A stretch of 64,000 bases of DNA from Vicugna vicugna (taxonomy: Eukaryota): assembly GCA_013265495.1 (NCBI GenBank), contig MU061578.1, forward strand, positions 3,419,308-3,483,307. Reading direction: 5' to 3'. Under the pieces are notes generated by a model. The model was not told the DNA's origin. It did not search any database and was given only the letters and a program-made list of their open reading frames with translations. Shown here in pieces: positions 1 to 64,000 of the stretch (positions are counted from its first letter, which is position 1; every line of letters starts with the position of its first letter). The translations under genes were made by a program, and so were the position numbers.

Positions 1-54
1 CTCCCCTGCCTATACTGGGACCTCTGGGTAGCTGACTCTGTGCATCTTCCCCAG

Positions 55-3000
55 GGGACTATGGTGACCGCACCCTGGCCCTGTGGAGCACAGCCACCTG
101 TGAGCTCATGACCTCTGTGTGCCTCCCGGAGCCAGTCCATGGCGTGGCCTTCGACCCCTGGGATGGTGGTGTGCTCGCCTGTGTGGGCCGGGGTGCTGTC
201 ACCTTGTGGCTCCTGCTGCAGCTTGGGGCTGACGTCAGCCTCCAGGTGCCTAGGTTCAGAGGAGGTTTTGGAAGATGGGCTCAGGCTGGGCCCTAGGGCA
301 TCGTTGACCCACGCTGCCCTCATGTCCCTCCAGATCCACCAGGAGCCCATCCCGGAGGAGGTGGGGGCGTGCGAGCTGACCTCGCTCTGCTTCGGGCCTG
401 CGCCCCTGCTGTACTGCGGCTCCAATGCTGGGCAGGTGTGCGTTTGGGACACACGTGCTGGCCGCTGCTTCCTGGTCTGGGAGGCCGACGACGGTGAGAT
501 TGGTGGGTATCTCATGGAACCCCTGTGGCCCTTGATAGCTCGGGGTTCGGCTCTCCCTGGGACCCCATGTTGGGTTCTAGGTACCTGGAGACAGGGCTCA
601 TACCACCTCCTGCCCCTAGGAGTGCTGCTGTGCTCAGGTACGCGGCTGGTCAGCGGCAGCAACACCAGGCGTCTGCGCCTGTGGGCCGTGGGGGCTGTGC
701 CAGAGCTGAGGTGCAAGGGCTCCGGTGCCAGGTGAGCCAGCTCTCTGCCACCAGCTGGGCCTGTCCCCAGTGGGACATGCTCAGGCAAGGCCAGGGCCCA
801 GGGGCCAAACCATTTGGCTCCCTGAGCTCTCACTACTGCCACCCCTTTGACCCACTGCCCCACTAGGTCTCACTCTGTGTTCATGGAGCATGAGCTGACC
901 CTTGATGGGGCTGTCGTGAGCGCGGTCTTCCACGACAGCATGGATATGGGTGTGGTGGGCACCACGGCTGGCACTCTCTGGTACGTCAGCTGGGCCGAGG
1001 GCACCAGCACCCGCCTCATCAGTGGCCACAGGAGCCAGGTAAGGTTGCAGAAGCCTCCAAGGGGCTTCCCCCTGGTGCAGGCAAGGCAGCCAGCCCTCTA
1101 TTCCCCCGCCAGGTACTCCATGCCCACGCCCAGTTGGGAAGTCCCAGGAGTTCCTGGATGAGGACTGCACACACCTGTGGGCACGGGGTCCATGCTGTGT
1201 CCACTCACAGCCCTGAGCCTTGTGGTCTTCTCAGTCTTCCCTCTTTTCTGCCACTTCTTTTCCTTTGTAATTTACTTGTGGAAAAAAATCAGGTCATCTG
1301 CCCTGGAGTCTCCATGACCATTGTTGGACCTGCTTCTCTGGCGTCCAAGAGGTCTGGAGGCCAGGCCAGGGTCTGGTTAACACTGGTCAGTCCCAACATC
1401 ACCTCCTCCTGGGAACACTGTGCATCCCACGAGGAAGCACGGAGGGCTCGTGCCTCTTGGTGATGCCCTTGTCTGAGGGCGGGGGTTTTAGGGGGCAGTA
1501 GTCAGAGCTGTCGTTCCTTCAGGAGGGATGTGGCCTCGCGAGCTCATGGGTTTCCTGAGGCTTGGAAGGGGCACAGGTGGACAAGTCTGTCCTTGTGGAC
1601 CAGGTCCCCAGCATCTGCCAACAGCAGCCATTACTCTCCAAGTGTCTTTAGGGGCTGGTGGGTGGGAACGTGGGTCCGGCTTCCCTGCTGTTACTTCTCT
1701 TAGTGCTCGTGGAGTCCTGACCTCGGCCAGTGGCGGGTTCTTCAAGTTGGCCCCAGAGACTTCTTTCCCAAGAGTCTGTGTTTGTTTGGACATAAAAGTA
1801 ACCATCAAAGGAACTCCCACCTGAAGTGGTGACAATTATGTGCTTTTCCCTTTTTTTGGTAACAGCTTTATATTGAAGTATAATTTATGTGCCACACACT
1901 CACCTGTTTAAAGTTAGTGGTTTTTGAAACGTTCACAGAACCATACAACCCTTGTCCCAGTCACTTCCATTCCAGAAGGAAATACCATACCCATTAAATA
2001 CTCACCCCCATTTAGCACCCCAGCCCCTGGCAGGCACTAGCTGACCCTGTGTCTGTGGGTTTGCCTATTCTGATGGCTCATGTGGACAGAAACACACACT
2101 CCTGTCTGGCTTTTCTCACTGGGGCATCATGTTTTCAAGGTCCACCCGAGTTGTAGTGTCACTGCTTTACTCCTTTTTATTGCTAAATACGCTTCTGCGG
2201 TACAGATAGGACATGTGTTTATCTACCCACTAGGGTGAGCTCAGGGGTTAGTTAGTCCTTGACCTGAGCTGATGGTCACTGGTGACCTCCCTCTCCTGTG
2301 GACCACAGGTGCTCCAGGCTGTCCCCCTGCAGCTCCACCCAGGACCAGACTTGGCTGTCCCAGAGCCCATGGCCTTGCCAATGGGAATTGAACTTAGAGG
2401 TCACAGTCTGAGGCCCAGAGGGTCCCATCTTTTCTCAGCCAAACAGAGCTAAATCATTATTCTTTAGGATGAAATGCATAAGTTCATACTTACACTTGAA
2501 ATTCAAATTCAGCATTAGGCTGTTTTATTTCGTCCCATGGTGCCTGGTGTCTGTATTCTTTTTCTTACACTGAAGATCCTGATTTTCCTTTGATAGACAC
2601 AGTGCGTATATCCGTGCACATGTGCACGCACGAGACAGTCTCAGCCCCCTTCCCCCCACCCCCTCCCGCTGTGATGAGCCCCTCTCCTTTGCTTCAGTCT
2701 GCAGCCCTCTGGGATCACTGTGTTTTAGATTCTGTCAGGACAGTTCCTTCTGTGTCCTAGCAAGTAGACAGTCATGTTCAAATGACCAGTGGGCTTCTTG
2801 TAATTTGGACTCCCTTCTGGTCTAATCTGGGGACACTTGGGACAGTTTCTTCATGTCACATGGAGGGGTTGGGGCCAGGCAGACTTGAGGGGGAGATCAA
2901 TGCCCTGGTGAACAACCTGGCCACACTGTGTCCCCTCTCTGCCTGATGGCTGTGTGGCCTCAAACAAAACACTGGCTTCCTGCAGGTGAACGAGGTGGTC

Positions 3001-4820
3001 TTCAGCCCCAGCGAGTCCCATTGCGCCACGTGCAGTGATGACGGGAGCGTGAGGGTGTGGTCCTTGGCCAGCATGGAGCTGCTGATCCAGTTCCAGGTGT
3101 TAAGCCAGGTATAGAGGGCAGGGGTACCTGGGCCTGGGAGTGCGTGCTCAGGGTGGAGCCCAGACCAGGTCCTGGCCCTGCCTGTTCCTCCTCCAGCCTT
3201 GCTGTCTGTCTGCAGCCTTGGGCTTAGGCCCCCATCTCCCCTTCCCAGGGGAGTGCTGATATCTTCCCACCATGGGTCCCCAGAGCTGCCTCTGCCTGGC
3301 TTGGAGCCCCCCGTCCTGCAGACGCCCAGAGCAGCAGCAGGTGGTGGCGGGCTACAGTGATGGCACCCTACGGGTCTTCAGCGTTTCCCGAACGGCGATG
3401 GAGCTCAAGATGCACCCCCACCGGGCTGCACTGACAGCCATTGCCTTCTCTGCTGATGGTGAGGGGCGGGGCTCATGCAGTGACAGCGTGGCTTTTGCCC
3501 GGCCCAGATCACACCTTTGGGCTGAGGGTCAGGGGCTCACAAATAACAGCACGGCTCCTGCCTGGCCCAGGGCAGACCATCCTTTCTGGAGACAAGGACG
3601 GGCTCGTGGCTGTGAGCCGTCCTCGCACGGGGATGACCTTCCGTGTACTGAGTGACCACCGAGGCGCTGGGATCTGCACCATCCAGAGCACGAGAAAAGA
3701 GGTGAAGTGGCCTCATGAGCCGGCAGGGCCCGTCCTGGGGATGCAGGCAGGGAAGGAGATAGGCAGAGTGGAGTGGGAGGTACCCACCAACCCTTACCTC
3801 CCCAGTACGGAGACTTCAGGGCAGAGGGCATGGACCTGTGGCTGGCCGCCAGTGGAGACCAGCGGGTGAGCGTCTGGGCCTCTGACTGGCTGCGGAATCA
3901 CTGTGAGCTCGTGGACTGGCTTAGCTTCCCTGCACCCGTCGTCACAGAGGTAAGAGCCCTGGTGGCCCTGTGGCAGGATGCTGCCCACCGTGCTACAACA
4001 TGAATGTGTTGTGTCCTCTGCAGGCTTCTGGCTGCCTGCCACCCACCCTTGCTGCCTTCTGCCCCTGGGATGAGGCACTGCTGGTGTGTGTGGGCCTTGG
4101 CGTGCACCCTGAGGTGGTCTTCTACAGCCTCTACCAGAAGCAGGCAGGTGCACCCCTCCATGTAGTGCTGGGAGCCCGAGGGACCTAGGGCTGGGGAGGG
4201 GTGGGTCTCGGGGCTGTGGGAAACCCCCCAGTGCCTCGTGCTTGCTGCCTGCAGGTGGTGAAGAAGATCCCACTGCCTTTCTTTGCTATGTCCGTGAGCC
4301 TGTCCCCCAGGGCCCGCCTTGTGGCCATTGGCTTTGCTGGTGAGTGCTGATGGGCGTGGACTCTAGCCTGTCTTGAGTAGGGCTGAGTGGGTACACCCAT
4401 GTCTCCACACTGAGTCATGCCTCTCACCATTGGGCCCTGGGTTTCTCCTCCCTGAAGTGCAATGAGGACACCTGCTCTGGGGGGTCATAGGGTCAGGAGA
4501 TGAGGTGGGTGGGGTGCTGGGTTCCCCCATGAGGCATGGCACCCAGCTGGAGACAGAGCCAGGGTGGGCTGGAGGACCTCTGGGTCCTGAAGCCACACAG
4601 ACACAGGGCCAATGGCACCCTACCTGCACTGCCCCACCTCACCCTGGGCTGTCTGCCTACAGAGCGTGTGCTGACACTGGTGGACTGTGTGTCTGGAGCC
4701 GTGCAGGACTTTGCTGGCCATGACGACTCGGTGAAGCTCTGCAGGTTTGCGCCATCCAGCCGGCTGCTCTTCACCGTCGCCCACAATGAGATATTGGTGT
4801 GGGAGGTCATGAGCCACTGA
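55..4820 (+). CDS. WDR90: WD repeat-containing protein 90 (centriolar), last 11 coding exons; 5' part lies outside the window
   Basis: Exons 55-245, 334-502, 620-731, 867-1038, 2986-3108, 3284-3458, 3571-3701, 3806-3949, 4024-4143, 4255-4339, 4663-4820 splice in one frame (GDYGDRTLALWS...IHQEPIPEEV...VNEVVFSPSESHCATCSDDGSVRVWS...DFAGHDDSVKLCRF...EILVWEVMSH*). WD40 repeats present. All introns are GT-AG except a GC-AG at 4144-4254. Confidence 0.95.
1850..2230 (-). mobile_element. Old L1 (L1MB-like) 3' end fragment, antisense, in a WDR90 intron
   Basis: AT-rich island: T-run, agctttatattgaagtataattt, cagcccctggcaggcact, ttttctcactggggcatcatgttttcaaggtcca. Resembles reverse-complemented L1M 3' UTR. 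Confidence 0.7.
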
Positions 4821-5062
4821 GCTGCGGTAGGGACCGCAGGGTCAGGCGTGCCCTGTGGGGCAGCTAGGCGCCTGGCCCAGGCAAAGGCTCAGCCAGGCAG
4901 CTGGGTTGGCCACGGGCCCCATGCTGGGTCAGGGTGGCTGGGGGGCTGCACCCCTCCACCCTAGACTGGCCCAGGACTATGTGAGTCAAGACCTTGAACA
5001 TAGGTGATGTGTTTGTTGCTGCTTTTCCTGAGGGTTTTTTGTGTTTTACCTTGTACAGTTCA

Positions 5063-5068
5063 AATAAA
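5063..5068 (+). terminator. polyA signal AATAAA for WDR90
   Basis: Canonical hexamer 243 nt after the stop codon, followed by a GU-rich tract (tgtgggtgttg). Confidence 0.75.
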
Positions 5069-5239
5069 TGTGGGTGTTGCAATGTGACACTGTCTGCTGG
5101 TCAGTCTGGACTCTTGCCTGGGCTTGGCCCTCCTGCGTTGCCTGAGCTCAGCTTCTGCCCAACCCCCATACCTCCCGCTCCCGGCCAGGCCACAGACCCT
5201 GACCTGGCGGCAGCAGTGCGAGGGCTGAAGGCCAGCCCA

Positions 5240-10642
<5,403 letters not shown>

Positions 10643-11121
10643 GTCCCCAGGACCCCCTGGTCTGATATCAGGGCCCACAGGGTGCTGGTGTGGGGCCACC
10701 TGCTTGGGGTGGGGAGTGGGGGGCTTCTTTCTGTCTCAGCTTTCCTTCTGAAGACAGTCTTCTCCCTGCCATGCCTCTGCTGGAGCAGCAAGATTGGGTC
10801 CTCGGGACCCAGAACCCTGTGTCCTGTCCCACTGCAGTTGCCGGGCATTGCCCTCCTTTGTGGGCTTCTTGTATTAGAGGGACTGTGGGGCATGGGTGAA
10901 AAAGCCAGTGACCCCAGAGCAGAATTCTCAGGGCTCTACTCCTCCTTCCTGGTCCCAGGTGGCCAGTATATGTGAAGGGGGTAAGAAGGCAGAGCTTTGG
11001 GCCAAAGGCAGGGGGTGGGGACAAGAAGTGGCTGGACCATTGTGCCCTTCCCCTTCCCCCCATCTGAAGACAGGTCCAGGGCTGTGCCCCTTACAGAAGA
11101 CAAAAGAGATTGGGTTTCCTG

Positions 11122-11127
11122 ATTAAA
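11122..11127 (+). terminator. polyA signal ATTAAA for RHOT2
   Basis: First canonical-type hexamer after the stop, with a U/GU-rich downstream element (cttgtgtcttttcc). Confidence 0.65.
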
Positions 11128-11174
11128 CTTCACTTGTGTCTTTTCCATCTTGGGTCCTACTTTCTGAAGATGAT

Positions 11175-11723
11175 TTTTTTTTCTTTTTAACACCTTTATT
11201 ATAGTATGATTCCTATACAGTAAAGTACACATATTTCAGATGTACGATAGATGAATTTTGATAGATGCACGTATACCAGTGCAACCACCACCACAATCAA
11301 TATAGCTCACATTTCCATCACTCCCCGAAGGTGCAAATTTCGAATTCCCAATTTATCCCTTCCCACCCCCTTTACCCCCTGGTAACCATAAATTTGTTCT
11401 ATGTCTGTGAATTTGTTTCTGTTTTGCAGATAAATTCATTTGTGTCTTTTTTAGATTTCACATATAAGCGATATCATATGGTATTTTTCTTTTTCTTTCT
11501 GGTTTACTTCACTTAGAATGACGATCTCCAGGTCCATCTATGTTACTGCAAATGCATTATTTTATTCTTTTTATGGCTGAATAGTATTCCGTAGTATATG
11601 TATACCATATCCATCCAGTCAGCTGTCAGTGGACATTTGGGTGGTTTCCATGTCTTGACTCTTGTAAATAGTGCTTCTGTGAATATTGGGGTGCATGTGT
11701 CTTTGAATTATATTTTCCTCCGG
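11175..11723 (-). mobile_element. L1 3' end, antisense: an older L1M segment plus a younger lineage-specific L1 3' UTR that runs into the gap
   Basis: T-run, then ttcccaatttatcccttccca...ttagatttcacatataagcgatatcatatgg...ttacttcacttagaatgacgatctccaggtccatc...aatattggggtgcatgtgtc, a laurasiatherian/cetartiodactyl-type L1 3' UTR from recall. Confidence 0.85.
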
Positions 11724-12012
11724 NNNNNNNNNNNNNNNNNNNNNNNNNNNNNNNNNNNNNNNNNNNNNNNNNNNNNNNNNNNNNNNNNNNNNNNNNNNNN
11801 NNNNNNNNNNNNNNNNNNNNNNNNNNNNNNNNNNNNNNNNNNNNNNNNNNNNNNNNNNNNNNNNNNNNNNNNNNNNNNNNNNNNNNNNNNNNNNNNNNNN
11901 NNNNNNNNNNNNNNNNNNNNNNNNNNNNNNNNNNNNNNNNNNNNNNNNNNNNNNNNNNNNNNNNNNNNNNNNNNNNNNNNNNNNNNNNNNNNNNNNNNNN
12001 NNNNNNNNNNNN
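11724..12012. other. Assembly gap (289 N)
   Basis: Run of N adjacent to an L1. Confidence 1.
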
Positions 12013-13599
12013 TTAAATCAACTAAAACATGTCCTTGGTCTGGATGTGGGCTGGAAATGTTACTCCTGGCCACACCCCTCCCTTCTGGTTTTGGGTTACC
12101 ATCCTGAGGCCTCAGGCCAGGGTAAGGGTCAATTATGGCCCAGCTGCAGCCTCAGAGCCTTTACATTCAGTGAGGTCCATGCTGGCCTGAGGATAAGAGG
12201 CTGGAGGGGGCCTGATACCTGAGGTCGTTCTGATGTGAATCCTCCCCAGGTGTGCCCACTCCCCAAATCTCAGCATCCTGTCAGTTTGAATTGTGTTGAG
12301 GATTTGGGGTTCTGAGATGTGTAAGGTGGCCTTGACCTGGGGGAGCTGCCCCATTCCTCATTCCCCACCCAGAGGTCTCTGCCTCTCCCATTGGGCAGAA
12401 GACAGCCAAAGAGCTCCAGCGTGAGGAGAGGGGACAGAACTTTCCTGGCCTGAGGAGGGGGCTCATCTTAGGGTTAGTCTTTGGCACTTGCTGTTCAGGT
12501 GTTCTCTCTGGTGAGCAGAGTCAGCCCATGGTGTGTCCAGGTGGAAGACCTTGGCTCCACAACTGCCCCTCCACATACTGTGCTTCCTGTGCAAGGCAGG
12601 CTTGCAGTCCAGGGCTCCTCCCCCAGCTTGATATGTATGCCGTTTATAGAGGTTGAGGAACAGCCCACCTGGTAGGGATGCTCGTGCCTGACCCAGTAGG
12701 AGCTGGGGTCAGGCCCTGAAGTTACCTCAACCATCCAACCAGCTTCCCAATTCCAATGGCCAGAGATCCTCCGTTCAGGACAGGGCAGGATGCTATTTCT
12801 AGCTGCTGCGACTATCCTGAGGCCCAGCTGCATCACGGTTATGAGTGGCCCTGGTAGGGGTTGCTATGGTTGCACGTTCCCAGAGTCGGTCACTTTCCTG
12901 CCCTCCCCAAGAAGTAGGGCTTCTCATCCCCGCTGCAGTCTTGTCCGCTGGGGGCTCTTCAGCATTGTGGCCACAGGAGCGATCAGGAACCTCTAGCCTG
13001 AAGTGTGTGCTATGGGTTGGTGTCCACCCGTTGAGCAGAGGCAGCTGCAAGGACCTTCCCCCTTCCCTGCTAGTAGCCCTGTTGGCTTCAGCGCACCCTG
13101 GGGAGGGCTAGGGCCGTGTTGCCGTCTTACTAGCAGGACAGGCGAGCCTGTCTTGCAGAGAGGCGCCTTCAAGGAGCCCCTGCCTGGGGAGTCCCAGCTG
13201 TGGGCTGTTCCCTGAAAACTTCCCGGTGGGGATGGTGTCGGCGCCGCGGCCCCAGCTCGAGACCAAGGGGTGTGCGCAGTAGGGGCCTGCGAGCCGCTCA
13301 TGACTCAGTTTCCCCGCTGCGGCCTAGGGGTGCCTGCACGCAGCGCTCGCTGATCAGGGTGGAACTCGGCGACCCGCGCCCTTCTTTTGGGGGCACGTCC
13401 GAGTGGGGGGGTGCGCGTGTGGCTGGGCCGGCGGCAGCGCCGTGTGCGGCGGGGGCGGGCGGCTCCGTGACGCGGCGCTGAGCGGAGCGGGCGGAGCCGG
13501 AGGGCCGGGGCGGAGCGGAGTCGTCCGCAGAGCAGCCCCTCCCGGCCGCGGCCGCCGACCCCGGCCCCCGGTCCCCGGTCCCCGGCCCGGCCTGGCTCT

Positions 13600-15831
13600 A
13601 TGGATAGGAGCTCGCTGCTGCAGCTTATCCAGGAACAGGTGCGTGGGGGGTGGGGGTGGGGCGCCGGCACCGCCCCCGACTTGGCCTTCCGCCCTTGGGT
13701 GGGCTGTGGGGTACGGAACTCCCAGAGACCCTCAGCTCAGTCTTCTCCCTGCACGACCTTGGTCCCTTGCCTGAGACCCCAGAAAAGGGCGAGCCAGACC
13801 ACGGCGATGGGTGAAGGGCGGGAGGGAGGGTGGTTGTCCTCAGACCTTGGCCCTACCCTTCCAAGATGGGCAGGGCAGAAATGAGGTGGGGAGACAGCTG
13901 GAGAAGCTGGAGGCCTGGGTCCCAGGCACCAGTGTCCAGAGCTTCTGTGACCATGTGGGCACAGGGGCTTGGACTGAAGGTGCTTGGAACCTGCCTCTCC
14001 CAGCTGACCTGGTCCAGCCCTGTGGTCTAGGAGCTGGGCCCACCCTCAGGCCTTGGCCACTGCCCCCACCCTGCCCCAACCCCAGCAGCTGGACCCTGAA
14101 AATACAGGCTTCATCGGTGCGGACACCTTCACTGGCCTGGTGCATAGCCATGAGCTGCCCCTGGACCCTGCCAAGCTGGACATGCTGGTGGCTCTGGCCC
14201 AGAGCAACGAGCGGGGCCAGGTCTGCTACCAGGAGCTGGTGGACCTGGTCAGTGCACGGGGGCTGGGCAGCTGGGTTGGGGGCCCAGGCCTTAGCAGGCA
14301 CAGTGCCCTGGCTGGAGTGGGATGGGCAGGCGGCCCCTCCTCCCTGCCCTTCCCACTCGGGAGGGCTGTAGACGTGGGGCAGGGCCTCAGACCCTGTGAG
14401 GAAAGGGGTGGACCACTTAGGAAGGGCAGCCATGGGGGGAATATGGTGGCCTATATGCCTAGGCCCCACCCCCCCAGATCAGCAGCAAGCGCTCAAGCAG
14501 CTTCAAGCGGGCCATTGCCAACGGACAGCGGGCACTGCCCCGGGATGGGCTGCTGGACGATCCGGGCCTGGGTGTCTACAAGCGGTTTGTCCGCTACGTG
14601 GCCTACGAGATCCTGCCCCGAGAGGTGGACCGCCACTGGTACTTCTACCGGCACCGCAGCTGCCCACCCCCAGTGTTTATGGCCTCGGTCACCCTAGCTC
14701 AGGTGGGCCTGCTTGCCCACTGCCCCCACCCTGCCCTGGGGAGCCTCCATCCAGCATCCCTGGCCCTGCCTGGCCTTAATGCTTGTCGCCCTCCAGATCA
14801 TTGTGTTCCTGTGCTACGGGGCCCGTTTCAACAAGTGGGTGCTGCAGACCTACCACCCCGAGTACATGAAGAGCCCCCTTGTGTACCACCCCGGCCACCG
14901 TGCTCGAGCCTGGCGCTTCGTCACCTACATGTTCATGCATGTTGGGTGAGTGGGCTTCCCACCCCGGCACCCCTCAGATTGAATCAGGAGGGCTTGGCCC
15001 CTTGAGGTGGGAGCAGGGGGACTTCACCCTTCGTACCTGTTTGCCCCCACACAACCAGGCTAGAGCAGCTGGGGTTCAATGCGCTCCTGCAGCTGATGAT
15101 CGGGGTGCCCCTGGAGATGGTACACGGCCTGCTCCGTATCAGCCTTCTCTACCTGGCGGGTGTGCTGGCAGGTGAGGCAGGCACATGCACCCTGGGCACC
15201 TCACTGGCAGGCCTCACCTCACAGCTCTCCCCTTGCTCATACAGGTTCCTTGACCGTCTCCATTACTGACATGCGGGCCCCTGTGGTGGGGGGCTCCGGC
15301 GGGGTCTACGCCCTGTGCTCCGCACACCTGGCCAATGTCGTCATGGTAATGGGGCAGCCCCAGCGGCGGGCGGGGAGGGGTCCACAAGGCCTGCCTCGCA
15401 GCTTTTCTTATTCACGCTCTCTCAGAACTGGGCTGGGATGAGGTGTCCCTACAAGCTGCTAAGGATGGTGCTGGCCCTGGTGTGCAGTAAGTAGAGGGCC
15501 CGGGGGGTGGGCCTCAGCCTACTGCTAGGGCATATCTCACCTGCTGCCTCCCTCTGCAGTGAGCTCCGAGGTGGGCCGGGCTGTGTGGCTGCGCTTCTCC
15601 CCGCCACTGCCTGCCTCTGGCCCGCAACCGAGCTTCATGGCACACCTAGCGGGTGCAGTGGTGGGTGTCAGCATGGGCCTGACCATCCTGCGCAGCTACG
15701 AGGAGCGCCTGCGGGACCAGTGTGGCTGGTGGGTGGTGCTGCTTGCCTATGGCACGTTCCTGCTCTTCGCCATCTTCTGGAACGTCTTCGCCTATGACCT
15801 GCTGGGTGCCCATGTCCCCCCGCCACCCTGA
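13600..15831 (+). CDS. RHBDL1: Rhomboid-related intramembrane serine protease 1, complete 373-aa form, 8 exons
   Basis: Exons 13600-13638, 14086-14247, 14478-14702, 14797-14945, 15059-15171, 15245-15345, 15426-15486, 15560-15831. [21 protein letters not shown]; [10 protein letters not shown]; catalytic VVGGSGGVY and FMAHLAGA motifs; ends PPPP*. CpG island at about 13240-13700. Confidence 0.96.
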
Positions 15832-16130
15832 CAGGATCCCCAGGGCCACAATAGCCAGGGTGCAGCATCTGTGGGCCAGCCACCAGGCAGGTCTGCATGT
15901 CCACCCTCTGTGAATGTACGTCTGGAGGCTACTTCTTCCCCGCGGGGTCAGGTGGCCCCAGTGGCCAAGTCCAGGCCAAGCCTTACATCAGCCCTGGCTG
16001 CCCCCTCCCAGGCCTGGGGGGAAGGACTGCTGGACTGGGCTGTGTGGTGGGGGTCCCCAAGGGTGGCCCCAGAGGAGACTGTGCCCGGCCTCTCCTCCAA
16101 GAGTTGCAGTCTGAGCCTTTTTGGAGAATG

Positions 16131-16136
16131 AATAAA
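16131..16136 (+). terminator. polyA signal AATAAA for RHBDL1
   Basis: Canonical hexamer 300 nt after the stop codon. Confidence 0.75.
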
Positions 16137-16354
16137 TATTTTACACAGCATCAGGGACCTGTACTGGTACTTTGGGGGCTGATCTGGGCTCTCCGCACTG
16201 GCTAAACAAATTGTGAGGGCCCTTCCCTCCATGTGGGCAGCATGGGCTCCCCCACCTTGATCCTCTGCATCTGGCAGGAGGTACCTCTGTGTGGGAGGTG
16301 GGAGCCCCTGGGGAGAGTTGTGGGCCTCAGGATCACATGTGAGTACAATAAGCA

Positions 16355-16360
16355 TTTATT
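16355..16360 (-). terminator. polyA signal AATAAA (minus strand) for the hidden gene
   Basis: Forward tttatt, 105 nt downstream of the ancestral TAA at 16467-16465. Confidence 0.6.
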
Positions 16361-16464
16361 GAGCTTCTGCAGCAGCCAGCCTCCTGCTCTGCCAGCCTGC
16401 TGTCCAGAGACACTTGCAGCCTAAGGTCATATGGCAGGTGAGCAGGTTCTGGGCCACAGCCAAG

Positions 16465-17739
16465 TTAGTCCGCCTGGGTCCTGCGCTTCTTGGCTGGCCT
16501 GGTGTTGTCGGGGGTGGCTGGGCTGGGACTGAGATCAGGCAGTAGATCAGGGCACAGCTTCTGCCCCATAGCCTATGTCCACAGTGCTGTCTCCACGTGG
16601 TGAGGGGTCCACAGCCCTGAGGCCCTGCCTAGGGAGGAGCGGAGGGAGTCTGGGTCTCTGGGGCCCTGGCCACCCTACCCTGCTGGATAGCTGTGCACAC
16701 TCTACCCTGACCAGGGTCCTGGATGCCCTCCCTGGCCACCATCGTCAGTCTCCTCACCTCGGCTCAGGGCTGTGGCACGCTCTTGCACCCTGCCCAAGTA
16801 CAGCAGATAGTGCTTGAGAGTGTACTGCAGGGCTGGCAAGCCAGGCACTGCGGCCACTGCCTCCTCAGACATGAAAGCGGCCACCTCGGGAGCTCCAGCA
16901 GCCAGGATCGCTGCGGGCAGTGAAGGGCCAGCATTCAGGCCCCATCAGTCCCAGGACAGACTCAGCCTGGGGCCACCCTTACCAATGATCTCGGTGTGGT
17001 GTCATGTGCGTAGCCGTTAGGCAACTTCACAGATAAGGACGCTAATAGGCCAGGTCCCGCCCTAAACCCCGCCGGCGTGCCCAGGTCTCCCGACTAACCC
17101 GAGGCAGTAGTGGGGCCCACACCCTGGAGAGCGCACAATTCCATGACCGCTGCATGCATGTCTGGCAGGAGGCGGAATCGCGGCCGAACGCTGCACCACC
17201 AGCTCCGGGGAGTTGACGGTCACGAGTTGCTGCAGGAGCGGCCGGAAAAGGCCCCTCTGTGGCCAGGTCGTGTCAGGGTTCAGGGTTGGTAGACCTCGTC
17301 GGGGTCTCGGCTCCCAGGAGGAAGCCACGCCCACGCCGCGAGGGTCCACCTCAAGGAGGAGGGCCCGCCCAGAAGGAAGTCACGCCCACGAGGCTGTGCC
17401 CCGCCCCTGGAGGAGACTCCACCCCCCACGTGGGAAGCGCCTCACTGCCAGTTTCCACGCCAGCAACTGCTCCAGGTCATCTCGTGTCACGTGCTTCTCT
17501 ACTCGGCCCTTGATGGCCGCAGGCAACTCCTCTCGATACCTGGGGAAGGGCGGTGACGGGGAGTCCGGACAAAGAAAGTCGCCCGCCCGCCCGATCCTTC
17601 CACAGCCCTACCATCTGTCCAGGGCTTCCAACCGTCCCCGAGGGCCCGCGCGCGTCCGCAGCACCTCCGGGTGGCGCTTCAGGACAGCGGCCCAGCGGCT
17701 CGGGTCCTCACAGTCCCAAAGCCCACAGGACGCCGCCAT
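16465..17739 (-). pseudogene. Unnamed 5-exon gene for an HhH DNA-glycosylase-like (Amun / zgc:112496-type) protein, with two disabling lesions
   Basis: Minus-strand exons 17739-17612, 17539-17446, 17256-17099, 16910-16758, 16628-16465, all GT-AG with matching phases. Repaired translation: MAASCGLWDCEDPSRWAAVLKRHPEVLRTRAGPRGRLEALDRWYREELPAAIKGRVEKHVTRDDLEQLLAWKLARGLFRPLLQQLVTVNSPELVVQRSAA/FRLLPDMHAAVMELCALQGVGPTTASAILAAGAPEVAAFMSEEAVAAVPGLPALQYTLKHYLLYLGRVQERATALSRGRASGLWTPHHVETALWT*AMGQKLCPDLLPDLSPSPATPDNTRPAKKRRTQAD*. Frameshift near 17178; TAG at 16575-16573. Confidence 0.85.
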
Positions 17740-18018
17740 GTCTACGCGCCGAGGCGGGGCCTCGGAGGTGCGGCGTTGGAGCACCCGGGCGGGATTCAGT
17801 CAGGACCAACTCCGGGCTTCTCAGATTTAGATGCCGCGCGTGGTGTTGTTTTGAGTGCGTACTCCCTGCCTGCCCCGCCTCCGACGTGCTTCGGGTGCAC
17901 GCGCGGCCCCGCCCGCCCCTCTGTCCCCGCCCACCCGCGCGACCGGAAGTTCCGGTGGCTGAGTGCTGGGCCGGGCCCGAGCGGATCGCGGGCTCGGGCT
18001 GCGGGCGCAGGGCGGGCC

Positions 18019-18174
18019 NNNNNNNNNNNNNNNNNNNNNNNNNNNNNNNNNNNNNNNNNNNNNNNNNNNNNNNNNNNNNNNNNNNNNNNNNNNNNNNNNN
18101 NNNNNNNNNNNNNNNNNNNNNNNNNNNNNNNNNNNNNNNNNNNNNNNNNNNNNNNNNNNNNNNNNNNNNNNNNN
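18019..18174. other. Assembly gap (156 N) covering the STUB1 start codon
   Basis: Run of N; the STUB1 frame resumes at 18175 (VGRKYPEAAACYGRAI). Confidence 1.
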
Positions 18175-20110
<1,936 letters not shown>

Positions 20111-20344
20111 GGCAGGGCAAATGCATGGGTCACTCACCCTGCCTTGCCTGGTACCCTGGCACAGTAGGGCCTTAGGGCAGTAGCCTTTAGCCTCTGTACA
20201 TAGTTTATGTCCCTGGATCTCTGCGCTGGTGTCCCCATCCCACCCCCATCAGTTCTTCTGGGCCATGAGTCTCCACTCATCCCTCTTATAGACCAGAAAT
20301 AGTGGGTGAGGGGCTGAGGCTGCTGCTGCCACCACTGTCCCTGT

Positions 20345-20350
20345 AATAAA
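20345..20350 (+). terminator. polyA signal AATAAA for STUB1
   Basis: Canonical hexamer 235 nt after the stop codon. Confidence 0.75.
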
Positions 20351-20416
20351 ATCTGTGAGCACTATAGGGGCGTGTGCTGGTGTGCAACAGGTTCGCCAGC
20401 TACCCCCTTCCTTTGG

Positions 20417-22014
20417 CTAACTGAGGAAGGTAGAGATGAAGACACTGGTGTCGAGGTTGAGTGTGGCATGCCACCACCGGTCAGGGAAGTACAGCACCTG
20501 GTGGAGGATGGGAGGGCACAGGGATTGGCTGGGGGCCCTTGGTTGCGCCCACTCTGGCTCCAGCCTGCCAGCCACTGACCTCACCAGCCTGGATGGTGCA
20601 TTCCAGGGGCCGTGCAGATGGTGCCAAGGCCGGGTATGTGTCCCGGAGCCAGGCCAGCGTGGTCTTGTTGGGGTGGAACTCCGGTGTCTTCTCAGGGGGG
20701 TACAGGAACCAGCGCTGAGAATGGGAGCATCAAGGTTATTCTGTGTGTTGTGGTCAGTGAATCCAAAGTCTCAGCCACCACCCTGTGCTGACCTTGCGGC
20801 CGTAGATCACCTCCGAGAACCCGGGACCATGCCAGTGGAAGGGCACCCCAGAGCCGGCTCCTGTGGGTTATTTATGAACAATTGGGTTACCAAGCTTAAT
20901 CCTCTCCCCCTTCTCTCTGGCTGCCCAGTCCCCAAGTCTCCTGGTCCTGAAAGGCACACTCACCTGCAATTCCAAAGCTATAAGCAGGAGTGGTACCTAG
21001 CAGACCAAATGGAGGTGGAGAGTAGTGCCGAAAGAGTGATGCCCATTCAGTGAAGTTGTTGTCCCCGAAAAAGTACAGGGTGTCTGTCAGAGAGAACATG
21101 GGAGAATGCAGGGATCTCGGCACCTAGGCAATCCTAAATCATCCCATGCTACCCTAATCTGGCTCACCATTGCCCATGGAGAGGGGATCCTGAGGGTGCA
21201 GCATCTGCTCCACATACTCCTGAAAGGGCAGATCCACTGCAGTGTGAAAAGGGATGGTCATGACTGGTTTGTGCTGGTAGCACGATGCTGGGTTGCAGGG
21301 TAGGGCAGCTCACCTTTCCGGTAGGAGTAGGTGTTGGCAGTACTCAACCGGACCACGCTGTCCCCAAAAGAGGCCAGTAGCCTTTCACGGGAGCACAGGA
21401 CCCGGAACCTCTGCAGGAGTAGGGAGAGGACTTAGGGGTCAGGTCTAGCAAGGGCGAAAGGTGGCCGAGAGAGGCGTGAGCACTCACCGAGTTGTCTGTG
21501 AGCCCTTGCAGAATGACAGGTCTGGAGAAGGCGTAGCTAGAAAGAAGGGCAGGGTCACCGCCAGGGCTAGTCCACGCCTACCACCGTCCCGCCCACGCGC
21601 GCTCGCATGAGTTCTGGGAGAGGCAGCCTAGGGAGTTCCGGGGTTACGGGCCAGCAGACCAGTGCACGGCCTCAGCGGTGTAGGGTGACGGAACCCCAAG
21701 GATGGTTTTCGGGCGTGGGTGTGGCCACACAGGAGGATGCACATACTGCTGCATGAACTCGGCGTAGCTGAGGTCCACTCGGCGCTCCACCGTGCAGCGT
21801 TCCTCCTCCGCCACGGCCACCGGTGCCCCCGGCCCATACCGCGGCCTGCGGACACAACCGGTGAATGCCCCGGGCCGTCCCGCCGCGCGCCCCGCTCTAT
21901 CCGGCCGCCCAGCGCCGCTCACCATCCTCCGTCGTTCGCCTCCGCGGGACTACGGGCGGAAGACGCCAGCATCCAGAACGCGAGCAGCAGAAGTGGTCGC
22001 AACCCAGGTGCCAT
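20417..22014 (-). CDS. JMJD8: JmjC domain-containing protein 8, complete, 9 exons, 269 aa
   Basis: Exons 22014-21923, 21845-21747, 21536-21488, 21410-21314, 21236-21168, 21083-20964, 20860-20793, 20714-20580, 20497-20417 (810 nt). Signal-peptide-like MAPGLRPLLLLAFWMLAS, EEERCTVERR, GSGVPFHWHGPG, VLYFPDRWWHATLNLD. Confidence 0.96.
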
Positions 22015-22256
22015 GAGCCCGCCGCCGCGAGGCATGCCGGGAACTTCGTCGTCGTGGCAACGGCGCGGCTCCCGGAAGCGGCCTCCTTTGGCCCGCCCCG
22101 GAAGGAGGGGGTACTTCCGAAAGGCGGGACGAAGGCCACACCAGAAGCAGCTACTGGCTACTGACAGCTCACTTGGTGACAAGACCCCCCGCGGGGATCC
22201 GACCTTAAGCGACGCGACCAGATGACAGGTAGCCCCAGACTGCGGCTCCTGCTTCC

Positions 22257-22262
22257 TTTATT
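22257..22262 (-). terminator. polyA signal AATAAA (minus strand) for WDR24
   Basis: Forward tttatt, 43 nt after the WDR24 stop codon. Confidence 0.65.
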
Positions 22263-22304
22263 TGGTTCATAAGCCCCACCCCCCCTCCGGGTCCGGCAGG
22301 CTGG

Positions 22305-25300
22305 TCAGGAGTACTCGCACAGGTGGCCACAGCCGGCAGGGCAGTGGGAGCTGCCCTCCAGCCACTTCATGATGTGCTGCAGGTGGCCGCCGTGACTGCA
22401 GCCCTGGCACCACACGAAGAGACCCTTGACCACGTGGTGGCAGACGGCGCACATGCTGGCGCAGCGGTGGCACCTGTCGCAGACCCAGCCCCGGCTGCTC
22501 ATGGGCCGCTTGCAGTGACTGCAGTTGACGTGCAGGGTGGTGGAGGCCTGGTTGAGGCAGCTGATGGCGCGGCTGGTGCTGAGCTTGACCACCTGGTTGG
22601 ACACGTTCCAGAGGCAGAAGCGCTGCAGCAGGTCGATGTAGGACGTGTACCAGTGCTCCTGGTGGTGTGGGGAGGGGAGGAGGGAGGTAGGAAGCCAGGG
22701 TCGCAAGCGCACTGAGGGGCCTCACCAGACTGTGCTGGGCACAGACACGGGTATGGGTGCAGGGGGACCGTACAGGGGCAGTCCTGGGGGTAGCAGCTGC
22801 TCCAGGAAAGCCCCCTAGACCCTGTCACCCACCTGGGTCTGCTCGTCGATGTCCTTTCGCACTCGTTCACCCAGCACGATGAGCACGGATACGGCCATCT
22901 GCACGTCACCCTGCTCGGCATAGAAGCGCAGCATGTCGCACACCAGGGCGCTGAAGAAGTCAGGCGGTAGGCGGCTGTCGTACAGTGCGTGCGAGACAGA
23001 GATGAGTGAAAAGGAGGAGTCCATAGGCACCAGGGAGGCTGCATCTGCCTCACTGCCGCTCACGTGGGGCGAGTCAGCCTTGTCCTGCAGGTGCTCAGGC
23101 CCGGGCGGGGTGTCCACAATCTCGTGGCGCAGCGGGAAGGCCTCCTGGGGCAGCACGTACTCTGGCTCCTCCGCTGTGGTGCAGGGCGGGGTAGACAGGG
23201 TCTGAGTATCTGGCCCCGCCTCCCATCCCCTCCCCCTCCCCAAGCCTCACTTACAGTGTGCGTGCTCTGGGTCCAGGAGGTACAGCTCATCCTCCTCACC
23301 CTCCACATCGCCCAGCAGATAATCCGCAGGCACATCGCTGCCCTCGGTCTCCTCGTTATCTGACCGAGGGAGAGAGGGCATTCCAGGGCCGGCTTGCTCT
23401 GGCACGCCCCAGTCCCACTCCCATGAACGCTCTGTGCCTGCCCTCTAGCCTACCTTCATTGGTGATGAGCGTGGCTGAGGAGTCCAGCAGCACTGTGTCA
23501 CTCCGTGTGTCACCCTTGCTGCGGTCCAGCCGCGTCTCACTGCCCAGCCCTGGGGCCATATCCTTCAAGTTGAAACTGGGGGGAGGGAGGGTCAATAGGT
23601 GGGTGGACTCCAGCAATCCTACCCCCTAGGGAGTGCCACCCCCAGGTGTCTACCTGTTCATGAGTGGCAGGCCGCAGGAGCTGCCCTTGCCCACACTGTG
23701 GTTGAGGTTGGTGGCAGGCACTAGGCCAGGGCTACAGTAGATGATTCGTAGCATGGTCCACGTCTGCGCCACCTAGAGGTGGGCACTGGTCACTCACAGG
23801 GTCCTAGGTCCCTGGCAGCCTCTGCAGGTACCCCCCCCAATGGAACCACAAACCCTCAGCTTTCAGCTGCCCCAGGGACCCAATGTCCTGGCCCACCCCA
23901 GACAGGGGAGCTGAGGCTCTCTTGGGAAAGACAAAAATCCTAGCCTCCATCCAGCAGAGGCACAGAAGGAAATGTGGAAACGAGCCTGGGATCCCACGGA
24001 GGTGATGAGAGAAGCACTGTGGACTTCTGCAGGGCCAGACACCTTGGGAAATCCAAAAGCAAGAAAAGCCAGAAAAGGGGGCTCCAGCCCCACAATACCC
24101 CAGACTGGCACCCCAAGAATGGCACTGGCGTCTGGCCCACTCTTGGGGTTCTGGACACCCTCAGTTACGGGGGCAAAAGCCAGTGGTAGCCTTGACCAGA
24201 GCCAAGCACCAAACTCAAGACAGGGTCTGGGCTTAGCAAAGTCAGAGAAGCCCCCTGATGCTGTCCCAAGGTCATGGCCCCCTCAGCCCAGCCTCACCTA
24301 CCTGGTTGCGGCCAAGCTCTCGAGCCACTTTTGCATTGTGGTCGCAGAGTTCAGCCAGTGGCCGGCCAGCCAGGGCATAACGTTCAGCCGTGTCCACAAA
24401 CCAGCTCATGCTACCACTGCCAGGCTCCATTTCAAAGACACTGAGGGCACTGGAGGCAAGGCCTGCAAAGGGCTCAGCGGGATCCAGCTTGCGCTTGAAA
24501 AAGATTGGGTGGCGCCGATCCCCGGTGTAGGGTTTGCGCCCTGATTCAGTGGCCACTAGGCTCTCCTTGGCTGCAAAGGCCAGATCCCCAAAGAGACCGT
24601 AGCAGAGACCCTCAGGGTTGGCACGCTCAACGGGCTGACTGGCATCACGGAACAGGTGCTGGCACAGGGTACTGTCCTTAGAGCCGGAGAGCAGGAAGGA
24701 GGGGTCGTGTGGGTGGCGCCAGGCGATGCCTGTTGTGACGTCGCGGTGTTCCTCAAACATGGCGGCTGGCACAAAGGGTCGGCGCACATCCCACACGTAG
24801 ATGTTGTGGTCCACCATCATGGAGCATGTGGCTAGGTGGTGGCGGCACTCAGGTCGCCACTTGACTCTGGCCACCGATGCAATGGTTTGCACACAATGCA
24901 CCTCCTTAGCTCGGTGTGTAGTCATGTCCCAGACCTTGACCATCTTGTCACGCCCACCTGTGGCCAGCCAGCCCCTGCAGAAAGCCCAGGAAGCTCTCAG
25001 TGTCCTCTTTTTTGGATGGGAGGGCTCCCCACTCTCTGTCTCACATGCCTTGAGGCAGTGAGATAGCCCTTCCATAAGCCCCACCTGCCTTGCCCCGTCG
25101 CCCCAGCCCCCACCCCACCCCACACCTGTCCTCTGGGTGCCAGTCGCAGCAGAAGACAGGCCCATTGTGGGCTGTGAACATTCTCTCACAGCGGTCTGGC
25201 CGCCGAATGTCCCAGAGCTGCACGTTGCCATTCTCAAAGGTGGAGGCGAAGGTGAAGTAGTCCCGGATGCTGAACTGGACGTCACGCACACTCTCAGACT

Positions 25301-26899
25301 GGCCTGTGGGCAGGACATCAGTGGAGTGAGAAAGTCAGGGGGCCAGCCTCCAGGGAGCTCCAGGAGGGACAGCAATCAAGAGCGGAGCCCTCAGAATGGA
25401 TGTGGACTGATGTCACGTCTGCCTGTGACCCAGGTCAGGAGGCCTGCCCAGGGCAGACAGGGGTACAGAGAGGGCTCACAGAGCAGACAAGAATGGCCTG
25501 GGCTGGCAAGCAGGACACCAGGCATTGAGTGTTTTTTTGACACAAACTCCTGGACCTTGATTTTTCCTGGATTCTGTGTCTTGACATCAGTCCTTGTGCA
25601 AAGCTGTGGCCAGCTTCAGGACTGGGTATCAGAGCATTGAGTGAACAGGAGCCTCACTGGGCCATCTGTCCACAATACGTCACAGGCCTCAGGCCCAAGG
25701 AGGCATGAATGGGCTGCCCCCACCTCTGCCCAGTCCCTTCACCTTTAGCTGGAGCTGCCAGAGGACTGGAGGCCTTGAGGGTCATGTCCACCCTTGTGGA
25801 CCACTCCAGCTTTGTCCCAGCACAGGTAGCTCAAGGTCTGTCTTAAGAGGGCCCCTAGTTCTCTGAGGGCTCTGCCCTATGCTTCACTTGATCTCAGCAA
25901 GGTGGAAGAGGGAAAGCTGGCTCAAGTTGGGCTGTCAGGGAGCTGGGCCTCCTGAGAAAAGAACTGTAGGAGCAGCACCAGGCTGTGTGCCACACCACTA
26001 CTGCTTTCCTGGGCTGAGGACCCTGGAGGTAGAAGACATCATGCAATAAGGTGGCCTGGAGCTCTGAGACAAGGGAAGAGGCAGTTAAACAAACCCTTTG
26101 CTCAGCTGCCCAGGTTAGTTGTGGATCTGCTCAGGCTCTACCCTCTCCCTGATCCTACACCCAGCCTCAACTCCTGCTGACCCCACAAGTGCATCAGAGC
26201 TGTGACCACACTCCAGGTACCCCTCACACTTCCATCAGGCCTACCCCTCCCCTGCTGACCTCCATCCACTCTTCCAGCTAGGGTGACCCCCTCCTCCAGG
26301 AGGCCGTCTGGGAGCACATCTGAGGGCCTTTAATGCACAGAGCACTTCTCAACATGCCTAGACAGGCTAGCTGCCTGCAGAGATGCACACCTGCCCAACC
26401 CACCTCCAAGGGCCTCACCCGAGAAAGTGCTGACAGAGTCCTTCCTGCGAAGATCAAAGCACTTCATGAAGCCATCCTGGGAGCCACTGAGAAGCACATG
26501 AGCCTCAGTGGGATGGAAGCAGACTTTGTTCACTGTGCGCTTGTGCTCAGTAAACAGCTGGTCCTGCTTGTTGCGGGACGGCCGGCCCAAGTTCCAGGTG
26601 ACCACCACGCCATTGGTGGCAGCTGTGGCCAGCAGGTTCTCATCCATCTGGTGCCAGACAACATCTGCACAGCTCAGGTTGAGTGAGGGCTTGCGGCCCA
26701 CACGCAGGTTCAGCTTCTCCACAAACTGCTCCTCCTCGATGGCATAGATCTTGAAGATGCTGCGACCGGCCACCACTACCTGGGCTGCATCACGGCACAC
26801 ACTGATGGCATTGGCTGGTGCATCCAGGTGGCAGTGCATGGTGCGGCCCGTCAGCACGCTGCCACCCAGGGCTGTAGTCACGCGAGACATCTTCTCCAT
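22305..26899 (-). CDS. WDR24: GATOR2 subunit WDR24, complete, 790 aa from 8 coding exons
   Basis: Exons 26899-26419, 25303-25126, 24974-24302, 23772-23654, 23575-23454, 23359-23255, 23173-22833, 22658-22305 (2373 nt). [16 protein letters not shown]40 repeats, and C-terminal zinc-finger/RING ([23 protein letters not shown]...CGHLCEYS*). Confidence 0.97.
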
Positions 26900-27399
26900 G
26901 GCTGCACAGGTGGTGGGGACAGGTCAGTGAAGTGGGCAGGCCTGGTCAGGCTGGAGGCAGGGGCCTGTCAATTCAGACCCTTCACCCTTGGTGGTTCCTC
27001 CAAAACTGCTTAGGCCTGGACTGGTCAGCCTTGGTGAGCCATTCCAAGGCAGTCCACCGTTAGTCAGTCTGATAGGCAAGTTCCACCACTCTAGCCAGGC
27101 AGTCAGAAGGTACTGCCCTGAGGCTAGTCAGTGCCATGTCTGACTTCTGGGGAAGACCCTACCTGGTCAGTCCCAGGCCAGGCCACCTCTCCAACCGCAC
27201 TCCTCTCCCAAAACAGCCAGATCAGAACGGTCACTGGACCTTCAATCAGTCAGTTAAGTCAGGTTGTTCCATCGTCCGCACAATTGGCCTCTGGGGAGGG
27301 GGTAGAAGGGCTAACGGGGCCCAGAAGACACAGGCTGTAGAGGGGCGGGGGACACAGGGACCTCAAGGATCAAGCTGTTTAAGGAGCCTCGGGGTGTCT

Positions 27400-27620
27400 G
27401 GCGGGACCGGAGGCAGAAGAGGCTGGCGGCGCGGAGGCTGCGGGAACAGAGCCAGAAGAACCGTATAAATCGCTCCTTCCGAGAACACCAAAACCATTTC
27501 CTAAAATTACCCAGCCGAGCCGGAACCGCCGCGCCGGAAGCAGCCCGTCGCTAGGACGTGGTCCTTTACTTGCCAGCCCCTGGCTGGAAGCGGACGCCCA
27601 CATCACCAAAGTTCCGGATT
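27400..27620 (-). promoter_or_regulatory. Small CpG-rich promoter of WDR24 (approximate bounds)
   Basis: CpG cluster with several ccggaa/cggaag ETS motifs 500-700 nt upstream of ATG 26899. Confidence 0.55.
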
Positions 27621-28074
27621 AGGGAGCTGCGCTGGTAGAGGCTGAGGTGTGTGGTTCAGGACTTGGGTACAGAGGCTCCCCGGTTACGTATCGGGGGTTG
27701 TTCTCTTTGTCGCAGTATATTAATACCAGTGTTCATCTCTCCCCCAAGGTCCGTCGGCAAGTCTAGGCTTCCTTAAACGAGTCCCGAATCCTTCCGTCGT
27801 CTCTGCCTCCGTCCTCATTCTCCGCCAGGCCCCGTGAGCAGCTTCCTGACAGCTTTCCCTGGGTCCCTCGTTCCCCCTGATCTGAACCCCGCACAGCAGC
27901 CAGATACCACTCTTTGGCCTAACGTCCCTCTTAAGTTTCCACCGGACTGTGAATAAATCGCAAACTCCCGGCGTCTTCCTCTCCCCGCGCACCTCTAGCC
28001 CCAGCAGCTTCCAGCCCGCCGAGTTCTTTCCTGCCTCACCGCCATCACACGTTGTCGCTCTCTCTCCAGAACGC

Positions 28075-28300
28075 GTCTTCTTATCCTTCAGGGTTCAGCT
28101 TAAGTGTCACATTCTCAGAGGCATTCCCGGACCACTGCATCTAACACTGCCTCTCCGGTCGCTGTCACCTCCACCTCCACCGCACTTGTCACAACCTTTT
28201 CCTTTGTATACTGATTATCGTCTATCACATATGTGTGTGAACTCCACCAGGCAAGGATCACATCTTGTCTCCAAGAGCTCCAACGTCTGACATGACCTGT
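28075..28300. mobile_element. Degenerate L2 3' fragment
   Basis: ttatccttcagggttcagcttaagtgtcacattctcagaggcattccc ... tgtgaactccaccaggcaaggatc resembles the L2 3' consensus from recall. Confidence 0.5.
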
Positions 28301-28729
28301 TCACAACCCGCTCAGTGACCGTCTCTGAGCCTCCCTTTCTCTCTTGGGTATGATCCCTGGTCTGTCCTTGCCGTGTGATCTTTAAGGACACCCTTGACCC
28401 TCTCTTAACCTCAGTTACCCTGTGCAGGAAACAGGGCTCATTTTTGCCCTTCTGAAAGGATAGGTTAGATCCTAGATATTTTGGACGGAATCTTATGTGT
28501 AATGATTTTAGTGTTTCTCCCTACTTAAGCAGTGAGAGGTTAGGGACCTTCTGTGTTGGTCGCTGCTGGGTTTCCAGTCTGGCACAGTGTTACCAGCCTC
28601 TACATGTTTGTTGAAAGAACCAATAAGTCTGATGAGAGGTGCACAAAAATTCAGATGTATGCCACTCAAGACAGATACACCCTCCCCCACCATGGTCTGA
28701 TGACCTAAAAACAATTCAGACCTGTGTTT

Positions 28730-28909
28730 NNNNNNNNNNNNNNNNNNNNNNNNNNNNNNNNNNNNNNNNNNNNNNNNNNNNNNNNNNNNNNNNNNNNNNN
28801 NNNNNNNNNNNNNNNNNNNNNNNNNNNNNNNNNNNNNNNNNNNNNNNNNNNNNNNNNNNNNNNNNNNNNNNNNNNNNNNNNNNNNNNNNNNNNNNNNNNN
28901 NNNNNNNNN
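28730..28909. other. Assembly gap (180 N), probably in the distal FBXL16 3' UTR
   Basis: Run of N. The flank ends in gtgttt, so the FBXL16 polyA signal (forward tttatt) may begin at the gap edge (inference). Confidence 0.95.
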
Positions 28910-29108
28910 CCTACAGTCATTGGAAATATCACAGCTTCAGTTGCATTAATACTTTGGACAAATGGACAGCTGCCCCTCCCCACTAGGGAGCTGTGGGGAG
29001 AAGAAGCTGAAGAAACTGGCTCCTGACCACCTCAACCCTGGAGCCTCTGGCCAGTGCTCCAGGGGCAGGGAAATCTTTGGGCTGTTGAACTGTTTCTCTT
29101 CAACAGCA

Positions 29109-29148
<40 letters not shown>

Positions 29149-29154
29149 TCTCTC
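29109..29154. repeat. (TC)n microsatellite with one interruption, in the likely FBXL16 3' UTR
   Basis: tctctc... run of about 23 units with a G at 29136. Confidence 0.95.
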
Positions 29155-30449
29155 ACTTTCTGGCTCTCTGGAAACTGGTTACTCTCTTCCAACCAGATTG
29201 GGGGGGGTGTCCCAAAATTGGATGTGGGTGCTGTACATCCTGGGGCTCAAGGTCGGGATGGAAAGGGGTCCCAGCCCCCTCCTCAGCAATTGCCAAGATG
29301 TGCCAGCACCCCCAGGACATCCCAGCGTCTTGGGATTGGACAGAACATGGTGAGCCCATGTGGGCAGACAGAGATTTGGGAAGATGGTTTGAGGGGTGCA
29401 GCTAGAAAGGAGCCCTCCCTTCTCTGGGTGTTAAGGGTGTGCTGGCCACTGGAAGATCAGAGTTGCTGGCTGGCGCTGGCCGTAAGCCTCAGCTGGGGCC
29501 CTCCTTTTCAGCTTCCACCTAATGGAGACCTACCCAGGGTGAAGTGTGGCGCTGAGGGTCCTGAACCCAGCTGGCTACAGGGGCTGTGGGGTGGGGTCCA
29601 CCCAGGACTGCTCCCAAGGCCCCAAGGCCTGCAGGCCCTGAGGTTCACTCCAGCTTAAGGTCTCACAAGGCAGCTGTACCACCACCGCTGGGTTGAGGCG
29701 GACTGGAGCCAACTGGGCTAATGTTGATTACGCCAAGGTCATTGTCAGCCTAGCGGCCACTCTCCTAATCCAATTCTGCCCTAGCCTGGCGAGGGCCCAA
29801 GGACCTTAGGCCTTGGAGTCGGGGTGGGGCGAGTAGAGACTGTTTCACACGGCGGCAAGGAAGAGGGGAGGTCGTTGGGGTCAGGCTGGCAGGAGGAGGG
29901 GGGAGGGCGGGTGGGACTTGGGCTCCTGGGTGGGCCATGGCTTTGGCGGCGGCCTGTTTCCCCTCGCAACCCTCGGAGGGCTCCAGGCGCGGTGCAGTGG
30001 AAGATGCGGGAAGCCCTGGGGCTCTTCCGGGCCCCTAAGTCCTAGGAGACACAGTTCCCCTCAATCCCCCTGGGCCCTGCCCGGGGTGGGGGGACGGCGG
30101 GGAGACAGAGCAGGGTGTGGCGAGGAAGGCGGTAAGGGTGGCCGCCTGGCGAGCTCAAAGCGCTCCCAGGACCAAGCCCCAGCCCCCCACCGCCGGCGGG
30201 CGGGCAGGCTGGCGAAGGATGGAGGTGGCTGTGGCGTGGTGGAGGGCGGGCGTGCAGTGCGGGCACGAGGGGCATGCACAAAGTCCCCGAATGTGCGTGC
30301 GTGCGCGGGGCTGGTCAGTCCGCCGCCCTCCCTGCCCGGGGCGGGGCCGGGAGGAGAACGAGGGGCCGAGGAGCCGCGGCTCAGCGGCGCCCCGGCGTCC
30401 CCGCCCAGAGCGCGGCGGGCTCCTGCGACGGGGGCGGGGAGGCCCGGCG

Positions 30450-33400
30450 CTACTCGATGACGAGGCAGCGGGGCAGGTGCTGCGAGAAGTACTTGAAGAG
30501 CTCAGGGGTGGCCCCAGGGCAGTTGGTCAGCTCCAGCTCCTCCAGCTCCTGCAGCTGCACCAGGCCCGACAGCCCTGTGGTGGTCAGCAGCGGGCAGCCT
30601 GCGGCGGGCGGGAGGCGGGTCGGCGGCTGAGTGGGCGGGGCCCGGGGCTCCGAGAGGCGCGGGGGGCGGGGGTCCTCGGACTGAGACCTGGGCCACAGCG
30701 AGTCAACCCCAGGTATGGATCTGCACAGGGGACCCGGCAGGGCTGGCTGAGTCGGACTAGGTGTGGGTAGGTGGTCACCGTCCAGGAGGGCACCAGGGGG
30801 TCTCACCTGCCAGAGACAAGAGACGCAAACTCCTCATGGCCAGGAGGTGCTTCAGCCCAAAGTCCTGCACCTGCGCGGGAGGGCGAGGCGAGTTTGTTTA
30901 CGTTGGCTCCCTGAGGGAGCCTCATTCCTGGGGTCAGGCCATAGGGGGCGGGGTATGGGTTCAAAACGGGGGTTTCTCAGCTCCCCACAGAGTCGGTGAG
31001 GGCCCTGGGGACTCCTTTCTCTCCGCTTATGTCGGCCGATGGGTGTGGGGGATCCCAGACTTCCCTACAAGATCTGAGTGGGCCGGGTGCAGGTCAGCTG
31101 CTTGTCTGGGTGGGGGATTTCCCCGTGCCCCCCACCTCCCCTGCCTACTCCCCAATCTCCAGAGGCGTGGAGGGCTGGTACCTGGCAGCACCATCGCAGG
31201 TAGAGACTGCGGAGGGAGGACATTGTGGACAAATAGCTGAGGCCAGTGTCCGTGATGCGTACACACCTGTGGTCGCAACAGAGGGGGGCTGCCCACCTTC
31301 AAATCACCTTGCCCAGCCCCTCAGTTTCGACCCCTTCCTTCTTTTTCTGGAGTGCTCCTGGCGTGAACTCCCCACCTCCCCACCATGGCCCCGCCCTTTC
31401 CATAGCCCCATCCCAGCCAGGCTTCACCCCTACCTGGTCACTGAGTGCTATTCTCTACTCCAGAGGACACAGCTCAGCCCTGCCCTCACTTGGCTGGCGT
31501 CTTATCAGGGCCCCGCCTCCCTAGCCGCAGCCCTACTCTAGCTACAGGCCTGTCCACTACTCGAGGCTCCCTAGTTAGAAGGTCCAGTAACCCTCACCCA
31601 GCCCTGCCCTCCACAGCCCCAGGATGGGGGATATGCATACCTGTCCAGCACAAGCTCCTCCAGGCGGTGCAGATCGCAGGCCACGTACTCGAGAGCCATG
31701 TCGGTGATGCGTGGGCACCACGAGAGGTCGAGGCTGCGTAGCTTGCGCAGGTTCTCGGCTACAAGCTCCACGCCATCATCGGTGACCTTGGAGCAGCCAG
31801 AGAGGCTGAGAGCAGTGAGATTGGGCAGGCTGTGCACCACATTGACAACACCGTGGTTGGTGATCTCCCAGCAGGAGAGGAGGCGCAGCGTGTGTGTGCT
31901 GTGGCCTTGGCGCGCCGTGAAGTAGGCCAGCGCTGTGTCCGTCACGTGGTAGGCCTGCAAGCTCAGCTCGGCCAGGTTGGGCAGCAGCTGTGAGATGGCT
32001 GCAATAGCGTCGTCGGCCACATTGATGCAGTCGCTCACGCTCAGCGAGGTGATGCGAGCACTCAGGCTGGACCACAGCCCAGCCTCGGTGAAGTCGTTGC
32101 AGCCCGACAGCTCAAGGCGCACCACACCTTGCATCTGCTCCAGCATCACCTGCAGGCGGGCAGGCATGGGGTCAGGAGGCCTCAACCTCGCCCTTGCCTT
32201 GGTAGAAGCCTACCACCGTTTCCCCAGGTGAGCCCCTCCCTGCAAGGCGTGGTGAGGATGGTAGGAGTCAGGGCAGAAGGAGCCCACTGAGGGGCAGGAA
32301 GCTGTGTTCTTGAGCACGTAGATGGTGTAAACATGCATCAAGCTGTATGCTGACTAGTGCACTTACAGTGTGTTCATTACACCTGAACAACATTCAAAAA
32401 AGGAGGCAGGCCACAGGAGATCTGGGAGCCCAGGGCCTGGCTGGAGTAGGTGCTCAGAGCCGTTGGTGTTAATGATTTGATTTTTAGAGTCTAGGTCCTG
32501 CACAGCTGCTCCTCCAACCTCTGCCCCTACTCCTCCTACCTCCTCCAGCATCCTCCCAACCCACAGTGGGCTTCAGAGGCATGCAGGGCCCTGAGCTCAG
32601 AAGGGCCTCACATTTAATTGGCTACTTTGCTGTCACTGGCTTGAAATTCTTAGTCATCTTGGAACATGGGACCTGACTTTTCAGTTTGGACTGGATCCCC
32701 CCAAATTATGTAGACAGTTCCTCACCCCAGAGCCATGCTCCTCCTCAGGGCACCAGCCCCGCCCTTGGCTGCTTTGCTGCTTGGTGCCCAAGCTTCCTCT
32801 TGGTGCTGCCTCCCACTTCCCCCCAACACATGCTTAGTGGTTGCTGCCTGCCCCTGCCCCTGATCCCTGCCCCTTCCAGGCCAGTGTCAGGGCGCACCTC
32901 CAGGCCAGCGTCAGTGATGGTGGAACGCTTGAGGCTCATGGCCTTGACACCCTTCTTGGAGAGGGCATAGTTGTCGATGAACTCACAGATGTCCAGGTCG
33001 GAGACTCCAACCAGGCAGAAACCCTCAAAGCCGCGTGCTGCAAAGCCCTGCAGGCTCACAAATTCCTTCTCACCTCCAGGCAGCACTGTGTAGAGCTCCT
33101 TGGCGTGCAGCACAGGTGTGAGGCCCGCCCAGAACTTGGGCTGATAGAGCACACGCCTCCAGGCCTTGCACACCTGAGCCAGCACGCACTTCTCGCAGGC
33201 GGAGAAGTACCAGAAGAGACCATTGAGGATTTTCTCGTCGGTGGCCAGTGGTGGCCGTTCTGCTGGGGGCCCAGGCACCGGAGCTGAGGCTGGTCCACCA
33301 AGGGGGAGCCCCGCCGGGGGGCATAGGCCCCCGGCCAGGGCAGCCCGGGGCGGCGGGGCAGCCAGGCTGGGTGGTGGGAGGGAGAGTGGGGGTGGGTGAC

Positions 33401-33539
33401 AGGGTCGGTTCTTGGCAGCCGGTGTGCCCTTGGTGATGCTGGCTGTGCCCAGGCCGTTGGGCTGGCCTGGCAGCTTCACCAAACCATTGCGAGGCAAGCA
33501 TGGAGGCTTGGGATCGCCGTTGATGCCCGGGCTCGACAT
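30450..33539 (-). CDS. FBXL16: F-box/LRR-repeat protein 16, complete, 482 aa, 5 coding exons
   Basis: Coding exons 33539-32898, 32149-31641, 31266-31182, 30870-30807, 30598-30450 (1449 nt). [21 protein letters not shown]-box [30 protein letters not shown], LRRs ([11 protein letters not shown]), ends HLPRCLVIE*. Confidence 0.97.
32310..32402 (+). mobile_element. Short old L1M 3' terminal fragment
   Basis: gatggtgtaaacatgcatcaagctgtatgc...gtgcacttacagtgtgttcattacacctgaacaacattcaaaaa ends in an A-run, like an L1M 3' end. Confidence 0.5.
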
Positions 33540-33759
33540 CTTCCTCACTCGGTCTGCAGACAGGATCCAGGAAGGGGGAGTGAGTTTGCTGCCGGGGTAG
33601 AGCTGGGCTCCTTTCCATCCCTGGGCAACCCTTCCCACATCATTCCCAGAACCACCCAAAAGAAGGGGTCTGAGTGCAAGTCCCACCCCCCAGCTACAGG
33701 AGGGCAGGGCTGGTCATGACCACGACGCTCCCTGAGCACCTTCTATATGCTCTTAGCTC

Positions 33760-33860
33760 AACTTCCACCCACTCACAGAACATTTTGCCATGTAGGAAAT
33801 ACAGCTCCCATTTTACAGATAAGAGAACAGAGGCTGAGGGAGACAGACACTCACCTGTGA
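33760..33860. mobile_element. MIR fragment
   Basis: cccattttacagataagagaacagaggctgaggga matches the MIR core (cccattttacagatgaggaaactgaggc). Confidence 0.6.
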
Positions 33861-34169
33861 CTGCTCCCTTTGCCTTTGCTACCCTGATGCCTACTGTCAG
33901 TGCCTGCGAGGCCTGCCTCTACTGGGCAGGGGCTGAAGAACTGAGGGTTTGGGACATTCTCTGGTCCCTCCTCTATGGGGTGCCAGGGTACTCTCTGGAG
34001 TGGTTCCAGTACCCCCTCTGAAACTCACACACCAACCTCGGAGAATCTCAGTGGCTACAGGAAGTTCTGTGGTTCAGAATCCACCCAAAGAAAGGGCAAG
34101 TGTCTTCCCGGGGTGTTTACCATGATCCAGCACAGTTAGCCCTGGAAATATTATTTCTTCAATCCTTCA

Positions 34170-34300
34170 CTCAAACCATTGAGGATGATGCTATGATGAC
34201 TGTACCCATTGTATAGGTGAGGAAATCACGGCTGAGGCAGCTGAACTGCTTGTCTGAGGTCATAGTAAGTGGTGGAGCCAAGACTCAGACACAGAGCTGG
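34170..34300. mobile_element. MIR fragment
   Basis: cccattgtataggtgaggaaatcacggctgagg...cttgtctgaggtcatagtaagtggtggagcc. Confidence 0.6.
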
Positions 34301-35462
34301 CTGTGGAAGGCTATGTGTAGGGAGCTTCCCACAGGGTGGGGCTGAGACCACCACCCAGCTCCCTTCCTCAGGCCTCTGAGGCTGTGAATGGTTGGCAGAG
34401 TTCACTAGGCACAGATGACCCTGGAGACAAGGGGCAGTGGGACCCTCACAATGCCATCATCTATTCTTCATTCTAGATCTCCTGCCTGTCCCTACCTCAG
34501 ACATTCAGCAAGAAAGTAATGTACCCCGTGGCTCACCCCACCCTGGCTGTATAGCCTCGGTGAGCCACTTCCCTTCTCCATGCCTCACTTTCCTCACTTC
34601 AAAGCCTAGGAGGTGATGATATCGCCTCATGGGACAGTGTGGGAAAAGGACAAAGTGTAGTGCATGGCTTGTAGTGAGCCTGCTGGCGAGAGGGGAAGAG
34701 GACGGGAGTCACCAGGAATGGGGGAAGCCCGTGGTCCCGCCTGTCTCTTCCCAGCGCCATGCCCTCCACTGGCTTCCAAGCCCTGGACAGGACAATACTT
34801 GCCAGCATTCCATGTCTGGGGAGGGGGTGCATCCTGGCCTGGGACCAAGGGTCTTCCTGAAATACGTGGCCCTTGTGGCTGCCAAACCACAACCTTTGGG
34901 TCCAAAGGTCTTCCTGCCCTGGTAGCCATGAACCTCCCGGCCTGCAGTACACCCTGGGTCCTCCTTCCCCAGAGGAGGCTCCCACACCCTGGATGCCCCT
35001 ACTGCAGCTCATGACCACTCTTGCTCACACTGGCCGATACGGGACATCCATAACAACGTTTGCTGAATGCCCACTGGGATAATTGTATATTTCAATCTCA
35101 CAGCAGCCCTGGCGGGGGCACTACTGTTACCACCGTTTTCAGATTAGGAGCCTGAGGCTCCCAAGAGTTACAGTTTGCCCACAGTGGCAGGGACAGCCTG
35201 ACATGAGGGCTGCTCCAGATCCCTTAATGCCAGTACATAGGAGGGGACCATGATGGGACAGCAGTGCCTCATGTTGGGACAGGATGAAGCCTACGACTGT
35301 CCCCCTCCACTCCTGGGGCCAGGGGTGAGGCTGTCCTGGCAACTCCCTCCTGTGAACTATGCTGGGTACAGAGAGGCAGCCCCAGTTTGAGTACCTTCTG
35401 TGTCCCCGAAGCAGGGCACGCCGGCTTGCCACAGACCGGGCGCGGCCGGCCTGACGCCTGCC

Positions 35463-35554
35463 GGCAGCACCATGGACAGCACCCCTCCAGCCGCCTTCCG
35501 GGGGCTCGGAGGCCAGGCCCGGCCCGGCCCGCCCGCTCCACCACGGACAGCGGC
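35463..35554 (+). promoter_or_regulatory. Two RE1/NRSE (REST) motifs in FBXL16 intron 1
   Basis: GGCAGCACCATGGACAGCACC (35463-35483) and CGCTCCACCACGGACAGCGGC (35534-35554), against the consensus TTCAGCACCACGGACAGCGCC. Confidence 0.7.
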
Positions 35555-38500
35555 AGGACCTCGGGATGGCCTGGCAAACCCAGCTCAGCAGGGAGGGGCC
35601 CTGGAGGCTGGAGGGAGCGGGGAGGGGACGCCCGCTCGGCTAACATTCCGAGGAGGCGGCGGAGGCGGCACCAGGGGAGAAATAACTCAAGAGCAGTACC
35701 GATTTAGGTTGAAAATGCTCTGAGCCATGGGTGTGCACGTGGAGTGCCTGAGTTGACGGGATCACGTGTATGCCCCGGGCATCTGCGGGGCTCCCTCCGC
35801 ATCCCCCGCGGGAACTCACATTTGCATACACCCACAGTCTCATCCCCACCCTCCAGGCCTCTGGGTCGAGGTGGCCCATGGAAGAGAGCTCAAGGGAGGG
35901 AAGGGCCAAGCCAAACATGGCCCTCAGCAGCCTGTGGGGAGTGTCTGAGGCCGCTTGTCCCACACCCCCATCCCAGGCCAGTAGGCACTGGCCTGCCTGT
36001 AGGTAAATTCTCCTTCCTCAACCCTTCCCCCCCACCCTAGATTGGAGCTGCCTCCCTGGAGGCAGCCTTGCTGCTCTACAATCTTGTCCATAGTCTTGCT
36101 GTGCTCCAGATGCTCCCTATACTCCAGGCTCATTGACCTAGCCTCAGTCCTGAGCTCATGTCACAGATGGCTCTTCCTGCCAGTTAGGCAAGAGGTCCCT
36201 GGGAGGCTGAGATGAGGGCTCCTCTCCTGGCCTGGCCCCACCCACCCAGCCAGACAGGTTGCAGAGCCCCCTATCTTCTTGGTACCTGTGACTGACCCCA
36301 CTGTACCCTGTGGGGTTAGGAAGACCTGCTTGGATTTTCTTGCCAGGATGGGGCAGGGGCAGCTGTCAGTCCACTGGGGACTATCTCCCCACTTTGGGAC
36401 AAGCACCAGGAGCTAAAACCAGGAAAAGGGGCTTTAAAAACAAAGATGGCCAAATTTGCACTCTTCTTAGCCTCAGCCCCTGGTGTGTTGTGTCTGTGCA
36501 GGGTGGAATTCTGAGGGAGGTCCCCTCCTGGGATGGGCTGCGGGGATTAGAGATTCCTGGGTTCATTCCAGGGGAAGACAGGAGATGCTGGTCACTACTT
36601 TAGTTGTTTTGTCCCCACCAGCCTGAGCCAGAGCTGGATCAGGGTACCACTTGGGAGAGCTGACCATGGTCTCTGAGTTTCCCCAGCTGACTCATGTCAA
36701 GCATGGGGGCCAGAGTGGACCTAGGGAGCATGATGGGGTTCTGGGGACTCCTGGGAGGACTTCAGAACTTGGTGGCTTCCTGGCTGACAGTCTGCAGATC
36801 ACCATGTGGGACTTCCTAAGGAGCTGCCTCTTTTGCAGGTCAAGTCACTGGGCCCTGAGACCCAGCAAGTCCACCTTACAGCCTCACTTCCAGTTCCTTT
36901 CCATCCCTGACCCTAAAGTCCAGCCAGACCCCGGTACCGCATTCCTCCTTCCCTCCCCCTCTCTGCCTGGGCACAAGCTGGTTCCCCTGCTTGTTCAGTA
37001 GACCTCCCTACTCCTTAACCCTGCAAGCTCGTTCTCTTGCATCTTCAGTGTGAGTACTGCCCCTGCCTCTCCCTGTGGGACCCCCACATCTCCAGAGTCT
37101 CTGTCATCACTATCTACCTGCCTACTTCTCCCCTTGGCTGGCGACTCCTTGAGGACAGACAGCACAATGGCTGAGTGGCCTCTGGCAGTTTGCTGAATGA
37201 ATGAAGAATGGCAGTTCATTTATCAGGGTCATGCAGAAAGGGGTGCAGCTGCCAGAGGCCCAGGAAGCAGGATGGAGGGCAGTCAATGCAAGAGCTGTAG
37301 TTCAACTTGTCAATCTTGGTTGTGACAGAGGCCAGTGTCCACATGGGAGGGGGGCCACTGGGGTTGGGGCTGGGCTGGTGTCAGAGTCTCTGGGAAGTCT
37401 CACAAGACCCTGGGGCTTGAGGTGGGCCTTGCCATTATTCAGACGCTTGGGAAGAGGATGGCTCAGGTCTCCTTTTTGGCTGAGTACCCCACTGAGTGCT
37501 GCAGGGTTAGGAAGCTGGCTGCCTGTCACACATAATCTGGCCAGACCTAAGGGGAAGGGGACAGGAAGCACCAGAAAGGAGGGAAGCCTGGTCCTGTCCT
37601 GCTCTCCCAGCACCAAGTCCACCTCCCCATTGCTGTCTGAGCCCTTCGTATGCCTCCAGACCACAAATGGGGAGCCAGAAAAACTTACATCAGGTCCATC
37701 TGCAGTGACAGCCCCAGGGTCTGGGGTGACACCTGAGGTATCTTGGGATTGGGGACACACTGCAGGCTGACACATTCCATGACAAGCCCCGTGACTCAGG
37801 CACATTCACATCCCTGCCACTTTGCACATGTCCTTGCAGCAGCGCAACCCTCCCGCCCCCAGCTTGGAGATGCTTCTGAGGTGCAGGCTTCCCCACCCAT
37901 GCACCAGGGGCTCTGGGAATGGTGCATGTGGGCCTTGAGGGAGACCTGAGCTGGTGCTCCAGCAGACTGAGTCCTGTGGCCAAAGTCATGGCAGCTCAGC
38001 CGTATGGGACTGTGGGTACCTTGGGGAGTGGACCCTGGGCTCCAGACCTCATCTTGGCCCCTCTGCTCTGAAGGAAATGAGCCCCCTTCCAGTCCCTGCT
38101 GCTTTGGGTGGCTGCCCCAAACCCTCCCAGACGAAGGAATGTGGCCTGAGCCCACTCTCTGCAGCTGGTCTGCCTAGGGCTCATCCTGGGCCACTGGTAG
38201 GGAAGGTTCTGGGTCACCCACTTACCCCACAGTTTCCTTTGGCACCACCTCCACTTTCCCCCTACGTCAGACCTCTGAGACACAGCAGCAAGCTCCTACG
38301 TGTGACAAGACAGGGGCGGCCAACAGCTAAGCTGTGCTAGCCAAGGAACCCCTTCCCCGACCTCTGGGTGAGATGTCTCCCTGGCTCTCAGCCATGCAGT
38401 CCTTCCTGAGGCCAGACCCAGCTGTCCTGAGTGTCCTAGGTCCCCTGACCTCAGAGGCCACTTGTTTCCTTCTGACCAGTGGGAGATAGGACTCGCTCAA

Positions 38501-39773
38501 GTGGCCTGGAAGTGGATGTAAGCTGGAGGATGGGATCTGTCCAGTGAACCTCCATAGCATTAAAGGTGCTTGTAGGCCTGGCCCAAGGGGTAGTAGAGGT
38601 GGGGGCACTAGGCAGTGCAGGTGGCAGGCACTGGGCCAGATGAGTGTTGGGATCCCCTGGGGCCCAAACAGCCCTCTTTGCACTGACCATGTTTATGACT
38701 GGGGCTTGAATTTTCCCTCCTCCCCAGACAGCTCTTGGTCCAGCCCTGTGGCCACCTCCTGCTGGGCCAGTAGGTCTCCATCAGTCCTCCTCCCTGGTCT
38801 GTGGGACCCCAAAACTCTCAGGGTCCCAACCCAACCCAGGCCTTCTCCAAGGATGCTCTCTAGTAGTCCTCAAAGGCGTCTGATGGGAGAAGAGGCCCTA
38901 TGCCCCGGTTGGCACAGGGAGGCCTGAGCTGAGCCTGGTCAGTGGGTCCTGGGAAGTGGCAGGTGAAGCAGCATCCGCCATCTGCTCCTTCCATGGAGGG
39001 AAAGCTTCCTGTGCAGATGCTGGGAGGGGCTGGAGGAGTGGCCACTGGCCCATGGCTTCCCTGAGGCTCCAGCAGCCAGGCCTCCTCTCCTTCTGGGGTC
39101 ATAAGTGGGGGACTTTCCCCATCCACTCAAACTTCCAGAAAGACAGGACTCCCCCCAGCAAGTCTCAGAGTGCCCAGTCCTCCTTCTGGGGCCCTCCAGC
39201 CTTGGTCAGCTCCCAGCCCTCCTCCAGAACCAGGCACATGGCCAGCTCCCTCCCTTCCCCTTGTTCTCCCACTGTGGCAGCTCCACACAGGGTTGGGTCC
39301 AGGAGGTGTCCAGGGGCAGATCAGCTCCAGGCCAAGCGTCCACAAGCTCCTCCGGTAGTGTAATTGTACCTAACACCTGTCTCACAGGCCCAGGGCTCAT
39401 GGTGCTGGGGTGGGGAACCCAGAGTGCAGTCGGGTCCAGGACCTCACCCAAGCAGCCCAGCTGGGGGTCTGCAATTCAGCTTCCACAGGGCCACAGTCAG
39501 GTGGCACCAACCTACAGCCCAGGTCCAGTTGCCATGGGGATCGAGTCTCGACCAGGCGGGCCACTGGGGTGAAGGGCTGTGGGAAGGTCTGGCAGGGCCA
39601 GAGGCCCAGCTGCAGCAGCCAGGGAAGGGGCTGCGGTTACGTAAGCCCTCTGGGGGTGGCAGCGGCGGCGCTGTCCCAAGCCCCCTCCCCACCCCCTCCT
39701 CATTGTAGTATCCACGGTGTTGTGGCCTGGCCTCCTCCCTGCCCTGTAGCCTGGCCCGGCACACACACCTTAC

Positions 39774-40200
39774 CTCGGCCCGGGCTCCTGGCTCATGCCA
39801 CGCTGTCCACCGGGCGTCCTCCCGTCATGGGGAGCCCGGCATGCGCACCGGCGAAGCGGGGAGGCGGCCGAGGTGCTGGCCTGGCCGGCAGGGCCCGGCC
39901 GCGCCCCGCGCCCCGGCCTGGCCGGCCCCCTCGGCCGCGCTCCGAGAGGAACTCCCCAGTGGGAGAGGATCGGCCGCCCCGAGCCTCCCACCGGGGAGGC
40001 TGAGGCTGTGCCCAGATAAATAAGGCCGCTTTGCAGGGAGCCAGGAGAGCACCTCCTCCCTCCCCTCGTCCTCCCCGCGCTCCTCCTCCGCCCTCCTCCC
40101 AGCGCTCCTCCGCGGCCGCCGGAGGCGCCGCGCGCGCCCCACACCCAGCCTTACGCGCCGCGCCTTTGCGCGCTCCCGGCGCCAGGAGCCAATCCGGTTT
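39774..40200 (-). other. FBXL16: Probable non-coding exon 1 of FBXL16 within a CpG island (5' bound approximate)
   Basis: Strong donor GAG|GTAAGG at 39774/39773, matching acceptor at 33553, CpG island at about 39780-40520, and a CCAAT box near 40190. Confidence 0.7.
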
Positions 40201-41889
40201 GGCGAGCCCGGGCGGGGGCGCCGAGGATGCTGAGCCCGGCCTCGCCAGCCCCGCCCCGCCCTGCCGCGCGCACAGCGCGCTCCCGCCGCGGTGCCCACGG
40301 GCACGCGCCAGCGCGGCTTGCACCCCTGCCCTCCCTCGCCACGGGCGCTCGCACAATAACAAACCCGGGCGCATGGCCGGGAGGGGAGGGCCGAGTAAGT
40401 CAGGGCGCGCGGCCGGAGAGCGGGCCCGGAGCAAGCTCTGCCTGTGTGAAGCGGTGGGGAACCCCAAATCCTGAGGGGCGAAAAGGACTCGAGCCCTTGG
40501 GCGCCAGCGGTTGGCCCAGGGGTGAGCGAACGGTCCGACCCTCTTCCTCCTGGCTCCTCCTGCGGAGCAGAAGGTGAGGCTCCCTTCAGGGCCCTCATCT
40601 GCGCACCTGCTGGGTGCCAGGCGCAGGAACCTCCCTCAGTGGGGAACACAGTTGCACACCTGCAAAGCCAGAAACAAGTGACCAGGAGATCATTTCAGAA
40701 AGTGATGAGTACGATGAAAGTAAGAGAGCCACGGAATGGTGACCCCAGGAGAGTGATGGTGGTAGTGGAGTTCCTGAGGACATGACACCAGAGCTGAGAC
40801 CCCCAAGGGTGGGAGGGCAGAGAAAGTTGTCCAGGGAGGGGTGTGCAAAGGTCCCGAGGCCTTAAGGAGCCTGGCGAGTACCCTCTGGAAGGGACTGGAG
40901 GTCTCAGTGGTGGCAGCTTAGTCTGGACAGACTGGGAAAGAGGGTGGGGTGGGGTGTGGTGGGAGGGTGTGGAGGGCTCTGTCTGGGCCACTGGGGACAC
41001 CAGGCCTCCAAGCCGGCCCAGGACAGAGGACAGAAGCTAACGCTGTCCATTCTGGGGTCTCCTGGGAGCAGAGATGGCAGAGGGAACAGGTGTGAGGAGA
41101 GCAAAGTGGGTTCTTTGCATCAGAGAAGGGCCTCAGAGCTGAGAGACAGCCCCCTTGAGACAGCCTTAATAGAAATGAAACCAGCTGGTGTCTGCAACAT
41201 TTTGACAGGAAGTGGGGCCCAGTGAGGCTGGTGTAAGGGGAGGGCAGCGGGAGGGGGAACCAGGCTGGTCTGACCCTGGCTGGTTTGAGGGACATTGTGC
41301 CACTCTTGCTGTGTGTGGCACACTGGATGGGGTGAAGGCAGTTCTCCCATGTGGCTGACTGCAGAGTCACAGTCTCACTGATGCTGACCAAAGGAGGAGG
41401 CTTGGCCTGGGCAGGCAGGGTGGGTTGCCTGAAGACTTTGAGGTGACTGGGAGAGTGTTTGTTGTCCCATTCCCTCCAGTGTGTGGGTCTGGAAGTTTGG
41501 CCTTCCAGCTCAGCCTCCACCCCATGTGTGCAGGCGTGGGTCAGCATGGACCCTGGTGTAGATGGTGTCCTGACTGGTGGGCAGGGTTTCACTTGGTGAT
41601 TTGAGGGGGTCGAGAGGTCACTTGCCTTGGGAGAATCTGAGCACTTGCTTAGAGGGACATGAAACACTACTGTGGGGCTCCTCTTCCCCCTGCCCCACCT
41701 GTTCTAGTTGTAGAGGGGTCACTTTACAGGCATGTTTGGTCCCCATGCTCCCAGGGCTCCCTCTGCTCTTTGCTGCAGCCTGCAAAGCCCTGAGTCTCTG
41801 TCACTGTTGGCCTGAAGCCTTGCCCTGTACTTGGCCCCTTGCTCTTAGAGCTTCAGCTACACTGGCTTTCCAAGGAGGCACCATGTTCC

Positions 41890-42066
41890 TCACCTGGAGC
41901 ATCTCTCACCTGGAGCACACTTCACCTGGAGCACCCTTCACCTAGAGCACCCCTCACCTGAAGCACTCCTCACCTGGAACACCTCTCACCTGAAGAATCT
42001 CTCACCTGGAGCATCACCTCATCTGGAGAACCCCTCACCTGGAGCACCTCTCACATGGAGCACCCC
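41890..42066. repeat. 16-bp minisatellite, 11 copies, consensus TCACCTGGAGCACC(C/T)C
   Basis: Units start at 41890, 41906, 41922, 41938, 41954, 41970, 41986, 42002, 42019, 42035, 42051. Confidence 0.95.
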
Positions 42067-42853
42067 TTATCTTGATGCCTAGACACCGAAGAGTCTCTTC
42101 AGTCCAGGTGGCTGGGGGTTTCCAGCTCTGGAGTCATGAAGGGGTGAGGACCAAAGGCTGTTGGCATGTCCCATCCTGAGACCTTGGAGGGCTCTGAGAG
42201 AGGGAGCCACTGTCACATCAGGGAATTGGCTACTTACCACAGAGTTCCCCACTGGTGGCTCTTGAGGTCTGGGGCAGTGGTTCTGAAACTCCTTGAGGCT
42301 CCTTGCAGGAGGTCCTCAGGCCTTTCCTTGGGGGGCTCTGGAGTGGAACGTGTGCCCTGGAACCACAGGCATGGGTCCCAAATCCTCCCTTCCTGGATGA
42401 GGCCTCAGACAGGTAGTTCTCCTCCTGGAAAATGAGTTGGGGGTCCAAGAGGATGCCCTGAAGATCCTAGTGCAGCACAGGTGGTGAGAACCCCATGCTC
42501 CAGAGTGATCAGGCTGGCTCTGAAGCTTCCTGCTCTGGAGCCATGGGCCGGATGGACACTGCTCCTCACTGCCTCTGCTCCCCACACAGAGACAGGGGTG
42601 CCAAGAGTGCCTGGGGAGGGAAACATATAGGGTGGGCAGGTGTGTTTGTCTGTCCTGGCCACTCTGCAGCCAGAATGGGCACCTACGACAGTGAGAACCT
42701 CACAGCCTGGGGCGGCTGTGGCAGCAATGGGTGGCGGGCAGCAGGCAGCCGGCCTCTCTGCTCTTTCCAGCTTCTGTTTCCCTGCCTTCCCTCCTCCTAG
42801 GACCCAGGCCTGGCTCACCAGGGGCAGGGGGGCGGAGCGGCCAGAGCTGAGGA

Positions 42854-43006
42854 TGACTCAGGGCCCAGCTGTCACCATGGCAACCCTGTTGCCTAGCAAT
42901 GGCGGTCTCCCAGTAACGGCTGTCTCCTAGCAATGGGATATTTTCCCGGGCCCTGGCTGGAGCCTGGCAGTTATTTTTAGTTCGGCTGCAAATCAATCTG
43001 CAGCTG
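42854..43006. promoter_or_regulatory. Candidate enhancer: AP-1, four RFX X-boxes, MEF2, AAATCAAT and an E-box
   Basis: TGACTCA 42854-42860; X-boxes at 42871, 42888, 42905, 42922; TTATTTTTAG 42971-42980; AAATCAAT 42990-42997; CAGCTG 43001-43006. Confidence 0.6.
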
Positions 43007-44500
43007 CATTTTTGGATCCTGGAGAAGATGCAAGGTGTATGTAGGGGGTGGATTTCTCGTCAAAGGGAGGAAATTTGCCACGTGTCCCAAGGTACAGGCT
43101 CATGGGTAGGCGAGGTGATTCCACTTGGGGGTGGAGGGTGGGGGTTGTGCAGGTGAAAGGGAACCAAAGGTTGCAGAGTTGGCAGATATGACTCCCTGAT
43201 GGGGTCTCTAGGAGGACTGGTCTCTCCAGCACCCTGGAGTTCCCTAGGTCAGGCTGGTCAGGAGCAATCCAGGCCAGTATTCATGGTTGACACCATTGGA
43301 TTGTGTCACTGGGTGGTCCAGGTTCTAGCTGCTTTCTGGCACCCCTTGGCTCTCAGTTACGGGAAATGTCCTCATTGTCTCCTGCCCCCAGCTTCTCCCA
43401 GGGGTGCAGCACCCTGCCCTGGGCAGCTGAAGCAGCATATTCAGGAGATCCTAGCTGCAGGGGTCTCAGTGGCCACAGGCTCTGCTGGGGACACATCTCT
43501 CCTTCTACCCTGCTTTTCCTGAAATGGGAGCCCAAGTGGGCAGTCTTGGGCAATTAAGAGAACGTGACCTCTCTCTGGGCTTTCTCACCATTTCCTTAAG
43601 GGCTCTGTTTGCTGTCCCTTTGAAGCCAAGTTCAAACTCCTTGGTGGCTGCTGGGCCTGGGGCTGTCCCTGCCCACCTCCCACTGGCCACCTTTCCAGTC
43701 GCTGTTTTGCCCTAAGCTCCATCCAGGCCTTGGGCACTCTTCCTCCCAACCTGCCCGCCATTGACTCTGCTTGGCTTTTGTGTTATTCCCACAGGCCCTG
43801 GACCAGCCCAGCCCCTATCTTGGTCACGAGTGCTCCTGCCTGTGCCCTTCACCCTGTGGGGTTGCCTCCCCTATCCCAGGCACTGTTCAGGGAAGGGCTC
43901 AACTTGGACAGCTCCTTGTCCCAGCATCTCCTCCAGCCCCCTGCCAGGCCAGGACCTAGATTTTGAGTGAGGCCCATTTGGAGGGTCAGGGCACTGAAGG
44001 ATCTGGAGGTGGGGGACTTTGAAGGAGCCTCTAAACTGAGCACAGACATCAGGAGGGGTTACCTGAGGTTTTGGATGTCAGTTGTCTATCCAAGCACTCA
44101 CTCTCCAGGTGTTTACTGAGCACCTGCTGTATGTCTGCTCTTGCACCCACAGCAATTGAAGCCAGGTATGGTCTTCTAGGCTCCCTGTCCTTTGGGCAAC
44201 AGACCTCTGATGGCCAACAACACTTGGTGCTTCCCTGGTGGGGCCAGGAGCTGTGAGAGACAGCCCTTGTCTGTGAGTGATAGCCTCACCAGTCCCCTTG
44301 AAGAAGCATCTGGGGCAGGAGGCAGGGGAAACCTGGTGTCAAAGGGCCAGCTCAGGGCCAGGCATGTGCCCATTCTGGACCAGGTTACCCTCAAGGAGCC
44401 GCTCCCTGGCACCAACCTACACAGGCCCATTCTCTGCCCAGAGTTGGGAGGTGGAGGGTGAGGGTGGGTGAGCCAGGGGCCCAGGGCTGACTCCTCATAC

Positions 44501-44517
44501 TGCCACAAGAGGGCGCC
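44501..44517 (+). promoter_or_regulatory. Candidate CTCF site
   Basis: TGCCACAAGAGGGCGCC closely matches the CTCF core CCAC(C/T)AG(A/G)(G/T)GGC(A/G)C. Motif match only. Confidence 0.4.
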
Positions 44518-44694
44518 AGGAGCCCACTGTCAGCCTCAGAGACTGGGGCATGGGCAGTAACATCCTAGTGACTCCAGAAGTGGAACCCCCGCCCCTAGTC
44601 TCTGCTGGGACAGCTGACTGGGGTTCCCCCCTCCCTTCCTTCTACTGAGCCTCTTCTGCCTTCTCTGTGCCCAGCGCCAGGGCCTGTGTACCCC

Positions 44695-45005
44695 TTTTTA
44701 TTTTTAATTGGGGAATATATACATAAGACTTACCATCTTAACCATTTTTAAGTACACAGGAGCATTGACTCCATTCACATTCCCCTGCCCCTGGCACCCT
44801 CCATTCTACTTTTTCCCTATGAATTTGGCTATTTTAGGTCCTTTTGTGACTGGCTTATTTCACTGAAACCAATGTCTTCTAGGTTCTTCCATATGGTAAT
44901 GTGTCAGAATTTCCCTTTTAAGGCTGAATTATATTCCACTGTGTGGATGGACCCCATTTTGTTTAGCATCATCCATCAATGGACACTTGGGTTGTGTCCT
45001 CCTTT
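44695..45005 (-). mobile_element. Old L1 (L1MB-like) 3' fragment, antisense
   Basis: ttaccatcttaaccattttttaag...ttttgtgactggcttatttcactga...aggctgaattatattccactgtgtggat...catccatcaatggacacttgggttg. Confidence 0.75.
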
Positions 45006-46177
45006 GAGGGTTCTCACCCCATGTTGCCCAGGGCCAGGAGCCAGCTGAGCCCTGCAGGTACCTTGCCCCTCTTTGACCTGGAAGGGCCCTGGGGCCAGGG
45101 GAGGGGGATGTGGTACACTCAGTTTGGCAGTGCCTCCAATGCCTTACTTACCCTTAGTGCCATTTGCCCTTATCTGTCTGTATGCACTTCTGGTCCTTGG
45201 TAGCAGGAAGGCTGGGGTTGGGGAGACAGTGGGATAAAGACTTCACACCCACAGACAGCAGAGAGTCTTATGCTGGTCCCCGCAGATGCCAGCCAAAGCT
45301 CTCACTGTCTCCCAAGGGTTCCAGTGCCCGGTTGGAGTCTTGGGTTTGTGCCTAAGGCCTCTATAATCTGACCCCAGGGTGTCACAGGCTGTTGGGAGCC
45401 CATCTACTGGGTTCACAGCTTTGCCAAGGCTGTCTATCTGCTCCTCCCCTCTGCCTGGAATTCCCTCCAGTCTCCACCTGGCCAGCCACTCCCCACCTCC
45501 CTGGCCTCCACAATGACCCTAGGTGTAGGGGGAATCCTTTATGAGAGTAGGCCCCATTTCAGCTTGTCTCGATCTATTGGGGGCCTAATTCTGGGGCTCA
45601 GGGCTGTCCTTGCTCCTGCTTTTCCACAGTGCCTGCAGCCCCAGCGCCCTGGCCCCTCATCCCTGGTTTCAGTCACCCCCACCCCCTGCCCGCCGCGTGT
45701 GGCGAGTCACCAGGATTAGATTGGGGCCAGATGGGGGATGGAAGCCCAGGTCCTACTCTTGGGAAAAGACACCGGAGATGAATCTCCCTCCTCTAGAGGT
45801 TCCGTGGGCACCACCCCCACCCCGGCCAAGGGCTTGAAGGACGGTGGCCCAACCAGGACCCAAGATGGCATACAAGGCGAGGCTGGAGGTGAGGGGACTT
45901 CGAGGAGGCGACACGGAGCGTGTCCAGCCGCGGAGCCCCCTCCCCGGTGCTTCCTGGACTGCAGGCTGGTCCTCCCGCTCCTGAGAGCGCCGCTGTGATT
46001 GGCGGAAAGTTCGGGGGCCGCTGCGCGATTGGCCGCCTGGCCCGCCCCCCGCTCCCTGGAAGCTCCCAGGCGCCTCGCGGGGTGCGCGGCCGGCCGGCGC
46101 AGGCGGTGGGGCCTGTGCGGGGCCGGGGCCCGCGCCCCAGCTGCTCCCCACCGCGCCCCCGCGCGTCCCCGCGCGCC

Positions 46178-48355
46178 ATGCCGCCCCCTGCGCTGCTCTA
46201 CGCGCTTTGCTGCGGCCTCTTGGCCGTCGCCGCCCGCGCCGGCTACTCGGAGGACCGCTGCAGCTGGAGGGGCAGGTACGAGCCTCACTGGAAGCCCTCG
46301 CGGACTAACCCTCTGGGGCGGTGCGCACCCATTAGGAAGGAGCCGTGTCATCCGCTGTTTTGGATAGAACACTCCGACCCGGCACCGCACCGAATCCTTG
46401 CTCTCTCCCTCTGAGTCCCGGAACGCTGGGCCTCAGTTTCTTCTTCCACAAAGTGGACGCAGCTGTTGGTAGCTGCAGTGAGAGGGTGCATGGGGAGCAG
46501 GCTGGCTGGGTGGGGACGCCAACCGCCCTCCTCATCACCGCCCGTCCTGTCCGCAGCGGCCTGACCCAGGAGCCCGGCAGCGTGGGACAGCTGGCCCTGG
46601 CCTGTGCGGAGGGCGGGGTCGAGTGGCTGTACCCCGCCGGGGCGCTGCGCCTCACCCTAGGCGGCTCCGACCCCGGCGGGCGGCCGAGCATCGCCTGTCT
46701 GCGGCCGGCGCGGCCCTTCGCAGGAGCCCAAGTCTTCGCGGAGAGGGCGGGAGGCACTCTGGAGCTGCTCCTGGCCGAGGGCCGAGGCCCTGCCAGGGGC
46801 CGATGCGTGCGCTGGGGTCCTCGCGAGCACCGGGCCCTCTTCCTCCAGGCCACTCCACATCCCGATATCAGCCGCCGCGTGGCTTCCTTCCGCTTCGAAC
46901 TGCGGGAGGACGGGCGTCCAGAACTGCCTCCGCAGGCTCAGGGCCTTGGTGCAGATGGTGAGTGCCAGTCCGAGTTGGAGACCGGTAGGAGTCATGGAGT
47001 CGCACCATGGCCGGGTGGAGTGAGAACGTGTCCTTCTTCCCCATTGCACAGAGGGAGAAACTGAGACCCCAGAGTGAAGCAGCCTATCAAAGGCACTCAG
47101 CTAGTGAGAAGCAGTGCCAGGGCAGGTGAGAGGGAGGAAATGAGAAAGGGGTGATCCCTCAGCCTGCTGCTTAGGGAGAGAGCTGGTAGGGGGCAGAATC
47201 CTGGAAGGGGAAGCCAGGCAGGGCTACCCAGGCCCCTGGTCCCTGAGGAGTTCGGGGGAGGGGATGATGGGGGACAGAATCAAAGCCTCCGGCCAAAGAT
47301 GTCCCGGGCTCCCTGGCCCAGCGGTGACCTCCCTCCCCTCCCCCAGCCCAAAACAACAGAAGTCCAGTGTGAGCCCAGTCACCATGGAGATGAAGCCCCG
47401 CCTCCTGGCAGGGCACCAGGTCCAGCTCTTTGCTCTCCTGGAGCTTGGAGCCTGACCTCACAGGGGATGGGGGTCTCTCTGTTCTGCCCCCTGACCTCAG
47501 AGCCCACCATAATCTCCTGCCACTGGGCTGGGCTGGTGTCCTTGGGCCCCAGGAGGCAGCCCTGGGAGACTAAGGGGTTATCGCCTGCTGGTGCCTACAT
47601 GTGAGATGCTTGCACCCAGACACTTGAGCTCCAGGTCAGGGGGCTTTGTGCTGGCATGCTGGGCACAGCACCCAGGCCCATGTCTGTGTGTGCATGTTTC
47701 AGGCAGGCACAGGCCTGTGGTGTCACCTTGGGTACTAGGTGTCTTCAGGGTGTGCACACATGCTCTCTGGGATCTCCAGTTGCCATCAGGCCCTGACAGG
47801 GGTCTGGTAGCTTGCCCTCTCCCTCCTGTGTCCAGCTGGGGGAGGCCTTGGATGGTCCAGGAGAAGGCAGGGCCTCCACTCAAGACCTCCCCTGCATGCC
47901 AGGTGCCTGCAGACCCTGCAGTGATGCTGAGTTCCTTCTGGCTGCATGCACCAGTGACTTTGGTGAGTGCCCCTGCTGTGGGGAGAGCCTGGGGCCTGCC
48001 TTCCCCTGCATGCCACTGGCCAACATGTGTCCCCACAGTGATCCTCGGAACCATCCATGGGGTCACCCACGACACAGAGCTGCAGGAGTCCATTATCACC
48101 GTGGTGGCTGTCCGTGTTCTCCGCCAGACGCTGCCGCTATTCCGGGTAGGGGGCCCTGGGGCCCAGGTGCAGGCCTCCATTCGCACCCCACTGCGCTGTG
48201 GTGTCCGCCCCGGCCCTGGCACCTTCCTCTTCATGGGCTGGAGCCACTTTGGTGAGGCCTGGCTGGGCTGCGCCCCCCGCTTCCGGGAATTCAGCCGTGT
48301 CTATGCAGCTGCCCACACCAACCACCTCCACCCCTGTGAGGTGGTGCTGGACTGA
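46178..48355 (+). CDS. METRN: Meteorin (secreted glial differentiation factor), complete, 291 aa, 4 exons
   Basis: Exons 46178-46275, 46557-46957, 47903-47962, 48039-48355 (876 nt). Signal peptide MPPPALLYALCCGLLAVAARA, GYSEDRCSWRGSGLTQE, CRPCSDAEFLLAACTSDF, HLHPCEVVLD*. CpG island with two reverse CCAAT boxes near 45997 and 46028. Confidence 0.96.
47030..47130. mobile_element. MIR fragment in METRN intron 2
   Basis: cattgcacagagggagaaactgagaccc...aaggcactcagctagtgag. Confidence 0.55.
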
Positions 48356-51300
48356 GGGGCCTGGGAGCAGGACGCTGGGAAGGGGCTGGGAGGAGGGTGG
48401 AGGGATGCCTCCAGATGGCATCACGGTACCCACTGCTTCTGCTGTAACAGCAATAACCAATAAGAACACTGACTACATTCACCAATGGATATCGAGTGCT
48501 GGTGCCTGAGCCCAGCCCCGGGCCTGCCTCACTGCATTTTATCCTCCCATAGCCCTGGGGACTGTGCGATTCCTGCTCCACAGAGCCAGAGACTGAGGCT
48601 TGAGGGCAGTGGTGCTGTGTCTGAGGCCACCTATTCCCCAACCTGGCAAGGGGCTTCTGCTGGGTGGGAGGTGTGACTCACATGAACCTCGGCTCTGCTG
48701 CTCCTGCCCCCAGTGCCAGTGCTTCCGCGGCTCAGAGCAGGAGTGGAGAAGTGGCCATAATTCCCCAGGTCTGAGGTGGCTGGGGTCCCTTGTAGGGGCA
48801 GGCAGGCGACACCACTCTCAACCTGCAAGGGAAGGGGTTGCAAACTGACGGGCAGCCGACTTCCCTGCATGGTCCGCTGCAAGCCTGGCAGAGTCATCCT
48901 GGCCCCATCCTGCCCTCCAGGAAGAATGGACCCCTCTGTCCTGAGGCCCTTGATACGTGCGGAGCATCCCAACGGCGGTAGGGTCTCCCCTGCGGGGTCC
49001 TGTTTGTTGCCCATTTCCGGCGGGCGGGGCCCACAATGGGGTCTCTAAGGACCGTTTCCCGCCACTGGTCCCATTGTTGCTACCTCTGCCTTTCTCCTCA
49101 GCCTCAGCCACATAAAGGGCCAGCCTGTTCTGGACAAAGCCAACAGCTCTAAGGCTGAAAGGCCCCAGGATGGGGGCGCATGTGGGACTACTGAACCCGA
49201 AATGAGTGGACTCTGCTGTCCCAGTCCCACAGCTCCTGGGAAGGAGGGCCACAGCTCAAGTCTTGGGGGGCACCTGTGAAGTGCCCCAGAAACCACTTTC
49301 CATCTCTACCTGGTGGCCTTCACTGGGGAAGCGTCTGTCATCTTTCAGGCAGGAACTGAGGCTGGGAGAGGAACATGGCTGTGCACAGCCCCCAGGCAGG
49401 GCTGCTTCTGCCAGATTTGGCTGATGTAGGTACTTCGTGTTGCCACACCCTGTGAGGACACTCAGTGTTACTCCAGTGGCTGCCTGGAGTTTCCGTGGGG
49501 CTGGCTATCTGAAGCGGCATTCGTGGGGCATGGCCTTTCACTTGGACTAGCTGCTTGCTGTGAGGACTGGTGAGAATTGTGGGTGGGAGCATAGTCACAC
49601 TGGACAGCAGGCTTCCCTGGTTTCCTCCCACCTCCCGCCACTCCTGAGGCTTCTTGCTGTGCCCTCTCACCTCCCCAAACTCCCATCCATGGCTTGCTCA
49701 GGGCTCAAGCACTAGACCTTTCTGTTGACATTCCTACATTCCCTCCTTGGAGAGCTGTACCAGCCTCCTGGCTGTAAATACCATCAATATGCTGATGACC
49801 CCACATGTGGATCTCCAGCCTGGACCTCTCTCCTGGACAGCAGACCTTTGTATCCCTGTTCTTCCCTCTCCCCCCACCAGGGAGTATCTCAGTAAAGGCC
49901 AGAGGGGGAGGAGGTGGGTGTACTCTCCCATCCCCCTCCTCCTCTCTGTCTTAGGAGGCTTTTGCACCTCACCCTTGACTCCTGCCCTGATTGTCTGGCC
50001 AGCTTCCCACAGCCTCTGGTTTGGACAGAGGCCTATGGCCACACTTGGTGGTCGCCGTGGCTTGCCTGTGGGACCATCTGTCCACAAAAACGTGGAGTAG
50101 CTGCTCTGGGGTGGGCCCTAGGCTGGACACTGGCCTCTACCCACCTGCCCCAGGAAGTGCCTCCTACTCACACACCTTCCTCCAGAGAAAAGTACTGGCT
50201 TTTCTCGTAAGGAGCAGGAAGCCGAAGTGGGTGCTGCCAGCAAGGCCAAGGGAGCACAAGGGTGTTCCTAGGAGGAACCTGGAAGGCTTGGGTGAGGGCT
50301 TCATGCCAGCGCTGGGGAGTGGCCAAGGTGAAAACGTGGGCATGCAGGCCGAGACTATGGGAACAGGTGCCTGTGGGGCACCTGCATGGCTTCTCTTGGT
50401 GTGTGCACTCACACAGGTGCACCCGAGTGCCCAGTGTCCAAAGGCGAGGAGCAGACATGCTGGTGAGGTACTTGTGGGTATACACACTGGGAAGTCTGGC
50501 TAGGTGTCTTCATCTAGTCAACCAGCCTTTATTGACTGTCTGCCAGATGCCAGGGGTTTGTATAGACACCAGGAATAATGCAAGGAAGAAAAGAGACAAG
50601 GGTGAGATGGCTGTGTAAGCACTCCACCAGCCTAGAGCCCAGTGCATGTCCTTCCTTTCTAGGGAGGGCCCAGTGATAGCCAGGAAGGAGACAGGATGTT
50701 CTGATCTCTGTGCGGTGGGTCAGCCGCCCTCCTCTCCAGTGCTCGGATCTTGGGAGCAGGGCACCTGGGTTTCCTGCAACAGGGGCACCTGTCCTTCAGG
50801 GCTGGTGGTAGCTGGGGCCAAGGGCAGGTAGGCGAGTGAGGCGGCCTGTACTTGAAGCGTGGGGGCAGTGGGCTCTGGCGTGCCCACATTGTCTGAAGCA
50901 CCTCTGTCAACCTTGGGGCTCCTGACCAGTGTGGGGAATGGCGGAGAAGTCCGGCCAGGGCCTGTGTGCAGACAAGCCTCTGTCACTCTTGGATGTTTGT
51001 CTTCAGAGTCTGCTGAGGAGGAGGTCCTGGCTCTGTCCCCGCACTTGCCTCTCCCTTTCCCAGGCTCTGTCAGGTCACCTCCAGGAACTCAAGTCTTTTC
51101 TGTGAGTGACATTTTCTGGAGAAGGAAGGTGGTCTCTTCCTCCCAGCCGCCGGGCTGGGTCAGCTACCAGAGGGCCCCGCCCCTCACATCCGGCTCCCCT
51201 CCCACTATGCTCGGAGAGAGCCAACATCTGTCCGCTCGGTTGTGCTAAATTTCTCCTTGTAAGCCCCCTCGGCCCTGCCCCTCAGCCGAGCTCCAACTTC

Positions 51301-52002
51301 CACCACCCCCGCGGACCCCAGCGCATCCTGTTTCCTGCGCACTCGGGCTAGTTGCCTTCAGCTGTGGGAGGGGCCCCTATGTCCTCCCCGCGACTGCTCC
51401 TGTGCTTGGCGGGTTATCTGGATGTGCAGGTCGGCGGAGACGCCCCTCTAAGCCGGTGAGCCGTTCCCCACTGGCTGACCGCTGCCCCAGGGCTCCAGCC
51501 ACACTGCACTGGCCTTCACGGCCAGTCAGCAGGAGCCACAGCACCGCTTCTCTTGATCGTATCCCCGCGCTGGGATGTGCGGCCTCAGGGGTCCGCAGCG
51601 CCCGGGACAGGCCCATAGCAGCCGTCTGAGGAGTGGGCCAACGCGGCTGACTGCCGAGGGCTTCGGCCAGGAAGCAGTACGGCCAGAACCCGCAAGGGTC
51701 GCCCTGGACCCCAAGGCTCCAAGGCCGGGAACCCGCTGGAGGGTCCCTGGACTCGCGCGGAGAGTAAGGTGAACGGACCGGCAGCGCAGCCTCTACCAGC
51801 CGCTTCCGGCGTCTCGCCACGGCCTCTGCCCCGCCTCTTCCGGCGTCGGCGCCGGGGGCCCAGTAGGCGTAGGGCGGGGGAGGAAAGGCTTCCGGCTATA
51901 AAAAGGGCTTACCCCTCCAGCTCCTGGCCGGGGTGTGAGGGTCTCGGACCTGAGGTGGGGAGGGGCCTTGGGGCGTGACGACCCCGAGCCGCTGCCGCAG
52001 GC

Positions 52003-53321
52003 ATGGAGCTGGATGACCCGGCTGAAGAGCTGACGGAGCTACGCGAGCGGCCGCTGGGCGCGTTGGCGCTGCTGCAGGTGGCGGCGGGCTCAGGCCTGGC
52101 CGCCTACGCCGTGTGGGCGCTGCTGCTGCAGCCGGGCTTCCGCCGCGTGCCGCTACGGCTGCAGGTGTGGTGCTGAGCTCGGGCCGGTGTGTTGGGGACA
52201 TAGGGGCGTGACGGACCGGGGTGGGGGTGGTCTGGATTGAGATACTGAGCCTGGGTGTGAGGGGAGGGTGCTGCTGCCCAAGGGCCAGCCGGGTTGTGGG
52301 TTGGGCCGGACAGCGCGCTCTAAGAAAGGAAGCCTAGGAGGCGGCGCCTCACTTCTCCCTCACAGTCTTGCTCGCCTCCTTGCCCAGGTGCCCTATGTCG
52401 GTGCGAGTGCCCGGCAGGTGGAGCACGTGTTGTCGCTGCTGCGAGGCCGTCCTGGAAAGATGGTAGACCTGGGTTCTGGTGATGGCAGAATTGTAAGGAC
52501 TTTGTGTGTTAGGGGGCGGTCCTTGCTGCCCCCTCCCATGGGTATACCTCCCCATCTCTTGGCCTGACGCTATCTGTGCCCTCAGGTGCTGGCTGCCCAC
52601 AAGTGTGGTCTCCGCCCAGCTGTGGGCTACGAGCTGAACCCGTGGCTGGTGGGGCTGGCATGGCTGCATGCCTGGAGGGCAGGCTGTGCAGGCAGTGTCT
52701 GCTACCGCCGTGAAAATCTCTGGAAGGTAACCCGGGGAGTCCTAGATCCCCTCAGACCCCAGCCCTGATCTCCATTCTTTCAGTTCTGGCTTGGCTGCCC
52801 TGCTGACAGCCCCAGGTGCTTCTGCCTGAGCAGGCTGGAGCTGGGACTTGGAAGTTGCAGTGACCCCATACCCACCAGTTCTCTTCCTCTGGTGGGGCCC
52901 CATTCTCTGCTGGGGTGACCTCCTCTTCCTACAGGTGAGCCTGAGAGACTGCCACAACGTGTCTGTGTTCCTGGCTCCTAGCGTGGTAGGTCTGGGGTGT
53001 GCCAGCCCCATGGAGACTTAGGCCATCCCCAGTGTAGGTGCCGGCTAGGGGCAGCTGTGTTCCACCTGGCCCACCCCACCCTCCTGCTCTCTCCCACAGC
53101 TCCCACTGCTGGAGGACAAGCTGCAGGCGGAGCTGCCTGCAGGAGCCCGTGTGGTGTCAGGGCGCTTCCCCCTCCCCACCTGGCAGCCGGTGGCTGTGGT
53201 GGGTGAAGGCCTGGACCGTGTCTGGGCCTATGATGTCCATAGGGGTGGGCTAGCTGGGCAAGTTGCACCAGCACCCACTTCTGCTTCAGTACCTGGGTCC
53301 CCCAACTCTCAGTCTGGCTGA
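52003..53321 (+). CDS. ANTKMT: Adenine nucleotide translocase lysine N-methyltransferase (FAM173A), complete, 226 aa, 5 exons
   Basis: Exons 52003-52164, 52388-52492, 52586-52726, 52935-52985, 53100-53321. [22 protein letters not shown] motif [34 protein letters not shown] at 53330-53335; TATAAAAA at 51897-51904 within a CpG island. Confidence 0.95.
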
Positions 53322-53446
53322 CTGGACACAATAAAGATTTGGTTCCACTCTGATTCTTTTTGGGTGGAGTGATCTCCCAGGGTGGGGCCGTGGGGACGGC
53401 TTCATGCTGGCCATGGAGAGTTCTCGAAGTTTATCTGATGAACAGT

Positions 53447-57163
<3,717 letters not shown>

Positions 57164-57559
57164 AGGCAAAAGGGACAACCACCAGCCCCAAGCCTACTGC
57201 CACTTCGCCTACTGGTGTGTTGCTGCAACACGGTGGCTTGTGTTGCCAAGGCTTTTGTTGTTCCCAGGAGACTACCGGGGCCCCGCCCGCCAGGGCAGGC
57301 AGGACAATTCAGTGGTTGAAGAGGTGGGTGCAAACTGTCAGCTTTTTCCATATTTGGCCACCCTTTCTTTCTGGCTTCCTTTTCCTCAACGAGGAAACGC
57401 AGACCAGCACCCGTCTTCATCCGGGGAGCACACAGAGCCAAGAGCGCAGAGCGCATAGCAGCGCTCAGCATGGGGAATTGTGGAACAGCGCACATTGGAA
57501 TGGAGCTGTCGCTGCTGTTTATGTTCTCAAGCAGGGCGCCTTGCCCTACGATGTACGTT

Positions 57560-58300
57560 CATACACTAACTAGGCCCCTTCCGGTGCTGGCTGAGCGCTG
57601 GGACAGGCAGGCGAGCAAAGTGGACATATCCCTGCACCCCTAGCCTGACGGAAATAGGCGCAGACGTCCCAACGTGGGGCCCGGTGATTCGATAGAACGG
57701 GTTCAGTCGGTTGCCAGAAGGGCTTCGCGGAGGAGGCGCCGTAGCGCCGGACGTGCGCGCAGTCCCTTTGAGCACGCGTGCACTCCCTCTCGCGCACGCG
57801 CATTCCCTGAACCGCGCTCGGGTTCCCGACGCGCGCGGGCTCCAGGCCGGCCCCGCAGGAGGGCGCCTCGGGGGCGCAGGCCGTTGGGGGCGGCCGCGCA
57901 GAGCGGCTCACTCCGTCCAGGTCCCGTGACCGGCGTCCAAGGCCCGCCTATGTCAGGCTGTCCTTCAGACAGTCCGCGCGACAGGCTGGCGTAGCCGGTG
58001 GGGGTGAGTGGGCGGCCAGGGAAGGACGCGGGCAGGGACCGGGGTCGCACTGCCTCGGGAGGGGCCCTGGGAGAGATGGGGCCTGAAGGGATCGGGGTAT
58101 TGGGGGCGGAGCGAGAGAGGAGCTGGTCCAGGGTCGCGCTGCGGCGGGAGGACGCCTTGGGAGGGGGCGGGTCCTGGGAAGCAGGCGGGTCCTACTGGGG
58201 CAGCGGCCTGGCTGGGGACAAGCGCGGGGAGAGGGCGTGGCTCGGCGGGGGGCGGGCCCTGATGTGGGCGGGACCTTGAGGAGGGATTGGGAGCGGCAGG
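57560..58300. promoter_or_regulatory. CpG island between divergent CCDC78 (-) and HAGHL (+)
   Basis: CpG-dense, NRF1-like tgcgcgca/gcgcacgcgca motifs, GC boxes and a CTCF-like CCCGCAGGAGGGCGCC at 57852-57867. Confidence 0.65.
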
Positions 58301-58501
58301 TCAATTTAAGGCTGGAGCATGGAATTCCACACCACTCCTCCCGGAAGTCCGAGAGTAGGGAACAGGGCTATTTTTTTTTTAGCCCCCAGCGTGTATGTGG
58401 AGCTGACTCTTCCCGGGCACAGCCCTCCCTAGGGTCTGGAGAGCGTAGCCCCATTCTGAGGAAGAGGCTCAGGAGGCGCGAGGTGGCTGAGCTCTGCGAC
58501 C

Positions 58502-60792
58502 ATGAAGGTCAAAGTCATCCCTGTGCTTGAGGACAACTACATGTATCTGGTCATCGAGGAGCACACGCGGGAGGCTGTGGCCGTGGACGTGTCCGTGCCC
58601 AAAAGGGTGAGGGCAGGCTTTGGGCGGCAGTAGCACCACTCTGAGCCTAGGAATCGTAGGTCGTAACCGCCAGTCTGTGCTTGAAGAGGCTCCCCCGACC
58701 ACACTGCTGGGAGCAGACTCTTCCCCTATTCTTTGATCTCAGGTTATTTGGTGTTTAGGACTTTTCTGATTATCCTGGGTCTCCTATGAGGTTAGAGCCT
58801 TCTCTGGCCTCCTCTTTTCCCTTCGTTTGGTGCCTGTGCCATATACACCGGGTGCTCAGTAATTAACTGCTGAATCGCCCCTACCCACAACCCCATCCTG
58901 GCCTGCTTGGGGCACTGTGCAGCCAATCCTGGCTCCCAAACACAGGCAGCCACCTGGACCATCCGCATCTCCTTAACTCCTGTCCCTTTCAGCTGCTGGA
59001 GATCGTAGGCCGGGAGGGGGTATCACTGACCACCGTGCTGACCACCCACCACCACTGGTGAGCACCGTCTGGGCGGGCTGAGGCACGAGGGTGTCACCCC
59101 AATCCTACCCCAACCACACGTGATTATACTTCTACGCATCTGCAGGGACCACGCTCGTGGCAACGCGGAGTTGGTGAGACTGCAGCCTGGGCTGGTGGTG
59201 CTGGGCGCGGACGAGCGCATCTGCGCACTGACCCGCAGGCTGGTGCATGGCGAGGAGCTGCAGGTAAGTGGGCACCTGGGAGGCGCGGGGAGAACACCCT
59301 GGGCTCAACTGCCTCACAGGCCTGCCTGCCTCTCTGCTGTAGTTTGGAGCCATCCATGTGCGCTGCCTCCTAACCCCAGGCCACACCTCCGGCCACATGA
59401 GCTACTTCCTTTGGGAAGACGAGTGTCTGGACCCACCTGCTGTTTTCTCAGGTTCGCACTGCCCTGCGCCCACCTGCCCCACCTCCCCTTGTCCCCTTCC
59501 ACCTTCTCTGACCTGGCCAACTCTCCAGGGGATGCACTGTCCGTGGCCGGCTGTGGCTCACGCCTGGAAAGCACAGCTCAGCAGATGTACCAGAGCTTGG
59601 TGGAGACCCTGGGCACCCTGCCCCCTGAGACAGTGAGCAGCCTGTCCCTTACCCTCACGGGGCCCAGCCTCTCACATAACCCGCGTACTCTGCACCTGCC
59701 TTGTGCTGGGGTTCAGAATGAGTGCTGGCCAGTTGAAGGAGTGGGCGGGCCAGGTGTGGGGGGAGGGGTACAGGGGTGTGTGGAGGGGCCAGAGGGGTGA
59801 GTGCCTCTGCTCACCTCTGCCTGCGGTGGCGCTGTGCACCTCAAGTGCCTCCTTTCTCCAGAAGGTGTTCTGTGGTCATGAGCATACGCTGGGCAATCTC
59901 GAGTTTGCACAAAAAGTGGAGCCCTGCAACGATCACGTGAGGGCCAAGCTGTCCTGGGCCAAGGTGTGGGGACTCCTCCCCTCTTGATCGCAAGGCTGGA
60001 GGGTGGGGCAGGAGTGGGTCCAGGAAGGGCATTGCTGGGGGAGTCAGCCATGGGCATGCTGCCAGCCAAAGCTCCCACTGGTGAAGGGAGGGGTTGGTGG
60101 CCTTGGGTAGGGAACTGGGCAGCCTCTAGGATTGGCCCACGAGTGCCTGCCCTCAGGGTCTAGCCTCCAGCCCCGAGGCTGGGGGTGAGCTGGGTCAAGC
60201 TGCCTGGAACTGCCAGATAAGGCTGTGACAAGGGCCTGTGGTCATTCCAGAAGAGGGATGAGGATGACGTGCCCACGGTGCCGTCGACCCTGGGCGAGGA
60301 ACTTCTATATAACCCCTTCCTGAGGGTGGCGTGAGTACTGGCCAGCATCCCGGGCCTTCCTGTGGGGCAAGCTGGGGAGCACGTGGCAAGGCCTATGCCT
60401 GTGTGTCTCGGGAGGACCTCTGCCCTCTCCAGGGGCCGTGCTGCAGGACAGGCTGGCACAGGGCCGGACTGTTATCCTCTGGGCCTCCCTGGCAGTCTGG
60501 GACACTGAGGGAGGTGCTGGGGGATCGGTTATTTGGCTGTCTGGCACCAGGGAGAGGCTGCTCTTTAAGTGCCCTCTGCCTAGCAGTTCTCTGGAAACCC
60601 CCATGGTGCCCCTCTCCCTGCAGAGAGGAGCCTGTGCGCAAGTTCACAGGGAAGGTGGCCCCAGCCGAGGTCCTGGAAGTGCTCTGCAGGGAGCGCGCGA
60701 GCTTTGAGAGGGCAGCTGAGCCGCTGCAGCCACAGGCCCGGGCACTCCTCGCACTGCAGTGGGGGCTTCTGAGCACGCCCCAACAGAAGTGA
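58502..60792 (+). CDS. HAGHL: Hydroxyacylglutathione hydrolase-like protein (metallo-beta-lactamase fold), complete, 283 aa
   Basis: Coding exons 58502-58606, 58993-59057, 59146-59263, 59343-59451, 59529-59632, 59862-59963, 60251-60330, 60624-60792 (852 nt). [13 protein letters not shown], metal motif [43 protein letters not shown] at 60982-60987. Confidence 0.95.
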
Positions 60793-61827
60793 GCCCTGCA
60801 CGGGCCAGGCCACACGTCCCTCCTCTCTCAACCTGTCTCAACCCTGCCCAGCCTCAGAGGGTGGGCATTCTGGCACTTCCTGGCGGTGGACACCCAGACC
60901 CCTCTCTGGGCTACAGTGAGTTCCAAGACCTGGATGTTTGGGAGGCAGCCTACTGGGGTGCACTGGGCTCCTGAACTTATGAATAAAGCTGTGAAAGGCC
61001 TTTCTTGATGGTGGCAGACACTCTTGGAGAGAAGCAGTTTTCAGATAGAGTTCCCTTTACTAGACATGAGCTCCTTGGGGGCAAGCTTGGCTGGCTGAAC
61101 CCAATTGGCCCACCCCCTGCCCTATACGTGGGGATCCAGCTGTGGACATAGGACTCAGCCTGAAAGACCACTAAGGCCTGACACTAACAGAGCCTGCCTC
61201 CCACAAGGACTCAGCCCCCAAAATGCAGGTTCTCAGGCCCCAGAGGCCACAGCTTTGTAGAACACCTGGTTCTAGATGGGGGTCAGGGGGACCCACGCCC
61301 AGGTAGGGTGTCATGGACCAGGTGCCTGTCTCCAGCCAGTGTTCTCTGCTGCCCAGTGTGGCAGAGTTCCCCCGCTCTGCTGTGAGCTCAACCAACTGGG
61401 CAGGTTCAGCTTGTTACCACCCTCCATATCCCAACTTGGACTGACTCTGGAAGTGAGGGATGAGGAACCCCCTCTTGCTCTGCCTTAAGCTCCCCATGGG
61501 ACTAGCTGAAACCCTCACAGCTCAGGCCACCACAGCCAGGAGCCAGAGCACTGATCTGGGCTCCAGGCCCATAGAGAGGTTCAGAAGTTGGTGAAACCTC
61601 CAGGCCCCTGCAGTGCAGAGTCCAGGTGAGTGCAGGCTGGAGGTCACCTTTACTGACTGTGGGTCCTGAATCCCATTTCTATGTGGGTTCCAATGTCCCT
61701 GTAGCTCACCCAGCATTTTCAGGGCAAGCCCTGGGGTCTTGGAGTGACTTCCCTGCTGGAGACTCCACACGTCTTGCTGGGAATCCTGGTACTGGCTGCG
61801 GTGGGCCCGGCAGACACTGGAGGCCTC

Positions 61828-63974
61828 CTACCACCTGATGCTAAGGCCAGAGCCAGCCTTCTCCACTGCGTGGTAGCTTGTGTGCAGCAGGCGGCTGGCC
61901 CTCTCTGAGCCCTCACCCTGCAGCCAGTGCTCATACAGCTCCTGGATCCCGGGCGCTTCCTCTGGCACCTCTGTCCTGACCATGCTGTACAGCCTCTCAA
62001 CCTGCTGCAGAAGCTCCTTGCCAGGCCTGTCGGGAGCCTTGAGCTGGCCTCCGCCATTCAAGCAGCCTGTGGCAGAGAAGGACAGGCAAGAGTATGGTCA
62101 TGGGAAGGGCATCGTCACCTGGCGGTCCCAGAGGGCCCCACCCTGTCTGCGCACCTGCGGGGCAGGCCATGACCTCCACGTAGTGGTATGGGCAGCGCCC
62201 CCTCTTGAGTTTCTGCACCAGGTTCTGGATGTTGCGGAAGCCATAGGCCACAGCAAAGTGCAGCAGGACCTGACCCTCCCTCTCCAGAGTCACTTCCTGC
62301 AGGTCCTTGTTCCTGGGGGAGCACAGACCCGGTTGTCCACACAGTGTGCCCAGTCCCTCCTGGGTGGGGACAGTGACAGAGGAGGGTAGAAAACTCACTT
62401 CCACGAGCTGGGCAGGTGACCTTACACCCAGCCTTGGTTTCCTGGTCTGACATGGAGGCCCCAGCCCTCCCACCGAGGACATGGGGACACACCCTGTGCC
62501 AGGAACACTGTCCTGCCACCACGGGCTACTCAGGGCCCTGGACCACCATGCTGTGGGTAAGGACATCGACTCCTACGATGAGGAGACTGAGGACTAGAGA
62601 CTTTGGCCCTTTCATGTGAGCTTCCTGGTGCCCCAAGGTCCATGCCAAGCCCACCCTGATATCCTCCTCCATGCCTACTGCAGTGAGGGGACCTGGAGCT
62701 CCAGCTGCCCCATTCCCCAAGCTCCAGCTTTTGCCACTGACCTCAGGGGTCTGTAGGTGACCTCAGTCACGTGGATTCCAAAGAGCTCCTGGGCTGCATG
62801 CCGGAACACGTGCTCCAGGTAGCCCCCCGAGCCCCCACCCCGATGGCTGGTGGGCTCCTGGGGGGACACGCTGCTGTACCTGGGGAGGAGGGCATGGCCT
62901 CAGGTGGTACTGGGGCTGCTGTCTGCTGAGGCTTCTGGGTAACCTCTGTCTCTCAGGTTTGAGAGCATTTGCTAAGTGGAAAATGAGTCATGGACCACAG
63001 GGGCTTTGTGGCCCTGTCAGGAGGCAGCTCATGGGGAAAGGCCTGTCCCCTCCATCATGTCACCTGTTCTGGGGAGCTGAGACCTGTATGAAGTTGGGGT
63101 CAGCTCTGATGACTATCAGCCAATTGTCCACAGGCCTGTCTCATGAACTCAACTGTCTCTGTGGACACCAAGACATACCACGGGGCAGAAGCAAAACCAA
63201 TCAGAAAGGAGCCATGGCAGAGAAGGCAGGAAGGGACAGTGCCTAGCCCCACATTGTCACATCTCCTGCCCACCAGGACACCCATGACCCTAACATCTTG
63301 AGCACCCTGATGCTGGAAATACTTCCTGCCCCTCCACCGTGACAGGTGGTAACTTACAGACTGTCCAGGGGAGCTGGCTCCAGGTCTGACAGTGAGACTC
63401 CTTCTTCTTCCAGCAGCTTCAAAACTTCTCCTGTGATGAAACCACAGAACACGCTCTTCAGCTGAATCTCAAGGAAAACAAGAGTCAGTTCAAGAACACC
63501 CACATCACCTGCATCCACAGCAATCTGTGACCTGGACACAGAGGCCACGTGTCCACCCCTGGCTCGTGGGTAGAGGGTGAACCCAGCCACAGAGGCAGGG
63601 TGGATGCACCGTCCCCAGGGCGCCTCACAGTGCACCTGGAGGTGGGCAGGGCACTGTGTCCCTGGAGGGCAACCATCCCTCAAGCTATCTGGCTGCCGGA
63701 AGGGTGTTCATTTCTCTGCCTTTTAAGCACTTGAGAGCCTGTGAGGCTGCTCAACTCAGAGATGGGGTGACCGACGTGAGCCAGAGGAGCTGTGCCAGGG
63801 CCTGCGCTGGGGACACAGCACCAGCTGGGCTCAGGGATCTGCACCTGTTGTGATGACACAATCCACATCGCGCGACTGGTGTTCCTGGCTGAAAAAGTCG
63901 GGTCTGGAAGCTTCCAGCTTTTTGTCGTAGCAGGGCATCACCGTCACGTGGTAGATCTTGTCGGGGGTCAAACG
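61828..63974 (-). CDS. CIAO3: Cytosolic Fe-S assembly component 3 (NARFL/IOP1), last 5 exons; 5' part lies outside the window
   Basis: Exons 63974-63845, 63430-63358, 62879-62742, 62312-62155, 62066-61828. Hydrogenase-like motifs [54 protein letters not shown]; ends GLSIRW*. Confidence 0.96.
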
Positions 63975-64000
63975 CTGCATGGAGAAACGTGACTGTGGAG

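What the first reader, a model, noticed from the sequence alone, without database searches (positions are those of the whole stretch)
16465..17739. Hidden 5-exon HhH (DNA-glycosylase-like, Amun-type) gene head-to-head with STUB1
The ORF track shows only fragments here. Five minus-strand exons (17739-17612, 17539-17446, 17256-17099, 16910-16758, 16628-16465) splice through eight canonical GT/AG sites with consistent phases into a ~231-232 aa protein. It has a strong Kozak (GAC ATG G), an ancestral TAA and a downstream AATAAA. The blocks WYREELP, LLAWKLARG.FRP.LQQL, ELCALQGVGPTTASAILA, FMSEEA, QYTLKHY and WTPHHVETALW match, from my recall, the poorly characterised family of zebrafish zgc:112496, Drosophila Amun and fungal homologs. 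I do not know a named human or mouse protein-coding member, and I recall only a divergent lncRNA (STUB1-DT) at the syntenic human position. This would be a mammalian remnant of a putative nuclear DNA-binding or repair gene sharing a promoter with CHIP.
Basis: partly seen in the sequence, partly recalled or inferred. Interest (0 to 1): 0.9.

Follow-up and report, generated by a model that had tools for sequence, protein, structure and literature searches.

The report
Broken Amun-family gene beside STUB1
The five exons are real and belong to the ancient Amun/zgc:112496 family of DNA-glycosylase-like proteins, but in this camelid genome the gene is a still-transcribed dead copy (a 2-base deletion and a premature stop), so this is an ordinary lineage-specific gene loss.

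Summary
The spliced product is 697 nt, not a multiple of three. A 2-nt deletion in exon 3 (between 17178 and 17177) shifts the frame just before the helix-hairpin-helix. TGG>TAG at 16575-16573 removes the last 35 residues.

A family profile matches seven colinear pieces covering positions 2-238 of 239. Orthologs are intact 232-aa annotated proteins in cattle, hippo, horse and others, always between STUB1 (head-to-head) and RHBDL1. Fish orthologs are named zgc:112496 and arthropod ones Amun.

A confident model of the hippo ortholog has the HhH-GPD glycosylase fold. Its nearest solved structures are Ogg2-type 8-oxoguanine glycosylases (Z about 10).

The dromedary copy carries different lesions: a 2-nt deletion in exon 1 and intron-1 donor GT>AT. 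Camelus-type RNA shows transcription with retained introns and exon-4 skipping. So both camelid lineages lost the gene independently, and a divergent transcript from the STUB1 CpG-island promoter remains.

The gene is not hidden in other mammals and not intact here. A separate first-stage note on this window had already flagged the frameshift.

The parts
17612..17739 (-). Exon 1 (128 nt) with ATG at 17739-17737 in a GAC ATG G context. It is intact in the window. The dromedary copy has a 2-nt deletion here, at about 17710.
   Evidence: Family HMM positions 2-49, E 3e-5.
17446..17539 (-). Exon 2 (94 nt), encoding YREELPAAIKGRVEKHVTRDDLEQLLAWKLA.
   Evidence: HMM positions 50-84, E 8e-10.
17099..17256 (-). 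Exon 3 (158 nt; 160 nt in intact orthologs). It encodes the RG(K/R)FRPRL block and the HhH hairpin, and its frame is broken internally.
   Evidence: HMM positions 80-105 in frame 0 and 107-133 in frame +1.
17177..17178 (-). Lesion 1: a 2-nt deletion between these two bases. The window reads GCCGCGA--TTCCGC where orthologs read GCCGCCGC(T/C)TTCCGC. The frameshift lies about 12 codons upstream of the HhH.
   Evidence: The 61-nt stretch across it is held at share 1.00 (2 sampled words) by at least 15 samples in 7 studies of the window's species, and by a second species label.
17103..17141 (-). Helix-hairpin-helix motif (LCALQGVGPTTAS). It carries A124T at a family-invariant position.
   Evidence: Pfam PF00633, E 0.0023, on window:17100-17177:-. 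Invariant columns.
16758..16910 (-). Exon 4 (153 nt), encoding the Gly/Pro loop and the FMSEEA acidic block. It is skipped in the dominant Camelus-type transcript.
   Evidence: E 2e-20; E 1e-20. Junction 16628|17099.
16465..16628 (-). Exon 5 (164 nt), with the W.PHHVETALW block, the basic PAKKRRTQAD tail and the ancestral stop position (TAA 16467-16465).
   Evidence: The intron-4 junction 16628|16758 is seen in RNA contigs.
16573..16575 (-). Lesion 2: an in-frame TAG where dromedary, cattle, hippo and horse have TGG (Trp197). It removes the last 35 residues, including the basic tail.
   Evidence: Camelus-type RNA reads TGG here (place 16574 T>C).
16355..16360 (-). AATAAA polyadenylation signal, conserved in all five species aligned.
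17740..18018 (.). CpG-island intergenic promoter shared with STUB1. It continues into the masked N run at 18019-18174. The two start codons are about 325 bp apart in the dromedary locus.
   Evidence: GC 0.735 and CpG o/e 1.01. L001 gene table. Colinearity.
18176..20108 (+). STUB1/CHIP (context). The unmasked part starts with [16 protein letters not shown]. Its start codon lies in the N run.
   Evidence: ORF. Colinearity with the dromedary STUB1 gene call, which carries TPR, CHIP_TPR_N and U-box domains.
13233..15828 (+). RHBDL1 (context), convergent with the pseudogene. Coordinates are approximate and come from colinearity.
   Evidence: Rhomboid gene call in L001 mapped onto the window.

Best explanation
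This is a transcribed unitary pseudogene of the Amun / zgc:112496 family.

In intact orthologs the family encodes a ~232-aa protein of the HhH-GPD DNA-glycosylase superfamily. Its predicted fold is nearest to Ogg2-type 8-oxoguanine glycosylases. The protein has these features:
- an invariant WK..RG.FRP.L block;
- a GPATAS helix-hairpin-helix;
- a Gly/Pro loop followed by FM(A/S)(D/E)E;
- a basic C-terminal tail.

Intact orthologs are under purifying selection (omega about 0.25).

Shown for the window:
- The copy keeps its CpG-island promoter shared with STUB1, all splice sites, the start codon, the stop position and the poly(A) signal.
- A 2-nt deletion shifts the frame before the HhH.
- A TGG>TAG change truncates the tail.
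- The window also has substitutions at conserved positions: A124T at an invariant column, R81L at a nearly invariant one, and the camelid-stem changes E64D (invariant column) and R77L (K or R in 39 of the 40 aligned proteins).

Shown for the sister lineage (Camelus):
- It carries other lesions: a 2-nt deletion in exon 1 and intron-1 donor GT>AT.
- Its RNA retains introns 1 and 2 and mostly skips exon 4.

Inferred:
- No HhH protein can be made from the window copy.
- The coding function was lost independently in the llama/alpaca-type and camel lineages after their split.
- What remains is a divergent promoter transcript of the STUB1-DT kind.
- In species that keep the gene, the protein is a nuclear DNA-binding enzyme or lesion binder. 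It has no lysine at the canonical HhH position, so if it is catalytic it would be monofunctional.
For: - Exon structure and lesions.
- Colinear HMM coverage of profile positions 2-238 of 239, on the minus strand only.
- Orthologs and their names.
- Synteny of STUB1, the gene and RHBDL1 in four other species and in the window.
- The window's exon columns projected onto the cattle, hippo and zebra loci translate to their annotated 232-aa proteins.
- Omega is 0.23-0.28 between intact pairs and 0.21 on the camelid stem. On the terminal branches it is 0.48 (3 synonymous, 4 non-synonymous) and 0.61 (3 synonymous, 5 non-synonymous).
- Hits at conserved family columns.
- The deletion-bearing sequence is present in at least 15 samples.
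- An independent short-read contig at 20x is identical over all 1601 nt.
- Camelus-type RNA shows junctions 16628|16758 and 16628|17099, and one contig runs unspliced from 17098 to 17858.
- Fold: model pLDDT 90. Ogg2 enzymes score Z 10.1-10.4, other HhH-GPD enzymes Z 5-7.3, and unrelated folds 4.9 or less. Ogg2 proteins fill the top 17 Swiss-Prot AlphaFold hits.
Against: - Alpaca protein models P0121 and P0192 read SAAAFRLL through the deletion site. At least one llama/alpaca-type genome therefore lacks the deletion, which may be species-specific or polymorphic.
- The TAG was confirmed only by one contig that may come from the assembly's own sample.
- No RNA of the window's own species was laid: X24 gave nothing, and the other RNA runs are Camelus-type.
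- Terminal-branch omega rests on 7-8 substitutions and cannot be told apart statistically from 0.25.
- The camelid-stem omega of 0.21 shows the gene was constrained for most of camelid history, so the loss is recent.
- Glycosylase activity has never been shown here for any family member. The catalytic-residue reading rests on motif spacing, not on a residue-level structural alignment.
Confidence: 0.85

Rival explanations
1. The gene is still protein-coding in this species. Either the two lesions are minor alleles or assembly errors, or alternative isoforms bypass them.
For: Alpaca models P0121 and P0192 lack the exon-3 deletion and use an alternative acceptor inside exon 5. All splice sites, the ATG and the poly(A) signal are intact. 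Omega on the camelid stem is 0.21.
Against: The deletion-bearing 31-mers are held by at least 15 samples in 7 studies. An independent 20x contig is identical to the window. The alpaca isoforms end in an out-of-frame tail that lacks the conserved C-terminal helix, so they are not intact proteins either. The window also has substitutions at the invariant position A124T and the nearly invariant position R81L. From the ATG, the frame runs into a stop in exon 4.
Confidence: 0.07
2. The locus was retained because its divergent transcript, of the STUB1-DT lncRNA type, or the act of transcribing it, regulates the shared STUB1 promoter. The protein-coding history would be irrelevant to its present role. 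This reading is not exclusive of the pseudogene reading.
For: Transcription persists in Camelus-type RNA from several tissues and studies despite the lesions. The CpG island is shared with STUB1. Splice sites and AATAAA are conserved. The hedgehog ortholog carries the symbol STUB1-DT.
Against: Bidirectional CpG-island promoters produce divergent transcripts by default. The losses are recent, so intact splice and poly(A) signals are expected without any selection. Splicing is sloppy, with retained introns and exon skipping. No functional test exists.
Confidence: 0.25
3. It is a chance arrangement of GC-rich ORF fragments with no gene behind it.
For: The region is GC-rich and full of overlapping ORFs on both strands.
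Against: Exon 4 scores E 2e-20 against 1.8 billion proteins. Seven colinear HMM hits cover the whole profile. Orthologs share the same exon-intron structure and synteny. RNA splice junctions fall at the predicted sites.
Confidence: 0.01

Closest known systems
Drosophila Amun (CG2446) and arthropod 'protein amun' orthologs
   Same: The same family. The ~200-aa N-terminal HhH domain aligns at 41% identity, E 5e-41, between the hippo ortholog and D. pseudoobscura Amun. The WK.(S/R)RGKF.P.L, GVG..(M/T)AS, FMADE and W.PH.VE.ALW blocks are shared. In the literature Amun is a nuclear protein with a glycosylase domain, a modifier of Notch signalling and a Rad50 interactor (bioRxiv 10.1101/2025.04.04.647281; PMC13076223; PMC5604405).
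   Different: Fly Amun is ~550 aa with a long low-complexity C-terminal extension. The vertebrate proteins are ~232 aa. The window copy is disrupted and cannot encode the domain.
Vertebrate zgc:112496 / mammalian 'uncharacterized protein LOC...' orthologs (e.g. Bos P0098, Hippopotamus P0100, Equus P0102, each 232 aa)
   Same: Direct orthologs. They have the same five exons, the same splice phases, the same stop position, the same AATAAA and the same position between STUB1 and RHBDL1. Read through its two lesions, the window's protein translation is roughly 85% identical to the hippo protein (nucleotide-level dN 0.07).
   Different: Those genes are intact with omega about 0.25. The window copy has a frameshift, a nonsense codon and substitutions at conserved residues.
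Ogg2-type 8-oxoguanine DNA glycosylase/AP lyases (Tm1821 3N0U, MjOgg 3KNT/3FHF, SsOgg 3FHG)
   Same: They are the nearest solved folds to the model of the intact ortholog: Z 9.6-10.4, 156-167 residues aligned across the whole ~205-aa chains. The size is the same, the architecture is the two-domain all-helical HhH-GPD type, and the HhH is followed by a Gly/Pro loop and an acidic residue.
   Different: Sequence identity is only 10-16%. PDB profile search gives no significant match. The family has Ala (GPATAS) where bifunctional HhH-GPD enzymes carry the Schiff-base lysine; this rests on my knowledge of the motif, not on a residue-level superposition. Activity is untested.
Human STUB1-DT divergent lncRNA
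   Same: The hedgehog ortholog of this protein family is annotated under the symbol STUB1-DT. The camelid copies behave like such a transcript: transcribed, poorly spliced and non-coding.
   Different: Human sequence was not examined here, so orthology of the human lncRNA to this gene is inferred and not shown.

Membership tests
Amun / zgc:112496 family | Colinear sequence similarity over the whole ~230-aa domain | tested here: met
   A family HMM built from 40 metazoan sequences hits seven minus-strand pieces in order, covering profile positions 2-238 of 239. Exon 4 alone scores E 2e-20.
Amun / zgc:112496 family | Orthologous position and gene structure: five exons, head-to-head with STUB1, tail-to-tail with RHBDL1 | tested here: met
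   Loci L001-L004 and their gene tables, the genomic alignment and window colinearity.
Amun / zgc:112496 family | Invariant residues of the family: E64, W71, K72, G76, R79, P80, L82, N89, G122-P123-A124, A126, E144, Y157, W185, H188, E191, L194, W195 | tested here: not met
   Most are kept. The window has E64D and A124T at invariant columns, R81L at a nearly invariant column, and R77L at a position that is K or R in 39 of the 40 aligned proteins.
Amun / zgc:112496 family | Uninterrupted open reading frame (a working member) | tested here: not met
   The spliced length is 697 nt. There is a 2-nt deletion in exon 3 and an in-frame TAG in exon 5.
HhH-GPD DNA glycosylase superfamily (tested on the intact ortholog) | Two-domain all-helical fold with a helix-hairpin-helix at the interface | tested here: met
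   The model has pLDDT 90.1. In a search of 48,161 chains the top 20 matches (Z 5.0-10.4) are HhH-GPD glycosylases plus the related DUF2419/queuine-salvage enzymes. Scores fall to Z 4.9 at rank 21 and to 4.4 or less for Fic-domain proteins.
HhH-GPD DNA glycosylase superfamily (tested on the intact ortholog) | HhH hairpin motif recognisable by sequence | tested here: met
   PF00633 matches 30 of 40 family members at E up to 1, with a best E of 9e-9. P0031 scores 25.8 bits against a cut-off of 24. The window piece scores E 0.0023.
HhH-GPD DNA glycosylase superfamily (tested on the intact ortholog) | Catalytic Asp about 18-20 residues after the hairpin, behind a Gly/Pro-rich loop | tested here: inconclusive
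   The family has AGAPE...FM(A/S)(D/E)E. D143 (E in cetartiodactyls and in the window) lies 19 residues after A124, and E144 is invariant. The correspondence rests on spacing only; no residue-level superposition was available.
HhH-GPD DNA glycosylase superfamily (tested on the intact ortholog) | Schiff-base lysine in the hairpin (G-x-K), which defines the bifunctional glycosylase/lyases such as Ogg2, OGG1 and EndoIII | tested here: not met
   The hairpin is the invariant G-P-A-T-A-S, with Ala at that place in all 40 sequences.
HhH-GPD DNA glycosylase superfamily (tested on the intact ortholog) | Base-excision activity on DNA | not testable with these tools
   A biochemical assay is needed. No paper reporting such an assay for this family was found.
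Expressed gene in camelids | Spliced RNA from the minus strand | tested here: inconclusive
   Camelus-type RNA contigs show the intron-4 junction and a dominant exon-3-to-exon-5 junction, with introns 1 and 2 retained. No RNA of the window's own species could be laid.

The most novel reading that the evidence does not exclude
An ancient, pan-eukaryotic, Ogg2-like member of the HhH-GPD superfamily (the Amun family) that has never been characterised biochemically is being lost repeatedly in mammals. The two living camelid lineages lost it independently. Protein models suggest decay in elephant, rhinoceros, cetaceans and a colobine monkey as well. The promoter-sharing lncRNA STUB1-DT of primates would be its relic. 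On this reading, species with and without the gene are natural knock-outs for a still unknown DNA-repair or chromatin function.
Probability: 0.5. Interest if true: 0.5.

Novelty: new member of a known kind. Interest (0 to 1): 0.35.

Why it matters
For this genome the result is a correction to annotation. The locus should be a transcribed pseudogene, not a hypothetical protein.

More broadly, the Amun family is conserved from sponges to mammals and has a clear glycosylase fold, yet no enzymatic activity has been reported for it. It is genetically tied to Notch signalling and physically to Rad50 in flies. A map of which mammals have lost it, camelids included, would give a comparative handle on what it does. 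It would also explain the origin of a lncRNA next to STUB1. The camelid case itself is a routine recent gene loss.

Tried and rejected
- **Pfam on the separate exon pieces.** Only a weak HHH hit came back.
- **The protein atlas on exon 4.** It gave only sub-threshold leads: DUF6308, Ogg-HhH and OGG.
- **PDB sequence-profile search with the family alignment.** Nothing beyond generic HhH proteins, E above 0.1.
- **Foldseek alone.** It was weak (E at least 0.05, TM 0.41-0.46). The fold assignment rests on VIA-align and on the consistency of the hit lists.
- **Laying two other DNA runs (X18, X20) and a full-length cDNA run (X24) of the window's species.** Nothing was laid. The TAG was therefore not confirmed in a second individual, and no RNA of this species was seen.
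- **Look-ups of the alpaca loci for P0121 and P0192.** Both failed with 'not on record'. Whether the alpaca reference carries the TAG is unknown.
- **Literature.** No paper holds 'zgc 112496'. One unrelated paper mentions STUB1-DT. The original Amun paper (Genetics 2009, PMC2728848) is not held, so its content is cited only through later papers.
- **The idea of a single ancestral camelid loss.** Considered and rejected: no lesion is shared, and stem omega is 0.21.
- **Assembly error as the cause of the deletion.** Rejected.
Full report
**1. What is in the sequence**

The features are as follows:
- The first segment begins with ATG at 17739, in GAC ATG G.
- The last ends with TAA at 16467-16465.
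- An AATAAA lies at 16360-16355.

The joined exons are 697 nt, which is not a multiple of three. Translation from the ATG stays in the homologous frame up to ...VVQRSAA in exon 3. The homologous sequence then continues in frame +1 (FRLLPDMHAAVMELCALQGVGPTTAS...). In that frame exon 5 reads ...ALWT*AMGQ..., with TAG at 16575-16573. The 232-aa protein therefore exists only after two repairs. This is why I rate the observation as partly confirmed.

**2. It is a real gene relic and not chance**

Exon 4 alone (50 aa) was searched against 1.84 billion representative proteins. It found 97 proteins at E up to 0.001, with a best E of 2e-20. The hits included full-length proteins of about 230-250 aa.

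I aligned 40 family members from sponge to mammals (A1) and built a profile from them. The profile hits seven pieces of the window, all on the minus strand and in order:
- exon 1: profile positions 2-49
- exon 2: 50-84
- exon 3 before the frameshift: 80-105
- exon 3 after it: 107-133
- exon 4: 128-187
- exon 5 before the TAG: 187-202
- exon 5 after it: 205-238

Nothing else in the 64 kb matches.

**3. Orthologs, names and synteny**

Full-length relatives are annotated proteins in many mammals, all as 'uncharacterized protein LOC...'. Those of 230-232 aa include Bos, Hippopotamus, Equus, Hipposideros, Pteropus, Trichechus and Castor. Moschus, Sus/Phacochoerus, Sorex, marsupials and monotremes also have annotated relatives of similar size.

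The names attached to relatives are informative:
- In fishes the gene is named zgc:112496.
- A snake transcript is labelled CG2446-PC.
- Tick, mite, insect and Drosophila orthologs are named Amun or protein amun.
- The hedgehog ortholog carries the symbol STUB1-DT.

The hippo protein aligns with D. pseudoobscura Amun at 41% identity over 181 residues, E 5e-41.

Loci fetched for dromedary, Bos indicus, hippo and plains zebra all show the same arrangement: STUB1 (TPR plus U-box) head-to-head with the gene, then RHBDL1 (Rhomboid) tail-to-tail, then RHOT2. The window is colinear with the dromedary contig at 97-98% identity. That places STUB1 at about 18065-20108 (+) and RHBDL1 at about 13233-15828 (+).

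The STUB1 start lies in the masked N run at 18019-18174, which I did not try to fill. The interval between the two genes is a CpG island with GC 0.70-0.74 and CpG o/e 0.9-1.0.

**4. The lesions, and those of the sister lineage**

I aligned the genomic sequence of the window with dromedary, cattle, hippo and zebra. The window's exon columns, projected onto the last three, translate to their annotated 232-aa proteins. This validates the exon model.

Against these species the window lacks 2 nt in exon 3. It reads GCCGCGA--TTCCGC where they read GCCGCCGC(T/C)TTCCGC. It also has TAG where all four others have TGG.

The dromedary has neither lesion but carries two of its own:
- a 2-nt deletion in exon 1, which creates TGA at codon 10;
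- a GT>AT change at the intron-1 donor.

No inactivating change is shared between the two. The start codon, all other splice sites, the stop position and AATAAA are conserved in all five species. The stop is TAA in camelids and TGA elsewhere.

**5. Are the lesions real?**

An independent short-read contig at about 20x depth (run X15) is identical to the window over all 1601 bases. It may come from the assembly's own sample.

A 61-nt stretch centred on the deletion contains 2 sampled 31-mers. It is held at share 1.00 by runs from at least 15 samples in 7 studies of the window's species, and by a second species label. The deletion is therefore a real and common allele.

There are three limits on this:
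- Two alpaca protein models (P0121, P0192) read SAAAFRLL through this site. At least one genome of the llama/alpaca group lacks the deletion, so it may be species-specific or polymorphic.
- Those models share the window's A29T and A124T and its exact out-of-frame exon-5 sequence. They differ at three other residues.
- The TAG has no confirmation beyond X15.

**6. Selection**

Nei-Gojobori estimates over 229 codons give the following:
- omega 0.23-0.28 between the intact genes;
- 0.21 on the camelid stem (30 synonymous, 17 non-synonymous changes by parsimony);
- 0.48 on the window tip (3 synonymous, 4 non-synonymous);
- 0.61 on the dromedary tip (3 synonymous, 5 non-synonymous).

The tip counts are too small for a test. 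Several tip changes fall at conserved family positions: A124T (invariant) and R81L (nearly invariant) in the window, and S127L (nearly invariant) in the dromedary. The stem carries E64D at an invariant column and R77L at a position that is K or R in 39 of the 40 aligned proteins.

My reading is that the gene was constrained through most of camelid history. It was then released and broken independently in the two lineages.

**7. Transcription**

RNA runs of a second organism hold 0.30-0.38 of the sampled words. Its differences from the window coincide with the dromedary allele at the sites I compared: 16472, 16574, 17611 and the 2-nt gap at 17709.

Their contigs show two minus-strand splice junctions (CT..AC on the plus strand):
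- 16628|17099, at higher depth, which skips exon 4.

One 789-nt contig runs unspliced from 17858 to 17098 and then joins 16627. It therefore retains introns 1 and 2 in a molecule that is spliced further downstream.

Retention of intron 1 fits the GT>AT donor. Skipping exon 4 removes the Gly/Pro loop and the acidic block. The locus is thus transcribed in camels but yields non-coding forms. No junction for introns 1, 2 or 3 was seen, and no RNA of the window's own species was obtained.

**8. What the intact protein is**

The family has no Pfam domain of its own. Members give sub-threshold to just-significant HHH/HHH_5 hits, and six of 40 give weak hits to PF21790 (OGG-like). No solved structure is found by sequence.

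An AlphaFold model of the hippo ortholog, built with the 40-sequence alignment, is confident: pLDDT 90.1, pTM 0.84, twelve helices. The structure searches gave these results:
- Among reviewed AlphaFold models the top 17 hits are all archaeal or Thermotoga 8-oxoguanine DNA glycosylase/AP lyases of the Ogg2 type.
- VIA-align on Foldseek's candidates gives Z 10.1, 9.9 and 9.6 for MjOgg and SsOgg, with 156-166 residues aligned end to end.
- A Foldseek-independent pass over 48,161 chains puts Tm1821 (3N0U) first at Z 10.4.
- It is followed only by HhH-GPD enzymes (EndoIII, OGG, Mag1, MutY, MagIII, NTHL1, AGOG, AlkA, MIG) and the related queuine-salvage enzymes, at Z 5.0-7.3. Unrelated Fic-domain proteins score 4.4 or less.
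- AlphaFold cluster representatives of 22-41% identity, some auto-named 'HhH-GPD domain-containing protein' or 'DNA glycosylase', show the family well beyond animals. The organisms behind the accessions rest on my recollection.

The motif layout follows the HhH-GPD pattern: L(K/R)xVGPATASAVLAAGAPE......FM(A/S)(D/E)E. It has an acidic residue 19 positions after the hairpin and an invariant Glu next to it. It has Ala where bifunctional enzymes carry the catalytic lysine. The comparison with the canonical motif rests on my knowledge and not on a superposition.

I infer a nuclear, DNA-binding protein that is either a monofunctional glycosylase or a non-catalytic lesion binder. The nuclear assignment comes from the basic PAKKRRTQ tail and from Amun being described as nuclear. 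This inference is untested.

The literature held here describes Amun as follows:
- a nuclear protein with a glycosylase domain that acts in Notch-dependent sensory-organ development (bioRxiv 10.1101/2025.04.04.647281, citing Shalaby et al. 2009);
- an inhibitor of Notch signalling downstream of Escargot in the gut (PMC5604405);
- a Rad50 interactor (PMC13076223).

**9. Comparison and novelty**

What does not hold is the impression of a hidden, intact gene. Orthologs are annotated in dozens of mammals. Camelid annotations already contain truncated or out-of-frame models of this locus: dromedary P0116 starts in exon 2, and alpaca P0121 and P0192 end in an out-of-frame tail. The window copy itself is dead.

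The new element is modest: two independent recent inactivations in camelids. Protein models also hint that elephant, black rhinoceros, cetaceans and a colobine monkey carry decayed copies. That hint is at model level only and was not checked in DNA.

I found no paper on the vertebrate gene or on STUB1-DT as its relic. I class this as a new member of a known kind, a unitary pseudogene of a known family, with moderate-to-low interest.

Noticed in passing
window 16528-16530 (minus strand) and ORF 16356-16463: Alpaca protein models P0121 and P0192 use an alternative acceptor (AG at 16530-16529) inside exon 5. They read an out-of-frame tail, VPAQPPPTTPGQPRSAGPRRTNLAVAQ...AEAQ, which runs past the ancestral TAA and is letter-for-letter the window's sequence. 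These are annotation products of a decaying gene, not a conserved isoform.
   Followed up: partly
Proteins P0131 (Loxodonta), P0133/P0198 (Diceros), P0111/P0114 (Delphinapterus, Delphinus), P0145 (Pygathrix); alignment A2: These mammalian models lack or garble invariant family blocks: RGRFRPRL is missing, GPATAS is altered or broken, and N-termini are replaced. This suggests further independent decay of the gene in elephant, rhinoceros, cetaceans and a primate. Hippo, ruminants, horses, bats, manatee, beaver and shrew keep a clean ~232-aa protein.
   Followed up: partly
L001:5850-7450 (dromedary), equivalent to window 17611 and about 17710: The dromedary copy has its own pair of lesions (2-nt deletion in exon 1, intron-1 donor GT>AT). 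Its public annotation avoids them with a 192-aa model that starts MAA|YREELP.
   Followed up: yes
window 16600-17858, RNA contigs of runs X1, X2, X4, X5: In Camelus-type RNA, intron 2 is retained although its GT and AG are intact. Exon 4 is skipped in the deeper junction (depth 15-23 against 4-8 for the exon 4-5 junction).
   Followed up: partly
Alignment A1, position 143 of P0100; window FMSEEA in exon 4: The acidic residue at the presumed catalytic-Asp position is Asp in over 90% of the family but Glu in cattle, hippo and camelids (FMSEEA against FMADEA/FMSDEA). One search shows the same FMSEEA in deer and warthog. The neighbouring Glu is invariant.
   Followed up: no
window 18019-18174, 11724-12012, 28730-28909: There are three N runs. 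The first covers the STUB1 start codon and most of its exon 1, so the exact spacing of the two start codons cannot be read in the window (about 325 bp in the dromedary locus).
   Followed up: no
window 17213-17830 (+), 17553-18227 (+), 17671-18309 (+): Long plus-strand ORFs of 205-224 aa lie antisense to exons 1-3 and across the promoter. They are Arg/Pro/Gly-rich, as expected of a GC-rich CpG island. They gave no family-profile match, and I take them to be compositional.
   Followed up: partly
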